Shown here: positions 1-64,000 of the stretch, one piece after another | Layout: each line of letters opens with the position of its first letter | Numbering within the stretch: position 1 is the stretch's first letter | From: Candidatus Brockarchaeota archaeon | GTDB taxonomy: Archaea; Thermoproteota; EX4484-205; JAAOZP01 | Length of the DNA: 64,000 bases | Direction of reading: 5' to 3' | NCBI GenBank assembly: GCA_017601245.1 | Contig: JAFNJB010000053.1 | Location: 16,501-80,500 of the forward strand | Notes under the pieces: generated by a model | The model's input: only the letters and a program-made list of their open reading frames with translations | What the model was told of the DNA's origin: nothing | Database searches by the model: none | Program-made: the position numbers and the translations under genes

Positions 1-425
1 TTAACCTCCTGTAAAGCTTCTTGAATACGATTTATACGTTCCTCTTTACTCTTAACTCCATTTACTATCAAAGGTTCTTCAAGTATTCTCCTAACAGGGA
101 AAAACGGGTTAAAACTGCTGAAGGGGTCTTGATAAATCATCTGGGCTTCCCTACGGTACCATTTTAAATCTTTACCGGATAGATGAGTTATGTCTCTACC
201 ATCGTAAATTAACCTCCCGAAGGTGGGTTCTATAAGTCTTAAACATGTCTTGCCCAGGGTGGTCTTTCCACACCCTGATTCACCTACTAGAGCTAAAGAT
301 TCGCCTTTTAAGAGGTTGAAACTAACACCGTCGACAGCTTTGGCGTAAAGAGGCGTCTTAAATAACCTCTTTATCGGGAACCACACTTTTAGATTTTCTA
401 CTTGTAGTATTGTCTTATTACTCAA
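1..425 (-). CDS. ABC transporter ATP-binding protein (OppF-like), N-terminal part; the gene runs off the window edge
   Basis: The reverse-strand translation from a TTG at 425 reads SNKTILQVENLKVWF...VDGVSFNLLKGESLALVGESGCGKTTLGK (Walker A). It overlaps the stop of the upstream OppD-like gene by a few nt, which is typical of an oppDF pair. Confidence 0.75.
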   Translation of the reverse strand, partial: MSNKTILQVENLKVWFPIKRLFKTPLYAKAVDGVSFNLLKGESLALVGESGCGKTTLGKTCLRLIEPTFGRLIYDGRDITHLSGKDLKWYRREAQMIYQDPFSSFNPFFPVRRILEEPLIVNGVKSKEERINRIQEALQEV

Positions 426-1389
426 CTATATCACCCTTATATAACCAACACGCAACTTTTCCATTACTGGCAGTAAGAAGAGGTGGTTCCTCAACTCTAC
501 ATATGTCCATTGCGTAGGGGCATCTTGGATGGAACCTACATCCCGGCGGTGGATCAATAAGATCTGGAGGTGCACCCGGTATAAACTCGAGAGTTTTATC
601 GCTTCGTAACGTTGGTATGCTTGCAATGAGCTTTTGAGTATACGGATGTTTAGGCGTTGCATATATTTGTTCAGCATTCCCATATTCAACTATTTTTCCG
701 CCGTACATTACTACAACCCTGTCTGCAAGTTCGCTTGCTACAGCCAGATCATGTGTTATGAATATATAAGATAAGCCTTTTTCATTTTTAAGTCTCTTGA
801 GAAGATTAATTATGTTAGCCTGAGTTATAACATCGAGTGCTGAAGTAGGTTCGTCAAGTATGACTATTTGAGGATTGAGAACCAATGCCATTGCGATAAC
901 AACTCTTTGCTTCATGCCTCCGCTAAGTTCGTGAGGATATCGATCAGCTATAAATTCAGGCAATCGAACTAATTCCAGAGATTTTTTAGCTATGGCTAGA
1001 GCCTCCTTTTTAGAAAGCCTCTTATCATGCTCCAAAAGTGCCTCTGCTATCTGGAATCCTATCTTCAACACAGGGTTTAGAGAATTCATAGCTCCTTGGA
1101 ATACCATAGATATTTTTCTCCAAAGGATTCTTTCTCTCAAAGTCTTCTCGTCAAGCTTACTGATATCCTCATTATCCACTATAATACTGCCTTGATAAGT
1201 ATTCACGTTCCTAGGTAGAAGCCTCATTAGTGCTATCGCCATAGAGGATTTTCCACACCCTGATTCACCTACGACGGCAAGAGTTTCCCCCTTATTTAAA
1301 GCGAAACTGATATTGTCAACTGCCTTGACTACTCCTTTCTTAGTACTGTAATACAGTTTTAAGTTTTTAACCTGAAGAATCTCGCTCAA
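418..1389 (-). CDS. oligopeptide/dipeptide ABC transporter ATP-binding protein (OppD/DppD-like)
   Basis: Walker A GESGCGKS, ABC signature LSGGMKQR, Walker B ILDEPTSALD and a C-terminal oligopeptide-ABC extension, in 323 aa. Confidence 0.9.
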   Translation of the reverse strand: MSEILQVKNLKLYYSTKKGVVKAVDNISFALNKGETLAVVGESGCGKSSMAIALMRLLPRNVNTYQGSIIVDNEDISKLDEKTLRERILWRKISMVFQGAMNSLNPVLKIGFQIAEALLEHDKRLSKKEALAIAKKSLELVRLPEFIADRYPHELSGGMKQRVVIAMALVLNPQIVILDEPTSALDVITQANIINLLKRLKNEKGLSYIFITHDLAVASELADRVVVMYGGKIVEYGNAEQIYATPKHPYTQKLIASIPTLRSDKTLEFIPGAPPDLIDPPPGCRFHPRCPYAMDICRVEEPPLLTASNGKVACWLYKGDIVE

Positions 1390-1392
1390 TAC

Positions 1393-2775
1393 TCATCTCT
1401 CCCTAAGTCTCGGATTCACCACCTTATCAAGCGCTAACCCTATGAAGGCGAAAGCGATTGCCGTCATTATTATTAGCGTTGAAGGTATTAACACCCACCA
1501 CCATAATCCATGAACCACAGCACCGCCTTCAAAAGCATCGCTTATAATCTTGCCCCAAGTAGGCATTGCTGGGTCTCCAAGACCTAATAAGCTTAAGGCG
1601 GCTTCAAGAAAAACATACGAAGGAACCGACAATACTATATTGGCTACAGTATATGGTAAAAGCCTGGGTAAAATATGCAGTAACATTATCCTCTTTCTAC
1701 TAGCTCCATAAGAGACAGCAGCTTCAATATATTGTTCATTCATTACCTGAAGTGCCATGCTTCTAGCAGTTTTAGTAGCGCCTCCGAATATACTTAAAGC
1801 TACGACTATAGCTAAAAGTGTCCATATATTTATCTTGTATATGACAGATATTGTTATGAGTATCGGCAGGAAGGGAATAATCATGTAGATGTCTGTGACA
1901 CGCTGAATAATTTCGTCAACTAGACCTCCATACCACGCGCTTAAGGTTCCTAAGAGAGTTTGAATGAAGCTTGTAAGAATCGCTGCTATAAGCCCAAATG
2001 CCAATGCTACTGGTGCACCCCATACTATACCTACAAATAGGTCTCTTCTCTTACTGTCTGTGCCAGCTAGACCATAAACCCTCCCATAAACTATAAGCTT
2101 TGAATCAATAGTTGCGTTCCTACTTGTGGTTTCAGCCTCGATTTTAAACCTATAGGTGCCCCTTAAAATATTAAAACCGCCAGAAGGGTTTAAGTCGGAG
2201 AACAACAATACCTCTGGCTTGATTGTATCCGGCGGAACTGTGCCGAGCTTAGCCATAGTGTTTAACAATCCTTCTTTGACGTCCTTTCTAGTACAGAAGT
2301 AAATTGGATTAATGCCATCGTTAACTACCAATCGAGATAAATAGATTTCGACACCATTAGGCTGAATCCATTTAAGGGTTACAAGCATTCCATTACTATT
2401 GTTAACATATAGTATAGCATTTACCTCAGAGGGATAGTATTCGTAGAGATAGTCCAGCTTGGCTTCAAGCACGATATGTTTTAAGCCTGCAGTTTCAACA
2501 TAGTAATCGTATTTTGCGAAGTCCTTCTCTCCTATTATTATCGTTTCAGGCAGTTTTTTGCTCAGAAAAAAATTAATCCATGAGGGAGGAGCCAGCCTCG
2601 GATTAAACTGCCAAAACGTGATATCGTTCCATTTAGAGGAAATATCGAAAGGTACGTAAACCAAGGCTATAATTGAAAGTCCGATGATTATCGTCAATAT
2701 TAATACTCCAGTAAGACCAGGTTTTGAGCGAAATATTGCATCAAAAATATCCTTAGATCCTCCGGTTATGCTCAA
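1393..2775 (-). CDS. ABC transporter permease (OppC/DppC-like) with a large N-terminal extracytoplasmic domain
   Basis: The C-terminal half holds the permease EAA-like region (EAAVSYGASRKRIM) and multiple TM helices. About 250 aa of non-TM sequence follow TM1. It lies within the opp-like operon. Confidence 0.8.
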   Translation of the reverse strand: MSITGGSKDIFDAIFRSKPGLTGVLILTIIIGLSIIALVYVPFDISSKWNDITFWQFNPRLAPPSWINFFLSKKLPETIIIGEKDFAKYDYYVETAGLKHIVLEAKLDYLYEYYPSEVNAILYVNNSNGMLVTLKWIQPNGVEIYLSRLVVNDGINPIYFCTRKDVKEGLLNTMAKLGTVPPDTIKPEVLLFSDLNPSGGFNILRGTYRFKIEAETTSRNATIDSKLIVYGRVYGLAGTDSKRRDLFVGIVWGAPVALAFGLIAAILTSFIQTLLGTLSAWYGGLVDEIIQRVTDIYMIIPFLPILITISVIYKINIWTLLAIVVALSIFGGATKTARSMALQVMNEQYIEAAVSYGASRKRIMLLHILPRLLPYTVANIVLSVPSYVFLEAALSLLGLGDPAMPTWGKIISDAFEGGAVVHGLWWWVLIPSTLIIMTAIAFAFIGLALDKVVNPRLRER

Positions 2776-2776
2776 T

Positions 2777-3844
2777 CTAAGCTACACCCCTAATTCTTGG
2801 ATCCATAAGGCTATAAGTCAAATCTAGAACTAGTACGGTAACTACAAGGAGGTAAGCGTAAACTACAGCTAAACCTATGATTACAGGCGCGTCAAGAGCG
2901 CTTATGGCTTGACTGTAAAGACTTCCCAAACCAGGCCAGTTAAAAACGGTTTCCGTTATTATAGCGCCTTGCCATGAAGTTATTAGTGAAAGAGATATCG
3001 AGGTAACTATCGGAGGCAAGCTTGGCCTCAAAATATGGCGGCGCATAACAATTCCCTCGGGCAATCCCTTGGCCTTGGCCGTTATCACAAAATCTTCTTC
3101 GGCAATTTGAACCATCAGGTTTCTGGCTATGTATGCCCAAGCACCAAAGAGCGAGAACACCCATGTAAATAATGGAAGTGACGCATGGTAAAGTATATCC
3201 AAAAAGTATCCCAGAGGATCCTGTGGAGGGGGTACGCTTGCAATCCCGCCGAATGGTGTAAGACCGAGGTAATAGGAGAAAACCATTATAAATAGTATTC
3301 CGAAAAACCATGGTGGAATAACCTCCGTTACTATGGCAAAAATCGAGAATATTTTATCGAATAATCCTCCTGGCTTCTTAGTCATGTAAACACCTACGAG
3401 CAAACCTATAATCGAATAAAGAACTGTTCCTGTAGTAAACAATAATACGGTTATAGGAAGTCTTTCTAATATTATGTCTGCTACACGCTTAGAGCCGCTA
3501 GCGCTCGTTATGAATATAGCTCTTCCGAGGTTTAGTGTTAAAGCATCTATAAGGTAGTAGAAACTACGCTCTATGAAAGGCTTATCTAACCCTTTAGCTT
3601 TTATGGCTGATTCAAATCTCTCGTTAATAATCCTTGTCTTCTCTTCTTCTGGAAGTTGTGCCCAGCCTTGGGTTCTGGCCAAGTTAGTAGTTATATCATA
3701 CTTTATTTGCGCTGAGAGTATTTCATCTATATATCCTCCAGCATTAGCAATTACAATAGTTATGTAGGTTGCTATTATCAGCGTCCCAAATAGAAGGGTT
3801 ATTCTCTTAGCCAGGTATCTGAGTATAGACGTGGCTCCACGCAT
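2777..3844 (-). CDS. ABC transporter permease (OppB/DppB-like)
   Basis: 355 aa with 6 predicted TM helices and a permease signature region (AKAKGLPEGIVMRRHILR). It sits 1 nt after the OppC-like gene. Confidence 0.8.
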   Translation of the reverse strand: MRGATSILRYLAKRITLLFGTLIIATYITIVIANAGGYIDEILSAQIKYDITTNLARTQGWAQLPEEEKTRIINERFESAIKAKGLDKPFIERSFYYLIDALTLNLGRAIFITSASGSKRVADIILERLPITVLLFTTGTVLYSIIGLLVGVYMTKKPGGLFDKIFSIFAIVTEVIPPWFFGILFIMVFSYYLGLTPFGGIASVPPPQDPLGYFLDILYHASLPLFTWVFSLFGAWAYIARNLMVQIAEEDFVITAKAKGLPEGIVMRRHILRPSLPPIVTSISLSLITSWQGAIITETVFNWPGLGSLYSQAISALDAPVIIGLAVVYAYLLVVTVLVLDLTYSLMDPRIRGVA

Positions 3845-3924
3845 GCTTAGTAATCCCTCTTAGAATAAAAAACTAATATTTAAGTGTTAAAAAGGAAAGA
3901 AAAATGAGGAAAGAGTTTGTTCTT

Positions 3925-6537
3925 TTATTTCTTTCTGAGCAATAGGATTAATGCTACTAAAGCTAATAGGATGCTTAGTGCCGCAAGTACTATGCTGATA
4001 TTGACTATGCTCTCCATTGAATTTAATCTGTTTCTAAGTTCAGAAACGGATTCGGATAATGTTTCTATACGATTTTCGAGGGTCAAGATCTTTGTTGAAA
4101 GCTCAGCCCTTAGGCTTTCCGAGAGGCTTTCAAAGTATGAGATGGCTGGAGTTACTGTGAAGGTGTACTCGGTCAAGTATGGGAGTGCAGCTTCTTCACC
4201 TACTGCTATAAGCTTTAACGAGTATACTCCAGCAGCTAGTTTAGAAGTGTCTTCGCCCGTAAGCTCTATTTTGAAAACACCGCCACCGTAAGCTCTAGCT
4301 ATGCCAGAGGCTACTAGATTACCGGACGCGTCTGTTAAGAGGTATTTGACAGATGCCCTATCATATGGTTGACCGGCTACCTCCGAACGAAGGGAGAAGC
4401 CTGCAGCCAAGCCTGAAACCACTTTTTCAGGAGCATCAGTGACTCTTACATTAGGAATCTTAACCGTGAGCATAGTGTCCCATTTATCGGCTTTAAACGG
4501 ATATTCTCTGAAGGCTTCGAGCGTGACTTGAAGAGCAGTTGTGTCAGCTGATGCAAAGACGTAGGGACCATTACTGACCCAGAAGTGTCCCCTCGTCTTG
4601 TAGAAGGATTTGAGTGCAGACCATCTTGCAGCAGCTTCACTCGCATCGACAAAGCCTTCGAGCTCTGGTGGAATATAGTTCTCTTGAATCGTAGCTAGTA
4701 TCTCAGAAAGTATGTTTAAAGAAGAGCCTTTCGTGAAGTCCAGCTGATCTACACCCCATTCGTCAGCCATGTCTACGGACCATGCTACCTTCTTATCAAG
4801 CACCGCCTTATTTGCAAGAACCAGAAGCTCCCACGGAGTATCTGTCCAAACACTTGCCGTAGAGGCAATGTAACTTTTATCCACATGCCAGTAGTCGAGG
4901 TATACTTCGACAGTATCGTCTGATACGAATCTCAATCCCTTAAAAGTTTTGACGAAAATCGTCCTGCCCGGAGAAGCGGCCACAGGATCGTACAGAGGCG
5001 ATGTTTCTACAGTAACTTTAAAGGTTTCAGCTATACCGTATAGTATATCAGCCTTAGTTATGGGCTGTCCATGATGCCACTTGCCCCAGGTAATCTTAAA
5101 AGTCACCTTGCTTGTTGCATTTACGCCAGGGCCAACGGGCTTGAACTTCTCACTCGTAAGATCGTATTTTAAAGCATCGCTTGGAACATCCAGCTTACCG
5201 TCGGGGCCTGCTGTCTCCACGGTGAAGCTTGTCCTAATAGGTATGTATAGCCCAGTATGCGGGTGTGGAAAGACTCCAGCATCAGCCACAAGGTAGTAGA
5301 CATACACGTCGTAAAGCCAGGAGAAACCTGCTATCGGGTTAAAGCCTTCTATGAACATTGCACGATTACCCAGCTTAATGTCTCCCCCTGCTCCCGTCTT
5401 GTATCTTAGTGTTCTGAGGTACCAGAAGCTCTGACCACCGCCATACAGGTCGATCACCTTGTCCCCAAGCTTGCTAGATGCTGGAACCGGCTGAATCTGA
5501 TCGACAATCCACACATGGACACTGTCTTCCAAAGATAATTCACAGATTCGCTTTAATAATTCTATTCTTTCTTCCATTGACTTGTACTCTGCATTGTTTA
5601 ACTTGTCCAATGCTTCTCTAAGTAATGGTAAGCCTCTATACTCTTCGAAAATTGGCGCATTATCTGGAGAATAGAGGAACCAAGGATCGCTGTCATCGTA
5701 TGCCGTTATGCCGGTAAATGCCCATCCTGCTGTGTAAATGTGCCATTCACCTCTTTTCGAAGGCTCATATGAACCCCAAAGTAGGAATGCGTCACGACTT
5801 CTCTTATAGAGTCTATTCACAGTAAACCCTATTTTTTCAAGTTGGTTGGCAATGTAGTCACCAAAGTCCTTTCTTTCATCCTCAGGCCTTATTAGAAAGT
5901 TTATTGTTATCGGTTCACCCTCATAGTACCACTTGCCATCCTTATACTCTGCTCCTGCTTTAGCTAATGCTTCGAAGATTTGGCTCTTAGCCTTATCGAA
6001 ATTGTACGCGTATTTTGCCTCGAGTATTTTGGCATAGTCTACAATCCTTGAATAATCTGGAGAAACCGCTCTGAAAATCGTCCATCTGGGAACAGCCCTG
6101 CCTTTGAATATCTCGTTAACTATGTAGTTCCGGTCTATAAGCCAGTTTAAAGCTTCCCTGACTTCTCTTATGGTGAAGGGATTGAACCCTCCAGTTGTCT
6201 CGAGCGGGTTTATTAGCAGCTCATTCGCTCCACCATAGGTCTTTATGAGATCTACCTCCGCAGACTCCTCTGCCTTTTGAATGTTTTCACTCAATCTCAA
6301 GTAATAGAGCCATGCCGTCATCTCGCCTTTCTCGATCATGGGAACTACCTGCGTTTCATCAGCCTGAAGGAATATTATCACTCTGTCTGGAAATGGGCCA
6401 TATGGTACTTCGGGTGCTGCACTTAAAGGTATAATCTGCACTGTAAAGAGAACTACTAATAAAAACATTGAGGATGATAGAACTGTTTTTCTAACACATT
6501 TAACTTCTTTCATGGTCATATAGGAATTATTTATCAT
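3925..6537 (-). CDS. extracellular solute-binding protein, family 5 (OppA-like), with an N-terminal signal peptide and a C-terminal coiled-coil plus TM anchor
   Basis: 870 aa with N-terminal hydrophobic signal (LSSSMFLLVVLFTVQIIPLSAAP). The central region resembles family-5 SBPs. The C terminus has a heptad coiled coil (LRAELSTKILTLENRIETLSESVSELRNRL) followed by a TM helix and KK. It is the first gene of the opp-like operon. Confidence 0.75.
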   Translation of the reverse strand: MINNSYMTMKEVKCVRKTVLSSSMFLLVVLFTVQIIPLSAAPEVPYGPFPDRVIIFLQADETQVVPMIEKGEMTAWLYYLRLSENIQKAEESAEVDLIKTYGGANELLINPLETTGGFNPFTIREVREALNWLIDRNYIVNEIFKGRAVPRWTIFRAVSPDYSRIVDYAKILEAKYAYNFDKAKSQIFEALAKAGAEYKDGKWYYEGEPITINFLIRPEDERKDFGDYIANQLEKIGFTVNRLYKRSRDAFLLWGSYEPSKRGEWHIYTAGWAFTGITAYDDSDPWFLYSPDNAPIFEEYRGLPLLREALDKLNNAEYKSMEERIELLKRICELSLEDSVHVWIVDQIQPVPASSKLGDKVIDLYGGGQSFWYLRTLRYKTGAGGDIKLGNRAMFIEGFNPIAGFSWLYDVYVYYLVADAGVFPHPHTGLYIPIRTSFTVETAGPDGKLDVPSDALKYDLTSEKFKPVGPGVNATSKVTFKITWGKWHHGQPITKADILYGIAETFKVTVETSPLYDPVAASPGRTIFVKTFKGLRFVSDDTVEVYLDYWHVDKSYIASTASVWTDTPWELLVLANKAVLDKKVAWSVDMADEWGVDQLDFTKGSSLNILSEILATIQENYIPPELEGFVDASEAAARWSALKSFYKTRGHFWVSNGPYVFASADTTALQVTLEAFREYPFKADKWDTMLTVKIPNVRVTDAPEKVVSGLAAGFSLRSEVAGQPYDRASVKYLLTDASGNLVASGIARAYGGGVFKIELTGEDTSKLAAGVYSLKLIAVGEEAALPYLTEYTFTVTPAISYFESLSESLRAELSTKILTLENRIETLSESVSELRNRLNSMESIVNISIVLAALSILLALVALILLLRKK

Positions 6538-6626
6538 CTTAAAAAATCTTTCCTTAGAGCTATTACACGCTGTAACCGATGGTAAGCAAGACGAGTTTCA
6601 ATCATTCCCTCCATGTTCCCAGCGCT

Positions 6627-7496
6627 TTAAATTCTTAATCCATACAACGAGCCTCTTAAGGCCTCAAGCTGGTTAATTTCTACATTCAAGTATTCTGCAG
6701 TGGACTTTAAGTCCACACCAATTTTCTCAGCCTCTTTGAGCAGGTCTTTTAGATGTTTCTTCCACTCTAAGTCCCTAAGCAGGTGATGATCTAATATTAT
6801 CGTCGAGGGAAAAGCTTCCCTCATTGTTTTAACAATATTTCTAAGGCTCGCCTCCAAAGCTTCAACGGGATAGTTTATACCTAACATATAAGTTGAGGGT
6901 CCGTCTACGAAAATTACATCTGGCTTCTTGTCTATTACGAATTTGATTTGAGAATCTAATGGGAAACCCTGTACATCGCTCGTGAATAAGAAGCTTTGGG
7001 AGGAATCCTTGACTCTCAGCTCTACTACGTAGCCTAGATGATCATCAGGACCATGGGGAACAGGATGGGAGAATTCAAGGCTAGTCTCACCAAAGAAATA
7101 CTCCCTACCGTCTGCAGTAAGAACTTGTGCAGCAATGGGTCTAATCTTTTCCAGAAAAATTCTTGCCCTTGTTCTCTGGTTGAAGTTTATCATGTTTTCA
7201 GGATCCTTGACTATTACTATCCTCCCACCGTAGATCTCTTCTAGGAATCTTGTTGAACTATGATGGTCGTAATGATAATGTGTTACTACGATGACTTCAC
7301 AATCCCTTGCTACAGAAGCTATTTTCTTCCAATACTCTTCGAGGAGCTCAAGCTCTTTCCGGTGGGGTGGTAGGCCGTATCTACGAGGTGCAACGGCTGC
7401 AGCTGGGTCTATAATTAGCTTGAGGTCTCTGGTTTCAACTAGTGTCGCCATGCTTCTTACACCCATCGAGTCAGAGCATAGTGGCTCTATCTTCAA
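6627..7496 (-). CDS. metallo-beta-lactamase-fold protein (UPF0282-like)
   Basis: VTHYHYDHH matches the HxHxDH metal-binding motif of the MBL fold, in 289 aa. Confidence 0.6.
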   Translation of the reverse strand: MKIEPLCSDSMGVRSMATLVETRDLKLIIDPAAAVAPRRYGLPPHRKELELLEEYWKKIASVARDCEVIVVTHYHYDHHSSTRFLEEIYGGRIVIVKDPENMINFNQRTRARIFLEKIRPIAAQVLTADGREYFFGETSLEFSHPVPHGPDDHLGYVVELRVKDSSQSFLFTSDVQGFPLDSQIKFVIDKKPDVIFVDGPSTYMLGINYPVEALEASLRNIVKTMREAFPSTIILDHHLLRDLEWKKHLKDLLKEAEKIGVDLKSTAEYLNVEINQLEALRGSLYGLRI

Positions 7497-7577
7497 TCGT
7501 GTACATTAAATCGAAAAACAATCCCAGGATAAATATTTTCTAAAGAGGAGGTTCTAAGTGTTATCTCTTATAGATTC

Positions 7578-7877
7578 CTACTCTACTCCCTTGACCCACT
7601 TTGAGAATTCTAAAGCCTTCTTTAAAATCCCCTTCTTTATAAGAGAGCAATAAACTTCTCTCCCCTTCTTAACAGTCTTTACTAATCCGGCGTTTTCAAG
7701 AATTCTAATATGGTATGAAACAGTTGGTTGGGAAAGGTTGAATTTTTCGACTATGCCCGTTATCATCATGCTTTCGCTCTCTATTATTGAGAGTATTCTC
7801 AATCGAGTCGGGTCTGCAAGGGCCTTAAACACTTTAGCTGCTTGCTTATATTCTTCATCCTCTTTTTTAACAGACAA
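7578..7877 (-). CDS. ArsR-family winged-helix transcriptional regulator
   Basis: ADPTRLRILSII...ITGIVEKFNLSQPTVSYHIRILENAGLV is a classic ArsR/SmtB HTH, in 99 aa. Confidence 0.8.
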   Translation of the reverse strand: MSVKKEDEEYKQAAKVFKALADPTRLRILSIIESESMMITGIVEKFNLSQPTVSYHIRILENAGLVKTVKKGREVYCSLIKKGILKKALEFSKWVKGVE

Positions 7878-8008
7878 CTCACTTCGTTAATAGAATTCTA
7901 GAGATTAATATATAAATCTTTTGGAGCAAGATTGATAAAGAGAAAAGCCGTTAAAAGTATTGTTTGAAAATAAAAGTCTTAAGTTAAATATATTTTCAAA
8001 TCTATTTT

Positions 8009-9445
8009 TCAACCGCGGGCGATTTCGTCTATGAGACTACCGTTATGGTCATAAAGTTGAATCCTAACCGGCATTCTTCCTATGGCATGTGTTGCACAGC
8101 TAAGGCAAGGGTCTAAGGCGCGTACGACTGCTTCGACTTTATTGAGCATTCCCTCGTTAAGCTTTTTTCCATTCACGTATTTCTTAGCAACCTGAGCTAC
8201 GGCTTTGTTAAAAGCAATATTGTTATTTACAGTTGCGATTATAAGGTTGACCCATGTTATTCTACCCTGCTCATCAACTTTATAATGGTGGAATAATGTG
8301 CCCCTTGGTGCTTCAATAACTCCCACACCCTCTCTCTTGTTGAGAGATGCTTTCGCTTGGACTTCGGTGCTTAAGATCTCAGGATCCTGAAGCAGTTCCT
8401 TAACTTTCTCTATGCAGAAAACGATTTCTATCAAGCGTGCATAGTGGTACATGAAAGTGTTTTGGACAACTCCATTCTTTCCAAGCTTCTTGAATTCTTT
8501 GAGAAGATTATCTGCCATCTCGGTTCCGCAATGTGAAGCATTATTCAGCCTTGCTAACGGGCCTACTCTATATGCACCATCGGGATAACCTACATTCTTC
8601 AAATAGGGGAACTTCATGTAAGACCAGTCTTCAACAGCCTCGCCAATATATTCGAAATATTTAGAAGGGTCTAACTGATCCGCAACAACTTTACCCTCTG
8701 GGCTTAGAATCCTTATATTACCATCATAATGTTCAAGACCACCGTCTTTCGTCACGAGACTCATATAGTAAGTCTGGAAATCGCCGAAGTCCCTCATCTC
8801 GTTTTTAAAGTTCTCCATATTCTTATTGAAGAGTTCAATACTGTTTAAAGCGATTTCAATAGCCTTAGGCACGTCCGCAAGTATCTTGTCAACACCCTCT
8901 TTGGATAATGGTGTTTTTACTCCGCCCGGCACTATCCAATCGCTCGAGTGTATCCTCCTCCCGGAGAGTGTTTCGATTATACTCTGCCCAAACTTCCTAA
9001 GCCAAACTCCCTGTTTAGCGATCTCAGGATATTTCTCAGCTAGACCAAGGATGTTTCTCTTAGATGGTTCCGAATCCAAGCCGAGAAGGAAATCTGGAGA
9101 AGATAGGTAGAAGAAGCTTAATGCATGCGACTGGATTATCTGACCCATGTGCATAAGCCTTCGGAGAAGCTCCGCAGTCCTTGGTATTTTCACTGCTAAA
9201 AGGTCGTCGCACGCCTTGGCTGAAGCGAGCAGGTGGCTTACTGGACATATGCCACATATCCTCGATGTTATCCCTGGCATTTCATAGAAGGGTCTTCCTT
9301 CACAGAACTTTTCAAATCCTCTGAAATCGGTTACGTGAAAACGTGCATCTTTAACCATTCCCTCCTCATCTAGATGTATCGTTATCTTAGCATGGCCCTC
9401 TATCCTTGTCACGGGGCTTATAATTATCTCCCTGCTCATTTCCAA
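8009..9445 (-). CDS. hoxH: [NiFe]-hydrogenase large subunit (HoxH-like, cytoplasmic group 3)
   Basis: The N-terminal RICGICPVSH (RxCGxC) and C-terminal DPCLSCATH (DPCxxCxxH) Ni-binding motifs are present. A short C-terminal tail suits protease processing. 478 aa. Confidence 0.9.
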   Translation of the reverse strand: MEMSREIIISPVTRIEGHAKITIHLDEEGMVKDARFHVTDFRGFEKFCEGRPFYEMPGITSRICGICPVSHLLASAKACDDLLAVKIPRTAELLRRLMHMGQIIQSHALSFFYLSSPDFLLGLDSEPSKRNILGLAEKYPEIAKQGVWLRKFGQSIIETLSGRRIHSSDWIVPGGVKTPLSKEGVDKILADVPKAIEIALNSIELFNKNMENFKNEMRDFGDFQTYYMSLVTKDGGLEHYDGNIRILSPEGKVVADQLDPSKYFEYIGEAVEDWSYMKFPYLKNVGYPDGAYRVGPLARLNNASHCGTEMADNLLKEFKKLGKNGVVQNTFMYHYARLIEIVFCIEKVKELLQDPEILSTEVQAKASLNKREGVGVIEAPRGTLFHHYKVDEQGRITWVNLIIATVNNNIAFNKAVAQVAKKYVNGKKLNEGMLNKVEAVVRALDPCLSCATHAIGRMPVRIQLYDHNGSLIDEIARG

Positions 9446-9451
9446 CTCCTC

Positions 9452-9997
9452 CTAACCGTATTTAAACCTCCCTTCTAAAGGTGGGACTCTTCCCTCGAGC
9501 AACTCGTTTAAAACATAGTTTATCAAATTGGCTGGTGGTGGGCAGCCTGGAATGTAGAAGTCTACTTTGACAACCTCGTTTAAAGCCAAGACTCTTTTAA
9601 GAAGCCTAGGGACATTGGTAGGAGCGTTTTGCTTAATGGTCGCGTTCTCAACATACGCCCTCTCCAAAACCTCTTCAACGCTATTGTTTAAACTGTTTCT
9701 CAACGCGGTTACATTGCCGTTTACAGCGCAGTCTCCGAGTGCTATTAGCATTTTCGTATTCTTCCTGATTTTCTTCAAAAGTTCTAATTGTTCCTCATTA
9801 CCAACCGCTCCTTCAACCAACGTTATGTCAACGTTTTCAGGAAAATCCTTAATATCTGCAATCGGACTGTAGACGAGCTCAATCTTTCCTGCGAGCTCTA
9901 ATAGTTTCTCATCTTGATCTAAGAACGACATGTGGCAGCCAGAACAGCCGCTCAACCAGACTGTTGCAAGCCTTACCTTAGCCAATTGTCTTCTCAC
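9452..9997 (-). CDS. hoxY: [NiFe]-hydrogenase small subunit (HoxY / delta-like)
   Basis: ATVWLSGCSGCHMSFLD is the proximal-cluster motif of cytoplasmic hydrogenase small subunits. 181 aa. A GTG or TTG start overlaps the upstream stop. Confidence 0.85.
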   Translation of the reverse strand: MRRQLAKVRLATVWLSGCSGCHMSFLDQDEKLLELAGKIELVYSPIADIKDFPENVDITLVEGAVGNEEQLELLKKIRKNTKMLIALGDCAVNGNVTALRNSLNNSVEEVLERAYVENATIKQNAPTNVPRLLKRVLALNEVVKVDFYIPGCPPPANLINYVLNELLEGRVPPLEGRFKYG

Positions 9998-10682
9998 TCC
10001 TCCTGCTCGTCACGAATGAGGCGAGCTCTTTCCTCTTAGATTCCGAATGCGGCTTACCCTTAACATACAATGCGCCAACTGGGCAGACAGCAGAGCATTT
10101 CCCACAGGATGTGCATGATTCAGCAAAGCCCCATTTATCGTTTAGGTCGAAAATAACCTTGGAATTCTTCCCTCTAAGCATGAGGTCTATCGTATGCACG
10201 CCTTCAATCTCATCACAAATCCTTATGCAACGCGTGCAAAGTATGCATCTATTTGGATCGTAGGCGAACCTCTCATGTGTAAGGTCTAATTCATAATTGG
10301 TCCACTCTCTTTCAACCCTGAGGTGGTCAACTCCAAGATCGGTTGCGAGCTGCTGGAGTTCACAACTTCCGTTGGCTACGCAGACCGAGCAGACATGGGG
10401 TCTTTCCGATAGTAGTAACTCTACAGCCCACTTCCGATAGCGCTTAAGCCTTTCCGAATTTGTAATAATCTCCATCCCCTCCGCAACTGGCGTCACGCAG
10501 GATGCGAATACTCTTGGCGAGCCCTTTATCTCAACGAGGCAGACCCTACATCCTCCGAATGATGAAACCCCTTCGAGATAGCATAATGCTGGGATGTATA
10601 TGTTGTTTTCCCTAGCAACCTTAAGTATGGTATCGCCTTCTTTAGCAGTAACCTTCTTACCATCTATAGTGAGCTCTATCAT
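9978..10682 (-). CDS. hoxU: NuoG/HoxU-like iron-sulfur diaphorase subunit
   Basis: The N-terminal 2Fe-2S ferredoxin-like region (IELTIDGKKV...CYLEGVSSFGGCRVCLVEI) and 4Fe-4S CxxCxxC motifs are present. The likely start is the ATG at 10680-10682 (MIELTIDG), 2 nt after the hoxF stop. The ORF-track start at 10760 is probably too far upstream. Confidence 0.8.
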   Translation of the reverse strand: MIELTIDGKKVTAKEGDTILKVARENNIYIPALCYLEGVSSFGGCRVCLVEIKGSPRVFASCVTPVAEGMEIITNSERLKRYRKWAVELLLSERPHVCSVCVANGSCELQQLATDLGVDHLRVEREWTNYELDLTHERFAYDPNRCILCTRCIRICDEIEGVHTIDLMLRGKNSKVIFDLNDKWGFAESCTSCGKCSAVCPVGALYVKGKPHSESKRKELASFVTSRRSEKTIG

Positions 10683-10683
10683 T

Positions 10684-12336
10684 TTACTCGCCTCCCACAC
10701 CTCCGCCATTCTTAAAACACTTTCCCGCACTACACTTTTTCTCAAGGATGTGTGCAACATACTCGTCTCTGAAATACCTTAGCGTAGTAAGAGTTGGATT
10801 GGGCGCTGTCTGACCAAGGCCGCATAAACTAGCCTCCTTAATGAATTCGCAGAGCTCTTCAACTTTCTGAAGGTCTTCCAAAGACCCTTCTCCTCGCGTA
10901 AAGCCGTCTAGAATCTTATAGAGTTTGTAAAGCCCTACTCTACACGGTACACATTTTCCACAGGACTCGTCTACACAGAATTCCGTGAAGAACTTAGCCG
11001 TATCCACCATGCAGGAAGTATCGTCTAGAACAACTATACCCCCGGAGCCCATTATCGCACCGGCCTTAGTTAGAGACTCGTAGTCTATTGGAAGATCCAA
11101 CAGCTGTTCTGGTAAGAAGCCTCCAGATGGCCCACCAACCTGGACTGCCTTAAAACGCCTACCGGGTGGAACTCCTCCTCCTATCTCGAAAACAACTTCT
11201 CTAAGCGTTATGCCCATCGGGACTTCGATTAACCCCGGATTGTTAACCTTCCCGGTTAAGGAAAAGCATTTGGTGCCAGTGCAGTTTTTAGCTCCTATGC
11301 TTGCAAACCATTCACTGCCCTTAAGTAATATGACTGGAATATTTGCGAGTGTTTCAACATTGTTTATCAGCGTTGGCTTACCCCATAGGCCTGATTGCGC
11401 TGGGTAAGGTGGTCTAGGCCTAGGCATTGCCCTACGCCCCTCGATTGAAGCGAGTATTGCCGTCTCCTCACCTGCTACGAATGCCCCCGCTCCCAGCCTC
11501 AGCTCGATGTCGAAGCTGAATGCTGTTTCGAAAATCTTCTCTCCCAATAATCCCATTGACCTTGCTGCTTCAATAGCTTTCTTCAAAGTCTCAACAGCTA
11601 GCGGGTATTCGCTACGCACGTAGATGTAGCCCTTACTCGCACCCACAGCATATGCGGCTATGGCCATTCCTTCTATTATTGCATGCGGATCTGCCTCCGC
11701 CAGGGTACGGTTTGCAAAAACACCCGGATCACCCTCGTCAAGGTTAGCTATTACGTATTTCGGAGAACCCGTTGCCCTTGCAACGTATCTCCATTTAAGC
11801 CCTGTTAGAAATCCTGCTCCCCCTCTCCCCTTTAACCCGCTTAAAGCAACTTCTTCTATAACCCCTTCGGGAGTCATCCTCGTTAAGGCTTTTAGAAGAG
11901 CGTAATATCCTCCCACAGCAATATAATCCTCTATTCTCAAGGGATCTATCTTACCAGCGTTTCTCAAAACTATTCTAAGCTGCTTCTTAAAATACGCCTC
12001 GTTGCCGTACAACATGCTTTTAACAGGCCTGCCGTTAACGATATGCTCTTTAACAATCTCCTTAGCCCTATCTGGAGTAACGTTCTGATATAGATAGTCG
12101 CCTGGCTCTATTAAGACCGCAGGGGCTATTGAACATGTTCCTATGCAGCCTGTTCTGGCTACGTAACACTCTCCTTCAACTCCAAACTCCTTTACAGCAT
12201 CCTTGAACGCGCTCAATACTTTAAGTGCTCCGAATGGCATGCAACCGCTTGAACAGCAGACGTTTATCCTGTACCTGTAGGATTTGCGTGCTTCAGCCTC
12301 TTTTTGGGCTAGGCTACGTAATTCATCAGGCTTCAA
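10684..12336 (-). CDS. hoxF: NuoF/HoxF-like NAD(P)H-binding FMN iron-sulfur diaphorase subunit
   Basis: 550 aa with an N-terminal thioredoxin-like 2Fe-2S domain, a GGAGF glycine-rich NADH site, FMN-site residues, and the C-terminal 4Fe-4S motif ESCGKCVPCR. Confidence 0.85.
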   Translation of the reverse strand: MKPDELRSLAQKEAEARKSYRYRINVCCSSGCMPFGALKVLSAFKDAVKEFGVEGECYVARTGCIGTCSIAPAVLIEPGDYLYQNVTPDRAKEIVKEHIVNGRPVKSMLYGNEAYFKKQLRIVLRNAGKIDPLRIEDYIAVGGYYALLKALTRMTPEGVIEEVALSGLKGRGGAGFLTGLKWRYVARATGSPKYVIANLDEGDPGVFANRTLAEADPHAIIEGMAIAAYAVGASKGYIYVRSEYPLAVETLKKAIEAARSMGLLGEKIFETAFSFDIELRLGAGAFVAGEETAILASIEGRRAMPRPRPPYPAQSGLWGKPTLINNVETLANIPVILLKGSEWFASIGAKNCTGTKCFSLTGKVNNPGLIEVPMGITLREVVFEIGGGVPPGRRFKAVQVGGPSGGFLPEQLLDLPIDYESLTKAGAIMGSGGIVVLDDTSCMVDTAKFFTEFCVDESCGKCVPCRVGLYKLYKILDGFTRGEGSLEDLQKVEELCEFIKEASLCGLGQTAPNPTLTTLRYFRDEYVAHILEKKCSAGKCFKNGGGVGGE

Positions 12337-12842
12337 TCCTTCTCAGCCTCCATAATGGCTCTAATCTTCTTCAAAACAACTTCCGGCGTGGCTTTTCCAA
12401 TAGTTTCTCCGTCTACAATGGCGTTAGGAGCCATTGCACACGCCCCTATGCACCTGGTTACGAAAAGAGAAAGCTTCCCATCCGCGGTTGTCCCGCCTCT
12501 CTTAACGTTAAACTCTCTCTCTACTGCTAAAACGAGGTCTTCAGCACCCTTAACGTAACACGCTGTGCCCATGCATACTGTGACAACATGCGTACCCGGC
12601 TTTTTCAACTTGAAAAGATTGTAAAACGTTGCTACTCCATAAACATGGCTTGGCGGTAACCTTAGAAGCTTAGAAATATGGATCAAGAGGTCCCTGTCTA
12701 AATAACCGTAGAGTTCTTGAGCTGTATGGAGTACTTCAAGTAGAGCATCCTTCCTATACTGGTACTTCCTAATAGCTGCTTCAAGAAGCATTAAACGCCT
12801 GTCTGCCTTTAAACCGGCCTGTTGAGCTCCAGCATCAGGCAT
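12333..12842 (-). CDS. hoxE: NuoE/HoxE-like thioredoxin-fold 2Fe-2S subunit
   Basis: 169 aa with CMGTACYVKGA...CIGACAMAP, the NuoE 2Fe-2S cysteine pattern. A 4-nt overlap with hoxF follows. Confidence 0.85.
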   Translation of the reverse strand: MPDAGAQQAGLKADRRLMLLEAAIRKYQYRKDALLEVLHTAQELYGYLDRDLLIHISKLLRLPPSHVYGVATFYNLFKLKKPGTHVVTVCMGTACYVKGAEDLVLAVEREFNVKRGGTTADGKLSLFVTRCIGACAMAPNAIVDGETIGKATPEVVLKKIRAIMEAEKD

Positions 12843-12998
12843 TTCACAGCCCTCAGTTTCAATGATTAACTATATTTAAGAATTTGCTTTTCCGCGTTTT
12901 ATAAACTGAGATTCTGCTTACTATAGTACAGTGTTAAAGCTCTCTCCTCATCCACAAAAGGTTTATAAAAAGATGGAAACGAGCCATCGGGTTAGAAA
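12843..12998. promoter_or_regulatory. divergent promoter region between hoxE (minus) and hydB (plus), with TATA-like boxes
   Basis: A TTTATAAAAA box lies about 30 nt upstream of the hydB ATG (~12962-12971). TTAACTATATTTAAG (12867-12880; on the minus strand, CTTAAATATAGTTAA) lies about 30 nt upstream of the hoxE start. A further TTTTATAAA sits at ~12897-12905. Confidence 0.5.
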
Positions 12999-14027
12999 AT
13001 GGCTTTTGTGCTGAAGAAGGAGGAACTTCCCCACTTCTCTAAGCACATAATCTCCAAGGAATATGGTCTTTTCGCACCCGTTAGGAAAGAGGCTCGAAGC
13101 ATATTCAAAAGAATAGACGAGAATCAGGTTGGCGAGGTTTCTCTAGATTACATTAGGACTATCATGCCTCCTCTTAAAAGTCTCCTAATTCCTCCTAAAG
13201 AGACACTTCTGAAGATTAAAGACGGAAAGATCGAAGAAATGCTTCCGGGTCCTGAGAATAAGACTGCGATACTGGGTGTTCATCCATGTGATGTAAACGC
13301 AATGAATCTCTTGGAGAGAGTATATATGGATCGTCCCAAAGACCCCTATTTCGAAGCCAGGAGGAAGAACCTTATAATAATAGCTTTGAACTGTAGTAGT
13401 GCTGACGAGAAATGTTTCTGCACGTCATTTGGAACAGGCCCTTCTCTAGAAGAGGGCTTCGACCTAATACTTACCGACTTGGGCGATAGGTTTCTGGTTG
13501 AAGTAGGGTCGAGGAAGGGTTCAGAACTAATAGGAGACTTCTACATGCCAAAGGCTTCGAGCACAGACCTTATGGAAAAGGATGAAACAATAAGGAGGGT
13601 AAAAGGAATGATAAGGAGACATGTTAATACAGCTGGGCTCCAAAGGATAATGACCGGGGCGCTTTACAATCCTATTTGGAATGAGCTTGCAGATAGATGC
13701 ACGGGTTGCGGTGCCTGCAACATGGTTTGTCCAACGTGCTTCTGCTTCAACGTTATCGACGAGCCCGAGCTGGATTCAGGTAGCGTTTTAAGATCAAGGA
13801 CATGGGACGGTTGCCTCCTTTGGGAATACGCTGAAGTAGCATTGGGCGGGAACTTTAGAAAAGACCTCTCAGCTAGGATAAGGCAATTCGTAAACCATAA
13901 GATGAATTATTGGCTTAACCAGTATGGCGCATTGGGATGCGTAGGTTGCGGTAGATGCATAGAACAGTGTCCAGCGAAGATAGATATTACCAGTATAGTT
14001 GCTAGATTGAGAGGTGAGCTATTATGA
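12999..14027 (+). CDS. hydB: sulfhydrogenase beta subunit (HydB-like 4Fe-4S protein)
   Basis: Two ferredoxin-type motifs (CTGCGACNMVCPTC and CVGCGRCIEQCP). It is the first gene of a four-gene operon with 4-nt overlaps. Confidence 0.8.
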   Translation: MAFVLKKEELPHFSKHIISKEYGLFAPVRKEARSIFKRIDENQVGEVSLDYIRTIMPPLKSLLIPPKETLLKIKDGKIEEMLPGPENKTAILGVHPCDVNAMNLLERVYMDRPKDPYFEARRKNLIIIALNCSSADEKCFCTSFGTGPSLEEGFDLILTDLGDRFLVEVGSRKGSELIGDFYMPKASSTDLMEKDETIRRVKGMIRRHVNTAGLQRIMTGALYNPIWNELADRCTGCGACNMVCPTCFCFNVIDEPELDSGSVLRSRTWDGCLLWEYAEVALGGNFRKDLSARIRQFVNHKMNYWLNQYGALGCVGCGRCIEQCPAKIDITSIVARLRGELL

Positions 14028-14863
14028 GTAATGAATCTGAAAACCCGTATCTACCCGCCTTCGCGAAAGTAGTGGAGATTAGAGATGAGAATTCTACGAC
14101 TAAGACTTTTAAACTAAGGATGTTAAACAATAAAGCATTGAGGTTTAGACCTGGGCAATTCGACATAATATCTTACTTCGGCGTCGGAGAATCGGCATTC
14201 TCAATCTCCTCAAGCCCTGAGGAGAAGGATGTTTTCGAAAACACCATTAGGAAGGTTGGCAGAGTAACTACTGCGCTCTTTAACGTGAAGCCCGGTGACA
14301 TACTTGGAGTCAGAGGGCCATACGGCAAGCCTTGGCCTCTTGAAAGAGTGATGGGGAGCGACCTTATAATAATAGCTGGAGGAATGGGGCTGGCCCCTTT
14401 GAGACCAGTAATACACTATATTGCTAAACATAGGGATCTCTACGGTTCTGTCGACATTCTTTACGGGGCGAGGACTCCGGGAGACATGATATTCACTTAT
14501 GAGTTTGATTCTTGGAGGAATATTCCAAATACTCGTCTTTACCTGACTGTCGACTATGTTCCACCGAATACGAAGTGGGAGTATGATGTTGGTGTTGTAA
14601 CCGAGCTTTTGAAATATGTTAAACCGAGGATGCGTGATACTAACGTTTTTGTCTGCGGTCCAGAGGTCATGATGAAGTTCACTGCTCAATTGCTACTTAG
14701 AATGGGCTTCTACCCTTCAGAGATATTCCTCTCTTTAGAAAGGAGAATGAAATGTGGAATAGGGAAATGTGGACATTGTCAAATAGGATACAAGTATGTT
14801 TGCAAGGATGGTCCAGTATTCAATCTAGAGGAGATAGGGCTTCTCCCAGATGTTATTGAGTGA
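14024..14863 (+). CDS. hydG: sulfhydrogenase gamma subunit (HydG-like; ferredoxin-NADP reductase/PyrK-like with a C-terminal 2Fe-2S)
   Basis: An FAD/NAD-binding FNR-like fold (RFRPGQFDII, GGMGLAPL) plus a C-terminal CGIGKCGHCQ...C cluster motif, in 279 aa. Confidence 0.8.
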   Translation: MSNESENPYLPAFAKVVEIRDENSTTKTFKLRMLNNKALRFRPGQFDIISYFGVGESAFSISSSPEEKDVFENTIRKVGRVTTALFNVKPGDILGVRGPYGKPWPLERVMGSDLIIIAGGMGLAPLRPVIHYIAKHRDLYGSVDILYGARTPGDMIFTYEFDSWRNIPNTRLYLTVDYVPPNTKWEYDVGVVTELLKYVKPRMRDTNVFVCGPEVMMKFTAQLLLRMGFYPSEIFLSLERRMKCGIGKCGHCQIGYKYVCKDGPVFNLEEIGLLPDVIE

Positions 14864-14871
14864 GGTGTTGA

Positions 14872-15627
14872 ATGATGAATGGTAAATTGAAGGTCGGTGT
14901 ATTTAAACTCGCATCGTGTTCAGGTTGCCAAATGGTCTTAGTTCATCTAGAGGAAAGCCTATTAGAAGTATTGAAATACGTTGAATTAAAATATTTCAGA
15001 ATGGTTAGTGACGATGATCTTCCAAATGAACCCTTAGATGTGGCTATTGTTGAAGGAGCAGTAACTAATGAGGAGGAGGGGATTATGATTAAGAAGATAA
15101 GGAAAATGTCTAGGTTTCTTATTGCAGCAGGCGCATGCGCAGCCACAGGAGGATTGAATGCCATTAAGAACACCACTCCGGAGGGTGAAGTAGAGAGTAC
15201 AGTTTATTCCTCTCCTGAATACATAAGGTCTGGGAAAGCATTCGGCTTAAACGAATATGTTAACGTCGATGCATACTTATACGGCTGTCCAATAGATGGG
15301 AGGGAGTTGATCAATACGTTGATGTCGCTCGCCATACGCGTCCCACCCTACATACCTGGCATCACAGTCTGTATGGAGTGTAAGATGAACGGTAACGAAT
15401 GCATATTCCTAACAAGAGGAGAGCCGTGCCTCGGACCTGTTACGGTAGGAGGTTGTAATGCACTATGTCCTTCAAATGGTGTAACATGCGAAGGCTGTAG
15501 AGGTGTCTTGAAAGGGACTAATCCCAAGGGCTTGGAACTGGCTTGGACTAATGCGGGTGTTAGCCCAGATTTAATACGTTTAAAGCTGAGAAAATATAGT
15601 GATGTCTACAAGCTTTTGACGAGGTGA
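14872..15627 (+). CDS. hydD: [NiFe]-hydrogenase small subunit (HydD / delta-like)
   Basis: VGVFKLASCSGCQM is the proximal Fe-S motif. 251 aa with additional Cys motifs for the medial and distal clusters. Confidence 0.85.
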   Translation: MMNGKLKVGVFKLASCSGCQMVLVHLEESLLEVLKYVELKYFRMVSDDDLPNEPLDVAIVEGAVTNEEEGIMIKKIRKMSRFLIAAGACAATGGLNAIKNTTPEGEVESTVYSSPEYIRSGKAFGLNEYVNVDAYLYGCPIDGRELINTLMSLAIRVPPYIPGITVCMECKMNGNECIFLTRGEPCLGPVTVGGCNALCPSNGVTCEGCRGVLKGTNPKGLELAWTNAGVSPDLIRLKLRKYSDVYKLLTR

Positions 15628-16919
15628 TTAATATGGTTGATAGGACAATAGTTTATGATTACATAAGCAGGGTTGAGGGACAGGGATCTCTGGAAGTTAC
15701 CATTTCAAACGGTGAAGTAAAGGATGCAAAACTCCAGATATTTGAAGCTCCAAGGTTTTTCGAAGCTTTTCTAAGAGGTAGGAGGGCTCTTGAACTTCCC
15801 GAGTTGACTTCAAGAATATGTGGCATATGCCCAATTGCGCACGCCATAACGGCGGCTAAGGCTGTAGAAAATGCTCTCGAAATATCATTGGATGAGAGGA
15901 CTGTAGCATTAAGGAAGGCGCTAGCCCTATCGGGGATGATGCAGAGTCATGCTCTTCACATATACTTCCTTGCAGCACCAGACTACCTCGGCTATCCGAG
16001 TGCGATCGCAGCCTCTAAAGATTTATTGGATGTTGTGAAAAGAGGATTCAGGCTAAAGAGAATAGCAAACATGGTTTCTGAATATATAGGTGGAAGAGTA
16101 GTACACCCCGTCACGCTTACCGTAGGAGGCTTTACGAGGAGTCCGCCTGCTGAAAAACTTGACGAGATTATTAAAGCCTTAGATTCTTCTCTTCAAGATG
16201 CTTTTGAAACAATTTCTCTCGTTTCAAACTTCAAATATCCAGAATTCGAATCAGACCATATTAATATTGCGCTTTCAAACAAAGGAGAGTATGCTGTAAC
16301 CGAGGGGGTTGCTAAAACAAGCTCTGGGGAATATTTCGATGGTAGAGATTACAGGAAGTATGTGAATGAAGAGCAAGTTCCATATTCAAATACTAAAAGG
16401 TCGATTTTTCGCGGAGGAAGCTCCTTTGAAGTAGGTCCTGTTGCGCGCTTTAACCTCAACTATGACTTCTTATGCGACACAGCTAAGGAGGCTGCTGAGA
16501 AATCCGGCGTAAGGCCTCCTCTTAAAAACCCGTTTAAATCCACAATAATAAGGGCAATAGAGATAATTCAGGCAATAGAGGAGATGAAGAGCATACTTAA
16601 AGAGGGTGTAAACGTTCCTCCCCCCCAGAAACCAAAGCTCCGTCAAGGTATGGGGGCTGCTTTAACGGAGGCTCCTCGAGGGCTCTTGTATCACTCTTAT
16701 ATCCTGGACAAGGAGGGTAGGGTTTCAAAGGCGGACATAGTGACTCCGACTGCTCACAATTCTTGGAGAATAGAGAGGGACGTTTACGAACTAGTTCCTT
16801 CAATAGCTCACTTAGATGACAATTCCCTCAGAAGCCTCCTAGGCATGCTTGTAAGGTCCTACGACCCCTGCATCTCCTGCTCTGTCCACGCTTTCACTGT
16901 AAGGCTCATAAGGGAGTAG
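15624..16919 (+). CDS. hydA: [NiFe]-hydrogenase large subunit (HydA / alpha-like, group 3b-type)
   Basis: RICGICPIAH near the N terminus and DPCISCSVHA at the C terminus. 431 aa. Confidence 0.9.
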   Translation: MINMVDRTIVYDYISRVEGQGSLEVTISNGEVKDAKLQIFEAPRFFEAFLRGRRALELPELTSRICGICPIAHAITAAKAVENALEISLDERTVALRKALALSGMMQSHALHIYFLAAPDYLGYPSAIAASKDLLDVVKRGFRLKRIANMVSEYIGGRVVHPVTLTVGGFTRSPPAEKLDEIIKALDSSLQDAFETISLVSNFKYPEFESDHINIALSNKGEYAVTEGVAKTSSGEYFDGRDYRKYVNEEQVPYSNTKRSIFRGGSSFEVGPVARFNLNYDFLCDTAKEAAEKSGVRPPLKNPFKSTIIRAIEIIQAIEEMKSILKEGVNVPPPQKPKLRQGMGAALTEAPRGLLYHSYILDKEGRVSKADIVTPTAHNSWRIERDVYELVPSIAHLDDNSLRSLLGMLVRSYDPCISCSVHAFTVRLIRE

Positions 16920-17462
16920 ATAATCCTGTTCAATCGCAACGTCTTTTAAAACCCCTGAGTTTATCACAGCCTCAAGTATGGCTTTAACAACTCCATTAAC
17001 TGCCTTGAGACACTCGCCTGAAACTTTTTCGCCTAAATCGAATTTCTCAACGCCTATTCCGAGAATTTTTATATCCGTCTCTAAGGGTTTTCCAAAAGCC
17101 TCTAAGAGTAACGGAATAGGTATATCGTGCGTAGAGGCGGGTACGTAAGAATCCAGGTCTGTTGGATCTAGAATTGCCAACCTCTCTCCATTGGGGAAGG
17201 CGTCTACGATTAGAAGATGCGAGGGGTTCTTCTCAAAAGCGTAATCGATACATGAGTCGATTGAAGCCCCACATTCAATAGCTTCAAATTTTTCACTGTT
17301 GAAAGGCTTCAAGGCTCTGGCTACGAGTAGGCCAGCAGCATCATCGCTTCTCAACTCATTACCAATGCCTAAAATTATGAAAAGCCTTGCACCAATCAAC
17401 CATTTTTTTAGAAAACTCTGTAATTCTTCAATCGAACAGTAATACACGTCCGTTTTTAACAT
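16839..17462 (-). CDS. hydrogenase maturation endopeptidase (HycI/HybD family)
   Basis: ILGIGNELRSDDAAG matches the GxGNxxxxDDGxG protease motif. The ORF carries about 20 extra N-terminal aa, so the true start is uncertain. Its 3' end overlaps the hydA 3' end convergently by 81 nt. Confidence 0.75.
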   Translation of the reverse strand: MLKTDVYYCSIEELQSFLKKWLIGARLFIILGIGNELRSDDAAGLLVARALKPFNSEKFEAIECGASIDSCIDYAFEKNPSHLLIVDAFPNGERLAILDPTDLDSYVPASTHDIPIPLLLEAFGKPLETDIKILGIGVEKFDLGEKVSGECLKAVNGVVKAILEAVINSGVLKDVAIEQDYLLPYEPYSESVDRAGDAGVVGPYKHA

Positions 17463-17560
17463 TCGACATTTAAAAACATTTTGAAAATAATTTTGGAAAG
17501 AGGGAATACTAGCAGGTTGTTAGAGGGTAAAAGATATATACGTTCTTACGATTTCCTAGA

Positions 17561-17845
17561 TTGATAGAGTTGAGTGAGGAAAAGATTTACGTGGGGGATG
17601 TGAGGCATTTCTTTTCGAGGATTAGCGTTGCAGTAATCGACCTTATCGGAGAACTTAAAGTTGGCGATGAGATACTTATCCAGGGTAAGACGACCAATTT
17701 AAGACAAAGGGTTGATTCTATGGAGATAGAGCACAAGAAGGTTGAAGTGGCTCCGCCGGGGAGCTCCATAGGCTTAAAAACCGTCGACAGGGTTAGAGAG
17801 GGTGATAGGGTATACGTTATTAGGGTTTCAAGCCAAGCTCCCTAA
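17561..17845 (+). CDS. small beta-barrel protein resembling EF-Tu domain II (stand-alone)
   Basis: GELKVGDEILIQGKT...VDSMEIEHKKVEVAPPGSSIGLKTVDRVREGDRVYV follows the GTP_EFTU_D2 pattern, in 94 aa. Confidence 0.4.
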   Translation: MIELSEEKIYVGDVRHFFSRISVAVIDLIGELKVGDEILIQGKTTNLRQRVDSMEIEHKKVEVAPPGSSIGLKTVDRVREGDRVYVIRVSSQAP

Positions 17846-18791
17846 GCCTTGCTTCAATACTTAGCTTAACAGCCTCCCTGCTATTATACTTCGGCCTCCA
17901 TCCCGTTGCCTTAATCTTACTTATATCCAGGTTCATCAGCTTAACGTCGCCAACCCATCCTCTACCACCCTCCACGCCCCCGGTGAAAACCTTCTCAACG
18001 CCTCTTAGACCCATTGACTCTATTGTCATGTCGGCTATTTCAGATACGGTGATCCAGTCTTCTGAACCTATATTATAGATCTCGTAACAGAGGTCTCCGA
18101 AACTTTTTAAAACATGCATCATGGCTTCAATACAGTCTTCAATCCAAACGTAAGACTTCCTCTGAGTACCGTCTCCGAGTATTTCAAGCCTCTTCGGATT
18201 CTCCATAAGCTTGTTTATGAAATCGTATATTACACCGTGGGTAAGCCTAGGGCCAACGATGTTAGCAAGCCTAAAGGAGACTCCTCTCATCCCAAAAGTA
18301 TAGCAGTAGGAAGAGACCAGGCTTTCAGCGGCGAGTTTAGCCGCACCGTATAGGGATATTGGTTTCAACGGCCCATAGTCTTCGGGTGTTGGGAGTTTCA
18401 AAGCATCCCCATAGACTGTTGAAGAAGATGCGAAAACGAAGAATTTCGCTTTAATCTTCCTAGCGTATTCGAGAATGTTGAAAGTCGCAGCAATGTTTTC
18501 CTGGAAATGTACCGATGGTGTTGTTTCCCTAACATCCGGGTTGGCAGCCATGTGGAAAATATAATCGACGCTTTCCAATTCCCCTGTTAGGTCGATAGTC
18601 TTAGCATCTCCAATTATTATCTTGAGTTTACCGGTTTCAAAAGCCTGTTTAATATTATCAAAACTGCCCGTTGAGAAGTTGTCTAAAACGGCTACTTCCC
18701 AACCTTCCTTTAAAAGCCTGTCTACTAAATGGCTTCCGATGAATCCTGCGCCTCCAGTTACCAGTGCAGAAGGCAAAATAATCCACCTCAA
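17820..18791 (-). CDS. NAD-dependent sugar epimerase/dehydratase (UDP-glucose 4-epimerase-like)
   Basis: TGGAGFIGSHLVDRLL Rossmann motif and catalytic YGAAK (YxxxK), in 323 aa. Confidence 0.85.
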   Translation of the reverse strand: MRWIILPSALVTGGAGFIGSHLVDRLLKEGWEVAVLDNFSTGSFDNIKQAFETGKLKIIIGDAKTIDLTGELESVDYIFHMAANPDVRETTPSVHFQENIAATFNILEYARKIKAKFFVFASSSTVYGDALKLPTPEDYGPLKPISLYGAAKLAAESLVSSYCYTFGMRGVSFRLANIVGPRLTHGVIYDFINKLMENPKRLEILGDGTQRKSYVWIEDCIEAMMHVLKSFGDLCYEIYNIGSEDWITVSEIADMTIESMGLRGVEKVFTGGVEGGRGWVGDVKLMNLDISKIKATGWRPKYNSREAVKLSIEARLRELGLKP

Positions 18792-20035
18792 CTCGTCGGA
18801 ATAGATGAAACACCTTCTCCAATGCCGGTGGTAAATACGCTTGTAGCGCCAGCATCCATGAATGCTCTTTCAACCCTAGAAGCATCCTCATCTCCTCTTA
18901 CTAAAGCCAATAATGAGCCGCCCATGCCCGCACCAGATATTTTGACACCTAAAGCACCTGCCTCGAGGGCTGCGTTGCGCATTTTCTCGAGCTTCGGATG
19001 ACTGACTTCATAGAGGTCGCGTAGGAAAACATGTTGCATGTTAACTATCTCACCCAATGCTTCCAACCAGTCTCCAGTAGGTTTTAAACCCAATTCTTCT
19101 AAACTAGTCTCCCTAACCCGCCTATACTTAAGGATTTCAAGAGCTGTTTCAGTAGTCTTCTGCATTCTAAGCGTGAAGAGAATTCTGTCTGCAAGCTTAC
19201 GGGGCAGAATGTTTAGATAATTCTCCAAGTCTTCCTCTTTTAGAAGCCTCCAATCAACACTAGCGTAATCGCCGCTGAGTATTTTCCGCAATTTTTCTGG
19301 AAGTTGGGCCTCTCTTAGGATTTTAATTGCATTGTTCAACTCTTTTTGTCTAACCGGATGGATCTCGGCTGTGCTATGTCTAATACCTGAATCCGCTACT
19401 ACAAATCTAATGCCTTCTCCGTTAAACTCCTCTATGCTTAAAACCGGTTTAAACTCGATCTTTATTACTCCGCCATAAGAGGAAGAATACTGGTCTAGCC
19501 TTCCACAGGGTATTCCCATGATATCGTGTTCGGCTTCATAAGCTAGCTCAGCCAACTCCATCTTGCTTAAGCTCAAGTTAAGAAGCCTCATATACATCGC
19601 CGCTAGAGAAACATGGAGTGCTGCGCTACTCGCTAGACCGGAAGCTACAGGTATCTCGCTATCGACGTAAATCGCTAGGCCAGTAATAATCTTCCCGTAT
19701 TTTCTAGATATGAGCATGTGTAGGGAACGGAAATAGTTTCCAAACCATTTTCCCTCTCGCAACTCTACTTTACTCGATTTGAAAACATCCTCGCTTTCAA
19801 CACCCTCCCTCTCTAGGCTTAACGATTTAACCCTTACAGTATCCGGTTCGCTTATTCTTGAGCATACGGTAAAGGTTCTTTTCTCAATGGCTACGGGTAC
19901 GACGGGGAGCATTTTGTAATCCTGATGCGTATTAAGAAAGTCTACGCGGGCGGGAGCTGAGGAGAGGCAAAGTATGTTTCCATTTTCAGCTTTTGCTCTT
20001 TCACAAAGCCTTTTAGCAAGTTGATTCAACTGCAT
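18788..20035 (-). CDS. GHMP kinase, galactokinase-like
   Basis: APARVDFLNTHQDY matches the galactokinase N-terminal signature (GRVNLIGEHxDY). The GHMP ATP motif PVASGLASSAA and a C-terminal KISGAGMGGS are also present. Confidence 0.7.
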   Translation of the reverse strand: MQLNQLAKRLCERAKAENGNILCLSSAPARVDFLNTHQDYKMLPVVPVAIEKRTFTVCSRISEPDTVRVKSLSLEREGVESEDVFKSSKVELREGKWFGNYFRSLHMLISRKYGKIITGLAIYVDSEIPVASGLASSAALHVSLAAMYMRLLNLSLSKMELAELAYEAEHDIMGIPCGRLDQYSSSYGGVIKIEFKPVLSIEEFNGEGIRFVVADSGIRHSTAEIHPVRQKELNNAIKILREAQLPEKLRKILSGDYASVDWRLLKEEDLENYLNILPRKLADRILFTLRMQKTTETALEILKYRRVRETSLEELGLKPTGDWLEALGEIVNMQHVFLRDLYEVSHPKLEKMRNAALEAGALGVKISGAGMGGSLLALVRGDEDASRVERAFMDAGATSVFTTGIGEGVSSIPTS

Positions 20036-20119
20036 AAGGTTACCTGCGAGGTCTGTTTTTTAAAAAGGTTCCCAACTCTATGTAACCCTTAAATCTGGAT
20101 CGTTGCTTTTATAAATCGA

Positions 20120-21274
20120 ATGGGGAAAGTCTGCGTAATACACTATTCTGAAATAGGGTTGAAGGGCCGTAATAGGCCCTTTTTCGAGAGGAAGCTAGTT
20201 GAGAATGTAAAACGGGTTCTTAAGGGGGTTTGGGATGTTAGAATCGAGAGGCTCCAGGGTAGGCTTGTTTTCCCGGTTGATAATGCTGATCTACAGAGGA
20301 TAGTTGAAAGCGTGAAGAGTGTTTTCGGAGTCTCATGGTTTGCCTTTGCATCAGTGTCTGAGCCGACCGTCGATTCCATTAAAAAAACCGTCTTGGAAGA
20401 GGCTTCTAAAATAGTTGCTGGAGGAGATGCGTTAAAGGTTGAGGTGAAAAGGGCTGATAAGAGCTTCCCCATAACGTCGATAGAGCTCAGTAAAATCCTT
20501 GGAGAAGTTCTCGTTAAGAACCTCGGTGTTAAAATATCGTTGAAGAACCCCTCTAAGAAAATATATGTCGAAATATTAAAGAGGGAGGCCTATGTTTTCA
20601 CAGAGAGGATTAGAGGGCCCGGAGGCCTTCCAGTGGGTTCTTCCGGCAGAGTGCTTTCGCTAATATCCGGTGGTATAGATTCGCCTGTTGCATCATACCT
20701 CATGATGAAAAGAGGCTGCGAAGTTCACTATATCCACTTTCATCCTTTCTACGATAATTCTGAAGCTGAGAATTCTAAAGTTATGGAGATAGTTAGAAAG
20801 CTACTGCCCTACTCTGGTAGGACTACTGTTACTTTCATACCGTCTTACGAGTTTCAAATGGCTACGGTAAACATACCTGCTAAATACGATCTCGTTCTAT
20901 TCAGGAGATTCATGTTTAAAGTTGCTGAGAGAATTGCTGAAGCAGAAGGTGCTAAAGCCCTTGTCACAGGAGAGAGCCTTGCTCAAGTAGCGTCTCAAAC
21001 ACTTGACAACATCGTGGCGATAAGCATTGGTTTAAAGATGCCGGTCTTTAGACCCTTAATAGGCTACGATAAGGAGGAGATTATTGCATTGGCAAATAAA
21101 ATAGGGACGTACGAGCTTTCAATAAAGCCTTACAGGGATTGTTGTAGCATAATTGCAAGGCACCCTGAGACGAGGGCAAGGCCTGAAGTTGTTAAGGAAC
21201 TTGAGGATAAAATAAACATGGATTCAATAGTGGAAAAGAGCATTAAGCTTTCCTCCAGGGTTGTTGTAGAATAA
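20120..21274 (+). CDS. thiI: tRNA 4-thiouridine synthase ThiI (THUMP plus PP-loop; no rhodanese domain)
   Basis: N-terminal THUMP-like region and PP-loop LSLISGGIDSPVASY, in 384 aa. It ends without a rhodanese domain, as is typical in archaea. Confidence 0.85.
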   Translation: MGKVCVIHYSEIGLKGRNRPFFERKLVENVKRVLKGVWDVRIERLQGRLVFPVDNADLQRIVESVKSVFGVSWFAFASVSEPTVDSIKKTVLEEASKIVAGGDALKVEVKRADKSFPITSIELSKILGEVLVKNLGVKISLKNPSKKIYVEILKREAYVFTERIRGPGGLPVGSSGRVLSLISGGIDSPVASYLMMKRGCEVHYIHFHPFYDNSEAENSKVMEIVRKLLPYSGRTTVTFIPSYEFQMATVNIPAKYDLVLFRRFMFKVAERIAEAEGAKALVTGESLAQVASQTLDNIVAISIGLKMPVFRPLIGYDKEEIIALANKIGTYELSIKPYRDCCSIIARHPETRARPEVVKELEDKINMDSIVEKSIKLSSRVVVE

Positions 21275-21285
21275 GCTTACCCGGC

Positions 21286-22212
21286 TTATCTCCCAGTTAA
21301 AGAATTACGAATCATTCTCTTACCCTCTTCGAATGCTTCATGGAATTTCTCGCAGGGGAAAGAACCTATTGCAATCCTGTTATCTCCACCGCCCTTGCCG
21401 TTAAAAGCTCTGCACAGTTCTTTTAGCACCTGTGCAGCATTAATCCTCTCTTCTCCGCTTCCTATCAGTATGTTGCATGTCCCAAACCATTCCAAGCCAA
21501 TTATGTAAATAGAGTGGTTCCTACCTATTAATTCTCCAACGGTTTTCATAACGGCCTTAGTGTCAACGCCTCTAAGGATTGTTGCATAGAGTTTGGCCTC
21601 ACCCATGGATTCCTCCAACGGGGTTTTCTTAACTATTTCATCGGTGAGGGCTGAAAGCCTTTTCCTCAAATCATCATTCTCAGTCCTCATGTTCAACACT
21701 GCTTTCTCAAGGTTTCTAATGGGTGTGCCGAGTATCGAGGATATGGATAGGCATAGGGTACTCATCTTGACCGCGGTCTCTAATGCCTTCTCACCGACTT
21801 CGAAATCAATCTGATATTCACCGCCGCTTTTAGAAACATGCGTCACAAGTATCATGCCACATTCCTTAGTGTTTTCAACATGCTTCCCTGTACAGGCTGA
21901 ATAGTCAAACCCGTCGACTTCTACGACACGTACCCGTCCCTGTATCCGCTCCTCGTGTGCCCTTAAGCTGGGGAAGGCTTTCTGAGCCTCTTCTAACGAA
22001 TCGAAAAAGTGCTCTTTAACAATCCTGCCTTCCGATATGACCTTGTTAGCCATAGCTTGAGCCTTAGCAAGCTCTTCAAAGCTTAGAGAATCTACTTCCA
22101 GGAAAACCTTGCCAAAACCATCGTATACTTCAACCTTCCTAACTTTAAGGCTACCCTTAATCTTCTGTAGACTGCCCATCAATACGTGTTCCGCAGTGTG
22201 TTCCCTGCTCAA
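21286..22212 (-). CDS. alaX: alanyl-tRNA editing protein AlaX (tRNA_SAD domain)
   Basis: HTAEHVLMGSL (HxxxH) and CTGKHV (CxxxH) zinc motifs of the AlaRS editing domain. A C-terminal GKGGG-containing domain is also present. Confidence 0.75.
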   Translation of the reverse strand: MSREHTAEHVLMGSLQKIKGSLKVRKVEVYDGFGKVFLEVDSLSFEELAKAQAMANKVISEGRIVKEHFFDSLEEAQKAFPSLRAHEERIQGRVRVVEVDGFDYSACTGKHVENTKECGMILVTHVSKSGGEYQIDFEVGEKALETAVKMSTLCLSISSILGTPIRNLEKAVLNMRTENDDLRKRLSALTDEIVKKTPLEESMGEAKLYATILRGVDTKAVMKTVGELIGRNHSIYIIGLEWFGTCNILIGSGEERINAAQVLKELCRAFNGKGGGDNRIAIGSFPCEKFHEAFEEGKRMIRNSLTGR

Positions 22213-22274
22213 CGGGTATCGGTTTTTAAAAACAATGTAATCTTTAAAAGCCTTGTTGAACGAATGTCTACCAA

Positions 22275-23471
22275 GTGCTTCCGCTAATGCTTGACCCTTA
22301 TAAGGTTAGGGAAGACTTCCCGAGCATAGCTGGAGACTACATATTTATGAACAATGCTGACTCTACGGGCATTCCCATTCCCGTTCTAGAGAAAGTATTA
22401 GCCTACTATAACGAGGTTAAGAGTAGGCCGGGTTCTGAAAGTACTCCTTCACAGAAGGCCTTAGAGCTATACTTGGATGCTCGCGATGTAATCCTTAAAC
22501 ACTTTGGTATTGCCGAAGATAACATCGTGTTTTCATCTAGTAATTTCCAGAGTCTTACAGTAATCCTTCAAAGCATAGAGTTTAAGAATAATGATATCGT
22601 CTTAATTTCTTCAAATACTCAGAGCAAGATTGTAAATCTTGTCGAGGAATACCTAAGTAAGAGCAGGGGTAGGGTTGAAGTATTCGATTTCGAAACCGAG
22701 AATTTAGAAGAAAAGCTTAAGACGATTGTTAAAAAGGGTGTTAAGGTTGCTTTAATCAATCATGTTTGTGGGGCGACTGGAACAATAATTCCACTGGACA
22801 AGGTCGTACCCGTTTTAAAGGATAGGGGGGTTGTAACAATCTTGGATGCTACATACTCTGCTCAAAGAATGCGTATTAACCTACCGAAGATAGGAGTCGA
22901 CTATGCTTACTTTAAATCAGGCAATATTTTCAGTATAGAGGGAACAAGCATCCTCTATTTCTCTGAAGAGAGGGCCAATAGTATAAAGAAGACGCAGGGA
23001 TACTTACTCATAAAACGCGGTGAAGAAGAGAAGCACATAGATACTGTTGCGCTCGCAGCAGCAATAAAATACTTGAATGAGCTGGGTTTCGAGGATATTT
23101 TAAACCATGAAAGGAGCCTCGTAGATGAAATAACTAGTATCGCTAGTGGGGACGGTATTTCTTTTTACCAGCCTGCTTCCAGAGATTCTAAGACTGGAAT
23201 ATTTTCATTAACCATAAATAATCTCCCGTCTAATCTCCTACAGGTCATTTTAGAGGACCAGTTTCACATAATTGCTGAATCGGGAAGCTTCGACAGCCAG
23301 TTCCTCCTGCAAAAAACCGGTGGTAGGAATGTTCTCCGGCTATCCCCAACCATTTTCAATACCATTGAGGAGGCTAGAAGAGTCGGAGAAAAACTTGCCG
23401 AAATAAGAGAGTCGTGGAGGGGGAAAGCTGTTGAAAAGGAGGCCGGTGAAGAGGAGCAGAAGCCAGAATAG
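22275..23471 (+). CDS. class V aminotransferase-fold, NifS/IscS-like protein with apparently substituted catalytic residues (likely pseudoenzyme)
   Basis: NifS-like fold and the conserved C-terminal motif LRLSPTIFNTIEE. The SGHK PLP-lysine motif aligns to FKSGN, and the SGSACTS cysteine loop aligns to SGSFDSQ, so neither the lysine nor the cysteine is retained. Confidence 0.65.
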   Translation: MLPLMLDPYKVREDFPSIAGDYIFMNNADSTGIPIPVLEKVLAYYNEVKSRPGSESTPSQKALELYLDARDVILKHFGIAEDNIVFSSSNFQSLTVILQSIEFKNNDIVLISSNTQSKIVNLVEEYLSKSRGRVEVFDFETENLEEKLKTIVKKGVKVALINHVCGATGTIIPLDKVVPVLKDRGVVTILDATYSAQRMRINLPKIGVDYAYFKSGNIFSIEGTSILYFSEERANSIKKTQGYLLIKRGEEEKHIDTVALAAAIKYLNELGFEDILNHERSLVDEITSIASGDGISFYQPASRDSKTGIFSLTINNLPSNLLQVILEDQFHIIAESGSFDSQFLLQKTGGRNVLRLSPTIFNTIEEARRVGEKLAEIRESWRGKAVEKEAGEEEQKPE

Positions 23472-23521
23472 TATGATTAGGGGAAAGACTATTTAACCGC
23501 CTTCATACAAAATATTGCCCA

Positions 23522-24082
23522 ATGGCGAGGTATGAGTTTGCAGAGTTTAGAAAGTTGACCCCGGGGTATGATTGCGGGCTCTGTGGAAATGCTTCATGCT
23601 CCACTTTTGCACGCCGGTTGTTACTTGGAGTCAATAGCGTATCGGATTGTCCAATACTCCAAAACGAGGGTTATTCTGATAGTAAGAATAAGATTGGAGA
23701 AATGCTCAAAGACGGTGTTGTACACAGCTCCCCTTCTATAATAACGATCCCTGGCCTTAAAACTAAGTATGCTCATCCAAACTATTTCGAGGACCGCAAT
23801 GAAAGGCTTCCAACAAGGTTTCTCGATTACGATACTGCACGGTACCTCTTAGGCTTAATCTGGGATATTAAAGATGATAAGGGGGCTAGGACGGAAGTGA
23901 TTGATACCGTCTTCGGAAACTTGAGGTTCCTAATAACAACTAGCGGTAGAATATGTGTCAACATCGGTGAGCAAAGGACTGAAGAAAAGGAAATTGTACA
24001 AATACTGTATAAGGTTCTCTGGGGCGCAGTAGACTTGCTCCGCAAGGCTGAATATGCCCCAGGAACGGTTGTACACTCTTAG
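23522..24082 (+). CDS. small protein with an N-terminal putative Fe-S cluster domain (RnfB/CdhE-type C-x2-C-x4-C...C) and an unknown C-terminal domain
   Basis: YDCGLCGNASCSTFARRLLLGVNSVSDCP matches the Pfam FeS-type motif nCGaCGyxxCxxfAxAl...Cp. 186 aa. Confidence 0.5.
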   Translation: MARYEFAEFRKLTPGYDCGLCGNASCSTFARRLLLGVNSVSDCPILQNEGYSDSKNKIGEMLKDGVVHSSPSIITIPGLKTKYAHPNYFEDRNERLPTRFLDYDTARYLLGLIWDIKDDKGARTEVIDTVFGNLRFLITTSGRICVNIGEQRTEEKEIVQILYKVLWGAVDLLRKAEYAPGTVVHS

Positions 24083-24192
24083 AATACGTTGGAGGCTGTT
24101 GCCTAGACTATAGCCTACCCTCCGGACCGCAGCTGACTAAGGCACCATTCCTCCAAAGGGGCCCGCCTAGACGTATTGATGAAAATCCAGAC

Positions 24193-24744
24193 ATGATGCT
24201 CCCATCTTTACATCGGATACTTCAAGATGCTACTGGAGATTATTATGATGATTATCTTAAACAGGCTGGTGAGATACTTATGAACATTGGGATGATTATC
24301 GAAGGCTTAGGAAGTAGTCAGGCCAAGAACATATCATTACTGATATCCAAGCACAACGATTTAATGAGGAAAATAGTTAAGGAAATTGCTTCAGTAAGCA
24401 TCGAAGAGGCTTCTAGGCTTGTTGTATTAGCAGGACTTATCCTAAACCTTAAACGTGCTATCGAAGCTCTAGACGCCATATCTTTCCTTTTCGAAGGCAG
24501 TGGAGAGTCTTTAGAAGCGCAGAGGAAAAACGTTAAGGAAGCTTCTGAAATACTCCTAAAAGCCTTTGGGAATTTGAAGACGAGAAGGGAGAAGGAACTC
24601 GACGATGTCCTCTCAAGGTTTAAACTCCTAAAGATGACTCTCGGTGGCATCGATAGGATAAGGAGTAATACTATTGCCATACTTGTTTACAAAATGGCCT
24701 ATAACGGTTATTGCATAGCAAGGGTTGCCAGGGGGCTAGTATGA
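24193..24744 (+). CDS. hypothetical all-helical protein
   Basis: A 183-aa ORF with good coding appearance and no recognisable catalytic motif. The sequence looks PhoU/DUF47-like helical. Confidence 0.4.
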   Translation: MMLPSLHRILQDATGDYYDDYLKQAGEILMNIGMIIEGLGSSQAKNISLLISKHNDLMRKIVKEIASVSIEEASRLVVLAGLILNLKRAIEALDAISFLFEGSGESLEAQRKNVKEASEILLKAFGNLKTRREKELDDVLSRFKLLKMTLGGIDRIRSNTIAILVYKMAYNGYCIARVARGLV

Positions 24745-24930
24745 TTCTGGAAGAAAATGAAGCATTTTCGATTGTTTAATCAGAAAAACTCTACCTACGC
24801 CAGGTATCGTCTAGAAAGCTTCTGAAATAAAATATGGATTCTAAGAGCTTGTGGAGAAAATAAAAGAATCATTCAATTTAGTAGCTACTTGACAGTTAAT
24901 TGATAGAAAAGATCCAGAGAGTTAAAAAGG

Positions 24931-26142
24931 CTACTGTGTTTTAAGCGCTTCTACTCCAGGAAGTTTTTCACCGGAGAGATAGCTGATTAAAGCTCCTCCC
25001 GCAGTGCTTACAAAGCCTATTTTATCGTAAACACCTGCTTTTTCAAGTGCTGAAATCGAGTGTCCGCCGCCTACTACGGTGAATGCTTTCGAAGAAGTTG
25101 CAGCCTTATAGAGCTCTATCGTCCCTTTTGCAAAGGCTTCTTCTTCGAAAACTCCAACGGGTCCATTGAATACTACGGTGTTTGCATTACTGATTTCCCT
25201 AGAGTATACTCTTATTGTTTCAGAGCCAATATCTTTCAACGGGTATTCAATTGGCAGTTGCGAAACCATGTATTCAACTCTGTCACCGTTAATATCTGCA
25301 GCATAATCGTATGGTAGCATTATTCTTTGAGAATGCTTGTTGAGTATTTTAGAAGCGTTTTCCCTAAACTTATCTAGGCCCTTCTCTTCTATGAGCTTGG
25401 AATTAACGCTTCCAAGCCTGAAACCTGCAGCTTCATGGAAAACTTGGGCAATCATGCCTCCAAGTAAAACCTTGTCTGCAATTCCCCTGTCTAAAACGTT
25501 CTCGATAACTTTGAACGTCTCCTTAGCCTTCGCCCCTCCCAATACGTAGAGACAGGGCTTTGAAGGATTGTCTACGACTTTCTCGAGAGCTTTCAATTCT
25601 CTCTCCATAACTCTCCCTGCTGCTGACGGCAGTACTGCTGTAAAACCTATGATAGAAGCGTGGGCCCTGTGGGATGCGGAGAAAGCATCGTTTACAAAGA
25701 AATCTGCTAATGGGGCTAATGCTGAAACCAATGCTCCTTTCGCATGCTCCTCAGCCGTCTTAGTCTCAGTTTCCTCGTCAAGCATCCTCACATTCTCGAG
25801 TAGTAGTGCTTCGCCAGGCTTCAACTCCCTAATGGCATTTATAGCGTTGACTCCAACGATGTCGCTAACATACTTAAGGTTCTTAACATACTTTAGCATG
25901 GCCTTATAATGCCTGCTGAAATCTGTGAAATCAGGATCTCCCTTCCTGCCCTGGTGTCCGAGTATCACCACCTTAGCATTCTTTCTTAAAAGCTCGTTAA
26001 TAGTCTCGGAATGCTCTCTTATCCTAGAATCGTCTATGATCTCTAAGGTTTGAGGGTCTAGTGGAGAATTTATGTCGACCCTAAGGATGACGGTCTTGTT
26101 GTTAAAGTCAAAATCATCCAGGGTCTTGAACTTTAAAGCCAT
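24931..26142 (-). CDS. pgk: phosphoglycerate kinase
   Basis: N-terminal TVILRVDINSPLD and a C-terminal glycine-rich ATP site (VVGGGHS...STAGGALI), in 403 aa. Confidence 0.9.
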   Translation of the reverse strand: MALKFKTLDDFDFNNKTVILRVDINSPLDPQTLEIIDDSRIREHSETINELLRKNAKVVILGHQGRKGDPDFTDFSRHYKAMLKYVKNLKYVSDIVGVNAINAIRELKPGEALLLENVRMLDEETETKTAEEHAKGALVSALAPLADFFVNDAFSASHRAHASIIGFTAVLPSAAGRVMERELKALEKVVDNPSKPCLYVLGGAKAKETFKVIENVLDRGIADKVLLGGMIAQVFHEAAGFRLGSVNSKLIEEKGLDKFRENASKILNKHSQRIMLPYDYAADINGDRVEYMVSQLPIEYPLKDIGSETIRVYSREISNANTVVFNGPVGVFEEEAFAKGTIELYKAATSSKAFTVVGGGHSISALEKAGVYDKIGFVSTAGGALISYLSGEKLPGVEALKTQ

Positions 26143-26655
26143 TTTCCATCTTCTGGAAAGATGTTTGAAGACCTTTTTTAAGTTATCTATCTTATTTTTA
26201 GACGAAATTAATGGGCTCCGGTTTCAACCTTGCCTGGAAGAGACCCGTATGGTATTTTGACAAACCCTTTTTGTAAACCACATATATAGATGAAGATAAT
26301 GAGATTTAAAGCTGAACAACCAAGTATTGGCGATTGCTTTTACGGTGCTCGACTTATGCAGTATATACCAAGCCTGAAACCAGTGTGATAATGGTTCACG
26401 GAACGGGGCTGAAAGAGCTCATAGTTTTCGAAGCATGGAATGGCTTTTTCTAAGGGCTAATACAGGCGTGTCAGGGAAGTTGTCGCAGCCTATAAACTTA
26501 AGCAGGCTTAAAGAATTGAATTAAGGATGGAATCTGGCCCAGCGTTATCATTTAAAAACTCCTGAAAAAGTTTCTGCAGATTTTGAGTTAAAACGGCGTT
26601 TTATATAGTCGAAATCTTTAAAAACGAATAATCTAGACTCTTGCCCGACTGAAAA

Positions 26656-28692
26656 ATGGAGCAGGAAAAACAGGAGGTCTATAAAGAGTTTAAGGAATAT
26701 ATCATACCTCCCTCTTGGAAGGACAGGGTTTGGGATATAGAGGATTTTAAGAAGTTTCATGAAGAGACTGTTAAGGACAAGGAGTCGGTCGAGAAATGGT
26801 GGGTTAAATGGGCTGAGCAATTACCGTGGTTTAGGAAATGGAGTAGGGTTCTCGACGACAGCAACCCACCTTTCTACCGCTGGTTTGTGGGTGGAGAGAT
26901 TAACCTTGCCTATCTCTGTACGGATTGGCAGATTGAAAAAGGCAGGAAGAATAAGCTTGCAATAATATGGGAGGGGGAGCCGGTTAACGAGGCTGGCGAG
27001 CCGAAGGAAGTTAGAAAGTTTACTTACTACGATCTCTACAGGATATCTAACAGGATTGCTTCTGCACTCAGGGATAGGCTGGGTGTTAGGAAGGGTGAGA
27101 TCGTAACTCTCTACCTTCCGATGATTCCTGAACTGCCTTTCTACATGCTTGCCCTCCAGAGGATTGGTGCGAAACACAGTATTGTCTACAGTGGCTTTAG
27201 CGCCGTGGCCTTGGCTGATAGAGTTGAAGCAGCCGGGTCGAGGATAATCGTCACGGCAGACGGCCTGTACAGGAGAGGAAGGATAATAAGGCTTAAGGAA
27301 GTTGTCGATGAGGCTATAAAAATACTGGAAGAAAGAGGACACCGGGTTGAGAAGGTCATCGTAGTCAAGAGAACCGATAGGACAGACGTGCCTTTTAACG
27401 AAGCTAGGGACATATGGCATACCGATTTCTTAGCGGGTATACCTGAGAACGTCAGAGTCGATGCTATTCCTCTACCGTCTGATGATTTCTCCTACATACT
27501 CTACACGTCTGGTACGACCGGTGCTCCCAAGGGTTCTCAAGAGTCTATAGGAGGCTATGCTGTAGGCCTCTACGCAACTATGAATATGATTTTCGACGTT
27601 AAGGATGACGACATCTATTGGTGTACTGCCGACATCGGCTGGGTCACAGGGCATTCCTACATAGTTTACGGTCCATTGATGACTGGGTTAACTTCAGTAA
27701 TGTACGAGGGCGCGCCCGACTACCCCGGCCCGGATAGGTGGTGGAGTATTATAGAGAGGTATGGCGTTACCATATTCTACACGACTCCGACAGCCATAAG
27801 GATGCTTATGAAATTCCCAGACGAGCTTGTTAAGAAACATGATCTCTCTACGGTTAGGATAGCTCACTCAGTCGGTGAACCGATCAACCCTGAGGCGTTC
27901 AGGTGGTTGTATTCAAACGTGTGTCGTAACGATGCCGTTTGCTCTTCTACTTGGTGGATGACTGAGACCGGACATATATTGACGGGGCATCTCCCAGGGT
28001 TGGGTAAGATATATCCGCTTAAGCCTGGTACAAACGGATACACGCTCCCGGGCGTTAAGGCGGATGTTATTGATGAAGATGGTAACTCCTGCCCGCCGGG
28101 CGTGAGGGGGTACTTCGTCATAAAGACCCCGTGGCCTGGAATGTTGATGACGCTGTATAAAGATCCTCAGAGATACGTCGACATCTACTGGAAGAGGTGG
28201 GAGGGATGCTTCTGGACTGGCGACTATGCTGTTAAGGATCAAGACGGCTATTTCTGGATACTTGGAAGGGCTGACGACGTTATCAAGGTGGCTGGTCACA
28301 GGATAGGTACTGCAGAGGTTGAGTCTGCTATGATCATGCATCCTGCTGTTGCCGAGTCTGCATGCGTCGGCAAACCCGATGAAGTGAAGGGAGAGATACC
28401 GATGATATTCACCGTTTTGAAACACGGGTATAATGCTAGTCCAGAGCTCGAGCAGGAGTTGAAGATGCATCTGAGGAAAACAATCGGCCCCCTGGTGGCT
28501 TCAGATGCCATAATAGTCTTCATCAACGCTGTTCCAAAAACTAGGAGCGGTAAGATAATGAGAAGGCTCCTCAGAGCAGTGGTTGCGGGCAAGCCCCTGG
28601 GAGACATAACGACTTTAGAAGATGAGACTGCAGTGAAGGAAGTTGCAGAAGCATACAACATGATTAAGGAAGCGGTGGAGAAAAGGAGATAG
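26656..28692 (+). CDS. acs: acetyl-CoA synthetase (AMP-forming)
   Basis: N-terminal ACS-specific region (WWVKWAEQLPWF...GGEINLAYLCTD), AMP-binding motif YTSGTTGAPKG, YWCTADIGWVTGHSY, and a C-terminal TRSGKIMRR. 678 aa. Confidence 0.9.
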   Translation: MEQEKQEVYKEFKEYIIPPSWKDRVWDIEDFKKFHEETVKDKESVEKWWVKWAEQLPWFRKWSRVLDDSNPPFYRWFVGGEINLAYLCTDWQIEKGRKNKLAIIWEGEPVNEAGEPKEVRKFTYYDLYRISNRIASALRDRLGVRKGEIVTLYLPMIPELPFYMLALQRIGAKHSIVYSGFSAVALADRVEAAGSRIIVTADGLYRRGRIIRLKEVVDEAIKILEERGHRVEKVIVVKRTDRTDVPFNEARDIWHTDFLAGIPENVRVDAIPLPSDDFSYILYTSGTTGAPKGSQESIGGYAVGLYATMNMIFDVKDDDIYWCTADIGWVTGHSYIVYGPLMTGLTSVMYEGAPDYPGPDRWWSIIERYGVTIFYTTPTAIRMLMKFPDELVKKHDLSTVRIAHSVGEPINPEAFRWLYSNVCRNDAVCSSTWWMTETGHILTGHLPGLGKIYPLKPGTNGYTLPGVKADVIDEDGNSCPPGVRGYFVIKTPWPGMLMTLYKDPQRYVDIYWKRWEGCFWTGDYAVKDQDGYFWILGRADDVIKVAGHRIGTAEVESAMIMHPAVAESACVGKPDEVKGEIPMIFTVLKHGYNASPELEQELKMHLRKTIGPLVASDAIIVFINAVPKTRSGKIMRRLLRAVVAGKPLGDITTLEDETAVKEVAEAYNMIKEAVEKRR

Positions 28693-28923
28693 AGTCTTAT
28701 CGGAAAACCATTTTCCATCTCCTGTTTTCACAGCTTTTCCATATAAATAGTTCTTCGGTTGTTCGAATTCCTATTTTGCTCAACCCCATGCTTCTCAAAT
28801 ACTCGATTGCGAGTTGGAGGATTAGATTAGCATCGTATTTTTAAAACCGATGATCAAAGATAGCTATCATGGGAGAATATAGTTTACCGGAAAGCTTAAA
28901 GGGCCTATTGGAAAACGGAAGGG

Positions 28924-30132
28924 TTGAAGATGAGGAAGTGGCTGCTAGTCTTAATCGGATTCCTAATCAACATATGCATGGGTGCGATATACTCTTTCAG
29001 CGTCTTCAGAAAGCCTTTGGAGAAAATGTGGGGGATAAGTGCTGCGCAGAGTGGCTTGCCTTTCATGGTGTTTCTAGCGTTTTTCGCGTTGACGATGGCT
29101 GTTGCAGGGGGTTTAATCAGGAAATGGGGGCCTAGAAGGACAAGCCTATTGGGCAGTATTCTCGTCGGCCTGGGATGGGTGGGGGCTGGCTTTTCTCAGA
29201 ACATAGAATTACTGACGCTACTCTATGGAGTAATAGGTGGAGCGGGTGTCGGCATTGTTTACGGCTGTCCTATATCAGTGGCTGCGGCATGGTTCCCCCG
29301 TAGGAGTGGACTTGCCATAGGATTAACGGTCATGGGCTTCGGGCTCTCAGGGCTGGTGATGGCGCCGCTCATGGATTGGCTTATAAGAACAGTGGGGCCA
29401 TTGCAAACCTTCTTTTACCTCGGGATAACATTCCTAGCGGTTTTAACAATGCTCTCTCTGCCCCTACGTTTCCCTAAGCAGGGGGAAATTAACGAAGTGG
29501 TTTCTGTGGCAACCGTGGGCATTGAAACAGGTGTTGACATGAGGAGGAGCCAGATGGTCAGGACAATGGGCTTCTACGCCCTATGGTCGACGTATACGAT
29601 AGGATGCATGGCTGGTCTAATGGCGATAGGGATAGCCTCACCATTCGGGAAGGAAGTTGTTAAGCTCGACGATACTATGACGGCTTTTTCAATCTCCTTG
29701 TTCTCAGTTTTCAACGGCATTGGGAGACCGTTATTCGGTATGGTAACAGATAGGTTCGGCCCTAGGAAGAGTGTACTAATGTCCTTTGGGCTAGTGCTTG
29801 CTTCCTTCCTCGCATTATACTTCTTAGGAGAGGGGAATCCACTGGTATACCTAGTTTCCTTCGGTATACTTTGGCTGAATCTCGGAGGATGGCTTGCGAT
29901 GGCCCCTACTATAACAAAGATATTCTTCGGAGCCAAGTATTACTCTGAGAATTACGGGCTGGTTTTCACTGCCTACGGCGCCGGAGCTATTATAGGAACA
30001 TCGATGTCTGGGATAATAAGGGATTTGACGGGTACATACTTATCTGTGTTTCCGGTGACGACAGCATTGACTATCCTTGGCCTCATAATCGCTATTTTCG
30101 GATTAAAGCCTACTTTTAGAAACCGGTTGTAA
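28924..30132 (+). CDS. MFS transporter (oxalate/formate antiporter-like family)
   Basis: 402 aa with 12 predicted TM helices in the 6+6 MFS arrangement with a central loop. Confidence 0.8.
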   Translation: MKMRKWLLVLIGFLINICMGAIYSFSVFRKPLEKMWGISAAQSGLPFMVFLAFFALTMAVAGGLIRKWGPRRTSLLGSILVGLGWVGAGFSQNIELLTLLYGVIGGAGVGIVYGCPISVAAAWFPRRSGLAIGLTVMGFGLSGLVMAPLMDWLIRTVGPLQTFFYLGITFLAVLTMLSLPLRFPKQGEINEVVSVATVGIETGVDMRRSQMVRTMGFYALWSTYTIGCMAGLMAIGIASPFGKEVVKLDDTMTAFSISLFSVFNGIGRPLFGMVTDRFGPRKSVLMSFGLVLASFLALYFLGEGNPLVYLVSFGILWLNLGGWLAMAPTITKIFFGAKYYSENYGLVFTAYGAGAIIGTSMSGIIRDLTGTYLSVFPVTTALTILGLIIAIFGLKPTFRNRL

Positions 30133-30147
30133 AAACAGATTAATCCT

Positions 30148-31416
30148 CTAATCCCATTCGTAAGCATCCTCATTATCGTTGAAAGTATAGTGGATTTTTC
30201 TAAACCTGCTGACGAGATCCTTGACTTCCCCTCTGACAGCGTCTGCAGAATCAGGGTCTTTAACGACCTTGGCTATTAGCTTCCCTATCTGGTCCATTTC
30301 CTCCCTTCCCATGCCCAGTCTGGTAACCTCTTGTACGCCCAGCCTCACGCCACTCGCCATGGTTTCAGACTTATCTGTCGGAAGCGGAGTCATGCTTGTT
30401 ATTATATGCGCTCTTTCAAGGTTTTTAGAGACCTCCATTGCAGTACCCTCTTTAACTCTGAATATTACTTGATGCGATTTCGTAAATCCTTTATTGGCAC
30501 ATATGACATCTAAACCGTTGTTATAGAGGGATTCTGCTAGTGCTTGAGCGTTTGCAACGACGTTTCTAGCGTAATCTCTTCCGAACGCTAGGAATTCTGC
30601 GAGTGTGTATGCTAATGCTGCAACCCTGTTTATGTGATGATTATTGATCATGCTCAATGCAACCCTGTCTATGGCTTCGCCATACTGCCTCTTGCAAAGT
30701 ATTATCCCACCCTGAGGGCCGAAGAAGGTCTTATGAGTACTGCCAGTTATCACCGCAGCGCCTTCTCGTAGAGGGTCTTGAAAATTGTCTCCCGCTATTA
30801 AACCCAGTACGTGTGCTCCGTCATACACTGTAATTGCCCCAACGTTTGCAGCGGCCTCGGAAATCTCTCTCACGGGCTGTGGGAATAGGATTTCAGAAGC
30901 ACCCAGCATTACCATTTTAGGCATTACTTTAGCTATCATCTTCCTAGACTGGTCGACGTCTATATTGTATTCTTCAGCATTAAATGGCAGTGGGACCATG
31001 CTGACACCGTGATACCTGGAGACTTCTCTAAAACTACTGTGGCCCCCGTCCATAACGCTAAGCCCCATCATCGTATCCCCGGGTCTTGTAAAAGCACCTA
31101 TTGCAACCAGGTTTGCGACAGTCCCGGAGACTGGTAATGTGTTAACATGCTCAACCCTGAAAAGCTTCCTGGCTAGGAATTGGGTCAATTCCTCAAGCTT
31201 ATCTATATACTCGCATCCCCTGTACATCCTCTCATATAAGAATCCGACTGCATACCTGTGTCCCATGTCGCAGGTTAGGAGCTTTCTAACCTCCCTGCTC
31301 GTAATGTTCTCGCTTGCAATGAGGTTTAAGGAGGATCCTCTGAAAGAATGGTGGCTTCTGACTATTCCAAATACTTCCTCTGCAAGGCTTTTCTCAGACA
31401 ATATGTGCGGCTTCAA
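30148..31416 (-). CDS. glyA: serine hydroxymethyltransferase
   Basis: LNLIASENITSREV matches the SHMT LIASEN motif, and GSTHKTFFGPQGGII carries the PLP-lysine motif (THK). 422 aa. Confidence 0.9.
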   Translation of the reverse strand: MKPHILSEKSLAEEVFGIVRSHHSFRGSSLNLIASENITSREVRKLLTCDMGHRYAVGFLYERMYRGCEYIDKLEELTQFLARKLFRVEHVNTLPVSGTVANLVAIGAFTRPGDTMMGLSVMDGGHSSFREVSRYHGVSMVPLPFNAEEYNIDVDQSRKMIAKVMPKMVMLGASEILFPQPVREISEAAANVGAITVYDGAHVLGLIAGDNFQDPLREGAAVITGSTHKTFFGPQGGIILCKRQYGEAIDRVALSMINNHHINRVAALAYTLAEFLAFGRDYARNVVANAQALAESLYNNGLDVICANKGFTKSHQVIFRVKEGTAMEVSKNLERAHIITSMTPLPTDKSETMASGVRLGVQEVTRLGMGREEMDQIGKLIAKVVKDPDSADAVRGEVKDLVSRFRKIHYTFNDNEDAYEWD

Positions 31417-31491
31417 GCAATCGGTATTTAAAAAAGTTTCTCAACTTCAAGGTTTTATACATAAATATCTGAAAGGGATAAACGGTTCTTA

Positions 31492-32745
31492 ATGAAAAGG
31501 GTCGTGAGAAATAGGGTTAACCTAAGGATTGGGAAAACGCTGTTAGTAGATGGACCGGCTACTGTACAGGTTGCAGAAGGCATGGTCAATGTTATGGGGG
31601 CAGTGTTTGCTGAAGGCAGTACTCTGAAGATTAGGAGGTTTAGGAGGACTCCGTTTTACGCAGAACACTCTGACGCAAGCCTTATTGTTGACGGTAAGAA
31701 CTATCAAATAGTAGATGGTTCAACCATACCCAGCAGTTGGATAGAATGCGCCGAGAAGACGGCGGGAGACGATTCTAAATTGATAGCCATAGTAGGCGGT
31801 ACAGACTCTGGAAAAACGAGTCTAGCAACCTTCTTAGTGAACTACTATCTTAATTTCCAGGGTGAAGTCGGTATTGTTGACGGCGACCCTGGTCAAAACG
31901 ATTTAGGAGTCCCAGGGACGGTTAGTGCAGGAATCGTAAGTAAGGGTTTAAGCGACCTATGTCAGGTTAGGCCTGAGATAATAGAATTCATAGGCTTAAC
32001 GGCCCCGGAGACTGTGGCTGTAGAATTAAACGAGTCGATAGCCAGAGTCATAAGGAGGCTTATTCAAAGAGGTATTGGGAAAATAGTGTTAAACACGGAC
32101 GGATGGATTAGTCCAAGTGGATTAAAGCAAAAGGCTGATCTCATGAATATGATTAAACCATGCTCGATACTATCACTATTGGGAGAAGAGGATTACAGGC
32201 TTTTTGCAAGCGAGATAGATCGAAGTCTGAATATAATTAGGGTTGAGGCACCTCCTTACGTTAAGAGGAGGAGTAGAACTCAAAGGAGGCTTCTCAGAAT
32301 GTTGAATTATAAGAGGCATTTTGCAAAATCCAGGCTTGTTAAGAAGAGTATTAATGAAGTAATGTTCATAAATCATCCTTTCATGAACGGTGAATCTACA
32401 ACTTTACCTGAAAGCCTTAGAAAAGGCCTGGAGCCGCTTGAGGTTAAGTCTTACATGGGGAGGACCTACGTTAGAATCAGAGAGAAACTAGAAGAACCCG
32501 TAGTGACTGAAATAGAAGGGGGCAGTATCATATTACTGGGTGAGGATTGGGAGAGGGGGCTCTTAGTCGGGCTTGCTAAAGGAGGCAGTTTTCTCGGAGT
32601 CGGGATAATAGAATCCTTAACGGATAAGGAAGTTGTTATAAAAACACCGTTGGCATCAGGATTCGACTCAATAAAACTGGGAGAGATAAAACTAGACTCT
32701 ACTTTTAACGAGAAAAGCTTCCATTGGAGTCATAAAAGTAAATAA
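31492..32745 (+). CDS. Clp1/Grc3-family polynucleotide 5'-kinase-like P-loop protein
   Basis: An N-terminal beta-sandwich-like region, then Walker A IAIVGGTDSGKTS and Walker B-like IVDGDPGQ. Architecture matches archaeal Clp1 homologues. 417 aa. Confidence 0.7.
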   Translation: MKRVVRNRVNLRIGKTLLVDGPATVQVAEGMVNVMGAVFAEGSTLKIRRFRRTPFYAEHSDASLIVDGKNYQIVDGSTIPSSWIECAEKTAGDDSKLIAIVGGTDSGKTSLATFLVNYYLNFQGEVGIVDGDPGQNDLGVPGTVSAGIVSKGLSDLCQVRPEIIEFIGLTAPETVAVELNESIARVIRRLIQRGIGKIVLNTDGWISPSGLKQKADLMNMIKPCSILSLLGEEDYRLFASEIDRSLNIIRVEAPPYVKRRSRTQRRLLRMLNYKRHFAKSRLVKKSINEVMFINHPFMNGESTTLPESLRKGLEPLEVKSYMGRTYVRIREKLEEPVVTEIEGGSIILLGEDWERGLLVGLAKGGSFLGVGIIESLTDKEVVIKTPLASGFDSIKLGEIKLDSTFNEKSFHWSHKSK

Positions 32746-32785
32746 TTGAAACTAAGAGTAATCCTGTTTTCAATCACGTTTATGC

Positions 32786-33814
32786 TTAGGCTGTTAAAGC
32801 GTTCTTAAGCTCTATCAAAGACTTGTCTACAAGCTTCGTCTCTGAAACAGCTTCGGAGAGGTCGACGCTAACTATTTCGGTACCTCTCAATGCAACCATT
32901 TTGCCAAAGATTCCTTTCCTCACCAATTCTATAGCAGCATAGCCCAGTCTTGTGGCGAGAACCCTATCGAAAGCAGTCGGTGACATTCCTCTTACTATAT
33001 GGGCGGGAGCAACAGCCCTAGTCTCAAAGCCAGTTGCTTTCTCTATTTCCTTAGCTAGGAATTCCCCTATCCCGCCTAGGTATACATGTCCATATTGGTC
33101 GACTTTAGTATCCTTAGTTATCGGACCCTTATAGTCAGCTATTAAAGCCCCTTCTGCAACAACTATTGTTAAACTACCCTTCCCCTCAGCCTTCTTCTTC
33201 TTAACGAATTCTACGACATCACTTATCTTAAAGGGTTCTTCGGGTATGAGTATTAAATCAGCGCCGGCGGCAAGGCCGGAGTATAAAGCTATCCAACCCG
33301 CATGCCTACCCATTATTTCCACGACCATTATCCTATCCATTGCTTCCCCCGTCTTCTTCAAAGACTCTATTGCTTCCATAGCGGCGTTGACAGCAGTGTC
33401 GAAGCCGAAGGTATAATCTGTACCTTTAAGATCATTGTCTATTGTCTTAGGGACCCCAACGACTTTCAAACCTGCTTCATGAAGCTTCTTGGCTGCAGTA
33501 AGGGTATCGTCTCCACCTATGGCTATCAAAGCGTCTAAACCGAGCTTCTTAAAGTTCTCTATACACTTTTTCATAGTAGCCTCATCCTTAACAGGATTGG
33601 TCCTAGAGGTTTTTATTACAGTCCCCGCTTCACCGATCTTATCCTCCAGGTCTTTATAGCGTAAGGGGACAGTATCCATGTTGAGAAGCCCAGCCCAGCC
33701 GTATCTTATGCCGATGACTTCGATTCCATACTGTTCAGCCATTTTCAACACTGCTCTTATCACAGCGTTAAGCCCTGGAGCATCGCCTCCTCCCGTTAGA
33801 ACTCCCACCCTCAT
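32786..33814 (-). CDS. 6-phosphofructokinase, PFK-A family, with PPi-type signature residues
   Basis: VLTGGGDAPGLNAVIRAV, IAIGGDDT (GGDD rather than GGDG) and VPKTIDNDLKGTDYTFGF (Lys before TIDND). Both diagnostic positions are the Asp/Lys of PPi-PFKs. Confidence 0.85.
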   Translation of the reverse strand: MRVGVLTGGGDAPGLNAVIRAVLKMAEQYGIEVIGIRYGWAGLLNMDTVPLRYKDLEDKIGEAGTVIKTSRTNPVKDEATMKKCIENFKKLGLDALIAIGGDDTLTAAKKLHEAGLKVVGVPKTIDNDLKGTDYTFGFDTAVNAAMEAIESLKKTGEAMDRIMVVEIMGRHAGWIALYSGLAAGADLILIPEEPFKISDVVEFVKKKKAEGKGSLTIVVAEGALIADYKGPITKDTKVDQYGHVYLGGIGEFLAKEIEKATGFETRAVAPAHIVRGMSPTAFDRVLATRLGYAAIELVRKGIFGKMVALRGTEIVSVDLSEAVSETKLVDKSLIELKNALTA

Positions 33815-33863
33815 CCCTCATACACCTTAAAGCCTACATCCTTCTAAAAGAGGGTTTTAACTT

Positions 33864-35147
33864 TTACCTTTGGAGTATTGAAGCCTTGCAGGCCACCAGG
33901 GGGATTAAGAGCTCGTCTAGCGTCAACGACCCGTGGGCCCCTGCCTTAACGAACTCGGGCTCGGTTCTCTCTTTCAAATCATAGTGGAAGATTAGCCTCT
34001 CCTCTCCTTTCGACAATGCCACATAATCCCCTACCCTATCTGAGACACATGGATTAGCTTCCCCAAGGCCGAAAACCCCCTTTTTGAAGAGCTCTAAAGA
34101 TTCGAACAAGACGATTTCTCTAATGGCCTTACGGAAAATATTCTTGAACCCTTCAGATTCGTCCTTTACGTAGAAGTATGCCGCCCTGGATTCTCCCGCA
34201 GGTGGCATCACCAGGTGCTTGGTTATCTGCTTTAAGTCTTCCAGTTTAATCGCCTTATCGTCGCTTACTCTCGATTGGCCGTGGTCTGAAGTTATCAATA
34301 GTAGAGTCCTATCAGCGATTTTCAGGGGGACTTGGTTTATGGCTGTTTTCAAAAGCGTGAAAGTATTCAAGAGCTCCAGCTCAGCCTCTTGGCTAAAAGG
34401 CCCGTAATGGTGAGACTGAGCATCAAAACCGTCCCAGTAAGCCATTACGAAATCCGTCTTACCATCTTTCATAAGCCTGGCCAGGTTTGTTGCGAAGTCT
34501 ACAGTCGTTAAAGCTGGAACTATCTCAGAGTCTCTATAAAGTATTGTAGAGAGACCGCTATTCCTAATACCATATCTTATTAGAGTCTTAGACCTGAGCC
34601 CAGACTCCCTGAGCCTCTGGGTTAGAACCTTAACTCCCAAGAGCCTCTCGGGGCTCATGCCGAGTTCGAAAATCCTATTCCTCCTCTCATCGTTCACAGG
34701 ACTGAGAGATATCATATTAACCATTGAACTAAGCTCCTTCATGAATAAGACGTAGGCAACTATGCCGTGTTCTTGAGGTGTTAAACCAGTGTTGAAGCTT
34801 GTTAGGGCTGTTGAAGTCGTGGATGGAAATACGGAGGTTAAAACCCTGAAACACGACCCGTTTTTCAAAAACAGCTTCTCGAGGAATCCTCTAAGAGCTT
34901 CTGAGGATTTTACGAATACGTTAAAACCCATCGCGTCTATGATTATTAGTATAATCCTATCAACACCCTTGAATTCTGAGAAAACATCTTCTTTAAGAAA
35001 TCTTCCCTTAACCTTAGCTCCCATGAACTTTGCTAAGCTGTTTGATAAATTCGGAAGCGAGAACCCATCGTATTTTGGTATGAAGAGTCCTGGTGAAAGC
35101 TTCCGTAGGCGAAGCTCTTCAATAGCTTCTTCAAATATAGAAGCCAT
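33864..35147 (-). CDS. alkaline-phosphatase superfamily enzyme, nucleotide pyrophosphatase/phosphodiesterase (NPP, PF01663-like) type
   Basis: Metal site IIIIDAMGFN, nucleophile region FPSTTSTALTSFNTGLTPQEHGIV (NPP consensus FPxxTxPNHxTxxTGxxPxxHGI), and LLITSDHGQS (DHG metal site). 427 aa. Confidence 0.7.
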   Translation of the reverse strand: MASIFEEAIEELRLRKLSPGLFIPKYDGFSLPNLSNSLAKFMGAKVKGRFLKEDVFSEFKGVDRIILIIIDAMGFNVFVKSSEALRGFLEKLFLKNGSCFRVLTSVFPSTTSTALTSFNTGLTPQEHGIVAYVLFMKELSSMVNMISLSPVNDERRNRIFELGMSPERLLGVKVLTQRLRESGLRSKTLIRYGIRNSGLSTILYRDSEIVPALTTVDFATNLARLMKDGKTDFVMAYWDGFDAQSHHYGPFSQEAELELLNTFTLLKTAINQVPLKIADRTLLLITSDHGQSRVSDDKAIKLEDLKQITKHLVMPPAGESRAAYFYVKDESEGFKNIFRKAIREIVLFESLELFKKGVFGLGEANPCVSDRVGDYVALSKGEERLIFHYDLKERTEPEFVKAGAHGSLTLDELLIPLVACKASILQR

Positions 35148-35209
35148 ACGAATACTCTAAGAACCAAGTATAAAAATACTTAACCGAGCTATTTACAGGT
35201 GGAATACTA

Positions 35210-35563
35210 TTGGGGAAACTAGGGTTCACGTATCTAGAAGAGGAGGACACGCTCATTCTACATCCGCTGGAGCAAGGAGAGGCTACTGTAGTCTTACCCA
35301 AAACCGTGTTAAAGATTCTTATTGAAAAAACCGTGGAGGGTTTCAGGATCTCCATGCGGGTTGCCGGAGAAGAGAAATTTCTTAAAATGCTCATTTTAAA
35401 GGATGCTGGCCCAGCTGCCTTAAGGCTTACGGAGGATGTTGCAGCAAGACTGGGCTGTTTAAGGCTCAGTCGGGATCTTAAGGATCTGAAGATAGAGGGA
35501 TTAAAGCTATCAGTAGGTAAACTGGAATTGGACTTTATCACCGTCCCCATTAAGGATTTTTAG
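35210..35563 (+). CDS. hypothetical protein (possible duplicated swapped-hairpin/AbrB-like barrel)
   Basis: 117 aa. Two similar halves (TVVLPKTVLKILIEK... / ...LRLTEDVAARLG). Weak. Confidence 0.3.
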   Translation: MGKLGFTYLEEEDTLILHPLEQGEATVVLPKTVLKILIEKTVEGFRISMRVAGEEKFLKMLILKDAGPAALRLTEDVAARLGCLRLSRDLKDLKIEGLKLSVGKLELDFITVPIKDF

Positions 35564-35574
35564 ATTTTTGGAAA

Positions 35575-35760
35575 TCATTCAACTTCTTCAAACCAGGGCT
35601 GTTCCGGTCTTTCCCTTAACCTCTTGAACTTCTCTCTGAGTCTTTTAGTTTCCCTCATATGTTTTAATTTGGAACTTATGAGGAAGAATAGGAAGCTGAG
35701 AAATACTGCAATCATATACATGAAGAAAAAGGTTGAGAAGTCGAGTTGGGCTCTTAACAT
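35575..35760 (-). CDS. small single-TM protein with a basic/acidic tail (hypothetical)
   Basis: 61 aa with one hydrophobic helix (FFFMYMIAVFLSFLFFLISS) then a KR-rich tail. It could be spurious. Confidence 0.25.
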   Translation of the reverse strand: MLRAQLDFSTFFFMYMIAVFLSFLFFLISSKLKHMRETKRLREKFKRLRERPEQPWFEEVE

Positions 35761-35848
35761 TTTTCAAAGTTTTCCAACGCTCCTCCTATATATGTTTTTC
35801 CCGTATTTCTCGTGTTAAAGCTTTTTAAATAACCTTTCAATAGGTTGA

Positions 35849-36079
35849 TTGGCCTTGCTCAAAGCATATTTGCTAATAGTCTGCGAAGTGGGCTCAGAAA
35901 GGGACATTGAAGAAGAAATCCGAAAGGTTGAGAACGTTACTAATGTGGATGTCGTCTATGGCGAGTATGACATAATAGTAACGGTAGAGGTCAACGATAT
36001 CAAACAGCTCGACAGTGTTGTAACACAGATTAGGCGTATAAAGGGTGTTCTAAGAACTATGACACTCCTATGCGATTAG
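35849..36079 (+). CDS. stand-alone Lrp/AsnC C-terminal (RAM) domain protein
   Basis: 76 aa. AYLLIVCEVGSE...VENVTNVDVVYGEYDIIVTVEV is the RAM-domain beta-alpha-beta-beta-alpha-beta pattern. No HTH. Confidence 0.55.
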   Translation: MALLKAYLLIVCEVGSERDIEEEIRKVENVTNVDVVYGEYDIIVTVEVNDIKQLDSVVTQIRRIKGVLRTMTLLCD

Positions 36080-36441
36080 GCTATTCTCAACCCGCCTATG
36101 CTCACTCTTGAAAAGGAAGCCTTCCAAGAATCGTAGTCCTTAACTATGAAGCTCGGCTGCTCCAAAGTGTTTTCTTTAGAACGATAAATCAGCGTGACTA
36201 CTGGCCTGCTCAAGAATCCTCCCCTGCTGATCTTAACCTGGTCCAGTATGCTCAAGGGTACTTCAAGCCTTATCAATATCCTCCTATCTCTCCTACCTAC
36301 GTGTTCTTCAAAGAAGATTCTCTGATTCGTCAATACTAACGCGCCTTTTAACGGTGCTTCTAGAAAAGTCGAGCCGCCTATGAACTTGGCAGAGTCTTCA
36401 AAAATCAGAGTCTCGCCTAACGGGAGCTTTCTTTCAGACAT
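36076..36441 (-). CDS. hypothetical protein, bacterial PH/GRAM-like domain
   Basis: 121 aa. LVLTNQRIFFEE...IRLEVPLSILDQVKIS resembles the bPH/GRAM beta-sandwich pattern. Weak. Confidence 0.35.
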   Translation of the reverse strand: MSERKLPLGETLIFEDSAKFIGGSTFLEAPLKGALVLTNQRIFFEEHVGRRDRRILIRLEVPLSILDQVKISRGGFLSRPVVTLIYRSKENTLEQPSFIVKDYDSWKASFSRVSIGGLRIA

Positions 36442-36566
36442 TTCCCCATTTCGACGAGGCCATGCGACTTTTTAACCTTTAATGCCATCTTGCTTAAACT
36501 CAGGCATTTTACGTTTGAAAAAGCATATTTATTTCTATTCAGCACGAAAATAATGGTTGAAGTAGA

Positions 36567-37151
36567 TTGGGGGATAAGGAAGAGGAGACACAGCGTCTTG
36601 CCGAATTAAAACAATATCTGTCGCAGAAGAAAGAAATGCTTGAGGAGGAGCTTGAAAAGCTAAATAGCATAATCAGCGTCATAGACGACCTTCTCGCTTC
36701 AAAGAGTTTCAAGACTGGTATTGAGGTTATGAAAAAAGCTGAGGAGAAGGTTGAGGCTGAAACAGCGTTACAAAAGCTTGAACTCGTCTATAAGGGTACT
36801 AAGGTGGGTGAGATAGAGGTTTACCAGACTTATGCCAAGGTCATACCTCTTCCGGAGCTTAAGCTTAGCACAGTCACTTCTCCTTTTGAAGCGTTTTTAG
36901 TTAGAAAGGTCTTGGAGCCGATGAGGGAGAGGGATGTTGAAAGAGCTGCTAAAAACGAGCTTAGGCCAGATCAAATGTTTTCTTACGATATAATCGAAGA
37001 AGGAGGCTTGTTAAAATACATAGTAGTAAGGAATTTCAGAGATAGGATTAGGCTTAAAGAACTTGCCAACGCCGCGTCCTGGACCTTCTTTACAATGGCT
37101 TCTAAGAGGGGGAGCGTGCAAGCGGGCTTAGATGAACCTGATCAGGGTTGA
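36567..37151 (+). CDS. hypothetical protein with an N-terminal coiled coil
   Basis: 194 aa with a heptad-rich N-terminus (LAELKQYLSQKKEMLEEELEKLNSI). No recognisable motif. Confidence 0.4.
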   Translation: MGDKEEETQRLAELKQYLSQKKEMLEEELEKLNSIISVIDDLLASKSFKTGIEVMKKAEEKVEAETALQKLELVYKGTKVGEIEVYQTYAKVIPLPELKLSTVTSPFEAFLVRKVLEPMRERDVERAAKNELRPDQMFSYDIIEEGGLLKYIVVRNFRDRIRLKELANAASWTFFTMASKRGSVQAGLDEPDQG

Positions 37152-37808
37152 GAGTATTTCCTTCAGCTCGTAGGTGTTGGAGGCAATATACTTAGCTCCG
37201 GCTTCTTTCAGCTTGTCAACACCCCATAAGTTGGAGGCTATTCCAACAGGCATTACTCCGGCTTCTTTAGCTGCTACAATATCTATTGGAGAATCTCCGA
37301 TATGAACAGTTTCATCAGGAGGAGTTCCTGTAGCCTCGCATGCTTTAAGTATCAGGTCTGGGAAAGGCTTAATCCTCTCTACATCGTCTCTTGTAAAAAC
37401 ATGTTTGAAAAATATTTTTAAATTAGTCTTTTCGAGTATTACTCTAGAGGCTCTCTTGCAATTGTTAGTGCAAACAACCATGTTAACACCGGTTTTTCTC
37501 AACCACTCGAGTAATTCTACGATTCCGTTTTTAACAATCGGCTTATCCGCAGCCTCAAGCTCTAATGGCTCAATAGCTTCATATATGCTTCTCCTTAGGT
37601 TTTTTAACTGGTCTTCGCTAAGCCCTTTTCTCCGCATGAACATTATAGCTTCTTCAAGGTTTACCGATGCTGGTTTAGATTCGGAAAGTATGCTTTTTTC
37701 AACACCTTTCTCAATAAGCTTCTCGATAATCAACCTCCTAGCCAGAGGATAATTGTAATTGAATTCTATCAGCGTCCCATCTAGGTCAAAGAGTACTAAC
37801 CTAACCAT
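37128..37808 (-). CDS. HAD-superfamily hydrolase (subfamily IA, phosphoglycolate phosphatase-like)
   Basis: Motif I LVLFDLDGTL, motif III K, and motif IV GDSPIDIVAAKEAG. 226 aa. Confidence 0.8.
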   Translation of the reverse strand: MVRLVLFDLDGTLIEFNYNYPLARRLIIEKLIEKGVEKSILSESKPASVNLEEAIMFMRRKGLSEDQLKNLRRSIYEAIEPLELEAADKPIVKNGIVELLEWLRKTGVNMVVCTNNCKRASRVILEKTNLKIFFKHVFTRDDVERIKPFPDLILKACEATGTPPDETVHIGDSPIDIVAAKEAGVMPVGIASNLWGVDKLKEAGAKYIASNTYELKEILSTLIRFI

Positions 37809-37812
37809 TTTC

Positions 37813-38058
37813 CTAGGCCTTTGCCTGTTGGACTGAGAGAACTACGCGCGTATCGGTTGTAGCAATAGACTCTACGTTCCTTATCTTCAAGACTGTTTTC
37901 ATAAGCTTTTCAACATCTAGTACGTCAACCCTTATCAACAGGTCTATGTCCCCAGTCAATTCTATAACTTCCCTAACTTCCTCGATATTCAGCAGCTTCT
38001 GCATTACCTTCTCCCTGTTGAACCCTTTTGCTATTTTTGCTGTTACGAACGCTTGCAA
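37813..38058 (-). CDS. stand-alone Lrp/AsnC RAM-domain protein (paralog 1)
   Basis: 81 aa. ELTGDIDLLIRVDVLDVEKL...IRNVESIATTDTRVVL. Confidence 0.6.
   Translation of the reverse strand: MQAFVTAKIAKGFNREKVMQKLLNIEEVREVIELTGDIDLLIRVDVLDVEKLMKTVLKIRNVESIATTDTRVVLSVQQAKA
37933..37962. repeat. 30-nt exact direct repeat (copy 1 of 2; copy 2 at 38220..38249) inside the two adjacent RAM-domain genes
   Basis: TATCAACAGGTCTATGTCCCCAGTCAATTC occurs at both positions and encodes ELTGDIDLLI on the minus strand of each gene. Confidence 0.85.
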
Positions 38059-38105
38059 TTCGTAGTATATTACGAGTATTCAGATATATGTTTTTCCTTA
38101 GGTTT

Positions 38106-38339
38106 TCACTTGGAAACACGTGATAGTACTATTCGCGTATCTGTCGATTCAACACCCTTGATCTCAAGTATTTCGTCAACAATCCTCCTTAAATCTGCTT
38201 CAGAAGAAGCAGTGACCTCTATCAACAGGTCTATGTCCCCAGTCAATTCGTAAACTCTCTTAACTCCCCTTACCTGAAGAACCTTTTCAATATTCCCCTG
38301 GAAGCTGCTTGAAACCCTTACCAGTATTATCGCCTCCAA
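38106..38339 (-). CDS. stand-alone Lrp/AsnC RAM-domain protein (paralog 2)
   Basis: 77 aa. ELTGDIDLLIEVTASSEADL...IKGVESTDTRIVL. It shares a 30-nt identical DNA block with the neighbouring paralog. Confidence 0.6.
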   Translation of the reverse strand: MEAIILVRVSSSFQGNIEKVLQVRGVKRVYELTGDIDLLIEVTASSEADLRRIVDEILEIKGVESTDTRIVLSRVSK

Positions 38340-38480
38340 ACCCTATCTTAACATAGGAAAAGTGGCTTTAGATAAGTCTTTCCAAAGATTGGCTTTCTAC
38401 CTTACTCTTCAGGCGGGTGATTCCTTTATCAGTTAAGGTTAAATACACCATTGTTAGGGGGGTTTAGGAGATGAGAAGCC

Positions 38481-38891
38481 GTGTCTGAGCAATTTGTTAA
38501 GGTTAAGGACCTTAACACCAATTCTAAACACGTCAACCTTCTCGCCAAGGTGCTCTCCCTCTCAGAGGTTAAGGAGGTGCCTGCGAGATACGGTAGTTCA
38601 ACGAACAGGGTGGCGGAAGCCAGGATAGGAGATGAGACTGGCACGATACTTCTAACGCTTTGGAATGAGAACATAGACCTGGTTAAGCCGGACGATGTTA
38701 TAATGATTAAGAACGGTTATGTAAACGTGTACCGTAGGACTATGAGGCTTAACGTCGGCAAGTATGGCTCGATAGAGAAGAGCGATGCTCAAATAAGCGA
38801 GGTTAATACTTCGAACAATATGTCAGAGAGAGAGGTTGAGGGAGGGTATATTGGGAGAAGGTCCAGCCGTGGTCCTAGGAGGAGGTTTTAG
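38481..38891 (+). CDS. ssb: single-stranded DNA-binding protein (crenarchaeal-type single OB fold with RGG-like C-terminal tail)
   Basis: IGDETGTILLTLW matches the Sulfolobus SSB core (VGDETGRVKLTLW). The C-terminal GGYIGRRSSRGPRRRF tail is present. GTG start. 136 aa. Confidence 0.8.
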   Translation: MSEQFVKVKDLNTNSKHVNLLAKVLSLSEVKEVPARYGSSTNRVAEARIGDETGTILLTLWNENIDLVKPDDVIMIKNGYVNVYRRTMRLNVGKYGSIEKSDAQISEVNTSNNMSEREVEGGYIGRRSSRGPRRRF

Positions 38892-38896
38892 GGAGA

Positions 38897-39526
38897 CTAT
38901 CCTAATTCGAGTCTTCTAACAACACCGTTTGGAGATGTTTCTTCAAAAACTATCGCTTGGAAACTGTAGATTCTCGTTTTTTTATCCTGCCAGCATCCTG
39001 GCGGTAGCCCTGCTTTTATACAAGTATAGGAGAGGAAGGTTTCTGCATCCCATTTCTCCTCTACAGCAACTTGGGGGAGCAGTAGGCCGCGATTAAAACC
39101 TCTTTCAACTATTAAACCGTCCCTGCCTATCTTAATCATGCTGGGGAGCTTCTTCCTATCGTCAACGTCTATCGGCTTAGGTGGAGTAAGAACACTTACA
39201 TCTATGACTATAGAGTCTAACTCATCCAATGTGACTGGTGGGAAACGGGGGTCTTCAACTGCTGCGGCGACTGCTGCTTCAATGAGTGCAGACGCTAATG
39301 GTTTAATCGGCTCGGGGAATCCTATACACCCTCTTAACTCCCTCTGCTCACGTCCAGCGGTTCCAACGATCTTGTTTAAAGTTACAAAGACTCCACAAGG
39401 CTCGTAGAACAGTTCTTTCAAGTCAGCTGGGGGGGTATCGATAACTCCTTCTCTCAAATACTTTTCAATAGCCCTCCTAGCCATTTTAACTAATAATTCA
39501 CCCTCTTCTAACGTCAGATTCATCAA
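38897..39526 (-). CDS. AMMECR1-domain protein
   Basis: CGVFVTL...LRGCIG is the AMMECR1 signature. 209 aa. Confidence 0.85.
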   Translation of the reverse strand: MMNLTLEEGELLVKMARRAIEKYLREGVIDTPPADLKELFYEPCGVFVTLNKIVGTAGREQRELRGCIGFPEPIKPLASALIEAAVAAAVEDPRFPPVTLDELDSIVIDVSVLTPPKPIDVDDRKKLPSMIKIGRDGLIVERGFNRGLLLPQVAVEEKWDAETFLSYTCIKAGLPPGCWQDKKTRIYSFQAIVFEETSPNGVVRRLELG

Positions 39527-39573
39527 ACATTCCTTACTAAGACTCGTTAAAAAGGCTTATGAAAAGATTGTTA

Positions 39574-40689
39574 CTAGGGCCTACCCTCAATAGAGTATTT
39601 CCTAAAGATAAATACCCTGATGAATCCGGATAGTAATAGTGTAAACCAGAGCGGTGAGTAAACAAAGTATAAGAATGCCAGGTTTCTGATTCTAAGCCTA
39701 TAACCCATCTTCTTGGCGATCACATAGTATGATAATGAAAAAGCTATGAAAGATGCTAGCAAGGCTATTAGCGTCTTGGTGAAAAGCAGTAGTATTTTGA
39801 TGAATAGTCCGTATGAAATCACTGTCGTGAAGGGTAGTAGGTTGATGAAAAATGAGGATAGCATGACTATACCAAGCCATATAATCCTGTCTTCCAAGAG
39901 CGTATTCATTAAAATCGTAATTAGAAATGGTGCTAAGGATGGGAGGACTATGAATAGGAGTAGAAGTATTAGAGACGGTTTTTCAATAACTATCTTCAAC
40001 AGGTCGCGCCAATTCTCCTTAACCCATACTGCTGCCCCAATCCCCCATCTTACGCGCTGCTTGAACCATTCTCTCCAGCTGGGTGGGGCGTAATTAACTA
40101 CATGGGGGCTTGTTATGAAGTTGAATCTCAAGCCAGCTAGATAGCTTCTTATGCCAAGGTCGAAGTCGTCGGGGATTTTATACCTGAATCCACCAATCTT
40201 CTCGTATGCTCTCCTCCATATTGCAAATGCTGCACCATTCAGCCCTAAGCACCTTCCCACCTTCTCGGCTAGAGTCAAGCTGCCGTAGTTGAAGGACATA
40301 AACTCGTAGTCTATCGTCTGTGCCAGAAGGCCTTTACCACCTACTCTTTTCATTATCTCGCCTATTTCACTACTCTTCATCGATTCCACTATCCTCGAGA
40401 GGAAGTTATTCTCTACGATGGATACATCATCGTCTAAGAATATCAAAAGGTCTCCTGAAGAATGCTCAAAGGCTTCTAGGAGTGCACTAACCCTTCCCAG
40501 CCTACCGTTACGGAAGATTGCTTTCACCGGTTCCCTTTTAAGCTCTTCAGCAATTTCAGGAAAAGGATTGTCAACAACCACCAGGATCTCCTTATCCTTA
40601 TAATCGTCTTCAACAAGCTTTTTCACAAGTTCTATCAAGTACGGCGAGCCCCTGAAAGACGGGATTATTACTGAAATGCTTACAACCAT
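39574..40689 (-). CDS. family-2 glycosyltransferase with a C-terminal multi-TM domain
   Basis: N-terminal GT-A fold (VSISVIIPSFRG..., DDDV DxD motif) and about 4 C-terminal TM helices. 371 aa. Confidence 0.8.
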   Translation of the reverse strand: MVVSISVIIPSFRGSPYLIELVKKLVEDDYKDKEILVVVDNPFPEIAEELKREPVKAIFRNGRLGRVSALLEAFEHSSGDLLIFLDDDVSIVENNFLSRIVESMKSSEIGEIMKRVGGKGLLAQTIDYEFMSFNYGSLTLAEKVGRCLGLNGAAFAIWRRAYEKIGGFRYKIPDDFDLGIRSYLAGLRFNFITSPHVVNYAPPSWREWFKQRVRWGIGAAVWVKENWRDLLKIVIEKPSLILLLLFIVLPSLAPFLITILMNTLLEDRIIWLGIVMLSSFFINLLPFTTVISYGLFIKILLLFTKTLIALLASFIAFSLSYYVIAKKMGYRLRIRNLAFLYFVYSPLWFTLLLSGFIRVFIFRKYSIEGRP

Positions 40690-40832
40690 TTCTTTTTCTC
40701 AAACTTCTATGGAATCTTTTTAAGTATTTAGTTACTTAGAAACTGGTGGAAAAATTTTCCATCTGTCGGTGAAATTTTGCATTTGCACACGTCATAAATA
40801 GTTGTTTTTATTAATTTGCGACGTGGTCGAGG

Positions 40833-42191
40833 ATGATAAGAAATTTGCTTAAAATATTATCCATTGCTGCAGTGCTTTTAATCGGAATCGTCATAAGACA
40901 ATTTTTAGAATCCCTATGGCTGGTTTTAACGGGTTCGGATTCAAATGGTCTTTCAAGCCTAGTCTCACTCATTACTATGATTTTTTCTTCAATACTGCTT
41001 CTGCCTATTAAGCAAGAGAATAAAGCGGGGATTATAGGGTTGTTCAAAGAAGTCTTAATCTTCCTATTCATCTGGATTGTAACATCATTATTTGCAGCCT
41101 TCTTACATCAACCTAAGCATGCTTCAATAGGCTTCATAGCTGCGTCTTTATACTTATTCTCTAGGCTAATCATTAATCGAAGCATCGGGCATAGGATAAT
41201 GCTTGAGCTTAAAGAATACTCCAATATACCTAGGGGCAGTACTATACTCATGTCTGTTGCACCTGTCCCAAGGGTCTTCATTACACAGGGTTTTGGGTTG
41301 AGAATTATTTTAGAAATCCTAAAGGGTAATGCTGGGATTGCTAATGTAATCAATGAAGAGGTCTTTCTAAAATCGTTCAGGGAAATTAAAGTTGTTGAGC
41401 TTCAGGGAACTCTAGCATCCTTTGTAAAGGCAGTGGCGGAGAATTGGAACCGGGAAGTAGCGATATTCTGCGAAGCAAAGCTTAAGGGAAGTCTTTTCAA
41501 AATCAGAGTTAAACTCGCTTCTGACAGTACTCGGGCTATAGAAAGTATACTTAATGGATTTTCAAAACTAGATGGTATGGAAGATTTAGAATGGGCCATT
41601 GAAAAATGGTCTCTCTTAAAACCGTGTGTTAAGCCGATTAGACTAGTTGACAAAAGTGTTTTTCTACAGCCGGAAAATGTTCCCGAGCGTCTTTTTATTG
41701 TGGGAGAGTTAGAAGAAGTTGAAAAGGTTGCATTACAGGTTTGCTTTTCCCAGTTGAGAAGCAATTCGAGAATCGTCATAATCAATGGCGAGGAGGACTC
41801 TTCTTTTGAGAATAGGGTTGGGAAAATGCTTGAGGCTAAGGGTTTCAAACCCTATGGCAATGAGATTAAAACGTTCAGAACTAGTAGGGGAGCAGAGGTA
41901 ATACTTATGAGGAAAGCTGATTTGAAAGAAAGGATTGTCAACAAGTTTTTGAGAAAGCCTATTGTTGCACTATGGTTGAGAAACTTTTCAGAAGACATTC
42001 AACTGAAAGCTCCGTTGAGGGTTTTAACGTGCAACATGCCTGAGGCTAATCCGGCTTTAGAAGCGGACGGCATATTGCTCTTAAGCCCGAGCGAGAAGAT
42101 CTTGGAGTGTTTCATACCTGAGAGATACGGGCTTTCGCTTCGAGGTAGGATGGTAATGGTCTCAGCTAAGGGGGTGAGTATATTAGCATGA
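40833..42191 (+). CDS. membrane protein: 4 N-terminal TM helices plus a ~330-aa cytoplasmic domain of unknown function
   Basis: 452 aa. TM helices at roughly residues 5-25, 41-60, 67-92 and 97-119. No recognisable catalytic motif. A 4-nt overlap with the next gene follows. Confidence 0.5.
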   Translation: MIRNLLKILSIAAVLLIGIVIRQFLESLWLVLTGSDSNGLSSLVSLITMIFSSILLLPIKQENKAGIIGLFKEVLIFLFIWIVTSLFAAFLHQPKHASIGFIAASLYLFSRLIINRSIGHRIMLELKEYSNIPRGSTILMSVAPVPRVFITQGFGLRIILEILKGNAGIANVINEEVFLKSFREIKVVELQGTLASFVKAVAENWNREVAIFCEAKLKGSLFKIRVKLASDSTRAIESILNGFSKLDGMEDLEWAIEKWSLLKPCVKPIRLVDKSVFLQPENVPERLFIVGELEEVEKVALQVCFSQLRSNSRIVIINGEEDSSFENRVGKMLEAKGFKPYGNEIKTFRTSRGAEVILMRKADLKERIVNKFLRKPIVALWLRNFSEDIQLKAPLRVLTCNMPEANPALEADGILLLSPSEKILECFIPERYGLSLRGRMVMVSAKGVSILA

Positions 42192-43423
42192 AGAGCATTC
42201 GACCAAGAGTGAATGAAGCGTTCGAACTCGTGGGCAAAGTGGGAATAGCCGGATGGAATTTCAGGAGGGTCCTCGTATTCCTTCTTTCAAAGCTTCTGAA
42301 GGATTACAAGATGATACTCCTAGACCTGAGTGATGAATTCAGTTGTATTACGAGAATAAACGGGGCAAAGTATTACAACGTCTTCGAACATAGCATAAAC
42401 CCTATCAAACCGTCTTCTCAAGAGAGAGTTGAACAATATGTAGAGTCGCTAGTGGAGATAATTGATTACTGTCTTGGAGTTTTTAACATGAAGAGCATTA
42501 TTACGAAAGCTTTTATTAACAATATTTCATCGTCTGAAACTACAATACCTGAAATAATATCCAAACTGGATTTCGAGAGTCCTGAAGGAGGATTATCGAT
42601 CTACTCTCCCTTGGAACCATTTACATTCGGCACTTTAAGAAGAGTCTTCGGGAGGCGAGAAGAATTGGACTTTAACGAAGTGTTAGATACTGGTATAGTT
42701 TTCGACCTGTCGGGCCTTCCAACAGCTTCTTCAAAAGCACTGGCAGTCTTAATAGTATTGAACAAGCTCTCGCATATGGTGCCCAAACACCCCACAGTCA
42801 TAGTTATTACCTACCCCAGTATTGTTTGGCCCAAGAATAGGAGATGCGATGCAGCCAAGCTACATGTTGAACAAGTTCTCATAGACGATTTGGAGAGGAA
42901 AGGCTTCATAATGGTTTTTGCTGAAAAGATGTTTTCAGAACTGTCTGATAAGATCGTAAAAGAGCTTGATGCCATAGTTTTCTCACCTCCCTCTGAGGCT
43001 CTAGACCCTTGGAATCCCTGGGGTTTATACACTAGGCTGGAGAATGAAGTCTTAGATTATCCAGCAGTGGTTTTAAACAGGAGGGGCGAGGTCAAACCCC
43101 TCATGTTCCCCTCAAGCATCTTGTTGAAACCCTTGAGTAAGGAGGAGCGTGAAAAGCTCAAGCCTAATCTAAGAGTCTTCAAGGAATATGATAGGTTGAA
43201 AGAAATTCTCAAGGAAGACTATGAGCTTGGGCTTAGAATAATAGACATGGTTAAGGAGTTAGGTGGCAGGGCTGTTTTAAACAGGCTGGTCGAAGAAATA
43301 AGGTCGAAAATAGGGGCCGGCGGGCTTAGGGCGCTTGCCACATTGTTGAGGCACAGTTATTTGAAACAAGTTCAAGAAGGGGGTGAGCAATACCTCGTCC
43401 TTAATGGGGGTGACGGGGGATGA
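42188..43423 (+). CDS. hypothetical protein; possible P-loop-NTPase-like fold with a degenerate Walker A (HerA/FtsK- or secretion-ATPase-like)
   Basis: 411 aa. LVGKVGIAGWNFRRVLVFLLSKLL occupies a Walker-A-like position but lacks GK[ST]. It is followed by KMILLDLSDEF (acidic box), and later IVFDLSGLP...PTVIVITYP in a Walker-B-like position without D/E. No intact GxxxxGK[ST] occurs anywhere. The fold assignment is a hypothesis. Confidence 0.45.
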   Translation: MKSIRPRVNEAFELVGKVGIAGWNFRRVLVFLLSKLLKDYKMILLDLSDEFSCITRINGAKYYNVFEHSINPIKPSSQERVEQYVESLVEIIDYCLGVFNMKSIITKAFINNISSSETTIPEIISKLDFESPEGGLSIYSPLEPFTFGTLRRVFGRREELDFNEVLDTGIVFDLSGLPTASSKALAVLIVLNKLSHMVPKHPTVIVITYPSIVWPKNRRCDAAKLHVEQVLIDDLERKGFIMVFAEKMFSELSDKIVKELDAIVFSPPSEALDPWNPWGLYTRLENEVLDYPAVVLNRRGEVKPLMFPSSILLKPLSKEEREKLKPNLRVFKEYDRLKEILKEDYELGLRIIDMVKELGGRAVLNRLVEEIRSKIGAGGLRALATLLRHSYLKQVQEGGEQYLVLNGGDGG

Positions 43424-44280
43424 GGAGGATTCTCACCGGGATAAAATCGTTAGACGAGCTTACTGGAGGATTTCCCACTGGGGTTTCAAACCTGGTTTAC
43501 GGCAGTCCTGCAACGGGGAAGACAAGTCTTTCAATGACTCTCGTAGCGGAGGCTCTTAGAAATGCGAAGGATAGAGATGTTGTCATAGCTGTCTTAACTG
43601 AAGGCTGGGACATGGACCGTTTAAAAACAATATGTGCCAAGAGGAATGTTAAACAAGATGCTTTAAACAGGGTTAAGACGTATGAAGCCAATAGCTTCGG
43701 AGAGCAACATAAGGTGATAACTGAAGTAATGCCGAGAGATATTGAAGAGAACGATTGGGTCCCAACGCTGATAATCGTAGACTCTCTCGTACCACACTAC
43801 CATGCTCAATTGCTCAACACGCCTCTTCAACACTTGGCTTCTAAAGCCAGAGAATTTCAGGGAAGACTGTCTCTAGAAATAAACACTCTGGTGAAAATCT
43901 CTTCTGGATACGATTCACTATTATTAGTAAACAGCTGGCGGCGTAGTAGTGCTGGCCGAAGCTTTCAGGAGAAATGGAGGAAGGACGTCATAAACGGTAT
44001 TAATAGTAACAATGTTCTGATAGATCCTGAAGCGGGCTTTGGCTCTAGAGAATTTGATGTCATAGGTGGGCAGCATCTAGTCTACATGAGCAAGACCGTA
44101 TTAAGAATGGTTTCGACAAGCCTTGGTGAGAACATTAAGGCTGTTATCTTAGAGAAGGCTCTTTCAAGGCCGACGATGTTCTGTTGCTTGGTGAAAATAT
44201 CTGAAGCAGGTATTGAAACTCATGAGGGTAAGCCCGCTCCTGTTAGTGAAGTGATAAGAAGAGAGGTTATTGAAGACTAA
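43420..44280 (+). CDS. RecA-superfamily ATPase, KaiC/RadB/aRadC (RadA paralog)-like
   Basis: GIKSLDELTGGFPTGVSNLVYGSPATGKTS (the RadB/KaiC-type N-terminus with Walker A) and Walker B LIIVDSL. 286 aa. 4-nt overlap upstream and 1-nt overlap downstream. Confidence 0.8.
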   Translation: MRRILTGIKSLDELTGGFPTGVSNLVYGSPATGKTSLSMTLVAEALRNAKDRDVVIAVLTEGWDMDRLKTICAKRNVKQDALNRVKTYEANSFGEQHKVITEVMPRDIEENDWVPTLIIVDSLVPHYHAQLLNTPLQHLASKAREFQGRLSLEINTLVKISSGYDSLLLVNSWRRSSAGRSFQEKWRKDVINGINSNNVLIDPEAGFGSREFDVIGGQHLVYMSKTVLRMVSTSLGENIKAVILEKALSRPTMFCCLVKISEAGIETHEGKPAPVSEVIRREVIED

Positions 44281-45377
44281 TGAAAGAAAATAATTATATA
44301 CCAGTAAAACATCGTTCATTCATGCCAAAAAGGAAGATAAGAGTCGCCTTCATAGGAATAGGAAATAGTGCCTCCACCACTATACAGGGTCTGTTCTACT
44401 ATTCCTCAGGCCGTGGGGACAGTGGCTTATGGCATCCGATAGTTGGGGGATATGGTGTTGAAGATATTGAGGTGGTTGCGGCCTTAGACGTAGACAGTAG
44501 GAAGGTCGGTAAGGACTTGTCGGAAGCTCTCTTCTCAGAGCCGAATATCGTGGAAAAACGTTGCGAAATACCGAGGACTGGAGTAATCGTTGAGAAAGGA
44601 TTGTTGGAAGACGAGCTTAACCCGTATCTCGCATCTCAACTTAAAGTATTGAAGCAGGATAAGGAAGGTGTAGTTGAATACTTGAAGAAGAGCAATGTGG
44701 ATATTGTTGTTAACACGATATCCAGTGGCTTAGACAAGTCTTCGATTGCTTATGCTAATGCAGCTTGTGAAGCAGGTGCGAGCTTCGTGAATGCCACTCC
44801 TACAAGCATTGCAACAAACCCGGATATTGTTGAAGCCTTTAAGAAAAAGGGTATTGTTGTCGTTGGCGATGACTTGATGAGTCAGCTTGGGGGTACTGCT
44901 CTCCACAGGGGGCTCGTACACTTTCTTAAATCCCGGGGCATTAAGCCAATTAGAAGTTACCAGCTTGACGTGGGTGGGGGTCTAGAAACTTTAAACACTA
45001 TGTACGAAGACCTTAGAGACTTTAAGAAGCAAGTCAAGACTTCTTCTATAGCGGAAGAAATCGACGAGGGTTGGGAAGTCGTATCCGGAACAACGGATTA
45101 CGTGGATTTCCTTGGTAACAACAGGGTTACTTACTTGCAGTTCACTGCAACGGGCTTCATGGGTAGTAGTATAATCATTAACGTTAACCTGAGGTCTAAC
45201 GATGGTATGAATGCCGGTAATGTAATAATAGACGTTGTCAGAGCGGTGATGAAGGCTAGAGAAGACGGTTTAAGCGGAAATGTCAGTGATATCTCAAACT
45301 ACGGCTTTAAGAAGACGCTTGAGAAAAAGCGTATCCATGACGCAACCATGGTCTTCGAATCGAAATACTGCAAGTAG
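44280..45377 (+). CDS. myo-inositol-1-phosphate synthase
   Basis: Rossmann region IRVAFIGIGNSASTTIQG, conserved VVGDDLMSQLGGT (GDDxKSGQT-like), and length 365 aa, typical of archaeal MIPS. The start ATG overlaps the previous TAA (taATG). Confidence 0.8.
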   Translation: MKENNYIPVKHRSFMPKRKIRVAFIGIGNSASTTIQGLFYYSSGRGDSGLWHPIVGGYGVEDIEVVAALDVDSRKVGKDLSEALFSEPNIVEKRCEIPRTGVIVEKGLLEDELNPYLASQLKVLKQDKEGVVEYLKKSNVDIVVNTISSGLDKSSIAYANAACEAGASFVNATPTSIATNPDIVEAFKKKGIVVVGDDLMSQLGGTALHRGLVHFLKSRGIKPIRSYQLDVGGGLETLNTMYEDLRDFKKQVKTSSIAEEIDEGWEVVSGTTDYVDFLGNNRVTYLQFTATGFMGSSIIINVNLRSNDGMNAGNVIIDVVRAVMKAREDGLSGNVSDISNYGFKKTLEKKRIHDATMVFESKYCK

Positions 45378-45411
45378 TATACTTAGAGCATTAGTAGACT
45401 CGTGAATTGTT

Positions 45412-45921
45412 TTGAAGGGTTCCTACCTTCTTGTACTATCGGTTAAGAAGAGAATAAGGTTTAAGCCAGGGTCTCTACCCAGGGCTGAGCTGCCGGCAGG
45501 CTGTTATGTCTACGTTGGGTCAGCGAAGGGGCCGGGTGGCTTCGAGAAGAGGGTTTTAAGACATTTGAAGAAGGTTAAGAAGGCCAGGTGGCACATAGAC
45601 TACCTGACGGGGAGGAAGGATGTTGAGGTTGAAAGCGTTTTCTATACCTCGCCCAGGTATAGTGAGTCGCTGTTAATAAATTTCCTAAGCTCCTTAGGCT
45701 TCCGCAAGGTGATAAAAGGCTTTGGCACTACTGACCATCCCGGCGATTTTTCGCACCTCTTATACTCCGGAGAGGATGAGGGGAAAACGATTGATAGGAT
45801 AAAGTCTGCTATGGTTAAGAGGGGGTTTTATTTCATTCTCTTTGAAAAAGATTCTTTAAGGGGCTTTTCCAATCATACTAGGGATGTTCAAAAGGTGGGC
45901 TGGGGGAGAGTACGAGGTTGA
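45412..45921 (+). CDS. DUF123-family (GIY-YIG-like) protein
   Basis: YLLVLSVKK...GCYVYVGSAKGPGGFEKRVLRHL matches the DUF123/GIY-YIG N-terminal pattern. 169 aa. Confidence 0.55.
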   Translation: MKGSYLLVLSVKKRIRFKPGSLPRAELPAGCYVYVGSAKGPGGFEKRVLRHLKKVKKARWHIDYLTGRKDVEVESVFYTSPRYSESLLINFLSSLGFRKVIKGFGTTDHPGDFSHLLYSGEDEGKTIDRIKSAMVKRGFYFILFEKDSLRGFSNHTRDVQKVGWGRVRG

Positions 45922-46162
45922 ATTAACGCTTAAGATCCAAGAGGTCGGCGACCGCCGTCCATTCAAGGCTGTTGAGTGGGGTAACGAGTTGATTCCCCTA
46001 GAAGAGTTTCTAAAGGAGGCAAGGGAGGTTTCTCCTTCTAATCCAAAAAGGATGGTTTTCGAATCTAAGGGTGTGAAAATGAAATTGAGGATAACCGGAA
46101 TAGAGATTTTGAGACGGGGGGATAAATCCATCGACCTTAAGCTAATAGCTGAAAAGGAATAA
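45884..46162 (+). CDS. hypothetical small protein (overlaps the DUF123 3' end by 38 nt)
   Basis: 92 aa ORF with no motif. Uncertain. Confidence 0.25.
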   Translation: MFKRWAGGEYEVELTLKIQEVGDRRPFKAVEWGNELIPLEEFLKEAREVSPSNPKRMVFESKGVKMKLRITGIEILRRGDKSIDLKLIAEKE

Positions 46163-46233
46163 TTTTTCTTTCCTAGAAAACTCCGCCGATTCGAATAAAC
46201 CCTTAAGAGAATAAACGTATCTTAAAAATCGTT

Positions 46234-46740
46234 ATGGGAGAAGATTGGAGTCAGTTAGATCTGGAAAGGCTTAGAATGATAGAGATTGCGGCAAATATTC
46301 ATAGGGTTAAGATAATGATGGAGCTTTCAAAGAAGGGGGATGGTACTGTCACCTCGCTGGCGAAGAGCCTCGGTTACTCCAGGCAATTAGTAAAGCACCA
46401 CTTGGAAACTCTCAATAGGGGTGGGCTTGTCTCCAAGAGGAGGATTGGAAACATGGAGTTTTACAGCATTACTGAAGACGGGAGGACAATACTCTCCGAG
46501 ATACTTAAAATCCATCTTGAAGTTGGGAGGGGGGAGGTCGAAGTATGTAAGCCAGTTGTCAAAGAGAAGAGAACAATAAATGGAGCTGGGTATCTACCAA
46601 TAATCGCGGGAATAACCCCAGTCTTAATATCTCTCATAAAGGGGGTTTTTGAGAATCAACCCCTATGGATAATTGGAGGGCTCATCCTGGGTGTTTTACT
46701 ATATTTGATTTTTTCAAAGCTTATTAAGGTTCTAACGTAG
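46234..46740 (+). CDS. ArsR-like winged-helix regulator fused to C-terminal TM helices (membrane-tethered)
   Basis: wHTH region ([28 protein letters not shown]) followed by two hydrophobic helices ([15 protein letters not shown] and [17 protein letters not shown]). 168 aa. Confidence 0.55.
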
Positions 46741-47521
46741 TGTACATTGCACCTGCTTCTTCTCTAACGATGCTGATTAAAGCCCCCGGCTTCACCAGGT
46801 TTCCAATTATAACTCTAACACCCTTCTCGGCAGCACTAAACCCTTCTTCAACCTTTTTGAAAATACCCCCGGTTACGTCACCGGCCGTTATCGATGCTCT
46901 CAAGTTCTTAGCCATACTTCTAGTGAGTCTTGGTATTAAGCTTACGCCAGGGTCGTGCTTCGGGTCTCCAGTGAATACTCCGTCGACATCAGTGCCGTAA
47001 ATTAGTTTTATCGCATTAAGCTCGACAGCAAGACGAGCTGCAATCTGGTCTCCCGAGACTATGGTAAACCTTTTCTCAGAATAGTCCATTGCCACATCCC
47101 CGGGTAAGAGTGGTACTATACCGAGGTTGAGCATCATCCTAAGCGGCTCAGTGAAAAACTTCTCCACCTTCCCAGATGAACATGTTAAACAGCTTACGGG
47201 AGTAACTGGGACTGCTGGGACATTGTAAGATGCTAGACTTGCTAGTATTAGGTGCGTGAGCTCGTTCATCCTTAATTTTACTTTAGTTAAGCCTATTAAT
47301 TGATCTGGATGGAAAAAGCCCTCTGCAATACGGTATTCCGATGCAACGACATGGCCGTAGGAGCCTCCTCCATGTACTAGTATGAACAGGTATTCTCCAC
47401 GTAACTCGGATACTTGTCTTGAGACTTCTTCTATTGTTTGAATATTGGGTGTGAAGGGCTTGTCTTTGATTGTGATTGCGCTTCCACCAAGCTTTACAAT
47501 TACTAAAGGCCTCATTTTCAC
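46724..47521 (-). CDS. isopentenyl phosphate kinase (amino-acid-kinase family)
   Basis: [12 protein letters not shown] and [13 protein letters not shown] (the IPK HGGGSFGH motif). 265 aa. Confidence 0.8.
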
Positions 47522-48543
47522 TTATTCCGGTAAACAACGTAATCAGCTAGTTCTAATAGGGTCTTCTTAGCTTTAGAATCGGGTATAATGGACAATGATG
47601 ATTTTGCTTTCTCTGCATACAGCCATGCTTCTCTAATAGCATTCTCCCTAACACCAGTTCTCAAAAGGATCTCCAAGGCTTTTTCTAAGTCTTCTTTGGA
47701 AATTTGTTTACTCCTTAAAACATTCAAGAAGAATTGTTTCTCGTCACCGTATATTCTTTCTAAACCCTTGAGTATTAGCATGTTTCCAAGTTTATGCTCG
47801 ATTATGTCTTTCCCAATTTGCTTGCCCGTTTCAGAAGCGGAGCCAAACAAGTCTAGAAGGTCGTCGACTATTTGAAATGAAATTCCAAGGTTTAAGCCGA
47901 ATTCCCTAAACGCTTCAATAACCCTCTCTTCAGCACCGGCTTCGACCGCACCCATCATCGCACTAGCCTCGTATAAAGACGACGTTTTCCTCGTAATCAT
48001 ATTGATATAATCTTCAAAGCTGACGTTTGTCCTTCTATGATCCACCACATAGGGCTCATCTTCCCTGCCGAATTGTTCAAAGAGAACGTCAAGCCTCTCG
48101 CCTTCAACAAGCCTCATTATGTAATAGTCGACTATGGAGAGTAGCCTCTTACTATTCTCTGATTTTAAAAGTAACTCGGAAATAACCTCTCTGTATTGCA
48201 CGGCTGCGAGCAGGGCCATAGTCAGCCCGTATTTTTTCCAGAGCGTGGGTCTTCCTCTCCTAATCTCACCGTGGTCGATTATATCATCTATAATCAGAGT
48301 GTAATTGTGAACTAGTTCAATGGCTGCCGCAGCGTTCAGGGCTTTCTCAGGCACTCCACCGGCTGCTTCACAGCTTAAGAGAACTACCGCTGGCCGAATC
48401 CTCTTACCGCCAGTCTCAATAGGGTATAGGAGAACCTCTTGAAATTCTGGCGAAGCGTTTTCGGAAAGCGCCTCGTAAATAACAGGTTCGACTTCTCTAG
48501 CAATTTCATCCAGTTTCTCCAAGAGGTCCGAGTTGTTCTTCAA
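47518..48543 (-). CDS. short-chain (E)-polyprenyl diphosphate synthase (GGPP synthase-like)
   Basis: FARM LIIDDIIDHGEIRRGRPT and SARM FQIVDDLLD. 341 aa. 4-nt overlap with IPK. Confidence 0.85.
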   Translation of the reverse strand: MKNNSDLLEKLDEIAREVEPVIYEALSENASPEFQEVLLYPIETGGKRIRPAVVLLSCEAAGGVPEKALNAAAAIELVHNYTLIIDDIIDHGEIRRGRPTLWKKYGLTMALLAAVQYREVISELLLKSENSKRLLSIVDYYIMRLVEGERLDVLFEQFGREDEPYVVDHRRTNVSFEDYINMITRKTSSLYEASAMMGAVEAGAEERVIEAFREFGLNLGISFQIVDDLLDLFGSASETGKQIGKDIIEHKLGNMLILKGLERIYGDEKQFFLNVLRSKQISKEDLEKALEILLRTGVRENAIREAWLYAEKAKSSLSIIPDSKAKKTLLELADYVVYRNK

Positions 48544-48609
48544 TACGAAGATTAAGACTCCAACGCATATTTAAAGACTACTTAAGACGGTACAGCTAAG
48601 CTTTTATCA

Positions 48610-49602
48610 ATGTCGCATTATGCTAGGGGAAGAATAGTGATGAACATCGCAGTAGTAACCTCTGGAGGAGACGCTCCCGGTATGAACGCTGCTATCAGGG
48701 CTGTTGTCAGAGCCGCCTCCGGTCAAGGTTTAAGAGTAATAGGGGTTGAAAAAGGCTTCTTAGGTTTAATAGAAAACCTGTTCAGGCCCCTTACTCCGAG
48801 GGATGTTAGCGGGATAATAAACACTGGCGGTAGTATTCTAAAATCCAGCAGGTGCGATTTATTCAAGACTCCGGAGGGATTGGAAAAAGCCTCTGAGAAC
48901 CTGAAGTCTTGGAAAGTAGATTGGGTTATTGCCCTAGGCGGAGACGGGTCCATGAGGGGGGCTTTAAGTCTTAGTAAGGTGAGTGGCATACCTGTCACGG
49001 TCATAGCCTCATCGATAGATAACGATATCGCTGGAATAGATGAGACGATAGGATTTGACAGCGCAGTGAATACTGCAGTGGAAGCAATAGACAAGATTAG
49101 GGATACCGCAGTAACATACGACAGGGTTTTCATCGTTGAAGTCATGGGTAGGAATCGCGGCTTCCTGGCGCTGGAGGTTGCCTTGGCTTCAGGCGCCGAG
49201 TTCGCAGTAATACCTGAACACCGTATTTCAATAGAAGAAATTGGGAAGAGAATAAGGCAAATGGGAGAGATAGGTAAGAAGTCGAGCATAATAGTGAAGG
49301 CTGAAGGTGCCATGGGGGATCCCTTCCAAATGGCTTCACAATTAAGGAGATTAACTGGTTACGACTTAAGAGTGACTGTCTTAGGATACATCCAAAGAGG
49401 GGGCGTGCCTACTGCAAGATCCAGGAACCTCGCATGTCTATTCGGAAACCATGCTGTGAAACTGGCAATAGAAGGTAAGAAGAATAGGCTCGTGGGTCTT
49501 AAAGACGGTAAGGTAGTTGATTTGGATATTGAGGAATCATGTAGTAGCATTAAGAAAATAGACGAGGATAAATATGAATTGGTCAGCATACTGGCTGTTT
49601 GA
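48610..49602 (+). CDS. 6-phosphofructokinase, PFK-A family, with ATP-type signature residues
   Basis: VVTSGGDAPGMNAAIRAVV, IALGGDGS (GGDG), and ASSIDNDIAGIDETIGF (a small residue, not Lys, before IDND). 330 aa. Confidence 0.85.
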   Translation: MSHYARGRIVMNIAVVTSGGDAPGMNAAIRAVVRAASGQGLRVIGVEKGFLGLIENLFRPLTPRDVSGIINTGGSILKSSRCDLFKTPEGLEKASENLKSWKVDWVIALGGDGSMRGALSLSKVSGIPVTVIASSIDNDIAGIDETIGFDSAVNTAVEAIDKIRDTAVTYDRVFIVEVMGRNRGFLALEVALASGAEFAVIPEHRISIEEIGKRIRQMGEIGKKSSIIVKAEGAMGDPFQMASQLRRLTGYDLRVTVLGYIQRGGVPTARSRNLACLFGNHAVKLAIEGKKNRLVGLKDGKVVDLDIEESCSSIKKIDEDKYELVSILAV

Positions 49603-49707
49603 ATTCTTTCAACAGTTTTTTCGAATCCCTGAAAAGTACTTTTTCCTCATAAGCTAATTCGGAAAACCTATTTATATCCTATTGAAAAATCCTCCAGTAA
49701 AAAATAG

Positions 49708-51984
49708 ATGTCCAACCAGAAATCTGAAGAAGTAGTTGCCTACAGGATTAACGTAAACGGTATAGTGCAGGGCGTCGGATACAGGCCGTTCGTATACCGT
49801 ATAGCTACTGAACTCGGTTTAAACGGGTTTGTTCTTAACTCTGGGAATGGTGTTATAATCGAGGTTGAGGGCAAGCTTGACGATTGTTTAAAATTCATAG
49901 AGAGGCTTAGGACGGAGAAGCCGCCGAGAGCGATTGTTAAAAACCTGGTTTATGAAAGAATTCCCTTAAAGGGTTATGGTGAATTCAAAGTAGAGAAGAC
50001 TGTTAATGGGGAAGTGGAAACCCTTTGCCCACCCGATGTAGCGGTATGCCAAGACTGTTTAAACGAGCTTTTTAACCAAGTTGACAGGAGGTATCTGTAC
50101 CCCTTCATAAACTGTATAAACTGTGGCCCGCGTTTTACAATATTAGAGAAACTACCCTATGACAGGGTTAATACAAGCATGAAATCTTTCGAAATGTGCG
50201 GAGAATGTGTAAGGGAGTATTCCGATCCGTTGGATAGGAGGTTTAAGGCTGAGCCGAATGCATGTAGATCATGTGGCCCTAGTGTTAAGCTATATGGTAG
50301 AGACGGGTTGTTGAGAGTGTCAAACCCTATTTCGGAGGCTGCGAGACTGATAAACGAGGGCTTCATAGTTGCGGTTAAGGGCTACGGTGGATTCCACTTA
50401 GCTTGCGATGCAACCAATAGAGATGTCGTGTTAGAATTGAGAAGGAGGAAGAAGAGAGGCAATAAGCCCTTTGCAATCATGGTTAAGAATATTGAAGAGG
50501 CTGAGAGTATAGTCGAGCTCAGCGATTCTGAGAAAAAATGGCTTCTACACTATTCTGCTCCGATAATTCTCGCGAAGAAGAGAGTGCCCAATCCGGTTGT
50601 GGAAGAAGTCGCCCCCGGCATGAAGTATCTGGGCGTTTTCCTACCTTATACTCCAATACACCATATTCTCATGAGGGGGGTTAAGCCTTCTGCAATAGTC
50701 TTAACGAGCGGAAACGTTTCAGAGGAGCCGATAATCTTTAGGGATGAAGAAGCTTTTGAAAAACTTGGGAATATAGCGGATTACATATTGACGTATAACC
50801 GTAGGATAGTTAACTTTGCAGACGATTCCGTTGGGTTTGTACAAGACGATTCGTTAAGGCTAGTTAGGAGGAGCAGGGGTTTCGTACCGGAGCCTGTTGA
50901 AGTCGAATTGAATATTGACGGTGTCTTAGCAATGGGTGCTGACTTGAATAATACTTTTGCAATAGCGAAAAGGGGCAGGGTATTCCTCAGTCAGTACATG
51001 GGTGATTTGGAAAACATTTTCATCAGGAGAAGATACGTTGAGACCGTAAAGAGTTTAAAGCGGCTTCTCAATCTAGATTACAAGACCATTGCCTATGATC
51101 TGCATCCCGGATACTATTCTTCACAGATAGGGTTATCGCTGAAGGGCAATAAGATTCCCATACAGCATCACTATGCTCATATTCTTTCAGCAATGGCTGA
51201 AAACAAGATTCTAAACCAGGATGTTTTAGGCATAGCTTTCGACGGTACGGGATATGGGGATGATGGAAACCTGTGGGGCTCAGAATTCATAGTAGTCAGA
51301 AATGGGGAGTATTTCAGGAGGGGGCATTTGAAATATGTTCCAATGCCAGGTGGTGAAAAAGCGATTGTAGAACCCGTTAGGATGGCTTTCAGCTATTTAT
51401 ACGATGCGATGGGGGAAGATGCGTTGAAAATCGATATTGGAATAGGAGATAGGATAAAGACGTTTTTGAAAAAGATGATTGAAAAAGGGATCAACGTGCC
51501 GAGGACCTGCGGCTTAGGTAGATTATTCGACGCCGTATCAGCACTATTAGGAGTGTGTTTAAAGAGGACTTTTGAAGGAGAACCTGCTATTATGCTTGAA
51601 ATGGTTGCTTCCGACGGTATTGAGGAGAGCTATCCCTTCAGCATAGTTGGGGGGAGAGAATACATTGTGGATACTGCGCCAATAATACTTTCAATAATCG
51701 AAGATTTGAAGAAGAACGTTCCGGCGAGTAAGATAAGCACGCGGTTCCACGAGACTATTGTAAGGCTTACAGTTGAACTTGCTGAGACGATAAGGCTTGA
51801 AGAGGAAGTTAAGAACATTGTTTTAAGCGGGGGCGTTTTCCAAAACAGGATAATCTCGTCCAGGATTAAGAGGGCTATGGAGGAACGTGGCTTAAGAGTC
51901 TTCTGCAATAACTTAATACCTACCAACGATGGTGGAATATCTCTTGGACAGGCCGTAGCCACGGGTTTTAAGACGGGTGGTTGA
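49708..51984 (+). CDS. hypF: [NiFe]-hydrogenase maturation carbamoyltransferase HypF
   Basis: Acylphosphatase-like N-terminus (YRINVNGIVQGVGYRPFV), two CxxC zinc-finger pairs, a YrdC-like region, and a Kae1-like C-terminus. 758 aa. Confidence 0.9.
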   Translation: MSNQKSEEVVAYRINVNGIVQGVGYRPFVYRIATELGLNGFVLNSGNGVIIEVEGKLDDCLKFIERLRTEKPPRAIVKNLVYERIPLKGYGEFKVEKTVNGEVETLCPPDVAVCQDCLNELFNQVDRRYLYPFINCINCGPRFTILEKLPYDRVNTSMKSFEMCGECVREYSDPLDRRFKAEPNACRSCGPSVKLYGRDGLLRVSNPISEAARLINEGFIVAVKGYGGFHLACDATNRDVVLELRRRKKRGNKPFAIMVKNIEEAESIVELSDSEKKWLLHYSAPIILAKKRVPNPVVEEVAPGMKYLGVFLPYTPIHHILMRGVKPSAIVLTSGNVSEEPIIFRDEEAFEKLGNIADYILTYNRRIVNFADDSVGFVQDDSLRLVRRSRGFVPEPVEVELNIDGVLAMGADLNNTFAIAKRGRVFLSQYMGDLENIFIRRRYVETVKSLKRLLNLDYKTIAYDLHPGYYSSQIGLSLKGNKIPIQHHYAHILSAMAENKILNQDVLGIAFDGTGYGDDGNLWGSEFIVVRNGEYFRRGHLKYVPMPGGEKAIVEPVRMAFSYLYDAMGEDALKIDIGIGDRIKTFLKKMIEKGINVPRTCGLGRLFDAVSALLGVCLKRTFEGEPAIMLEMVASDGIEESYPFSIVGGREYIVDTAPIILSIIEDLKKNVPASKISTRFHETIVRLTVELAETIRLEEEVKNIVLSGGVFQNRIISSRIKRAMEERGLRVFCNNLIPTNDGGISLGQAVATGFKTGG

Positions 51985-52201
51985 TATGTGCCTCGGCATA
52001 CCCGGTAGAGTCGAGGAAGTAAAAGGTGATGAAGCAATAGTGTCTTTCGGAGGTGCTCGTAGAAGTGTGAGGCTGGATCTTGTCGACAATGTTTCAGTAG
52101 GAGACTACGTTATCGTCCATGCGGGGTTTGCCATACAAGTCTTAGACCAGGAGGCCGCTCTGGAAATGTTGGAGATGCTAAGGGAGATGTTTAGAGAATG
52201 A
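51977..52201 (+). CDS. hypC: hydrogenase maturation factor HypC
   Basis: N-terminal MCLGIPGRV (the MC[LI][GA][LVI]P motif). 74 aa. Confidence 0.85.
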   Translation: MVDMCLGIPGRVEEVKGDEAIVSFGGARRSVRLDLVDNVSVGDYVIVHAGFAIQVLDQEAALEMLEMLREMFRE

Positions 52202-53295
52202 GGTTCATACACGAGTATAGGGATAGGGAACTGGTTGTTAGAATAGCTGAAAAAGCTAATGAGTTTTTGGAAAGCCTTGGGAGAGAAGTCAAGATAATGG
52301 AGGTTTGTGGAACACACACAATGGCTGTTGCAAGACATGGTTTAAAAGCCCTTTTCAAAGATAGTCTCGACCTTATCTCTGGTCCAGGCTGTCCCATATG
52401 TGTTACACCGGACTCCGGCTTCTCGATGGTTTTTCAAGCAGCTGAAAAAGGCAAGGCCGTATTGGTTTTCGGGGATATGATGAGGGTCCCGTTGAACGGT
52501 AGGAGCCTGTTGAGCCTCAAAGGCGAGGGGCTCGACGTGAGAGTCATCTACTCTCCTTACGATGCTCTTAAAATAGCTGAGAGAGAACCCGGAAAAGAAT
52601 TCGTCATGGCTGGGATAGGTTTCGAAACCACTTCACCCCTCTTCGCCTCAACCATACTCCAATGCGTGAACAGAGGCATTAGAAACCTTAGGCTAATAAG
52701 CCTTTTCAAACTGATACCGCCGGCTTTAAACAAGCTCCTGGAGGCAGATGATCTTGAGATAGATGGTATGATCCTCCCAGGACATGTAAGCACGATAATA
52801 GGTATTAAACCGTACGTTGAGCTCGTTGAGAAACACAGTATCCCAGCCGTTATAGCCGGCTTCGAACCCGTTGACATCGTGGAGGCAATTTACATGATAT
52901 TGAAGCAACTAGTTGAAAACAGGAGAGAAGTCGAGAACGAGTATTCTAGGACGGTTAGGTATGAGGGGAATGTTAAGGCAATAAGAATCATGAGGGAGGT
53001 CTTTAAACCGGTTGACTCCGAATGGCGTGGCCTAGGTTTAATAGGGGAGAGCGGCCTAGCCTTAAGGAAAGAGTATGCTTATTTCGACGCTGTCGAAGAA
53101 TATGGTCTGAAACCAGTTGAAACGGTTAAGCCCAAGGGATGCTTATGCGGAGAAGTCGTCAGGGGAAGCAAGAAGCCTTTTGAGTGCAGCCTCTATAAGA
53201 AAGTATGTAGACCTGATAATCCTGTAGGTCCATGCATGGTTTCATCGGAAGGTACTTGTGCAGCTTATTTCTATGCTGATTCTGGAAACGAGTAG
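52198..53295 (+). CDS. hypD: hydrogenase maturation factor HypD
   Basis: CGTHT, GPGCPICV and C-terminal Cys motifs. 365 aa. Confidence 0.9.
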   Translation: MRFIHEYRDRELVVRIAEKANEFLESLGREVKIMEVCGTHTMAVARHGLKALFKDSLDLISGPGCPICVTPDSGFSMVFQAAEKGKAVLVFGDMMRVPLNGRSLLSLKGEGLDVRVIYSPYDALKIAEREPGKEFVMAGIGFETTSPLFASTILQCVNRGIRNLRLISLFKLIPPALNKLLEADDLEIDGMILPGHVSTIIGIKPYVELVEKHSIPAVIAGFEPVDIVEAIYMILKQLVENRREVENEYSRTVRYEGNVKAIRIMREVFKPVDSEWRGLGLIGESGLALRKEYAYFDAVEEYGLKPVETVKPKGCLCGEVVRGSKKPFECSLYKKVCRPDNPVGPCMVSSEGTCAAYFYADSGNE

Positions 53296-53331
53296 CTCGC
53301 AACGCTTTGAAAGAACGGCTTATTAAGAACA

Positions 53332-54228
53332 GTGTACTTCAAAATCGATTCGATGAAGATGGACAGTGGTTATTTAACAGCAAGCGATGGTGTAAAACTA
53401 TTCTACCAATACTGGTTGCCTGAGAAAGTTGAAAGGATACTCGTATGTATACATGGTGCTTCCAGCCACTCTGGAGAATTCGCCTACTTGGGGAATTACT
53501 TATCGTCTAAAGACGTGTTAACTTTCACCCTAGACCTGAGGTCCAATGGGCGTTCCGGAGGTGAAAGGGGAGATATCGAAGACATTAGAATTCAATTAAA
53601 CGACATAGATGAAATGGTTAATCAACTCAAGGATGAATGGCGAAAACCAATTTACATGCTAGGCCACAGTTTAGGAGCTTCGTATGCTCTATGGTATGGT
53701 TCTGAATATTATGAAAAGTTAGCTGGACTAGTACTGGTTGCTCCAGCCATAAGGCTTAAGACGGGTTTACTGGGCATTCCTGCACCACTATCCGATCTTT
53801 GGAAGTTTCCCTTATACAGCGTTTTCATGCCAAGTAAAAAGTGGGATGTTTCAAGAGGTTGGCCGCAGCGTTTTAGAGAAAGCGAAGATGGCAAGTGTAT
53901 TCTCAACGATGAGAATTGCGTGAAAGAATTTACATTCCGCTACTTAATCAACCTGAGTAAAGTAGGGGGGAGAGCGTGTTTAAAACTCGCTTCTAAAGTA
54001 AATATTCCAACTCTAATTCTTCAAGGAGTTGACGATGAGCTTGTCGAACCGAGGGGGGCTGAAGAGCTTTATGAAAAACTAATCGCCCAAGTTAAGGAAT
54101 TGAGGATTTTTGAAGGGGCTGACCATTGCTTCCACGGATTGTTCTCCCTCAGGCCTTCAATGGGAGAGTTTGAACAAGAAAAGCAGCAAATATGTCAAAC
54201 CATTTATGATTGGTTGACTAGGTTTTAA
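53332..54228 (+). CDS. alpha/beta-hydrolase (lysophospholipase/monoacylglycerol-lipase-like)
   Basis: HGASSHSGEF, nucleophile elbow GHSLGAS, and C-terminal GADH. 298 aa. Confidence 0.75.
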   Translation: MYFKIDSMKMDSGYLTASDGVKLFYQYWLPEKVERILVCIHGASSHSGEFAYLGNYLSSKDVLTFTLDLRSNGRSGGERGDIEDIRIQLNDIDEMVNQLKDEWRKPIYMLGHSLGASYALWYGSEYYEKLAGLVLVAPAIRLKTGLLGIPAPLSDLWKFPLYSVFMPSKKWDVSRGWPQRFRESEDGKCILNDENCVKEFTFRYLINLSKVGGRACLKLASKVNIPTLILQGVDDELVEPRGAEELYEKLIAQVKELRIFEGADHCFHGLFSLRPSMGEFEQEKQQICQTIYDWLTRF

Positions 54229-54404
54229 AACTAAGGCCTATTTGCGATTTTAACTCCGGAAAGATAATTTCTACAAGACAATTATTCTATTTTTTAGACA
54301 AATATTCAACGAGTTGTAATAGATGGATCTGCTAGAAAAAGCTTAATTTCTAATTAAGAGTTGAAATCTCAAACAAGGAATAGTCCTATGAGGGTTGAGA
54401 GAAA

Positions 54405-55406
54405 TTGAATGGGAGGATAGTCTTAGAACATGGTGCCGGCGGGAGGCTAATGCACGAGTTAATTAAGGAAATATCTACTAGGATAAATGTTGCAAGCAGA
54501 GGGGTTGACAAAGCTGTTTTCAGAACGCCTAATGGCAAGATCGCTTTCACAACGGATTCGTTCGTAATGAAGCCTCCTGTGATAAAGGGTTGTGACATAG
54601 GCATGCTCTCGGTAAACGGGACTGTTAACGACCTCGTCACAATGGGGGCTAAGCCGGAATATTTGAGCCTCTCACTGATAATAGAGGAAGGCTTGGAGAG
54701 AGATTTCTTAATGAGAATAATAGAAAGCATTAGAGAAGCATCTGAAAAAGCGAGAGTAAAAATAGTAACTGGAGATATTAAGGTCGTTGAGAAGGGTGGT
54801 TGCGATAAGATTTTCATAAATACTTCTGGAATCGGTAAAGTCTACCGTGGAGTTGTATCCTCAACGTTAAACGCTAAGCCTGGAGATGTTATCATAGTTA
54901 CCGGTAGTATCGGCGACCATGGTGCAGCAGTATTAGCTGCAAGAGGCGAGTTTCAGTTTGAAGTAGATGTTTCCAGCGATTGTGCTCCTTTAACAAGCGT
55001 TCTTGAAACGCTTGTTAAGAAAAAAGTGATTTTTCACACGTTGATAGACCCTACTAGGGGTGGCTTAGCCACTTCTCTCAACGAGGTTGCCGAATCCTCT
55101 AGGGTTGCAATAGAGGTTGAGGAAGAGTCCATTCCCGTGAAAGAAGAGGTTCAAGGTTTTTGCGAAGTGCTCGGCATAGAGCCTTTTTACCTAGGCTGTG
55201 AAGGTAGGCTTGTAATATTCACTCCAGAGGACTATGCAGATAGGGCAGTCAGGTCTTTGAAGAATCTTGAAGTCAGTAGAGACGCGTGTGTAATAGGAAG
55301 AGTCTTGGGCAAGTCTAAGAAGGGAGAAGTTAAGATTAAGACGAGGTCTGGCGGATTGAGGAGCCTGCCAATGCTTCAGGGAATACCTCTTCCAAGGATA
55401 TGTTGA
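54405..55406 (+). CDS. hypE: hydrogenase maturation factor HypE
   Basis: AIR-synthase-related fold with a C-terminal PRIC motif. 333 aa. Confidence 0.9.
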   Translation: MNGRIVLEHGAGGRLMHELIKEISTRINVASRGVDKAVFRTPNGKIAFTTDSFVMKPPVIKGCDIGMLSVNGTVNDLVTMGAKPEYLSLSLIIEEGLERDFLMRIIESIREASEKARVKIVTGDIKVVEKGGCDKIFINTSGIGKVYRGVVSSTLNAKPGDVIIVTGSIGDHGAAVLAARGEFQFEVDVSSDCAPLTSVLETLVKKKVIFHTLIDPTRGGLATSLNEVAESSRVAIEVEEESIPVKEEVQGFCEVLGIEPFYLGCEGRLVIFTPEDYADRAVRSLKNLEVSRDACVIGRVLGKSKKGEVKIKTRSGGLRSLPMLQGIPLPRIC

Positions 55407-55408
55407 AC

Positions 55409-56071
55409 CTAAACGTTGTAATAATAGTAATAAGTTAAAGCCTGACGCTTGCGTTTCTTTCTGAAGAACGGCGCTACTAACATGCCGGCTAGAAATCCGC
55501 CTATATGGGCCCAGTATGCAATGCCCGTGTAGCCTGGGAGCATGCTTTCTAAAAGCTGTAGGATAAACCAGAAGCCTAAGTAGACAACAGCAGGGAGCCT
55601 CACCATGAAAAAACGGTAGAAAACCCTGACTCTGGATAAGGGAAACATGACCATGTAAGCTCCCATAACCCCGGATATGGCTCCAGAAGCTCCTATAGCT
55701 GGGATTGTTGAAGAAGGGTCTATTAGAAAATGCGCAATGTCAGCAACTATTCCAAAGATTATGTAAAAAATGAAGAACTTGCCATGTCCCATCCTGTCTT
55801 CAACGTTATCGCCGAAAATGTATAGGAAAACCATGTTGCCAAAGATATGCATAATATCCGCGTGTAGGAACATTGACGTCAACATTCTGAAAAACCCCTC
55901 CAGGGGATTTGTTAGAAGAAGCCTCGGTATAAAACCGTAGCGCCGTATCATAATCTCATAAGTCCATGGGTCCGAGTATTCCAATAGGAAAACACCAAAG
56001 TTGATGCCTATTAACATATATGTGACGATGGGGTGTGTATAGCGCTCGGTCTCGTCCCCGGTTGGAAACAT
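55409..56071 (-). CDS. rhomboid-family intramembrane serine protease
   Basis: GASGAISGVMGAY (GxSG) and the downstream AHIGGFLAG His helix. 6 TM helices. 220 aa. Confidence 0.8.
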   Translation of the reverse strand: MFPTGDETERYTHPIVTYMLIGINFGVFLLEYSDPWTYEIMIRRYGFIPRLLLTNPLEGFFRMLTSMFLHADIMHIFGNMVFLYIFGDNVEDRMGHGKFFIFYIIFGIVADIAHFLIDPSSTIPAIGASGAISGVMGAYMVMFPLSRVRVFYRFFMVRLPAVVYLGFWFILQLLESMLPGYTGIAYWAHIGGFLAGMLVAPFFRKKRKRQALTYYYYYNV

Positions 56072-56167
56072 ATTTAGGAGTTAGCTTTAGACTCGTTTAT
56101 AGTTTTTAAATTTTTTAACAACAAGCTTAAAAGCATCTTTTCAAAAGCCTCACGTAACAAGCAAGCT

Positions 56168-57550
56168 TTGAGTAGTGCTGAGGAGAAGAGGATACTGAGA
56201 GCACAGCTGTTTTCTACGTGTCTAATAGGCTCGGTGATGCTTCTCGAAATCTCTGCAGGCGTCGTAACCAATAGCCTGGCAATCTTAGGCGATGGGATAC
56301 ATGCTCTTTACGATTTCATGATAACGGTGATGATTCTCGCAACCTATAAGATTAGCATCAAGCCTGCGGATGAGAGCCATACTTATGGCCATAGCAGGGT
56401 TAAGACCCTGGGTTCATTTACCAGTGGAATAGCATTACTCTACCTGGTTGCATACCTCATGTTCAGGAGCTTGAACGGGCTTGTCAACCCCTCGCGGGTG
56501 TATCTTGACGCGATAGGGTTCTTAGCCTTAGCCTATACGCTTATTGTAGACTTCGCTAGGATAACGGTTCTTTCAAAAGCATCTAAAAGTGAAACGAGTG
56601 TTAAAGCGGGTTTATTACACTCTCTCGCAGACTTCTTCGATACATTGATTGCTATTGCAGGCTTCTTCTCAGCAGGTTTCTTAAACATTGCGCAGGCTGA
56701 TGCCGTAGCCGGGCTAGTTCTATCTGCGACAATGGCTTACCTTAGCATTAAACTGCTCTATGAAACCGGATTGGAGTTGACAGATGCTGTTTCTCCAAGC
56801 ACGGTGAAGAGGATTAGGCAAATCCTAGAGGAGGAGTATGGCAGAGAAGGGGTTTCCTATCTTAACGTTAGGAGGGTCGATAGGAAGACATACGTTGACA
56901 TAGGTGCACTGGTTTCAACAGATAATAATTTCTCTAAAATGCATAAGTCTATAAGGAGGATTGAAAACAGGATTTCGGAAGACTTGGGTGGTAGTGTCGT
57001 TGTCAGGGTCCAAATGATACCTAAGGCTTCGAGTAGTCTCTACGGGCTAATAAGAGATTCTGCCTTAAGTGTAGAAGGAGTTTCAAACGTTCATGAAATA
57101 ACCTTGTCGAAATCGGGCGATGGGCTTTTAGTATCCTTACATGTAGAAGTATCCAATAATATGAGTCTTTCAGATGCGCATAAGATCGCCGACGAGATAG
57201 AGAAGAGGATTTTGGAAAATGTTGGAAACGTAGGTAGTGTAATGGTACATCTCGAAACTGTCAATCCGCCTTTAAAAATAGTTGAGACAGTAGGTTCAGG
57301 CTCTAAACTATACCAGAGCGTTAAGGATATTGTCGAAGAGGAAACTGCCCGTTTCAAAAACATTGAAGGGGTAAATAGAATACTGGTATTCCAAGATCAC
57401 TATGGTTTAAAGAGGGTTGAACTTGCAGTAAGCATGGATGGGGAGACGAGCATGATGGAAGCTCATGAAACAGTTTCACGTCTAGAAGATTCGATCAAGA
57501 AAAAACTAGGCGATGTTGAAGTAATTATTCATGCTGAACCTAAAAATTGA
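56168..57550 (+). CDS. cation diffusion facilitator (CDF) transporter with three tandem C-terminal cytoplasmic (ZT_dimer-like) repeats
   Basis: 6-TM CDF core (HALYDFMIT...LHSLADF), followed by three sequential ~60-aa segments with the CTD pattern (GVSYLNVRRV..., GVSNVHEITL..., GVNRILVFQDH...IIHAEP). 460 aa. Confidence 0.75.
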   Translation: MSSAEEKRILRAQLFSTCLIGSVMLLEISAGVVTNSLAILGDGIHALYDFMITVMILATYKISIKPADESHTYGHSRVKTLGSFTSGIALLYLVAYLMFRSLNGLVNPSRVYLDAIGFLALAYTLIVDFARITVLSKASKSETSVKAGLLHSLADFFDTLIAIAGFFSAGFLNIAQADAVAGLVLSATMAYLSIKLLYETGLELTDAVSPSTVKRIRQILEEEYGREGVSYLNVRRVDRKTYVDIGALVSTDNNFSKMHKSIRRIENRISEDLGGSVVVRVQMIPKASSSLYGLIRDSALSVEGVSNVHEITLSKSGDGLLVSLHVEVSNNMSLSDAHKIADEIEKRILENVGNVGSVMVHLETVNPPLKIVETVGSGSKLYQSVKDIVEEETARFKNIEGVNRILVFQDHYGLKRVELAVSMDGETSMMEAHETVSRLEDSIKKKLGDVEVIIHAEPKN

Positions 57551-57598
57551 TTAGGCTAAAGCTTTTATCCATCCCAGGGAATATATCCATAGGTTGAA

Positions 57599-58345
57599 AT
57601 GGTTGGAAAAAGCGTGATTATTGAAGAAGTTAAAACAGATTCTGAAAGACCGATAATACTCGAAGGGCTTCCGGATATTGGACTTGTTGGAACAATATCT
57701 CTTACTCACTACCTTGCTAAACTCGGCTTTAAGAAGACGGGTTATCTTCAAACGCAAGAATTCCCGCCTGTTTTAATAATAAGAGACGGGAAGATGAGTG
57801 ATGTCTTCGAAATATACTATAAGGACAACGTTTACATTCTGAGGTCGGAGCTTCCAATACCCCAAAGGGGGGTTTACGAGATCGTCGACGAGATTGTCAA
57901 CTGGGTAAAGTCTAAGAATCCAAGGCTTTTTCTAAGCCTGGGTGGAATACCTGACCCTTACAGGATAGATGTAAGCGACCCGAAAGTCTATGGAATACCT
58001 ACAAACGAGGAAGCGTTATCCATATTGTCCAAGATGAAGAATGTTGAATTGTTAAGCGACGGTTTCATCTTCGGTCCTAAAGCGCTCATATTGAGGAAAC
58101 TTGAGAGACTTGGGATAACCGGCTTGGGATTATTCGTCCAATCCTATCTGAATTACCCTGATCCGGGTTCGGCGGCGAAGGTTCTAACGATACTGCCACA
58201 AATAGGCCTGGAAAAGGTTGAAGTAGATTCTCTAATCGCTTCAGCCGAGGAGATAAGAATGCAGTATAGAGAGTTAATGAGGAGGACTGATGATGAGATA
58301 AGGAGAATGAGGCAAGTACAGCCTATTGCAGAACAGCTCGTGTAG
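57599..58345 (+). CDS. PAC2-family protein (proteasome assembly chaperone-like)
   Basis: ILEGLPDIGLVGTISLTHYL matches the PAC2 GxPGxGxVG motif. 248 aa. Confidence 0.7.
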   Translation: MVGKSVIIEEVKTDSERPIILEGLPDIGLVGTISLTHYLAKLGFKKTGYLQTQEFPPVLIIRDGKMSDVFEIYYKDNVYILRSELPIPQRGVYEIVDEIVNWVKSKNPRLFLSLGGIPDPYRIDVSDPKVYGIPTNEEALSILSKMKNVELLSDGFIFGPKALILRKLERLGITGLGLFVQSYLNYPDPGSAAKVLTILPQIGLEKVEVDSLIASAEEIRMQYRELMRRTDDEIRRMRQVQPIAEQLV

Positions 58346-58359
58346 GAGGTGTGGCATGA

Positions 58360-58752
58360 ATGGAGGATTTTGAAAGGATCGTGGAGGAGGCCAGGAGGCT
58401 TTTCGAAGAAGATTTTAAGAAGTATAGGGTGAGAGCAATGGGGTGTATCGAACCCCTCTACAATATCGTTGAAAGAGAGGAAGAAATAAGGATAAGCGTA
58501 GACCTTCCGGGTGTTGAAAAAGAGGATATTAAATTGACGCTTCATGAAGACTCAATAGTAGTCGAGGGCGTTTGCAAGAAAATAACTCCGACTGTTAGGA
58601 GACTGTCCGGGGGGAAACCGCTCTACTACAGTGTTAGAATACCGCTTCCAACGAAGGTTGAGGAAGACTCTGCTAGGGCAAGGTATTCCAATGGTATTCT
58701 TGAAATAATTTTGATGAAGAGGAAGCGTGGTAGGAGAATACCTATTGAATAA
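58360..58752 (+). CDS. small heat-shock protein (Hsp20/alpha-crystallin family)
   Basis: Alpha-crystallin-domain pattern (IRISVDLPGVEKEDIKLTLHEDSIVVEG) and a C-terminal I-x-I-like RIPIE. 130 aa. Confidence 0.8.
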   Translation: MEDFERIVEEARRLFEEDFKKYRVRAMGCIEPLYNIVEREEEIRISVDLPGVEKEDIKLTLHEDSIVVEGVCKKITPTVRRLSGGKPLYYSVRIPLPTKVEEDSARARYSNGILEIILMKRKRGRRIPIE

Positions 58753-60031
58753 TCCCCAGTCTTTATGGGGTAGTGAAGGCGTAGAGCTTCGGGCTGTAAG
58801 GGGTAGTCAATGCATATACTGCTTAGGCTCACGTGCTCTTTGCGGGAGAAAACAGTGCCCAATACTTTTGAGATACAGTAAGCTGCAGCCTGTCGTAAAG
58901 CTTGAAAACAAGACGGTGCTAGATGGTTCTTCTCCACCCGGGGTATTCGTGGGTAGAATCGGCTATCCAAAGGTTGGAGTCGGCCCAATGATACCGCCGT
59001 ATTTCGGAGATACTAGAATTCTAGACTATCCAGAGTCCTGGTGGAGCATAGACCTTGAGAAACTCGTCGAATATAGGTCGAGCCTGGTGAGGGGGATATT
59101 CAGAGTGAATGCTTACAGGCCCTGGGAAGCCGGTAGGCTTTTCCAGCTTACTCAAGAAATAGCTATGGCAAGCCAGCCTATTGAAGCGTATGTAGAGTTT
59201 TCAAAACCGGTCCGGGCTAGGATATTGTTGGATGAGGATGCTCAACCCTTTGGCCCCTATGGGCCTATTGAAAAGATCGAGGCTGGGAACATTAAGGTTA
59301 ACCGCTTCATTGAGAAAGCATATTACGATGAGGATTTGAAAGCATCTGATGCTATCTATTACCTTTACTCTCTTGGAGTACCTGTTTCAACAATACAGAA
59401 GGCTTTCAGCGTTGCGATGTTTGGAATAGGTAAGAAGAGGAGGCTTGTTCCCACCAGGTGGAGCATAACTGCCGTAGACAGTACGCTGGCTGAGAGAATG
59501 CTTGAGAAGATTAGAGGTAACCCGGAGGTTGACGAATATGCCGTATATGAATCTGAGCATATCGATAACAGGTTTATAGTAGTCTTAATGCCCGGGAAAT
59601 GGTCTTACGAATTCATAGAAATATTCCATCCGGGCTCGGTTTGGAATGTAGGTGGTGATGAAAAAATCGCAATAGGCTCTGATTACGAAGATATCGAGGG
59701 TAGAACAACCTATGCGAGAATAGGTGGCTGCTACTATGCTGCGAGGCTCGCAGTCGCAGAGTACCTCAATAGTATTAGAAGACAGGCTTCAGTACTTGTG
59801 TTGAGAGAAGCAGGACCAGGGTACCTCCTGCCTGCTGGAGTATGGCTGGTCAGAGAGAACGTAAGAAAGGCTCTAGCAGGCAAGCCGGTTAAGTTCGATA
59901 GTCTAGAAAATACGCTAGCATATGTTATGAGAAGGCTTAAGACACCTTGGCAACTTGTTTTGAAAGAAAGCTGGCTTTTGAAGAAAGTTAGAGAGAGGAG
60001 AAGGATTACGGAATACTTAAAAGAAAAATAA
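58727..60031 (+). CDS. archaeal Nre-family (NreA-like) DNA-repair-associated protein
   Basis: N-terminal Cys cluster (CIYCLGSRALCGRKQCP) followed by PGVFVGRIGYPKVGVGP, typical of the Nre N-domain. 434 aa. Confidence 0.6.
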   Translation: MVGEYLLNNPQSLWGSEGVELRAVRGSQCIYCLGSRALCGRKQCPILLRYSKLQPVVKLENKTVLDGSSPPGVFVGRIGYPKVGVGPMIPPYFGDTRILDYPESWWSIDLEKLVEYRSSLVRGIFRVNAYRPWEAGRLFQLTQEIAMASQPIEAYVEFSKPVRARILLDEDAQPFGPYGPIEKIEAGNIKVNRFIEKAYYDEDLKASDAIYYLYSLGVPVSTIQKAFSVAMFGIGKKRRLVPTRWSITAVDSTLAERMLEKIRGNPEVDEYAVYESEHIDNRFIVVLMPGKWSYEFIEIFHPGSVWNVGGDEKIAIGSDYEDIEGRTTYARIGGCYYAARLAVAEYLNSIRRQASVLVLREAGPGYLLPAGVWLVRENVRKALAGKPVKFDSLENTLAYVMRRLKTPWQLVLKESWLLKKVRERRRITEYLKEK

Positions 60032-60035
60032 GGGG

Positions 60036-61430
60036 GTGGGCATGGTCATGAAGCAATCGAGTAAACCCAGGGACATCTTCATCTACAACACTTTGACTAG
60101 GAGAGTTGAGAAGCTAAATCCTGTACACCCTGGGGAAGTACGGATGTATGTCTGCGGCCCCACTGTTTATGATGTTGCCCACCTGGGCCACGCTAGAGCG
60201 GAGATAGTCTACGATTCTTTCCGCAGGTTCCTGGAATATTTGGGCTACAAGGTGATAATGGTTAGAAATATTACTGATATCGACGATAAGATAATAAACA
60301 GGGCTAAGGAGGAGAATAGGCCTGCAAGCGAGATTGCTCTTCAATACACGGTTAAATACTTCATAGATACTTTGAGGCTTGGAATAAAACATCCCACTTT
60401 CAATCCTAGGGTTACTGACCATATTCCAGACATAATCAGCTTTGTAAGCAAGCTCGTGGAGAAGGGGTATGCGTATGAGTCTGGAGGAGATGTCTATTTC
60501 TCGGTGAGGAAGTACCAGGGCTATGGGGAGCTCTCAGGCCAGTCGTTGGAAAGGATTATTGCCGGTGCCAGAATCGAGCCCGGTGAGAATAAAAAGGACC
60601 CGTTAGACTTCTCCCTATGGAAATCAGCCAAGCCCGGTGAGGTCTATTGGGAAAGCCCATGGGGGAGGGGACGTCCAGGCTGGCATATAGAGTGTTCAAC
60701 GATGAGCATGAAATACCTGGGGGAGACCATCGATATTCACGCTGGTGGCATGGACTTGATATTCCCACACCATGAGAATGAGAGGGCTCAGTCCGAGGCT
60801 TTAACTGGTAAAAGGTTTGTGAACATATGGATGCACCACGGGCCTTTAACGGTTAAGGGAGAGAAAATGTCCAAATCCCTTGGTAACTACGTGACTATTG
60901 AAGAAGCTTTAAGAAGGTTCGATGCAGACACTCTCAGGTTCTACATCCTCTCTACACATTACCGTAGTCCACTAGACTACAGCGAGCAGGCTCTGGAATC
61001 AGCCAAGAAGGGGCTTGACAAAGTTAGGAAGATAATCCTCAGGATGGGCGAGGGCAATGGGGATGAGGAGGCTGGGGAACTCGAGGAAGAGGTTTTAAAC
61101 CATCTTGCAAACGATTTCAACACGCCAAGGGCTATTGCAACACTCATGGATGCTGCAAACCGGATTATTGAAGATATCAATAGGGGGAGTGTTTCAAGAA
61201 GGTTCCTAGGGGGATTTTTAAGGCTCTGGAGAATGCTCGGGTTCTTCCAGAGCGGTGTTGAGAGGGCTACGGAAAGGGAGAAGAGGCTAGTTGAAATACT
61301 GTTAGATATTAGGAGTGCAGCAAGATCATCAGGGGACTATAGGCTTGCCGACAGGATCAGGGAGGAACTCAATAAAGTTGGAGTAGTGGTTGAAGATACT
61401 TCAAAAGGTACTTTTGCATACATCCTATAG
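60036..61430 (+). CDS. cysS: cysteinyl-tRNA synthetase
   Basis: YVCGPTVYDVAHLGHAR (HIGH region), the zinc-site Cys, and KMSKSLGN. 464 aa. Confidence 0.9.
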   Translation: MGMVMKQSSKPRDIFIYNTLTRRVEKLNPVHPGEVRMYVCGPTVYDVAHLGHARAEIVYDSFRRFLEYLGYKVIMVRNITDIDDKIINRAKEENRPASEIALQYTVKYFIDTLRLGIKHPTFNPRVTDHIPDIISFVSKLVEKGYAYESGGDVYFSVRKYQGYGELSGQSLERIIAGARIEPGENKKDPLDFSLWKSAKPGEVYWESPWGRGRPGWHIECSTMSMKYLGETIDIHAGGMDLIFPHHENERAQSEALTGKRFVNIWMHHGPLTVKGEKMSKSLGNYVTIEEALRRFDADTLRFYILSTHYRSPLDYSEQALESAKKGLDKVRKIILRMGEGNGDEEAGELEEEVLNHLANDFNTPRAIATLMDAANRIIEDINRGSVSRRFLGGFLRLWRMLGFFQSGVERATEREKRLVEILLDIRSAARSSGDYRLADRIREELNKVGVVVEDTSKGTFAYIL

Positions 61431-61628
61431 GAATTGTCCTTGGGAAAAACTTAAAATAAGAGTACTGCGTAGATTTCCCAGACTCGGAAAAATGGAAAAC
61501 AAGAAAGAACTTTCAAATACGGCTCTTGGCGTAGCACTATTAGTGCCAAAGCTAGAAGACGTAAAGATTCTTTGGAGCAAGTGTAAACGGGGAGAAAAAT
61601 GCTAGGTATCAGGGTGGAGATTTGTTAG

Positions 61629-62396
61629 GTGTGGGGAAACCGGTTGAACATTTGTATTAATACTCTAAACCTTAACAAATTAGCTTCTGAAGAGGGTGGT
61701 CTAGAACAGCTTCTGGTAAAGCTAGTTGGAATGGGCTTTAAGAACGTTGAACTCGATGAGAGGAGCGTTAAAAACAGAGAGCATATTCAACAGATCTTCA
61801 ATATTTTAAGGGAGAATGGAGGTAACATAGTTGCTTTAGCCCTCAGACTAAACCTTTTGGGGGGCGATGTTAAGAGCAATGAGAAATACTTGAACGAGGT
61901 TAAAAACTGGATAAGGTTCTGCGGGGAAAACGGATGCAGGATTTTAAGATTGAAAGCTATACCCGAGAAGGGTGGGGAGTATGCTGAAAAAGATTTCAAC
62001 CTCCTTTACAGGAATCTGCTTAACCTTCTCTCAGCGGTGGAGAAGAATAATGTGAAGATCAGTATAGATACTAATGAGTCTGCTTATCTGAAATTGGAGA
62101 GGCTTATGGGTATGATTGAAGACATAGGTTCTGAAAGCATAGGATTAACTTTGAACATTAAGGATGCTAAGAATATAGACGATAAAGTTGTCGAGAAGCT
62201 CGCACCCCTAGTCAATCACGTGACCGTTAGCCAGAACAGTTTAAACAATCCTGAAAAGGGCTTTTTTAAAAAAGTGTTTAATACTCTCCGTCTAGCTTTC
62301 TACAACGGTTATGTTTCAATAGAATTCGCAAATATTGACAACGTTGAAGATTTGAGTAATTGTGTTAAACGGCTTGAAGAAATCATTTCAAACTGA
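61629..62396 (+). CDS. hypothetical protein, possibly a sugar-phosphate isomerase/epimerase (xylose-isomerase-like TIM barrel)
   Basis: 255 aa with alternating beta/alpha pattern and conserved acidic positions (NVELDE, RILRLKAIPEKGGE, SIDTNES). Weak. Confidence 0.4.
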   Translation: MWGNRLNICINTLNLNKLASEEGGLEQLLVKLVGMGFKNVELDERSVKNREHIQQIFNILRENGGNIVALALRLNLLGGDVKSNEKYLNEVKNWIRFCGENGCRILRLKAIPEKGGEYAEKDFNLLYRNLLNLLSAVEKNNVKISIDTNESAYLKLERLMGMIEDIGSESIGLTLNIKDAKNIDDKVVEKLAPLVNHVTVSQNSLNNPEKGFFKKVFNTLRLAFYNGYVSIEFANIDNVEDLSNCVKRLEEIISN

Positions 62397-62397
62397 C

Positions 62398-64000
62398 CTA
62401 GAGCTTCTTGAAGAAGAAGCCTCCGACCTCTTCAGACCCCGATTCAGGCTCCTCGTAGCTAACTTCAATCTTATGCATCCTAGTTAAATCAGACTCTAAG
62501 CCCCTTAACTTCTCGGGCAAGTATATTCTATAGTTTATTTTCTCATTCAGGGGGATGTTAAGCTTCTTTTTAAGCTTCCAAACAGCTGAATTCACATTCA
62601 TGAATAGGGTTGTCAAATCGCTGTCTATGGTTTCAACATCGTCTAGGCTTGGAAAAGACTGATTCATCACAGATTCGCCGTAAATGTTTCTAAACAAATA
62701 ATCTGTTATGAATGGTATTATTGGAGAAAGACTAATCAAACAAGTCCTTAAAACCCTGTGTAGAGTATACCACGCTGAAACAGCCTCTCCCATGCTTCCC
62801 GTTAAATAAGCCCTTGGCTTAACGGCTTCTAAATAGTGGTCTGCGAAAAAGTTCCAAATATAATTCCTCAATAGGTTAGAGGGTCCGTAAAAATCTAGGG
62901 AGTCATAGTCTTTCTTAGCCTCTTCAAGGACTCTTTTCAACTCGCTTAACGCAATCTTATCTAATAGGCAGAGCTCTGGTTTCTTTTCCACATATTCGAA
63001 TGATGATATGAACCTACTGATATTCCAGAGCTTGGTGAGAAATAGCCTCGCAGCCTTAATCTTCTCCTCCGAGAAACGGTAGTTGGAGCCGAGTTTGGCT
63101 TCGGAGGCAGCCCAGAACCTGAAAGCGTCAGCACCATATTCCTCGAGGTATTCATCTGGATAGATCACGTTCCCCTTAGATTTATGCATCGCTTCACCCT
63201 TCTCATCAAGACCGAGACCGCTTATCCTCACTTCCTTGAATGGTGGCGTGCCAACTAGCTGTATCGTCCTCAGAATCGAATAGTATAGCCAGGTCCTTAT
63301 TATCTCGTAGCCCTGCGGCCTTAGAGAACATATCCAGGACTTTCTGAAAAGCTCCTCGTTTCTCTTATATCCGGTTACGTAAAGTTGAGATATGCTGGAG
63401 TCCATCCACGTGTCTAGGACTCTAGTGTCGCCTTGGAAATCAGTCCCGCCGCATTTAGAGCATTTAGCATCATCGCCTGGTTGCTCTTTCCAAGGCCTAT
63501 AGTACCTTCCAGGTTTAGGAACGTATGGTTCCCCACATTTCTTACAATACCAGAGCGGTACTTCCGTAGCGTAGTATCTCCTCCTGGAAATGGGCCAGTC
63601 TCCTCTGATGCTGTTAATCCAATCAATAAGGATTTGCCTCATAGATTCAGGGTAGAAAATCATTTTATCAGATGCTTCTCTAACTTGCTCGACGAACTCC
63701 TCCTGCTTAAGATAGAGCTCGCTCATTTCTACAAATTCTAGTCTCGTCCGGCACCTCCAACAGACAGGTACTCTTTGAATAATATCCTCAGACTTTGCAA
63801 GTAGCCCTCTCTTTGAAAGTTCTTCTACAATCCTCTTCTTAGCTTCATCAACCCTCAGACCCTTGAGGAAGCCAGATTCCTCAGTCATGATAGCGTTCTC
63901 ATCTATAACCCTAGTGGGCTTCAGGCCTAGTTCTCTGAATAACCTTATATCGGAAGTATCTCCATAGCTGCATATCATCACAAGCCCTGTCCCGAAATCC
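62398..64000 (-). CDS. valS: valyl-tRNA synthetase, C-terminal ~530 aa (the gene continues beyond the window end)
   Basis: The reading frame is open to the window edge. DFGTGLVMICSYGD matches the archaeal ValRS editing-domain FGTG motif. DWPISRRRYYATEVPLWYC (DWxISRQ), VLDTWMDSS, KMSKS-like AMHKSKGN, and YGADAFRFW are present. Confidence 0.7.
   Translation of the reverse strand, partial: DFGTGLVMICSYGDTSDIRLFRELGLKPTRVIDENAIMTEESGFLKGLRVDEAKKRIVEELSKRGLLAKSEDIIQRVPVCWRCRTRLEFVEMSELYLKQEEFVEQVREASDKMIFYPESMRQILIDWINSIRGDWPISRRRYYATEVPLWYCKKCGEPYVPKPGRYYRPWKEQPGDDAKCSKCGGTDFQGDTRVLDTWMDSSISQLYVTGYKRNEELFRKSWICSLRPQGYEIIRTWLYYSILRTIQLVGTPPFKEVRISGLGLDEKGEAMHKSKGNVIYPDEYLEEYGADAFRFWAASEAKLGSNYRFSEEKIKAARLFLTKLWNISRFISSFEYVEKKPELCLLDKIALSELKRVLEEAKKDYDSLDFYGPSNLLRNYIWNFFADHYLEAVKPRAYLTGSMGEAVSAWYTLHRVLRTCLISLSPIIPFITDYLFRNIYGESVMNQSFPSLDDVETIDSDLTTLFMNVNSAVWKLKKKLNIPLNEKINYRIYLPEKLRGLESDLTRMHKIEVSYEEPESGSEEVGGFFFKKL

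Follow-up and report, generated by a model that had tools for sequence, protein, structure and literature searches.

The first three of four co-directional ORFs in the window (the whole 64,000-nucleotide stretch that was analyzed, from a contig of an uncultured hot-spring archaeon of the Brockarchaeota), here called P1, P2, and P3, look like an undescribed, rare membrane machine, probably related to DNA. The observations support an obligate, conserved, uncharacterized P1-P2-P3 module, and the fourth gene, for myo-inositol-1-phosphate synthase (MIPS), is outside it. The four ORFs were found at 40833 to 45377, exactly where an earlier note had placed them; the features of the locus are listed in Table 1.

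Table 1. Features in and around the P1-P2-P3 locus, with positions in the window
Feature	Coordinates	Strand	Details
Near-palindrome ACTGGTGGAAAA/TTTTCCATCTGT, candidate operator	40742..40766	.	Inverted repeat in the GT2/P1 divergent intergenic region; core GGAAAAATTTTCC at 40748-40760
TATA-like box CATAAATA	40793..40800	+	~36 nt 5' of P1 ATG
P1	40833..42191	+	452 aa
SD-like GGGGGTGAG within P1 3' end	42170..42178	+	10 nt 5' of P2 start
P2	42188..43423	+	411 aa
SD-like GGGGGTGACGGGGG within P2 3' end	43406..43419	+	Immediately 5' of P3 start
P3	43420..44280	+	286 aa; Pfam and NCBIfam results, alignment, profile against PDB
Conserved GAAAATAATTATATACCAGTAAAACA element, BRE/TATA-like, in P3-MIPS spacer	44286..44311	+	10/10 loci with MIPS after P3
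MIPS, probable start	44322..45377	+	Pfam PF01658, 73 bits; start-site comparison
ArsR/SmtB-type HTH protein with C-terminal membrane segment	46234..46740	+	Pfam HTH_5

P1 and P2 overlap in gcATGAag (42188-42191), P2 and P3 in ggATGAgg (43420-43423), and the P3 and MIPS ORFs meet in TAATG (44278-44282). The P1/P2 overlap of -4 nt recurred at 27/27 measurable Brockarchaeota-type loci. Counted over every locus spanning P1/P2 or P2/P3, both trio junctions fell within -14 to +6 nt in each of the four lineages (37 P1/P2 and 38 P2/P3 junctions). The start/stop coupling that had been read from the first three genes was thereby confirmed, and it far exceeds chance; the four lineages have just 22-47% identity in common, and no gene besides P1-P2-P3 was kept beside the trio across them. 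Neighbor conservation of the trio, a check set beforehand, also came out in its favor, with the correction that the kin, assumed to be Desulfurococcales and Sulfolobales, are all Brockarchaeota-type MAGs as far as close relatives are concerned. One Brockarchaeota locus, L029, has lost the trio, which shows that in this case at least it can be done without.

Judged by sequence, P3 is a paralog of the RadA/Rad51 core, RadA/RadB-like rather than KaiC-like, because its similarity to KaiC is confined to residues 2-57. The RecA core (Walker A, catalytic Glu, and Walker B) is present, with an intact Walker A (GSPATGKTS, 28-36), a TE motif at 60-61, and IIVDSL (within LIIVDSL) as Walker B, which agrees with the previous description of the 286-aa protein as an intact RecA-superfamily ATPase; the alignment shows little or no variation at G28, P30, K34, T35, T60, E61, and D121. 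Against the PDB, the profile match to RadA of P. furiosus (4e-17) spanned residues 3-179, and KaiC coverage was limited to residues 2-57. Pfam PF06745 (KaiC) scored 33 bits with a cutoff of 26.6, matching residues 6-58 only, and in NCBIfam P3 reached 73.9 bits for RadB TIGR02237 (cutoff 172.4), 38.9 bits for RadA PRK04301 (cutoff 259), and 17 bits for ArlH NF052589 (cutoff 215). Of the assignment to a KaiC/RadB/aRadC type, the RadB likeness stood and the KaiC likeness, which stops at residue 57, did not.

Aligned with 1pzn, the full-length P. furiosus RadA, P3 begins with its residue 3 at position 112 and has nothing upstream, and an N-terminal HhH domain and polymerization motif were absent in this alignment. 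Opposite the RadA TNQ, P3 reads tsW, with Trp173, invariant in 14/14 sequences, in place of a conserved Gln that we take to be the equivalent of RecA Q194, where the strand preceding L2 ends. Because the RadA N-terminal domain is missing and Trp replaces the conserved Gln, DNA binding by P3 is only putative. P3 shares with RadB and the aRadC/Sso2452-type proteins a size of ~290 aa, a RecA core that stands alone, Walker motifs A and B that are both intact, and the lack of an HhH; the RadB family and P. furiosus RadA gave its best matches. It differs from these short RadA paralogs by falling below all curated cutoffs, by the Trp for Gln, by a long conserved basic L2-like insert, by its own signature motifs (GEQHK, VDSLVxHYHAQL, and GGQHLxYMSK), and by lying always in an operon with two pseudo-ATPases.

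P2 is by fold a HerA/FtsK/VirB4-class pseudo-ATPase. It has the ASCE P-loop fold of the VirB4/HerA/TrwB type, and GxxxxGK[ST] was absent over the whole protein; motif scan and fold together bear out the view of the 411-aa protein as a pseudo-ATPase without an intact Walker A. The Walker A site reads IAGWNFRR in the window protein and RIGVAGxNF[RK] in 26/26 family members, without Lys or Ser/Thr, and Walker A is likewise missing in lineages B, C, and D. A Walker B of the hhhhD/E-E form was not found at its site, which reads VITYPS in the window protein, the strand 203-208 ending in T-Y-P-S with P210 and S211 invariant; P2 Walker B strands of the distant lineages keep D/E (VIVDSPE, IIDAAE). The most conserved P2 motif, LDFExPEGGLSIYxPLEPFTFG, is carried on a helical insertion. 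The C-terminal winged helix (about 333-405), whose motif LxRLxYLK is kept in all four lineages, is not net basic (12 K/R versus 13 D/E). P2 gave zero Pfam matches at E<=1, DUF87, FtsK_SpoIIIE, TrwB_AAD_bind, and AAA_10 included, and 20.9 bits with NCBIfam VirB4 TIGR00929 (cutoff 643).

The four TM helices claimed for P1 were recovered at about residues 2-114, three of them strongly and one weakly hydrophobic, with a charge distribution that fits N-in/C-in, an invariant loop/TM2 motif TG-DSNGLSSL, and a cytoplasmic domain of ~330 aa following. Four TM helices per subunit form no obvious channel. The cytoplasmic part had been described as lacking a recognizable motif, which holds at the sequence level and fails for the fold: after an alpha/beta middle domain (about 136-260), residues from about 285 to 452 form a degenerate RecA-like/ASCE domain without P-loop. 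P1 is a second protein with a dead ASCE domain, and lineages A, B, and C all lack a Walker A at its beta1-alpha1 position.

In lineage D, P1 has 670-702 aa at all loci holding the P1 ATPase domain, with the motifs GD[KR]SSGKT/GGKSSGKT, IDPHGEY or IDLYGEY, and IEDA[DY]E, and the one such protein scanned against Pfam scored above the DUF87 and TrwB_AAD_bind gathering scores. Lineage-D P3 reads GxPSTAKT in 10/10 cases, and by analogy with small-GTPase G-to-A mutants this GxxxxAKT form may have lost nucleotide binding; the P3 P-loop is canonical in lineages A, B, and C, where P1 has none. The complementarity of P1 and P3 rests on a single evolutionary switch (one lineage versus three), which weakens the best explanation given below. 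P2 is a weakly related paralog of the lineage-D P1 ATPase domain, with an hhalign E of 4e-4 and a probability of 35%. Brockarchaeota P1 gave no significant alignment with lineage-D P1 (E 0.04, probability 1.3%), and their orthology (A versus D) rests on gene order, TM anchor, and fold. In a lone 650-aa relative, P0076, one chain holds a TM anchor, a wHTH, and a HerA-type domain that is active.

From gene coupling, conservation, folds, and motif states, which are established, we infer a physical P1-P2-P3 complex, the identity of its motor subunit, and a DNA substrate. The reading that we tentatively prefer is one membrane-anchored hetero-oligomeric machine of three ASCE-fold subunits with DNA as its likeliest substrate. 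P1 would anchor the assembly at the cytoplasmic face of the membrane by its four TM helices, and its ASCE domain and P2 with the winged helix, having lost nucleotide binding, would act as scaffold and as subunits that bind the substrate. The sole ATP-hydrolyzing site in Brockarchaeota would be the RadA-like P3; in the distant lineage the roles would be swapped, with an intact HerA/TrwB-type site in P1 and a deviant P-loop in P3. By analogy with FtsK/SpoIIIE, VirD4/VirB4, and Ced/Ted, the substrate may be DNA at the membrane, in uptake, export, segregation, or repair-coupled handling. Hints of DNA come from the RadA-like P3, the P2 winged helix, a canonical HerA-NurA pair adjoining the trio in subclade 2 (its HerA a DUF87 protein from a separate gene), and an SSB gene near the trio in subclade 1; with each of these DNA-repair neighbors fixed in a single subclade, they amount to no more than two independent observations. 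No linked pilin or pore protein was found at trio loci. It is unlikely that the trio is specifically a minimal pilus-independent DNA uptake/segregation system of TACK archaea without Ced/Ted, in which a dead FtsK/HerA/VirB4-type ring or scaffold, with a 4-TM domain as its anchor and a winged helix, has a RadA-like driver and the motor is exchanged between subunits; passage or capture of DNA at the membrane would then be coupled directly to a recombinase-like protein.

If the trio forms one machine, it would be an unusual motor: of its ATPase-fold subunits, two out of three would be relics, and the active site would have shifted between membrane HerA-type and RadA-like subunits among lineages. 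Nature would thereby have tested how ring ATPases put up with inactive subunits and make use of them. Brockarchaeota and some Bathyarchaeia would then have a candidate membrane DNA-handling apparatus with a composition unrelated to Ced/Ted, T4SS, or FtsK, and the HerA/FtsK/VirB4 superfamily would gain a new sequence-orphan family.

The earlier statement that the trio is no described archaeal machine was upheld, as ArlHIJ, Ced/Ted, HerA-NurA, and KaiABC each fail in defining features. Ced and Ted are defined by an active VirB4-like ATPase, CedB/TedB (PMC9905601), whereas P2 is catalytically dead. The VirB6-like channel CedA/TedA has 6-7 TM helices, in contrast to the four and the 330-aa cytoplasmic domain of P1, a distinction drawn from helix count and domain layout; no further polytopic membrane gene was conserved at the trio locus, and no VirB2-like pilin (CedA1/TedC), a small two-TM gene, was conserved beside the trio in the four lineages. 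Compared with VirB4/VirD4(TrwB) of T4SS, P2 and Brockarchaeota P1 are without Walker A and B, and a RadA-like subunit is part of neither Ced, Ted, nor T4SS. FtsK/SpoIIIE run from an N-terminal 4-TM anchor through a motor fold of the HerA/FtsK superfamily to a C-terminal winged helix (FtsK gamma), a layout matched by P1 and P2 together and by P0076 in one chain; the trio has neither anchor, active motor, and gamma in one chain nor a Pfam FtsK_SpoIIIE match. Unlike HerA-NurA, P2 has no N-terminal HAS-barrel (its core starts with beta1 from residue 17), and it lacks both catalytic motifs and a partner NurA, NurA being absent at the window locus. ArlH-ArlI-ArlJ follows a similar logic, in that a small RecA-like ATPase and a protein with a hexameric-ATPase fold accompany a polytopic membrane protein, but ArlI is a PilT/secretion-class ATPase in contrast to the VirB4/HerA fold of P2, ArlJ is a TadC-type platform unlike P1, and no pilin or archaellin genes were linked to the trio. 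KaiC has tandem RecA-like domains, and P3 is one 286-aa domain. Rings with catalytic and noncatalytic ASCE subunits, as in F1/V1 alpha3beta3, EccC, and Rad51-paralog complexes (BCDX2), are alike by analogy only.

A regulatory or signaling module, in which P3 is a KaiC/ArlH-like ATP-dependent switch over a membrane-tethered P1-P2 scaffold and no DNA is translocated, is somewhat unlikely. The winged helix would then serve as an output in transcription or protein binding, held at the membrane or set free from it, and the lack of net basic charge in this helix fits the role, as do the pseudoenzyme nature of P1 and P2, typical of scaffolds and regulators, the N-terminal PF06745 similarity of P3, and its Gln-to-Trp change and missing RadA N-terminal domain, which speak against classical recombinase action. 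Candidate palindromic operators at the promoter and a linked membrane-anchored ArsR-type regulator point the same way. The palindrome core GGAAAAATTTTCC is present once in the window, and relatives have equivalents at the corresponding position (GGTGGAAAAGTTTTCCACC in L014; GTAAGCGAAAATTTTCGCTTAC, adjoining the TATA box, in subclade 2), consistent with a putative operator function. An SD-like stretch, GGTCGAGG, lies immediately 5' of the P1 ATG, and ATAAATA stood at the position of the TATA-like box in 14/15 aligned Brockarchaeota upstream regions; by general archaeal promoter architecture, CATAAATA would be the P1 promoter. The ArsR/SmtB-type protein, whose homologs are trio-linked in two Brockarchaeota subclades and in subclade 2 (42-46% identical) are the divergent neighbor of P1, is a tentative trio regulator. 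Against a signaling switch, the RadA likeness of P3 reaches residue 179 and its KaiC likeness only residue 57, P3 is single-domain without a KaiB/KaiA-like partner, and the full HerA/TrwB-type motor ATPase of lineage-D P1 is better suited to mechanical work.

Decidedly improbable is an antivirus or antiplasmid defense of the type HerA plus partner (compare DndFGH/DptFGH, TdpAB, HerA-Sir2 Nezha, and HerA-DUF4297), since a linked effector such as a nuclease or Sir2 was found in no lineage, PADLOC gave zero matches to P1 and P2 and for P3 mad8 only (weak, 7.7e-6), and neither integrases nor viral relatives were found. The trio also has a fixed place within conserved housekeeping synteny, the GC content is even with housekeeping genes at the flanks, and the divergence of the trio tracks that of the neighbors (co-varying identities of 66-90% for P3, 52-83% for P2, and 34-66% for P1). 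The flanks, the GC content, and the lack of viral relatives also speak against a mobile origin.

A four-gene unit tying the trio through MIPS to inositol-phosphate, lipid-headgroup, or osmolyte synthesis is very remote and is largely refuted by comparative data. In its favor, MIPS comes right after P3 in the window and nine related loci, and lineage B has a CDP-alcohol phosphatidyltransferase gene at a distance of ~4 kb from its trio. Against it, MIPS is missing from most trio loci and does not follow P3 in Brockarchaeota subclade 2, at L005/L019, or in lineages B, C, and D. The fourth coupling proposed in the earlier note, at 44280, is a window-only ATG, missing in all nine relatives with MIPS after P3; these have a spacer of 15-45 nt, a conserved TATA-type promoter-like element, and a conserved downstream start. 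The GAAAATAATTATATACCAGTAAAACA element lies ~25 nt 5' of a conserved ATGCC start (44322 in the window, Met15 of the mechanical ORF), which is probably the true start of MIPS, and would be its promoter, making MIPS a separate transcription unit. Because MIPS has this conserved promoter of its own, its supposedly tight link to the trio reduces to an ORF-extension artifact plus subclade-specific synteny, and MIPS is due for reannotation as a separate gene starting at 44322.

The genes for the membrane protein P1, the pseudo-ATPase P2 and the RadA-like ATPase P3 form a real, conserved and unusual module, which is rare and confined to uncultured lineages. The open reading frames (ORFs) of this trio and of the downstream gene for myo-inositol-1-phosphate synthase (MIPS) were located where the earlier note had placed them, with the junction sequences gcATGAag (P1/P2), ggATGAgg (P2/P3) and TAATG (P3/MIPS) and an even GC content throughout the trio region. 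Shine-Dalgarno-like motifs, which are expected ahead of internal genes in an archaeal operon, precede P2 and P3. The three genes are conserved neighbors in four lineages: by tblastn and junction analysis, P1-P2-P3 were contiguous and co-directional in all loci, every P1|P2 (37 loci) and P2|P3 (38 loci) junction ranged from -14 to +6 nt, and P1|P2 was -4 nt in 27/27 measurable Brockarchaeota-type loci. Three antisense ORFs of 81-148 aa within P1 (40811-41071, 41108-41353, and 41402-41848, minus strand) are most likely spurious because they overlap a conserved sense gene under purifying selection.

Positions of the trio genes, MIPS, and candidate signals (window coordinates unless loci are named)
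Feature	Position	Strand	Remark
P1	40833-42191	+	452-aa ORF
P2	42188-43423	+	411-aa ORF
P3	43420-44280	+	286-aa ORF
MIPS, mechanical ORF	44280-45377	+	ORF read from 44280
MIPS, probable start	44322	+	Met15 of mechanical ORF; start conserved across loci with MIPS after P3 (including L003, L006, L012-L018)
Shine-Dalgarno-like GGGGGTGAG	42170-42178	+	just 5' of P2 start
Shine-Dalgarno-like GGGGGTGACGGGGG	43406-43419	+	just 5' of P3 start
Candidate operator, palindromic element GGAAAAATTTTCC	within 40742-40766		upstream of P1; unique in window
Candidate operator, second inverted repeat CACGTCATAAAT/ATTTGCGACGTG	40788-40825 region		brackets TATA box
Candidate operator, perfect 22-bp palindrome GTAAGCGAAAATTTTCGCTTAC	upstream of P1 in L020-L027		subclade 2; abuts TATA box

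The trio loci were gathered by exact-protein look-ups, a search through 185,579 species genomes, and a metagenome scan, and were assigned to four lineages. All close homologues of P1, P2, and P3 came from metagenome-assembled Thermoproteota genomes, several of them named Candidatus Brockarchaeota, which places the window outside Desulfurococcales and Sulfolobales. Lineage A, the Brockarchaeota, has two main subclades, with P3 72-90% versus 66-67% identical to that of the window. Lineage B carries a Bathyarchaeia label (L008-L010 and L040/41), with P3 46% identical and P2 22% identical over its full length (E 4e-10), lineage C is L039, and lineage D consists of L011, L028, and L030-L038. The identities co-varied across the scored loci (P1 34-66%, P2 52-83%, and P3 66-90%), which fits joint vertical inheritance. 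The trio can be lost, since locus L029 (4733-5186) keeps only a 59-aa P1 and a 78-aa P3 remnant between the usual subclade-1b flanks (GT2 ... PFK, CLP1_P). The genome bin holding L029 also carries an intact subclade-2-type locus, L023, and the remnants could have arisen by natural loss or come from a bin that mixes two populations.

P3 proved to be an intact RecA-superfamily ATPase, as the earlier note had claimed, with every RecA-core catalytic residue invariant in the family alignment. The family profile matched Pyrococcus furiosus RadA (4e-17 over residues 3-179) and RadB (1.6e-14), and similarity to KaiC was limited to residues 2-57. The protein begins at the RecA core, without an HhH domain or polymerisation motif. 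A Gln at the end of the strand before loop L2 is conserved in RadA, Rad51, and RecA. At this RadA position P3 carries an invariant Trp173 (window about 43936-43938; tsW aligned to TNQ), followed by a long conserved basic L2-like insert, SWRRSxAxRSFQEKxRK, which together suggest that the ATP site and the L2 region are coupled in an altered way. P3 scored under every curated RadA, RadB, KaiC, and ArlH cut-off, and its sequence places it as a distinct RadA-paralogue family.

The lack of an intact Walker A in P2, also noticed earlier, was evident at the beta1-loop-alpha1 site of the family, RIGVAGxNF[RK], with no Lys and no Ser/Thr, and the P2 proteins of lineages B, C, and D likewise lacked Walker A. 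In the family, the strand at the Walker B position terminates in TYPS. The P2 sequence had no Pfam match and nothing usable in PADLOC or PDB, the family profile had no match in PDB, and the sole sequence hint was VirB4 TIGR00929 from NCBIfam (E 8.6e-5). When 1.84 billion representative proteins were searched exhaustively by HMM, only nine P2-family proteins were recovered at E<=1e-3, and by this measure P2 makes up a rare orphan family at the sequence level. Conservation peaks in LDFExPEGGLSIYxPLEPFTFG (127-148), a candidate interaction loop within a helical insertion that was modelled with low confidence. In the winged helix, LxRLxYLK is kept in all four lineages, and the domain is not net basic.

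P1 has four N-terminal helices in the AF2 model, corresponding to three strong segments and one weaker one in hydropathy, and its charge distribution agrees with an N-in/C-in topology. The motif TG-DSNGLSSL is invariant at the loop 1/TM2 boundary. The beta1 strand LFIVG (286-290) runs through a two-residue loop into a helix, so that P1 has no P-loop. Walker A pattern matches near the C terminus in seven loci (GFSLQGKT and similar) were rejected as spurious; the window has GLSLRGRM at this site, and the match is unconserved and stands before a beta-strand, not a helix. The structure model was built from only 9 sequences and had no Foldseek match in PDB at E<=1e-3, its best weak matches, all short of that threshold, being F1 alpha/beta, T3SS ATPases, and KaiC C1. 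The P1 sequence gave nothing usable in Pfam, NCBIfam, PADLOC, or PDB, and hhalign comparisons of Brockarchaeota P1 with lineage-D P1, L039 P1, and the P3 family were not significant.

The lineage-D counterpart of P1 is 670-702 aa long, with a similar N-terminal membrane anchor followed by an ATPase domain of the HerA/TrwB type in which the motifs are intact (GD[KR]SSGKT or GGKSSGKT, IDPHGEY or IDLYGEY, and IEDA[DY]E). The one member compared with Pfam exceeded the DUF87 and TrwB_AAD_bind gathering thresholds. P2 and this domain are weakly related (hhalign E 4e-4, probability 35%; LLDLSDEFS...NPIKP aligned to VIDPHGEY...NPFKPP), which suggests that P1 and P2 probably began as paralogous HerA-class subunits. 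P3 of lineage D (ten loci) has GxPSTAKT, with Ala in place of the Gly before the P-loop Lys. The equivalent change in small GTPases yields nucleotide-free protein, e.g., RhoA G17A (PMC3460580), and purely by analogy, carried over from small GTPases to RecA-type P-loops, P3 with GxPSTAKT might be nucleotide free. In lineages A, B, and C, P1 and P2 are dead and P3 is canonical, and in lineage D, P1 is canonical, P2 dead, and P3 deviant; judged by motif states, a single canonical P-loop is present in each trio. A single-chain 650-aa relative, P0076, combines a TM anchor, an active HerA-type domain, and a C-terminal wHTH, which suggests that this is the ancestral layout.

Strict coupling, co-divergence, the lack of another conserved partner, and the pattern of one live P-loop led us to infer the function of the trio, tentatively and at somewhat under even probability, as a single hetero-oligomeric membrane-anchored ASCE machine. 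DNA is the suggested substrate, given a RadA-like P3, descent of P1 and P2 from the HerA/FtsK/VirB4/TrwB class, a winged helix, and HerA-NurA and SSB as neighbors; the non-basic winged helix, the Gln-to-Trp change in P3, and the lack of an obvious channel argue for caution. The main rival to such a machine, a regulatory or scaffold role for the same proteins, is rather unlikely. A role in defence is poorly supported and improbable; PADLOC gave no match for P1 or P2, and viral-contig scans showed no relatives of the trio proteins. As a machine, the trio would be most like an FtsK or T4SS coupling protein, in the form of a split, partly fossilised assembly. It lacks defining features of each of Ced/Ted (as given in PMC9905601), HerA-NurA, FtsK/SpoIIIE, KaiC, ArlHIJ, and RadA/RadB, and thus matches no described archaeal machine, as had been supposed from the window. 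No description of an operon of HerA-like, RadA/KaiC-like, and membrane proteins was found in the searchable literature. The trio would belong among membrane-associated HerA/FtsK-superfamily machines, its new parts being the orphan family P2 and the RadA-paralogue family P3.

A MIPS or lipid link of the trio is likewise poorly supported and highly improbable, and the proposal that MIPS is a coupled fourth gene had to be abandoned. MIPS lies directly after P3 only in one Brockarchaeota subclade, and the nine relatives with this arrangement have no ATG matching position 44280 and instead a spacer of 15-45 nt. The spacer contains the conserved GAAAATAATTATATACCAGTAAAACA (44286-44311), a conserved ATGCC(A/G)AA start lies ~10 nt past this element, and an AT-rich TTATATA box is centred ~25 nt 5' of this start codon. 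Such a position of an AT-rich box is the archaeal BRE/TATA promoter architecture with leaderless mRNA. The conserved spacer element and the downstream start point to the taATG at 44280 as an ORF-extension artefact and to a predicted promoter of MIPS itself; the mechanical ORF probably includes 14 codons too many, with the promoter-like GAAAATAATTATATACCAGTAAAACA inside its apparent N terminus. Read-through transcription from the trio into MIPS is possible. The DUF123 (PF01986) gene directly after MIPS (45412-45921) is inverted in L003/L004/L018 and so does not form a fixed unit with either MIPS or the trio. In lineage B, an independent lineage, a second neighbor related to inositol or lipids was noted, a CDP-alcohol phosphatidyltransferase gene (L008/L009 1516-2124) situated ~4 kb upstream of the trio. 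Its presence is probably coincidental, since two genes lie between, one of them on the opposite strand.

No further gene was kept beside the trio across the neighborhoods of loci from the four lineages. Housekeeping genes make up the flanks. Subclade 1 has SSB, AMMECR1, GT2, isoprenoid genes, and PFK; subclade 2 has ArsR-HTH, canonical HerA-NurA, and a DHH protein; lineage B has tRNA synthetases; and lineage D has an ABC transporter, an M20 peptidase, and Fe-S oxidoreductases. An ATAAATA box is conserved ~36 nt before the P1 ATG. As a regulon mark, the palindrome core was discarded, with one site only in the window and a looser pattern at chance level. An ArsR/SmtB-type HTH protein (46234-46740) has a hydrophobic C-terminal segment and could be a regulator anchored in the membrane. 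In Brockarchaeota subclade 2, the divergent neighbor of P1 is a homologue 42-46% identical to this protein; being present in both main subclades, the linkage to the trio survives rearrangement, and the protein is a plausible candidate regulator. Downstream of P3, subclade-2 locus L007 has different genes from those at L001 (10104-16655) and L002; in at least these two loci, four tightly packed genes (377, 1421, 174, and 223 aa) lacking significant Pfam matches look like another uncharacterised cluster.

Follow-up and report, generated by a model that had tools for sequence, protein, structure and literature searches.

What becomes of an ATP-driven motor protein whose ATP site has been lost, and does it still have a task? 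Proteins of the HerA/VirB4/FtsK type are familiar as pumps that use ATP to move DNA or proteins. The first-pass annotation of the stretch of Candidatus Brockarchaeota DNA examined here (the window, 64,000 nucleotides in all) had noted a 411-aa protein with the order of P-loop motifs and without their catalytic residues. It had interpreted this protein as a degenerate ATPase acting as scaffold or regulator beside an intact, paralogous ATPase, and had named structure prediction, profile-profile comparison and a look at the orthologs as ways of checking the idea. The open reading frame is real (42188..43423, + strand), and the product most probably belongs to the HerA/VirB4 branch of the FtsK-HerA superfamily, as a member that has lost catalysis, and is probably the noncatalytic part of a three-protein module.

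Fold and remote homology

The AF2 model of the protein, here termed pseudo-HerA, has a pLDDT of 84.8 and shows a P-loop/ASCE ATPase fold of the FtsK-HerA superfamily, as had been guessed from motif spacing. Its top matches are VirB4, DptH, HerA and TrwB, and the top Foldseek matches are all HerA (E about 4e-8). The predicted fold comprises a RecA-like ASCE core, a strand order of the HerA/VirB4 type and a helical insertion after strand 2.

Judged by sequence, membership of the HerA/VirB4 clade is a matter of remote homology below the curated thresholds. Pfam gives no match to the 411-aa protein at E<=1, and the curated models DUF87 (PF01935), AAA_10 and TIGR00929 are not reached, the last of these (VirB4) giving 20.9 bits against a cut-off of 643; PDB sequence searches return noise only, with the single sequence and the family profile alike. 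There is a weak NCBIfam match to VirB4_CagE (E 8.6e-5), and hhalign pairs the family with intact DUF87 ATPases at a probability of 97% (E 8e-11); these independent tests rule out chance as the source of the motif resemblance. In an exhaustive search by HMM through 1.84 billion representatives, remote relatives appear at E-values of 1e-6 to 4e-4, and the sole relatives that are not degenerate are intact DUF87 ATPases (P0039-P0041); a profile that includes these finds solved HerA structures (E 3.5e-12) and brings the columns of Walker B and sensor into register. The nearest of them, P0041 (locus L024), is encoded in an island of large unknown proteins; apart from a second HerA-like gene there, the locus offers no clue to function. 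The paralogy with the downstream ATPase that had been suggested is not detectable (hhalign probability 0.2%).

Lost and retained motifs

The string in which a P-loop had been looked for, LVGKVGIAGWNFRRVLVFLLSKLL, occupies aa 14-37 and contains the degenerate, shortened P-loop KVGIAGWNFR (aa 17-26; 42236..42265, +), which lacks the Lys and the Ser/Thr. Strand beta1 (KVGIA) is followed by just G-W-N ahead of helix alpha1; in the model the strand covers residues 17-21, the helix begins at 25 and the beta1-alpha1 loop is 3 residues long. MAFFT alignments place a 3-residue gap here against HIGIFGLSGFGKTT of the intact relatives. The Lys has been substituted, as first described, and the loop is in addition some 3 residues shorter by this alignment; hhalign pairs GIAGWNFR with GLSGFGKT with no gap, K and T being still missing. 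A mostly conserved basic residue, R/K26, stands at the N-terminus of helix alpha1 and could still bind an anion. A regular-expression search of the protein finds 0 instances each of [AG]xxxxGK[ST], GK[ST] and hhhh[DE][DE]. The absence of a canonical Walker A, recognised from the outset, extends to 30 of the 30 aligned family members, and in no ortholog, the distant Bathyarchaeia-type relatives included, is a GK[ST], an acidic pair in Walker B or a sensor Gln retained.

The acidic box ILLDLSDEF (aa 43-51; 42314..42340, +), placed by the first-pass annotation 10 aa beyond the first string, starts 5 aa after it. Its HerA-like character holds: this is the retained HerA/VirB4-type 'hhhhDxxGEY' motif of strand 2, aligned to VFDWHGEY / VLDWYGEY of the intact relatives, and its D46 and E50 are invariant across the family. 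Between core strands lies an all-alpha insertion (aa 68-168; 42389..42691, +; helices 78-168 in the model), which by density of invariant columns is the best-conserved part of pseudo-HerA and holds an invariant NP.KP and a DFE.PEGGLSIY.P.EPF loop; pLDDT is low at 130-136, inside the insertion. The FxxA motif docks onto RadA/Rad51 cores, and the invariant 'EPFTFG' loop was considered as a mimic of it and rejected as unsupported, since relatives of Bathyarchaeia type have the same RadB-like partner and yet do not conserve the motif.

The segments DLSGLP (aa 173-178) and VIVITYPS (aa 204-211) had both been assigned to the Walker B site. The former belongs instead to the HerA-type 'DLS' strand that follows the insert (VFDLSGLP, aa 171-178; 42698..42721, +), aligned to 'FDLSGMP' of the solved HerA 8wiv and to the equivalent strand of intact relatives; the latter does correspond to Walker B. 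In this degenerate Walker B, TVIVITYPS (aa 203-211; 42794..42820, +), aligned to VVVLEEARN / VIVMDEAQR / LVVLEEAHT, the acidic pair has given way to T-Y followed by invariant P210 and S211, so that TYPS stands where relatives have EEAR/DEAQ. The sensor strand IMVFAEK (aa 241-247; 42908..42928, +), aligned to IIITQ / VAATQ / MLVSQ, is degenerate as well, with an invariant E246-K247 in place of the T/S-Q conserved in HerA-type ATPases (Gln to Lys). The RecA-like core, helical insert and 'hhhhDxxGE' strand survive in pseudo-HerA, and the replacements of its lost motifs are themselves conserved.

The C-terminus forms a winged-helix-like domain (aa 333-405; 43184..43402, +) with H-S-H-H-S-S topology in the secondary structure of the model and a nearly invariant putative recognition helix, GLRALA.LLR..YLKQ. 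It aligns with the C-terminus of P0041, which itself has weak wHTH matches in Pfam. DNA binding by this domain is uncertain because a count from the sequence gives it no net positive charge and because Pfam scans of the isolated domain find no significant wHTH match, the best being HTH_34 at E 0.048 for the distant relative P0037.

There are 33 intact full-length orthologs, and dN/dS is 0.085-0.10 (about 0.09), indicating strong purifying selection. The family combines an enzyme fold with the loss of the catalytic residues in all members and selection for the gene product, the marks of a pseudo-ATPase. Loss of hydrolysis, as predicted from these substitutions, is well supported, and all nucleotide binding has likely been lost too.

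A conserved three-gene module

The pseudo-HerA gene is the middle member of a fixed, translationally coupled three-gene module. The stop of the upstream gene (40833..42191, +; 452 aa) overlaps its start, and the start of the downstream gene (43420..44280, +; 286 aa) overlaps its stop, in each case as ATGA. The upstream protein starts with four TM helices (aa 2-114), followed by a middle alpha/beta domain and, in a model of moderate confidence (pLDDT 69), a C-terminal RecA-like fold (about aa 281-452) without Walker A; this cytoplasmic domain would be the second Walker-less RecA-like fold in the module, a point beyond the first-pass annotation. The assignment is made at fold level, with no sequence signal. 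As possible sources of the domain, a degenerate HerA-like protein, a paralog of the RadB-like neighbour and a paralog of the upstream gene in locus L023 all gave hhalign probabilities <1%; that upstream gene bears a HerA motif.

The downstream protein is the intact RecA-type ATPase that had been reported, with a Walker A, GSPATGKT (nt 43501-43524, +), and a Walker B, LIIVD (nt 43768-43782, +), both invariant in 14 orthologs. It matches the RadB model TIGR02237 with E 1.6e-20 and 73.9 bits, below the equivalog cut-off of 172.4, and its best solved relative is RadB 2cvf (PDB, E 3e-12 over aa 5-135); on these scores it is a RadB-like member of the RecA superfamily and not a RadB equivalog. Its gene has a dN/dS of 0.055-0.073, and the family is a separate and narrow one, as restricted in distribution as that of pseudo-HerA.

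The order 4-TM protein, pseudo-HerA, RadB-like ATPase, with the genes abutting, is found at 22 loci representing 16 GTDB species of Brockarchaeota type, and the triad occurs also in one Bathyarchaeia lineage, amid housekeeping genes. The loci of Bathyarchaeia type encode a degenerate HerA-like protein, a 44-47% identical RadB-like protein and a protein probably homologous to the membrane protein (hhalign E 2e-4, probability 45%). Each species genome searched has one triad locus (16 loci, 16 GTDB species), its chromosomal position among housekeeping genes is constant lineage-wide, its divergence tracks that of the neighbouring housekeeping genes, and the triad stays together where the surrounding neighbourhood changes. 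An ArsR-type HTH protein also stays near the triad. In one Brockarchaeota clade herA-nurA adjoins it, which in effect amounts to one evolutionary event. In related genomes a genuine HerA-NurA pair has genes of its own.

Comparison with known systems

The VirB4/TrwK ATPases of type IV secretion and the archaeal CedB/CedD of Ced DNA import differ from pseudo-HerA, which has neither Walker A, Walker B and sensor residues nor the VirB4 N-terminal domain, its core starting at residue 17; it ends in a winged-helix-like domain, is coupled instead to a RadB-like ATPase, and has no other T4SS or Ced components nearby. Compared with HerA proper (the HerA-NurA helicase; DUF87, PF01935) and the defence HerAs, it falls below any Pfam threshold and is without the N-terminal HAS barrel (beta1 is at residue 17) as well as the catalytic motifs; where HerA-NurA, Sir2-HerA and DUF4297-HerA have a NurA, Sir2 or nuclease partner, it is flanked by a membrane protein and a RadB-like ATPase.

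Dead subunits beside live ones are familiar from EccC D2/D3, Elp4/5/6, the RAD51 paralogs (XRCC2) and the non-catalytic subunits of F1/V1. Here, however, the dead (HerA/VirB4) and live (RadB/RadA) subunits come from different branches with no detectable sequence relation, and two different dead folds, one of them membrane-anchored, accompany one live ATPase; moreover, nucleotide binding persists in most of those known cases, but the P-loop of pseudo-HerA is truncated. The likeness to the archaellum core ArlJ/ArlI/ArlH is one of analogy only, since ArlI is an active ATPase of the VirB11/PilT class and not of the HerA/VirB4 class; archaellin or pilin genes were not seen next to the triad, and no ArlJ homology was detected. 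In the literature on FtsK-HerA, RadB/KaiC-like ATPases, Brockarchaeota and HerA/VirB4 pseudo-ATPases we found no published description of the family or of the triad.

Proposed role

We regard pseudo-HerA as probably one subunit, without catalytic activity, of a complex of three proteins not described so far. That the three proteins form such a complex, anchored in the membrane, we infer from gene linkage only. Pseudo-HerA would serve in it as a non-hydrolysing ring or adaptor subunit, its helical insert and winged-helix domain perhaps holding a partner or nucleic acid; the 'scaffold or regulator' of the first-pass annotation is thereby kept as an inference, backed by strict gene linkage and purifying selection. 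The RadB-like protein, as presumably the sole subunit able to bind and hydrolyse ATP, would for that reason supply the energy or switch by which the complex is driven or regulated. For the process itself the likeliest candidate is DNA handling at the membrane (repair, recombination or DNA transfer), a guess and the weakest step of the proposal, made because all recognisable folds of the triad stem from DNA-transaction families. The idea leans on family ancestry and on the herA-nurA adjacency in the one Brockarchaeota clade.

Other readings bear chiefly on what the dead domain does. It may still bind nucleotide non-canonically or contribute in trans to the partner's site, as an allosteric nucleotide-sensing subunit in the manner of EccC D2/D3 or F1 alpha and not a nucleotide-blind scaffold. 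We think this improbable: the 3-residue loop of the model and the 3-residue deletion seen by MAFFT remove the phosphate-binding cradle, no Lys or Ser/Thr is there for phosphate and Mg2+, and Walker B has no acidic residue. Scarcely more attractive, and if anything a shade less so, is the suggestion that pseudo-HerA is mainly a winged-helix transcription regulator, no structural subunit of a membrane complex, whose ATPase-like domain senses a ligand or partner and so controls the operon or other genes. The topology of the C-terminus, its nearly invariant putative recognition helix and the nearby ArsR-type protein speak for such a role, as does the fusion of wHTH domains to HerA/FtsK domains elsewhere (PMC10853773). 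Yet conservation peaks in the helical insert of the ATPase-like core and not in the wHTH, which has neither a significant family match nor net positive charge and whose putative recognition helix only partly keeps its basic residues in the Bathyarchaeia relatives; and to stand in the middle, flanked by genes for a membrane protein and an ATPase and overlapping both at stop and start, is what one typically sees in a gene for a complex subunit.

We consider it very unlikely that the triad is a defence or mobile-element module, whether domesticated or still active, on the HerA-effector plan (cf. Sir2-HerA, DUF4297-HerA, DptFGH), or a remnant of conjugation or DNA transfer. The best structural matches do include defence HerAs and DptH, P0041 has its island setting, and the RadB-like protein shows a weak match to PADLOC mad8 (E 7.7e-6). 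However, effector domains (nuclease, Sir2 or other) were not detected, PADLOC and PHROGs give no significant match for pseudo-HerA or the membrane protein, the window holds no tRNA, dN/dS is low, and the triad is a single locus per species genome searched, in the same housekeeping position, diverging with its neighbours. A defence island or integrated element at the triad was considered and rejected on synteny, copy number and the absent effector domains and tRNA.

There is also a larger suggestion, a tentative one that we would not call probable: the triad could be a machine, so far unrecognised, that is anchored in the membrane and inherited vertically in Brockarchaeota and some Bathyarchaeia. 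One live RadB-like ATPase would in it be combined with two dead ASCE-ATPase folds of different kinds, a RecA-like domain tethered to the membrane and a winged-helix-bearing ring of HerA/VirB4-like type. It could be a membrane-tethered recombination/repair hub or a DNA-uptake hub where a RecA-family ATPase, and not a HerA/VirB4-type ring, does the work.

A pump fold that lost its P-loop, its Walker B and its sensor has here been kept under strong selection throughout a lineage, in firm linkage with a membrane protein and a RadB-like ATPase, and this branch shows the HerA/VirB4 fold reused as a non-motor component. The triad proteins are 'hypothetical' in every source that names them; they make up a defined three-protein module, from uncultured hot-spring archaea, that is open to expression and testing. 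If it is true that the complex handles DNA at the membrane, this would be a new arrangement in archaeal recombination or DNA-exchange systems; otherwise the finding is a useful annotation, in that metabolic or functional reconstructions should leave this pseudo-ATPase out when they count ATPases, helicases or secretion motors.

Fold and catalytic motifs of pseudo-HerA

Pseudo-HerA, a 411-aa protein (42188-43423, + strand), falls short of curated family thresholds: it has no match in Pfam and only a weak, sub-threshold NCBIfam match to VirB4_CagE (E 8.6e-5; aa 29-207 paired with model positions 454-640). Among 5.8 billion proteins, a word-indexed search found 33 homologs, about 406-412 aa long and at least 50% identical, all from Thermoproteota/Brockarchaeota MAGs and termed "hypothetical" in every source that names them. 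The AlphaFold2 model, computed from 30 of these 33 homologs, is confident (pLDDT 84.8, pTM 0.80), and its top Foldseek matches in the PDB are HerA structures (E about 4e-8). The predicted fold places the protein in the HerA/VirB4/TrwB branch of the FtsK-HerA superfamily, so that the P-loop NTPase fold proposed from motif spacing in the first-pass annotation was right at the superfamily level.

An exhaustive family-profile HMM search of 1.84 billion cluster representatives returned only nine proteins: fragments of the pseudo-HerA family, two degenerate full-length relatives (P0037 and P0038) and three intact ATPases (P0039, P0040 and P0041). The intact proteins match Pfam DUF87, the HerA central domain, have GxGK[TS], EEAR/DEAQ and [TS]Q, and align to the pseudo-HerA family with an hhalign probability of 97% (E 8e-11); a profile with them added matches the solved HerAs (E 3.5e-12) and brings the Walker B and sensor columns into line.

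As the first-pass annotation had stated, pseudo-HerA has no canonical Walker A; none of [AG]xxxxGK[ST], GK[ST] or hhhh[DE][DE] occurs anywhere in its 411 residues, and Walker A is likewise missing from 30 of 30 family members. In two MAFFT alignments of the family with its intact relatives, strand beta1 reads KVGIA against HIGIF, the P-loop is shortened to G-W-N with a 3-residue gap against GLSGFGKT, Walker B reads VIVITYPS against VVLEEARN, VMDEAQR or VLEEAHT, and the sensor strand reads MVFAEK against IIITQ or LVSQ. The AlphaFold2 model matches the short P-loop (strand 17-21, helix from 25), while hhalign favours an ungapped pairing of GIAGWNFR with GLSGFGKT, which places Phe and Arg at the Lys and Thr positions; aligned either way, the protein lacks both the phosphate-binding Lys and the Mg-binding Ser/Thr. 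Walker A, Walker B and sensor, the marks of an active member, are all absent across the whole family, and the replacement residues are invariant or nearly so (G19, G22, F25, P210, S211, W214, E246, K247). What is kept includes the strand-2 "hhhhDxxGE" motif, here ILLDLSDEF with D46 and E50 invariant, as well as the "NP" motif and the "DLS" strand. The strings quoted in the first-pass annotation are all present (aa 14-37, 43-51, 173-178 and 204-211), and its overall reading of a degenerate ATPase holds with corrections: ILLDLSDEF follows the N-terminal string after 5 residues rather than 10, and DLSGLP, which had been taken for Walker B, is the retained "DLS" strand, the Walker B strand lying at VIVITYPS. 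The gene is under strong purifying selection and shows no decay (dN/dS 0.085-0.10 against three orthologs, approximate values with dS near saturation).

The core begins at residue 17, leaving no room for the HAS barrel or the VirB4 N-terminal domain. Pseudo-HerA groups by fold with VirB4, HerA, TrwB and DptH but is without the N-terminal domains of HerA and VirB4. Its most conserved part is a helical insertion (aa about 68-168) with an invariant loop, DFE.PEGGLSIY.P.EPF, where model confidence is low. The C-terminus (aa 333-405) takes a winged-helix topology in the model; its putative recognition helix is nearly invariant, and the domain aligns to the C-terminus of P0041, whose own wHTH Pfam matches are weak. 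Because this domain alone has no significant family match in Pfam, "winged-helix-like" is a statement of topology. Among intact proteins, P0041 is the nearest relative to share this C-terminal winged helix; it has 650 aa (L024 6001-7953, +), with two TM helices and an N-terminal domain, and it adjoins a second HerA-like ATPase of 400 aa (L024 4268-5470, +). Several large proteins without a Pfam match are also encoded there, which makes the region a possible secretion or transfer island of uncharacterised type.

The triad and its conservation

The pseudo-HerA gene is the middle one of a triad joined by ATGA stop/start overlaps (42188-42191 and 43420-43423). Upstream lies the gene for a 452-aa protein (40833-42191) whose N-terminus forms four TM helices and whose cytoplasmic domains are alpha/beta (pLDDT of the model 69, or about 85 for the cytoplasmic part); it contains no Walker A and has no detectable sequence-level kinship to HerA-like or RadB-like proteins. 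Downstream, the intact RecA-like ATPase of the first-pass annotation is indeed found: a 286-aa protein (43420-44280) with GSPATGKT and LIIVD, closest to RadB (TIGR02237, E 1.6e-20, below the equivalog cut-off; PDB 2cvf, E 3e-12). Across 14 orthologs both of its Walker motifs and many further residues do not vary, and dN/dS is 0.055-0.073. Of the three ATPase folds in the operon, therefore, only one is competent; the other two are Walker-less and differ from each other.

When one genome per GTDB species was scanned, the pseudo-HerA gene turned up in 16 species, several titled Candidatus Brockarchaeota, and the triad genes abut in the same order in all 22 loci examined. In the clade that includes the window they are flanked by a family-2 glycosyltransferase, AMMECR1 and myo-inositol-1-phosphate synthase, in the other by a divergent ArsR-type regulator, herA-nurA and a DHH protein; despite these differing flanks the triad is identical in makeup, and its divergence parallels that of adjacent housekeeping genes. 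P0037 and P0038 are found in the same arrangement, each followed by a RadB-like protein that matches that of the window along its entire length at 44-47% identity. The RadB-like family is equally narrow (25 clusters) and has an outgroup of three members, one named Candidatus Bathyarchaeia. The outgroup loci also hold the triad, set among ThrRS, eIF-2B and AlaRS genes. Its upstream protein (about 431 aa) is hydrophobic at the N-terminus and collinear with the Brockarchaeota membrane protein in hhalign (E 2e-4, probability 45%); a 419-aa degenerate HerA-like protein and a 288-aa RadB-like protein complete the set. Inheritance of the triad is shown to be vertical, single-copy and of housekeeping type, and the linkage of pseudo-HerA to the membrane protein and the intact ATPase is obligate, with probable translational coupling. 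Every degenerate member has the shortened P-loop and a Pro following the Walker B strand, which points to a single inactivation ahead of the Brockarchaeota/Bathyarchaeia split.

Several neighbouring genes deserve mention. The myo-inositol-1-phosphate synthase gene (44280-45377, +), which comes after the triad in just one Brockarchaeota clade, overlaps the RadB-like stop by 1 nt (TAATG). In the Bathyarchaeia-type loci L026-L029, about 4 kb separates the triad from an upstream CDP-alcohol phosphatidyltransferase gene. These neighbours could be coincidental or could reflect some loose connection with the synthesis of inositol lipids or solutes. In both Brockarchaeota clades, whose other flanks differ, an ArsR/HTH_5-type regulator of 168-176 aa (window 46234-46740, +, with a hydrophobic C-terminal tail; L001 3742-4272, -) lies some 0.4-3 kb from the triad. 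At the loci of one Brockarchaeota clade (L001 863-3548, -, and L014-L021), a canonical herA (DUF87, intact Walker A), nurA and a DHH-family gene precede the triad in divergent orientation, so genomes of that clade own a genuine HerA besides pseudo-HerA. On the short contig L023, a partial gene upstream of P0037 (3-803, +) carries the HerA-type motifs IILDPHGEY, LNPF and VVMLIEDADE; on this motif-level likeness (hhalign E 0.013, low probability), that lineage may possess a second HerA-like paralog whose Walker B is acidic. The window also has three small, closely spaced ORFs of 76-81 aa (35849-36079, +; 37813-38058, -; 38106-38339, -); the latter two correspond in position to AsnC_trans_reg (stand-alone RAM domain) genes in the syntenic L003 and L005, and a third gene of this type in L005 matches the first in position.

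Possible role and related systems

We infer that the three proteins would assemble at the membrane, with pseudo-HerA as a non-hydrolysing ring or adaptor that may make its conserved helical insert and its winged-helix domain available to nucleic acid or a partner, and the RadB-like protein as presumably the one subunit that uses energy or acts as a switch. A role related to DNA, suggested by fold ancestry and by the herA-nurA adjacency in one clade, is plausible but weakly indicated. The main rival to the adaptor reading is that pseudo-HerA keeps residual anion or nucleotide binding by means of R/K26, which is mostly conserved, and the dipole of the helix, together with a regulator role for its winged helix. 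A defence or mobile origin of the triad is unlikely: its synteny is stable, and no effector domain was found in the triad, no PADLOC or PHROGs signal for pseudo-HerA or the 452-aa protein, and no tRNA within the window.

As an adaptor, pseudo-HerA would functionally resemble the non-catalytic ASCE subunits of EccC D2/D3, Elp456, RAD51 paralogs and F1 alpha, but in the triad the dead and live partners stem from different branches, and two dead folds are paired with one live ATPase. In composition only, the combination of membrane protein, ring-ATPase fold and small RecA-like ATPase is also like that of ArlJ/ArlI/ArlH and of CedA with CedB/CedD (PMC11868833). No description of the pseudo-HerA family or of the triad was found in the literature. 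Pseudo-HerA is a narrowly distributed, inactivated form of a well-known ATPase in an undescribed three-gene module, and the two together offer a clean case of a pseudoenzyme and a testable predicted complex, the function proposed being drawn from sequence, model and linkage.
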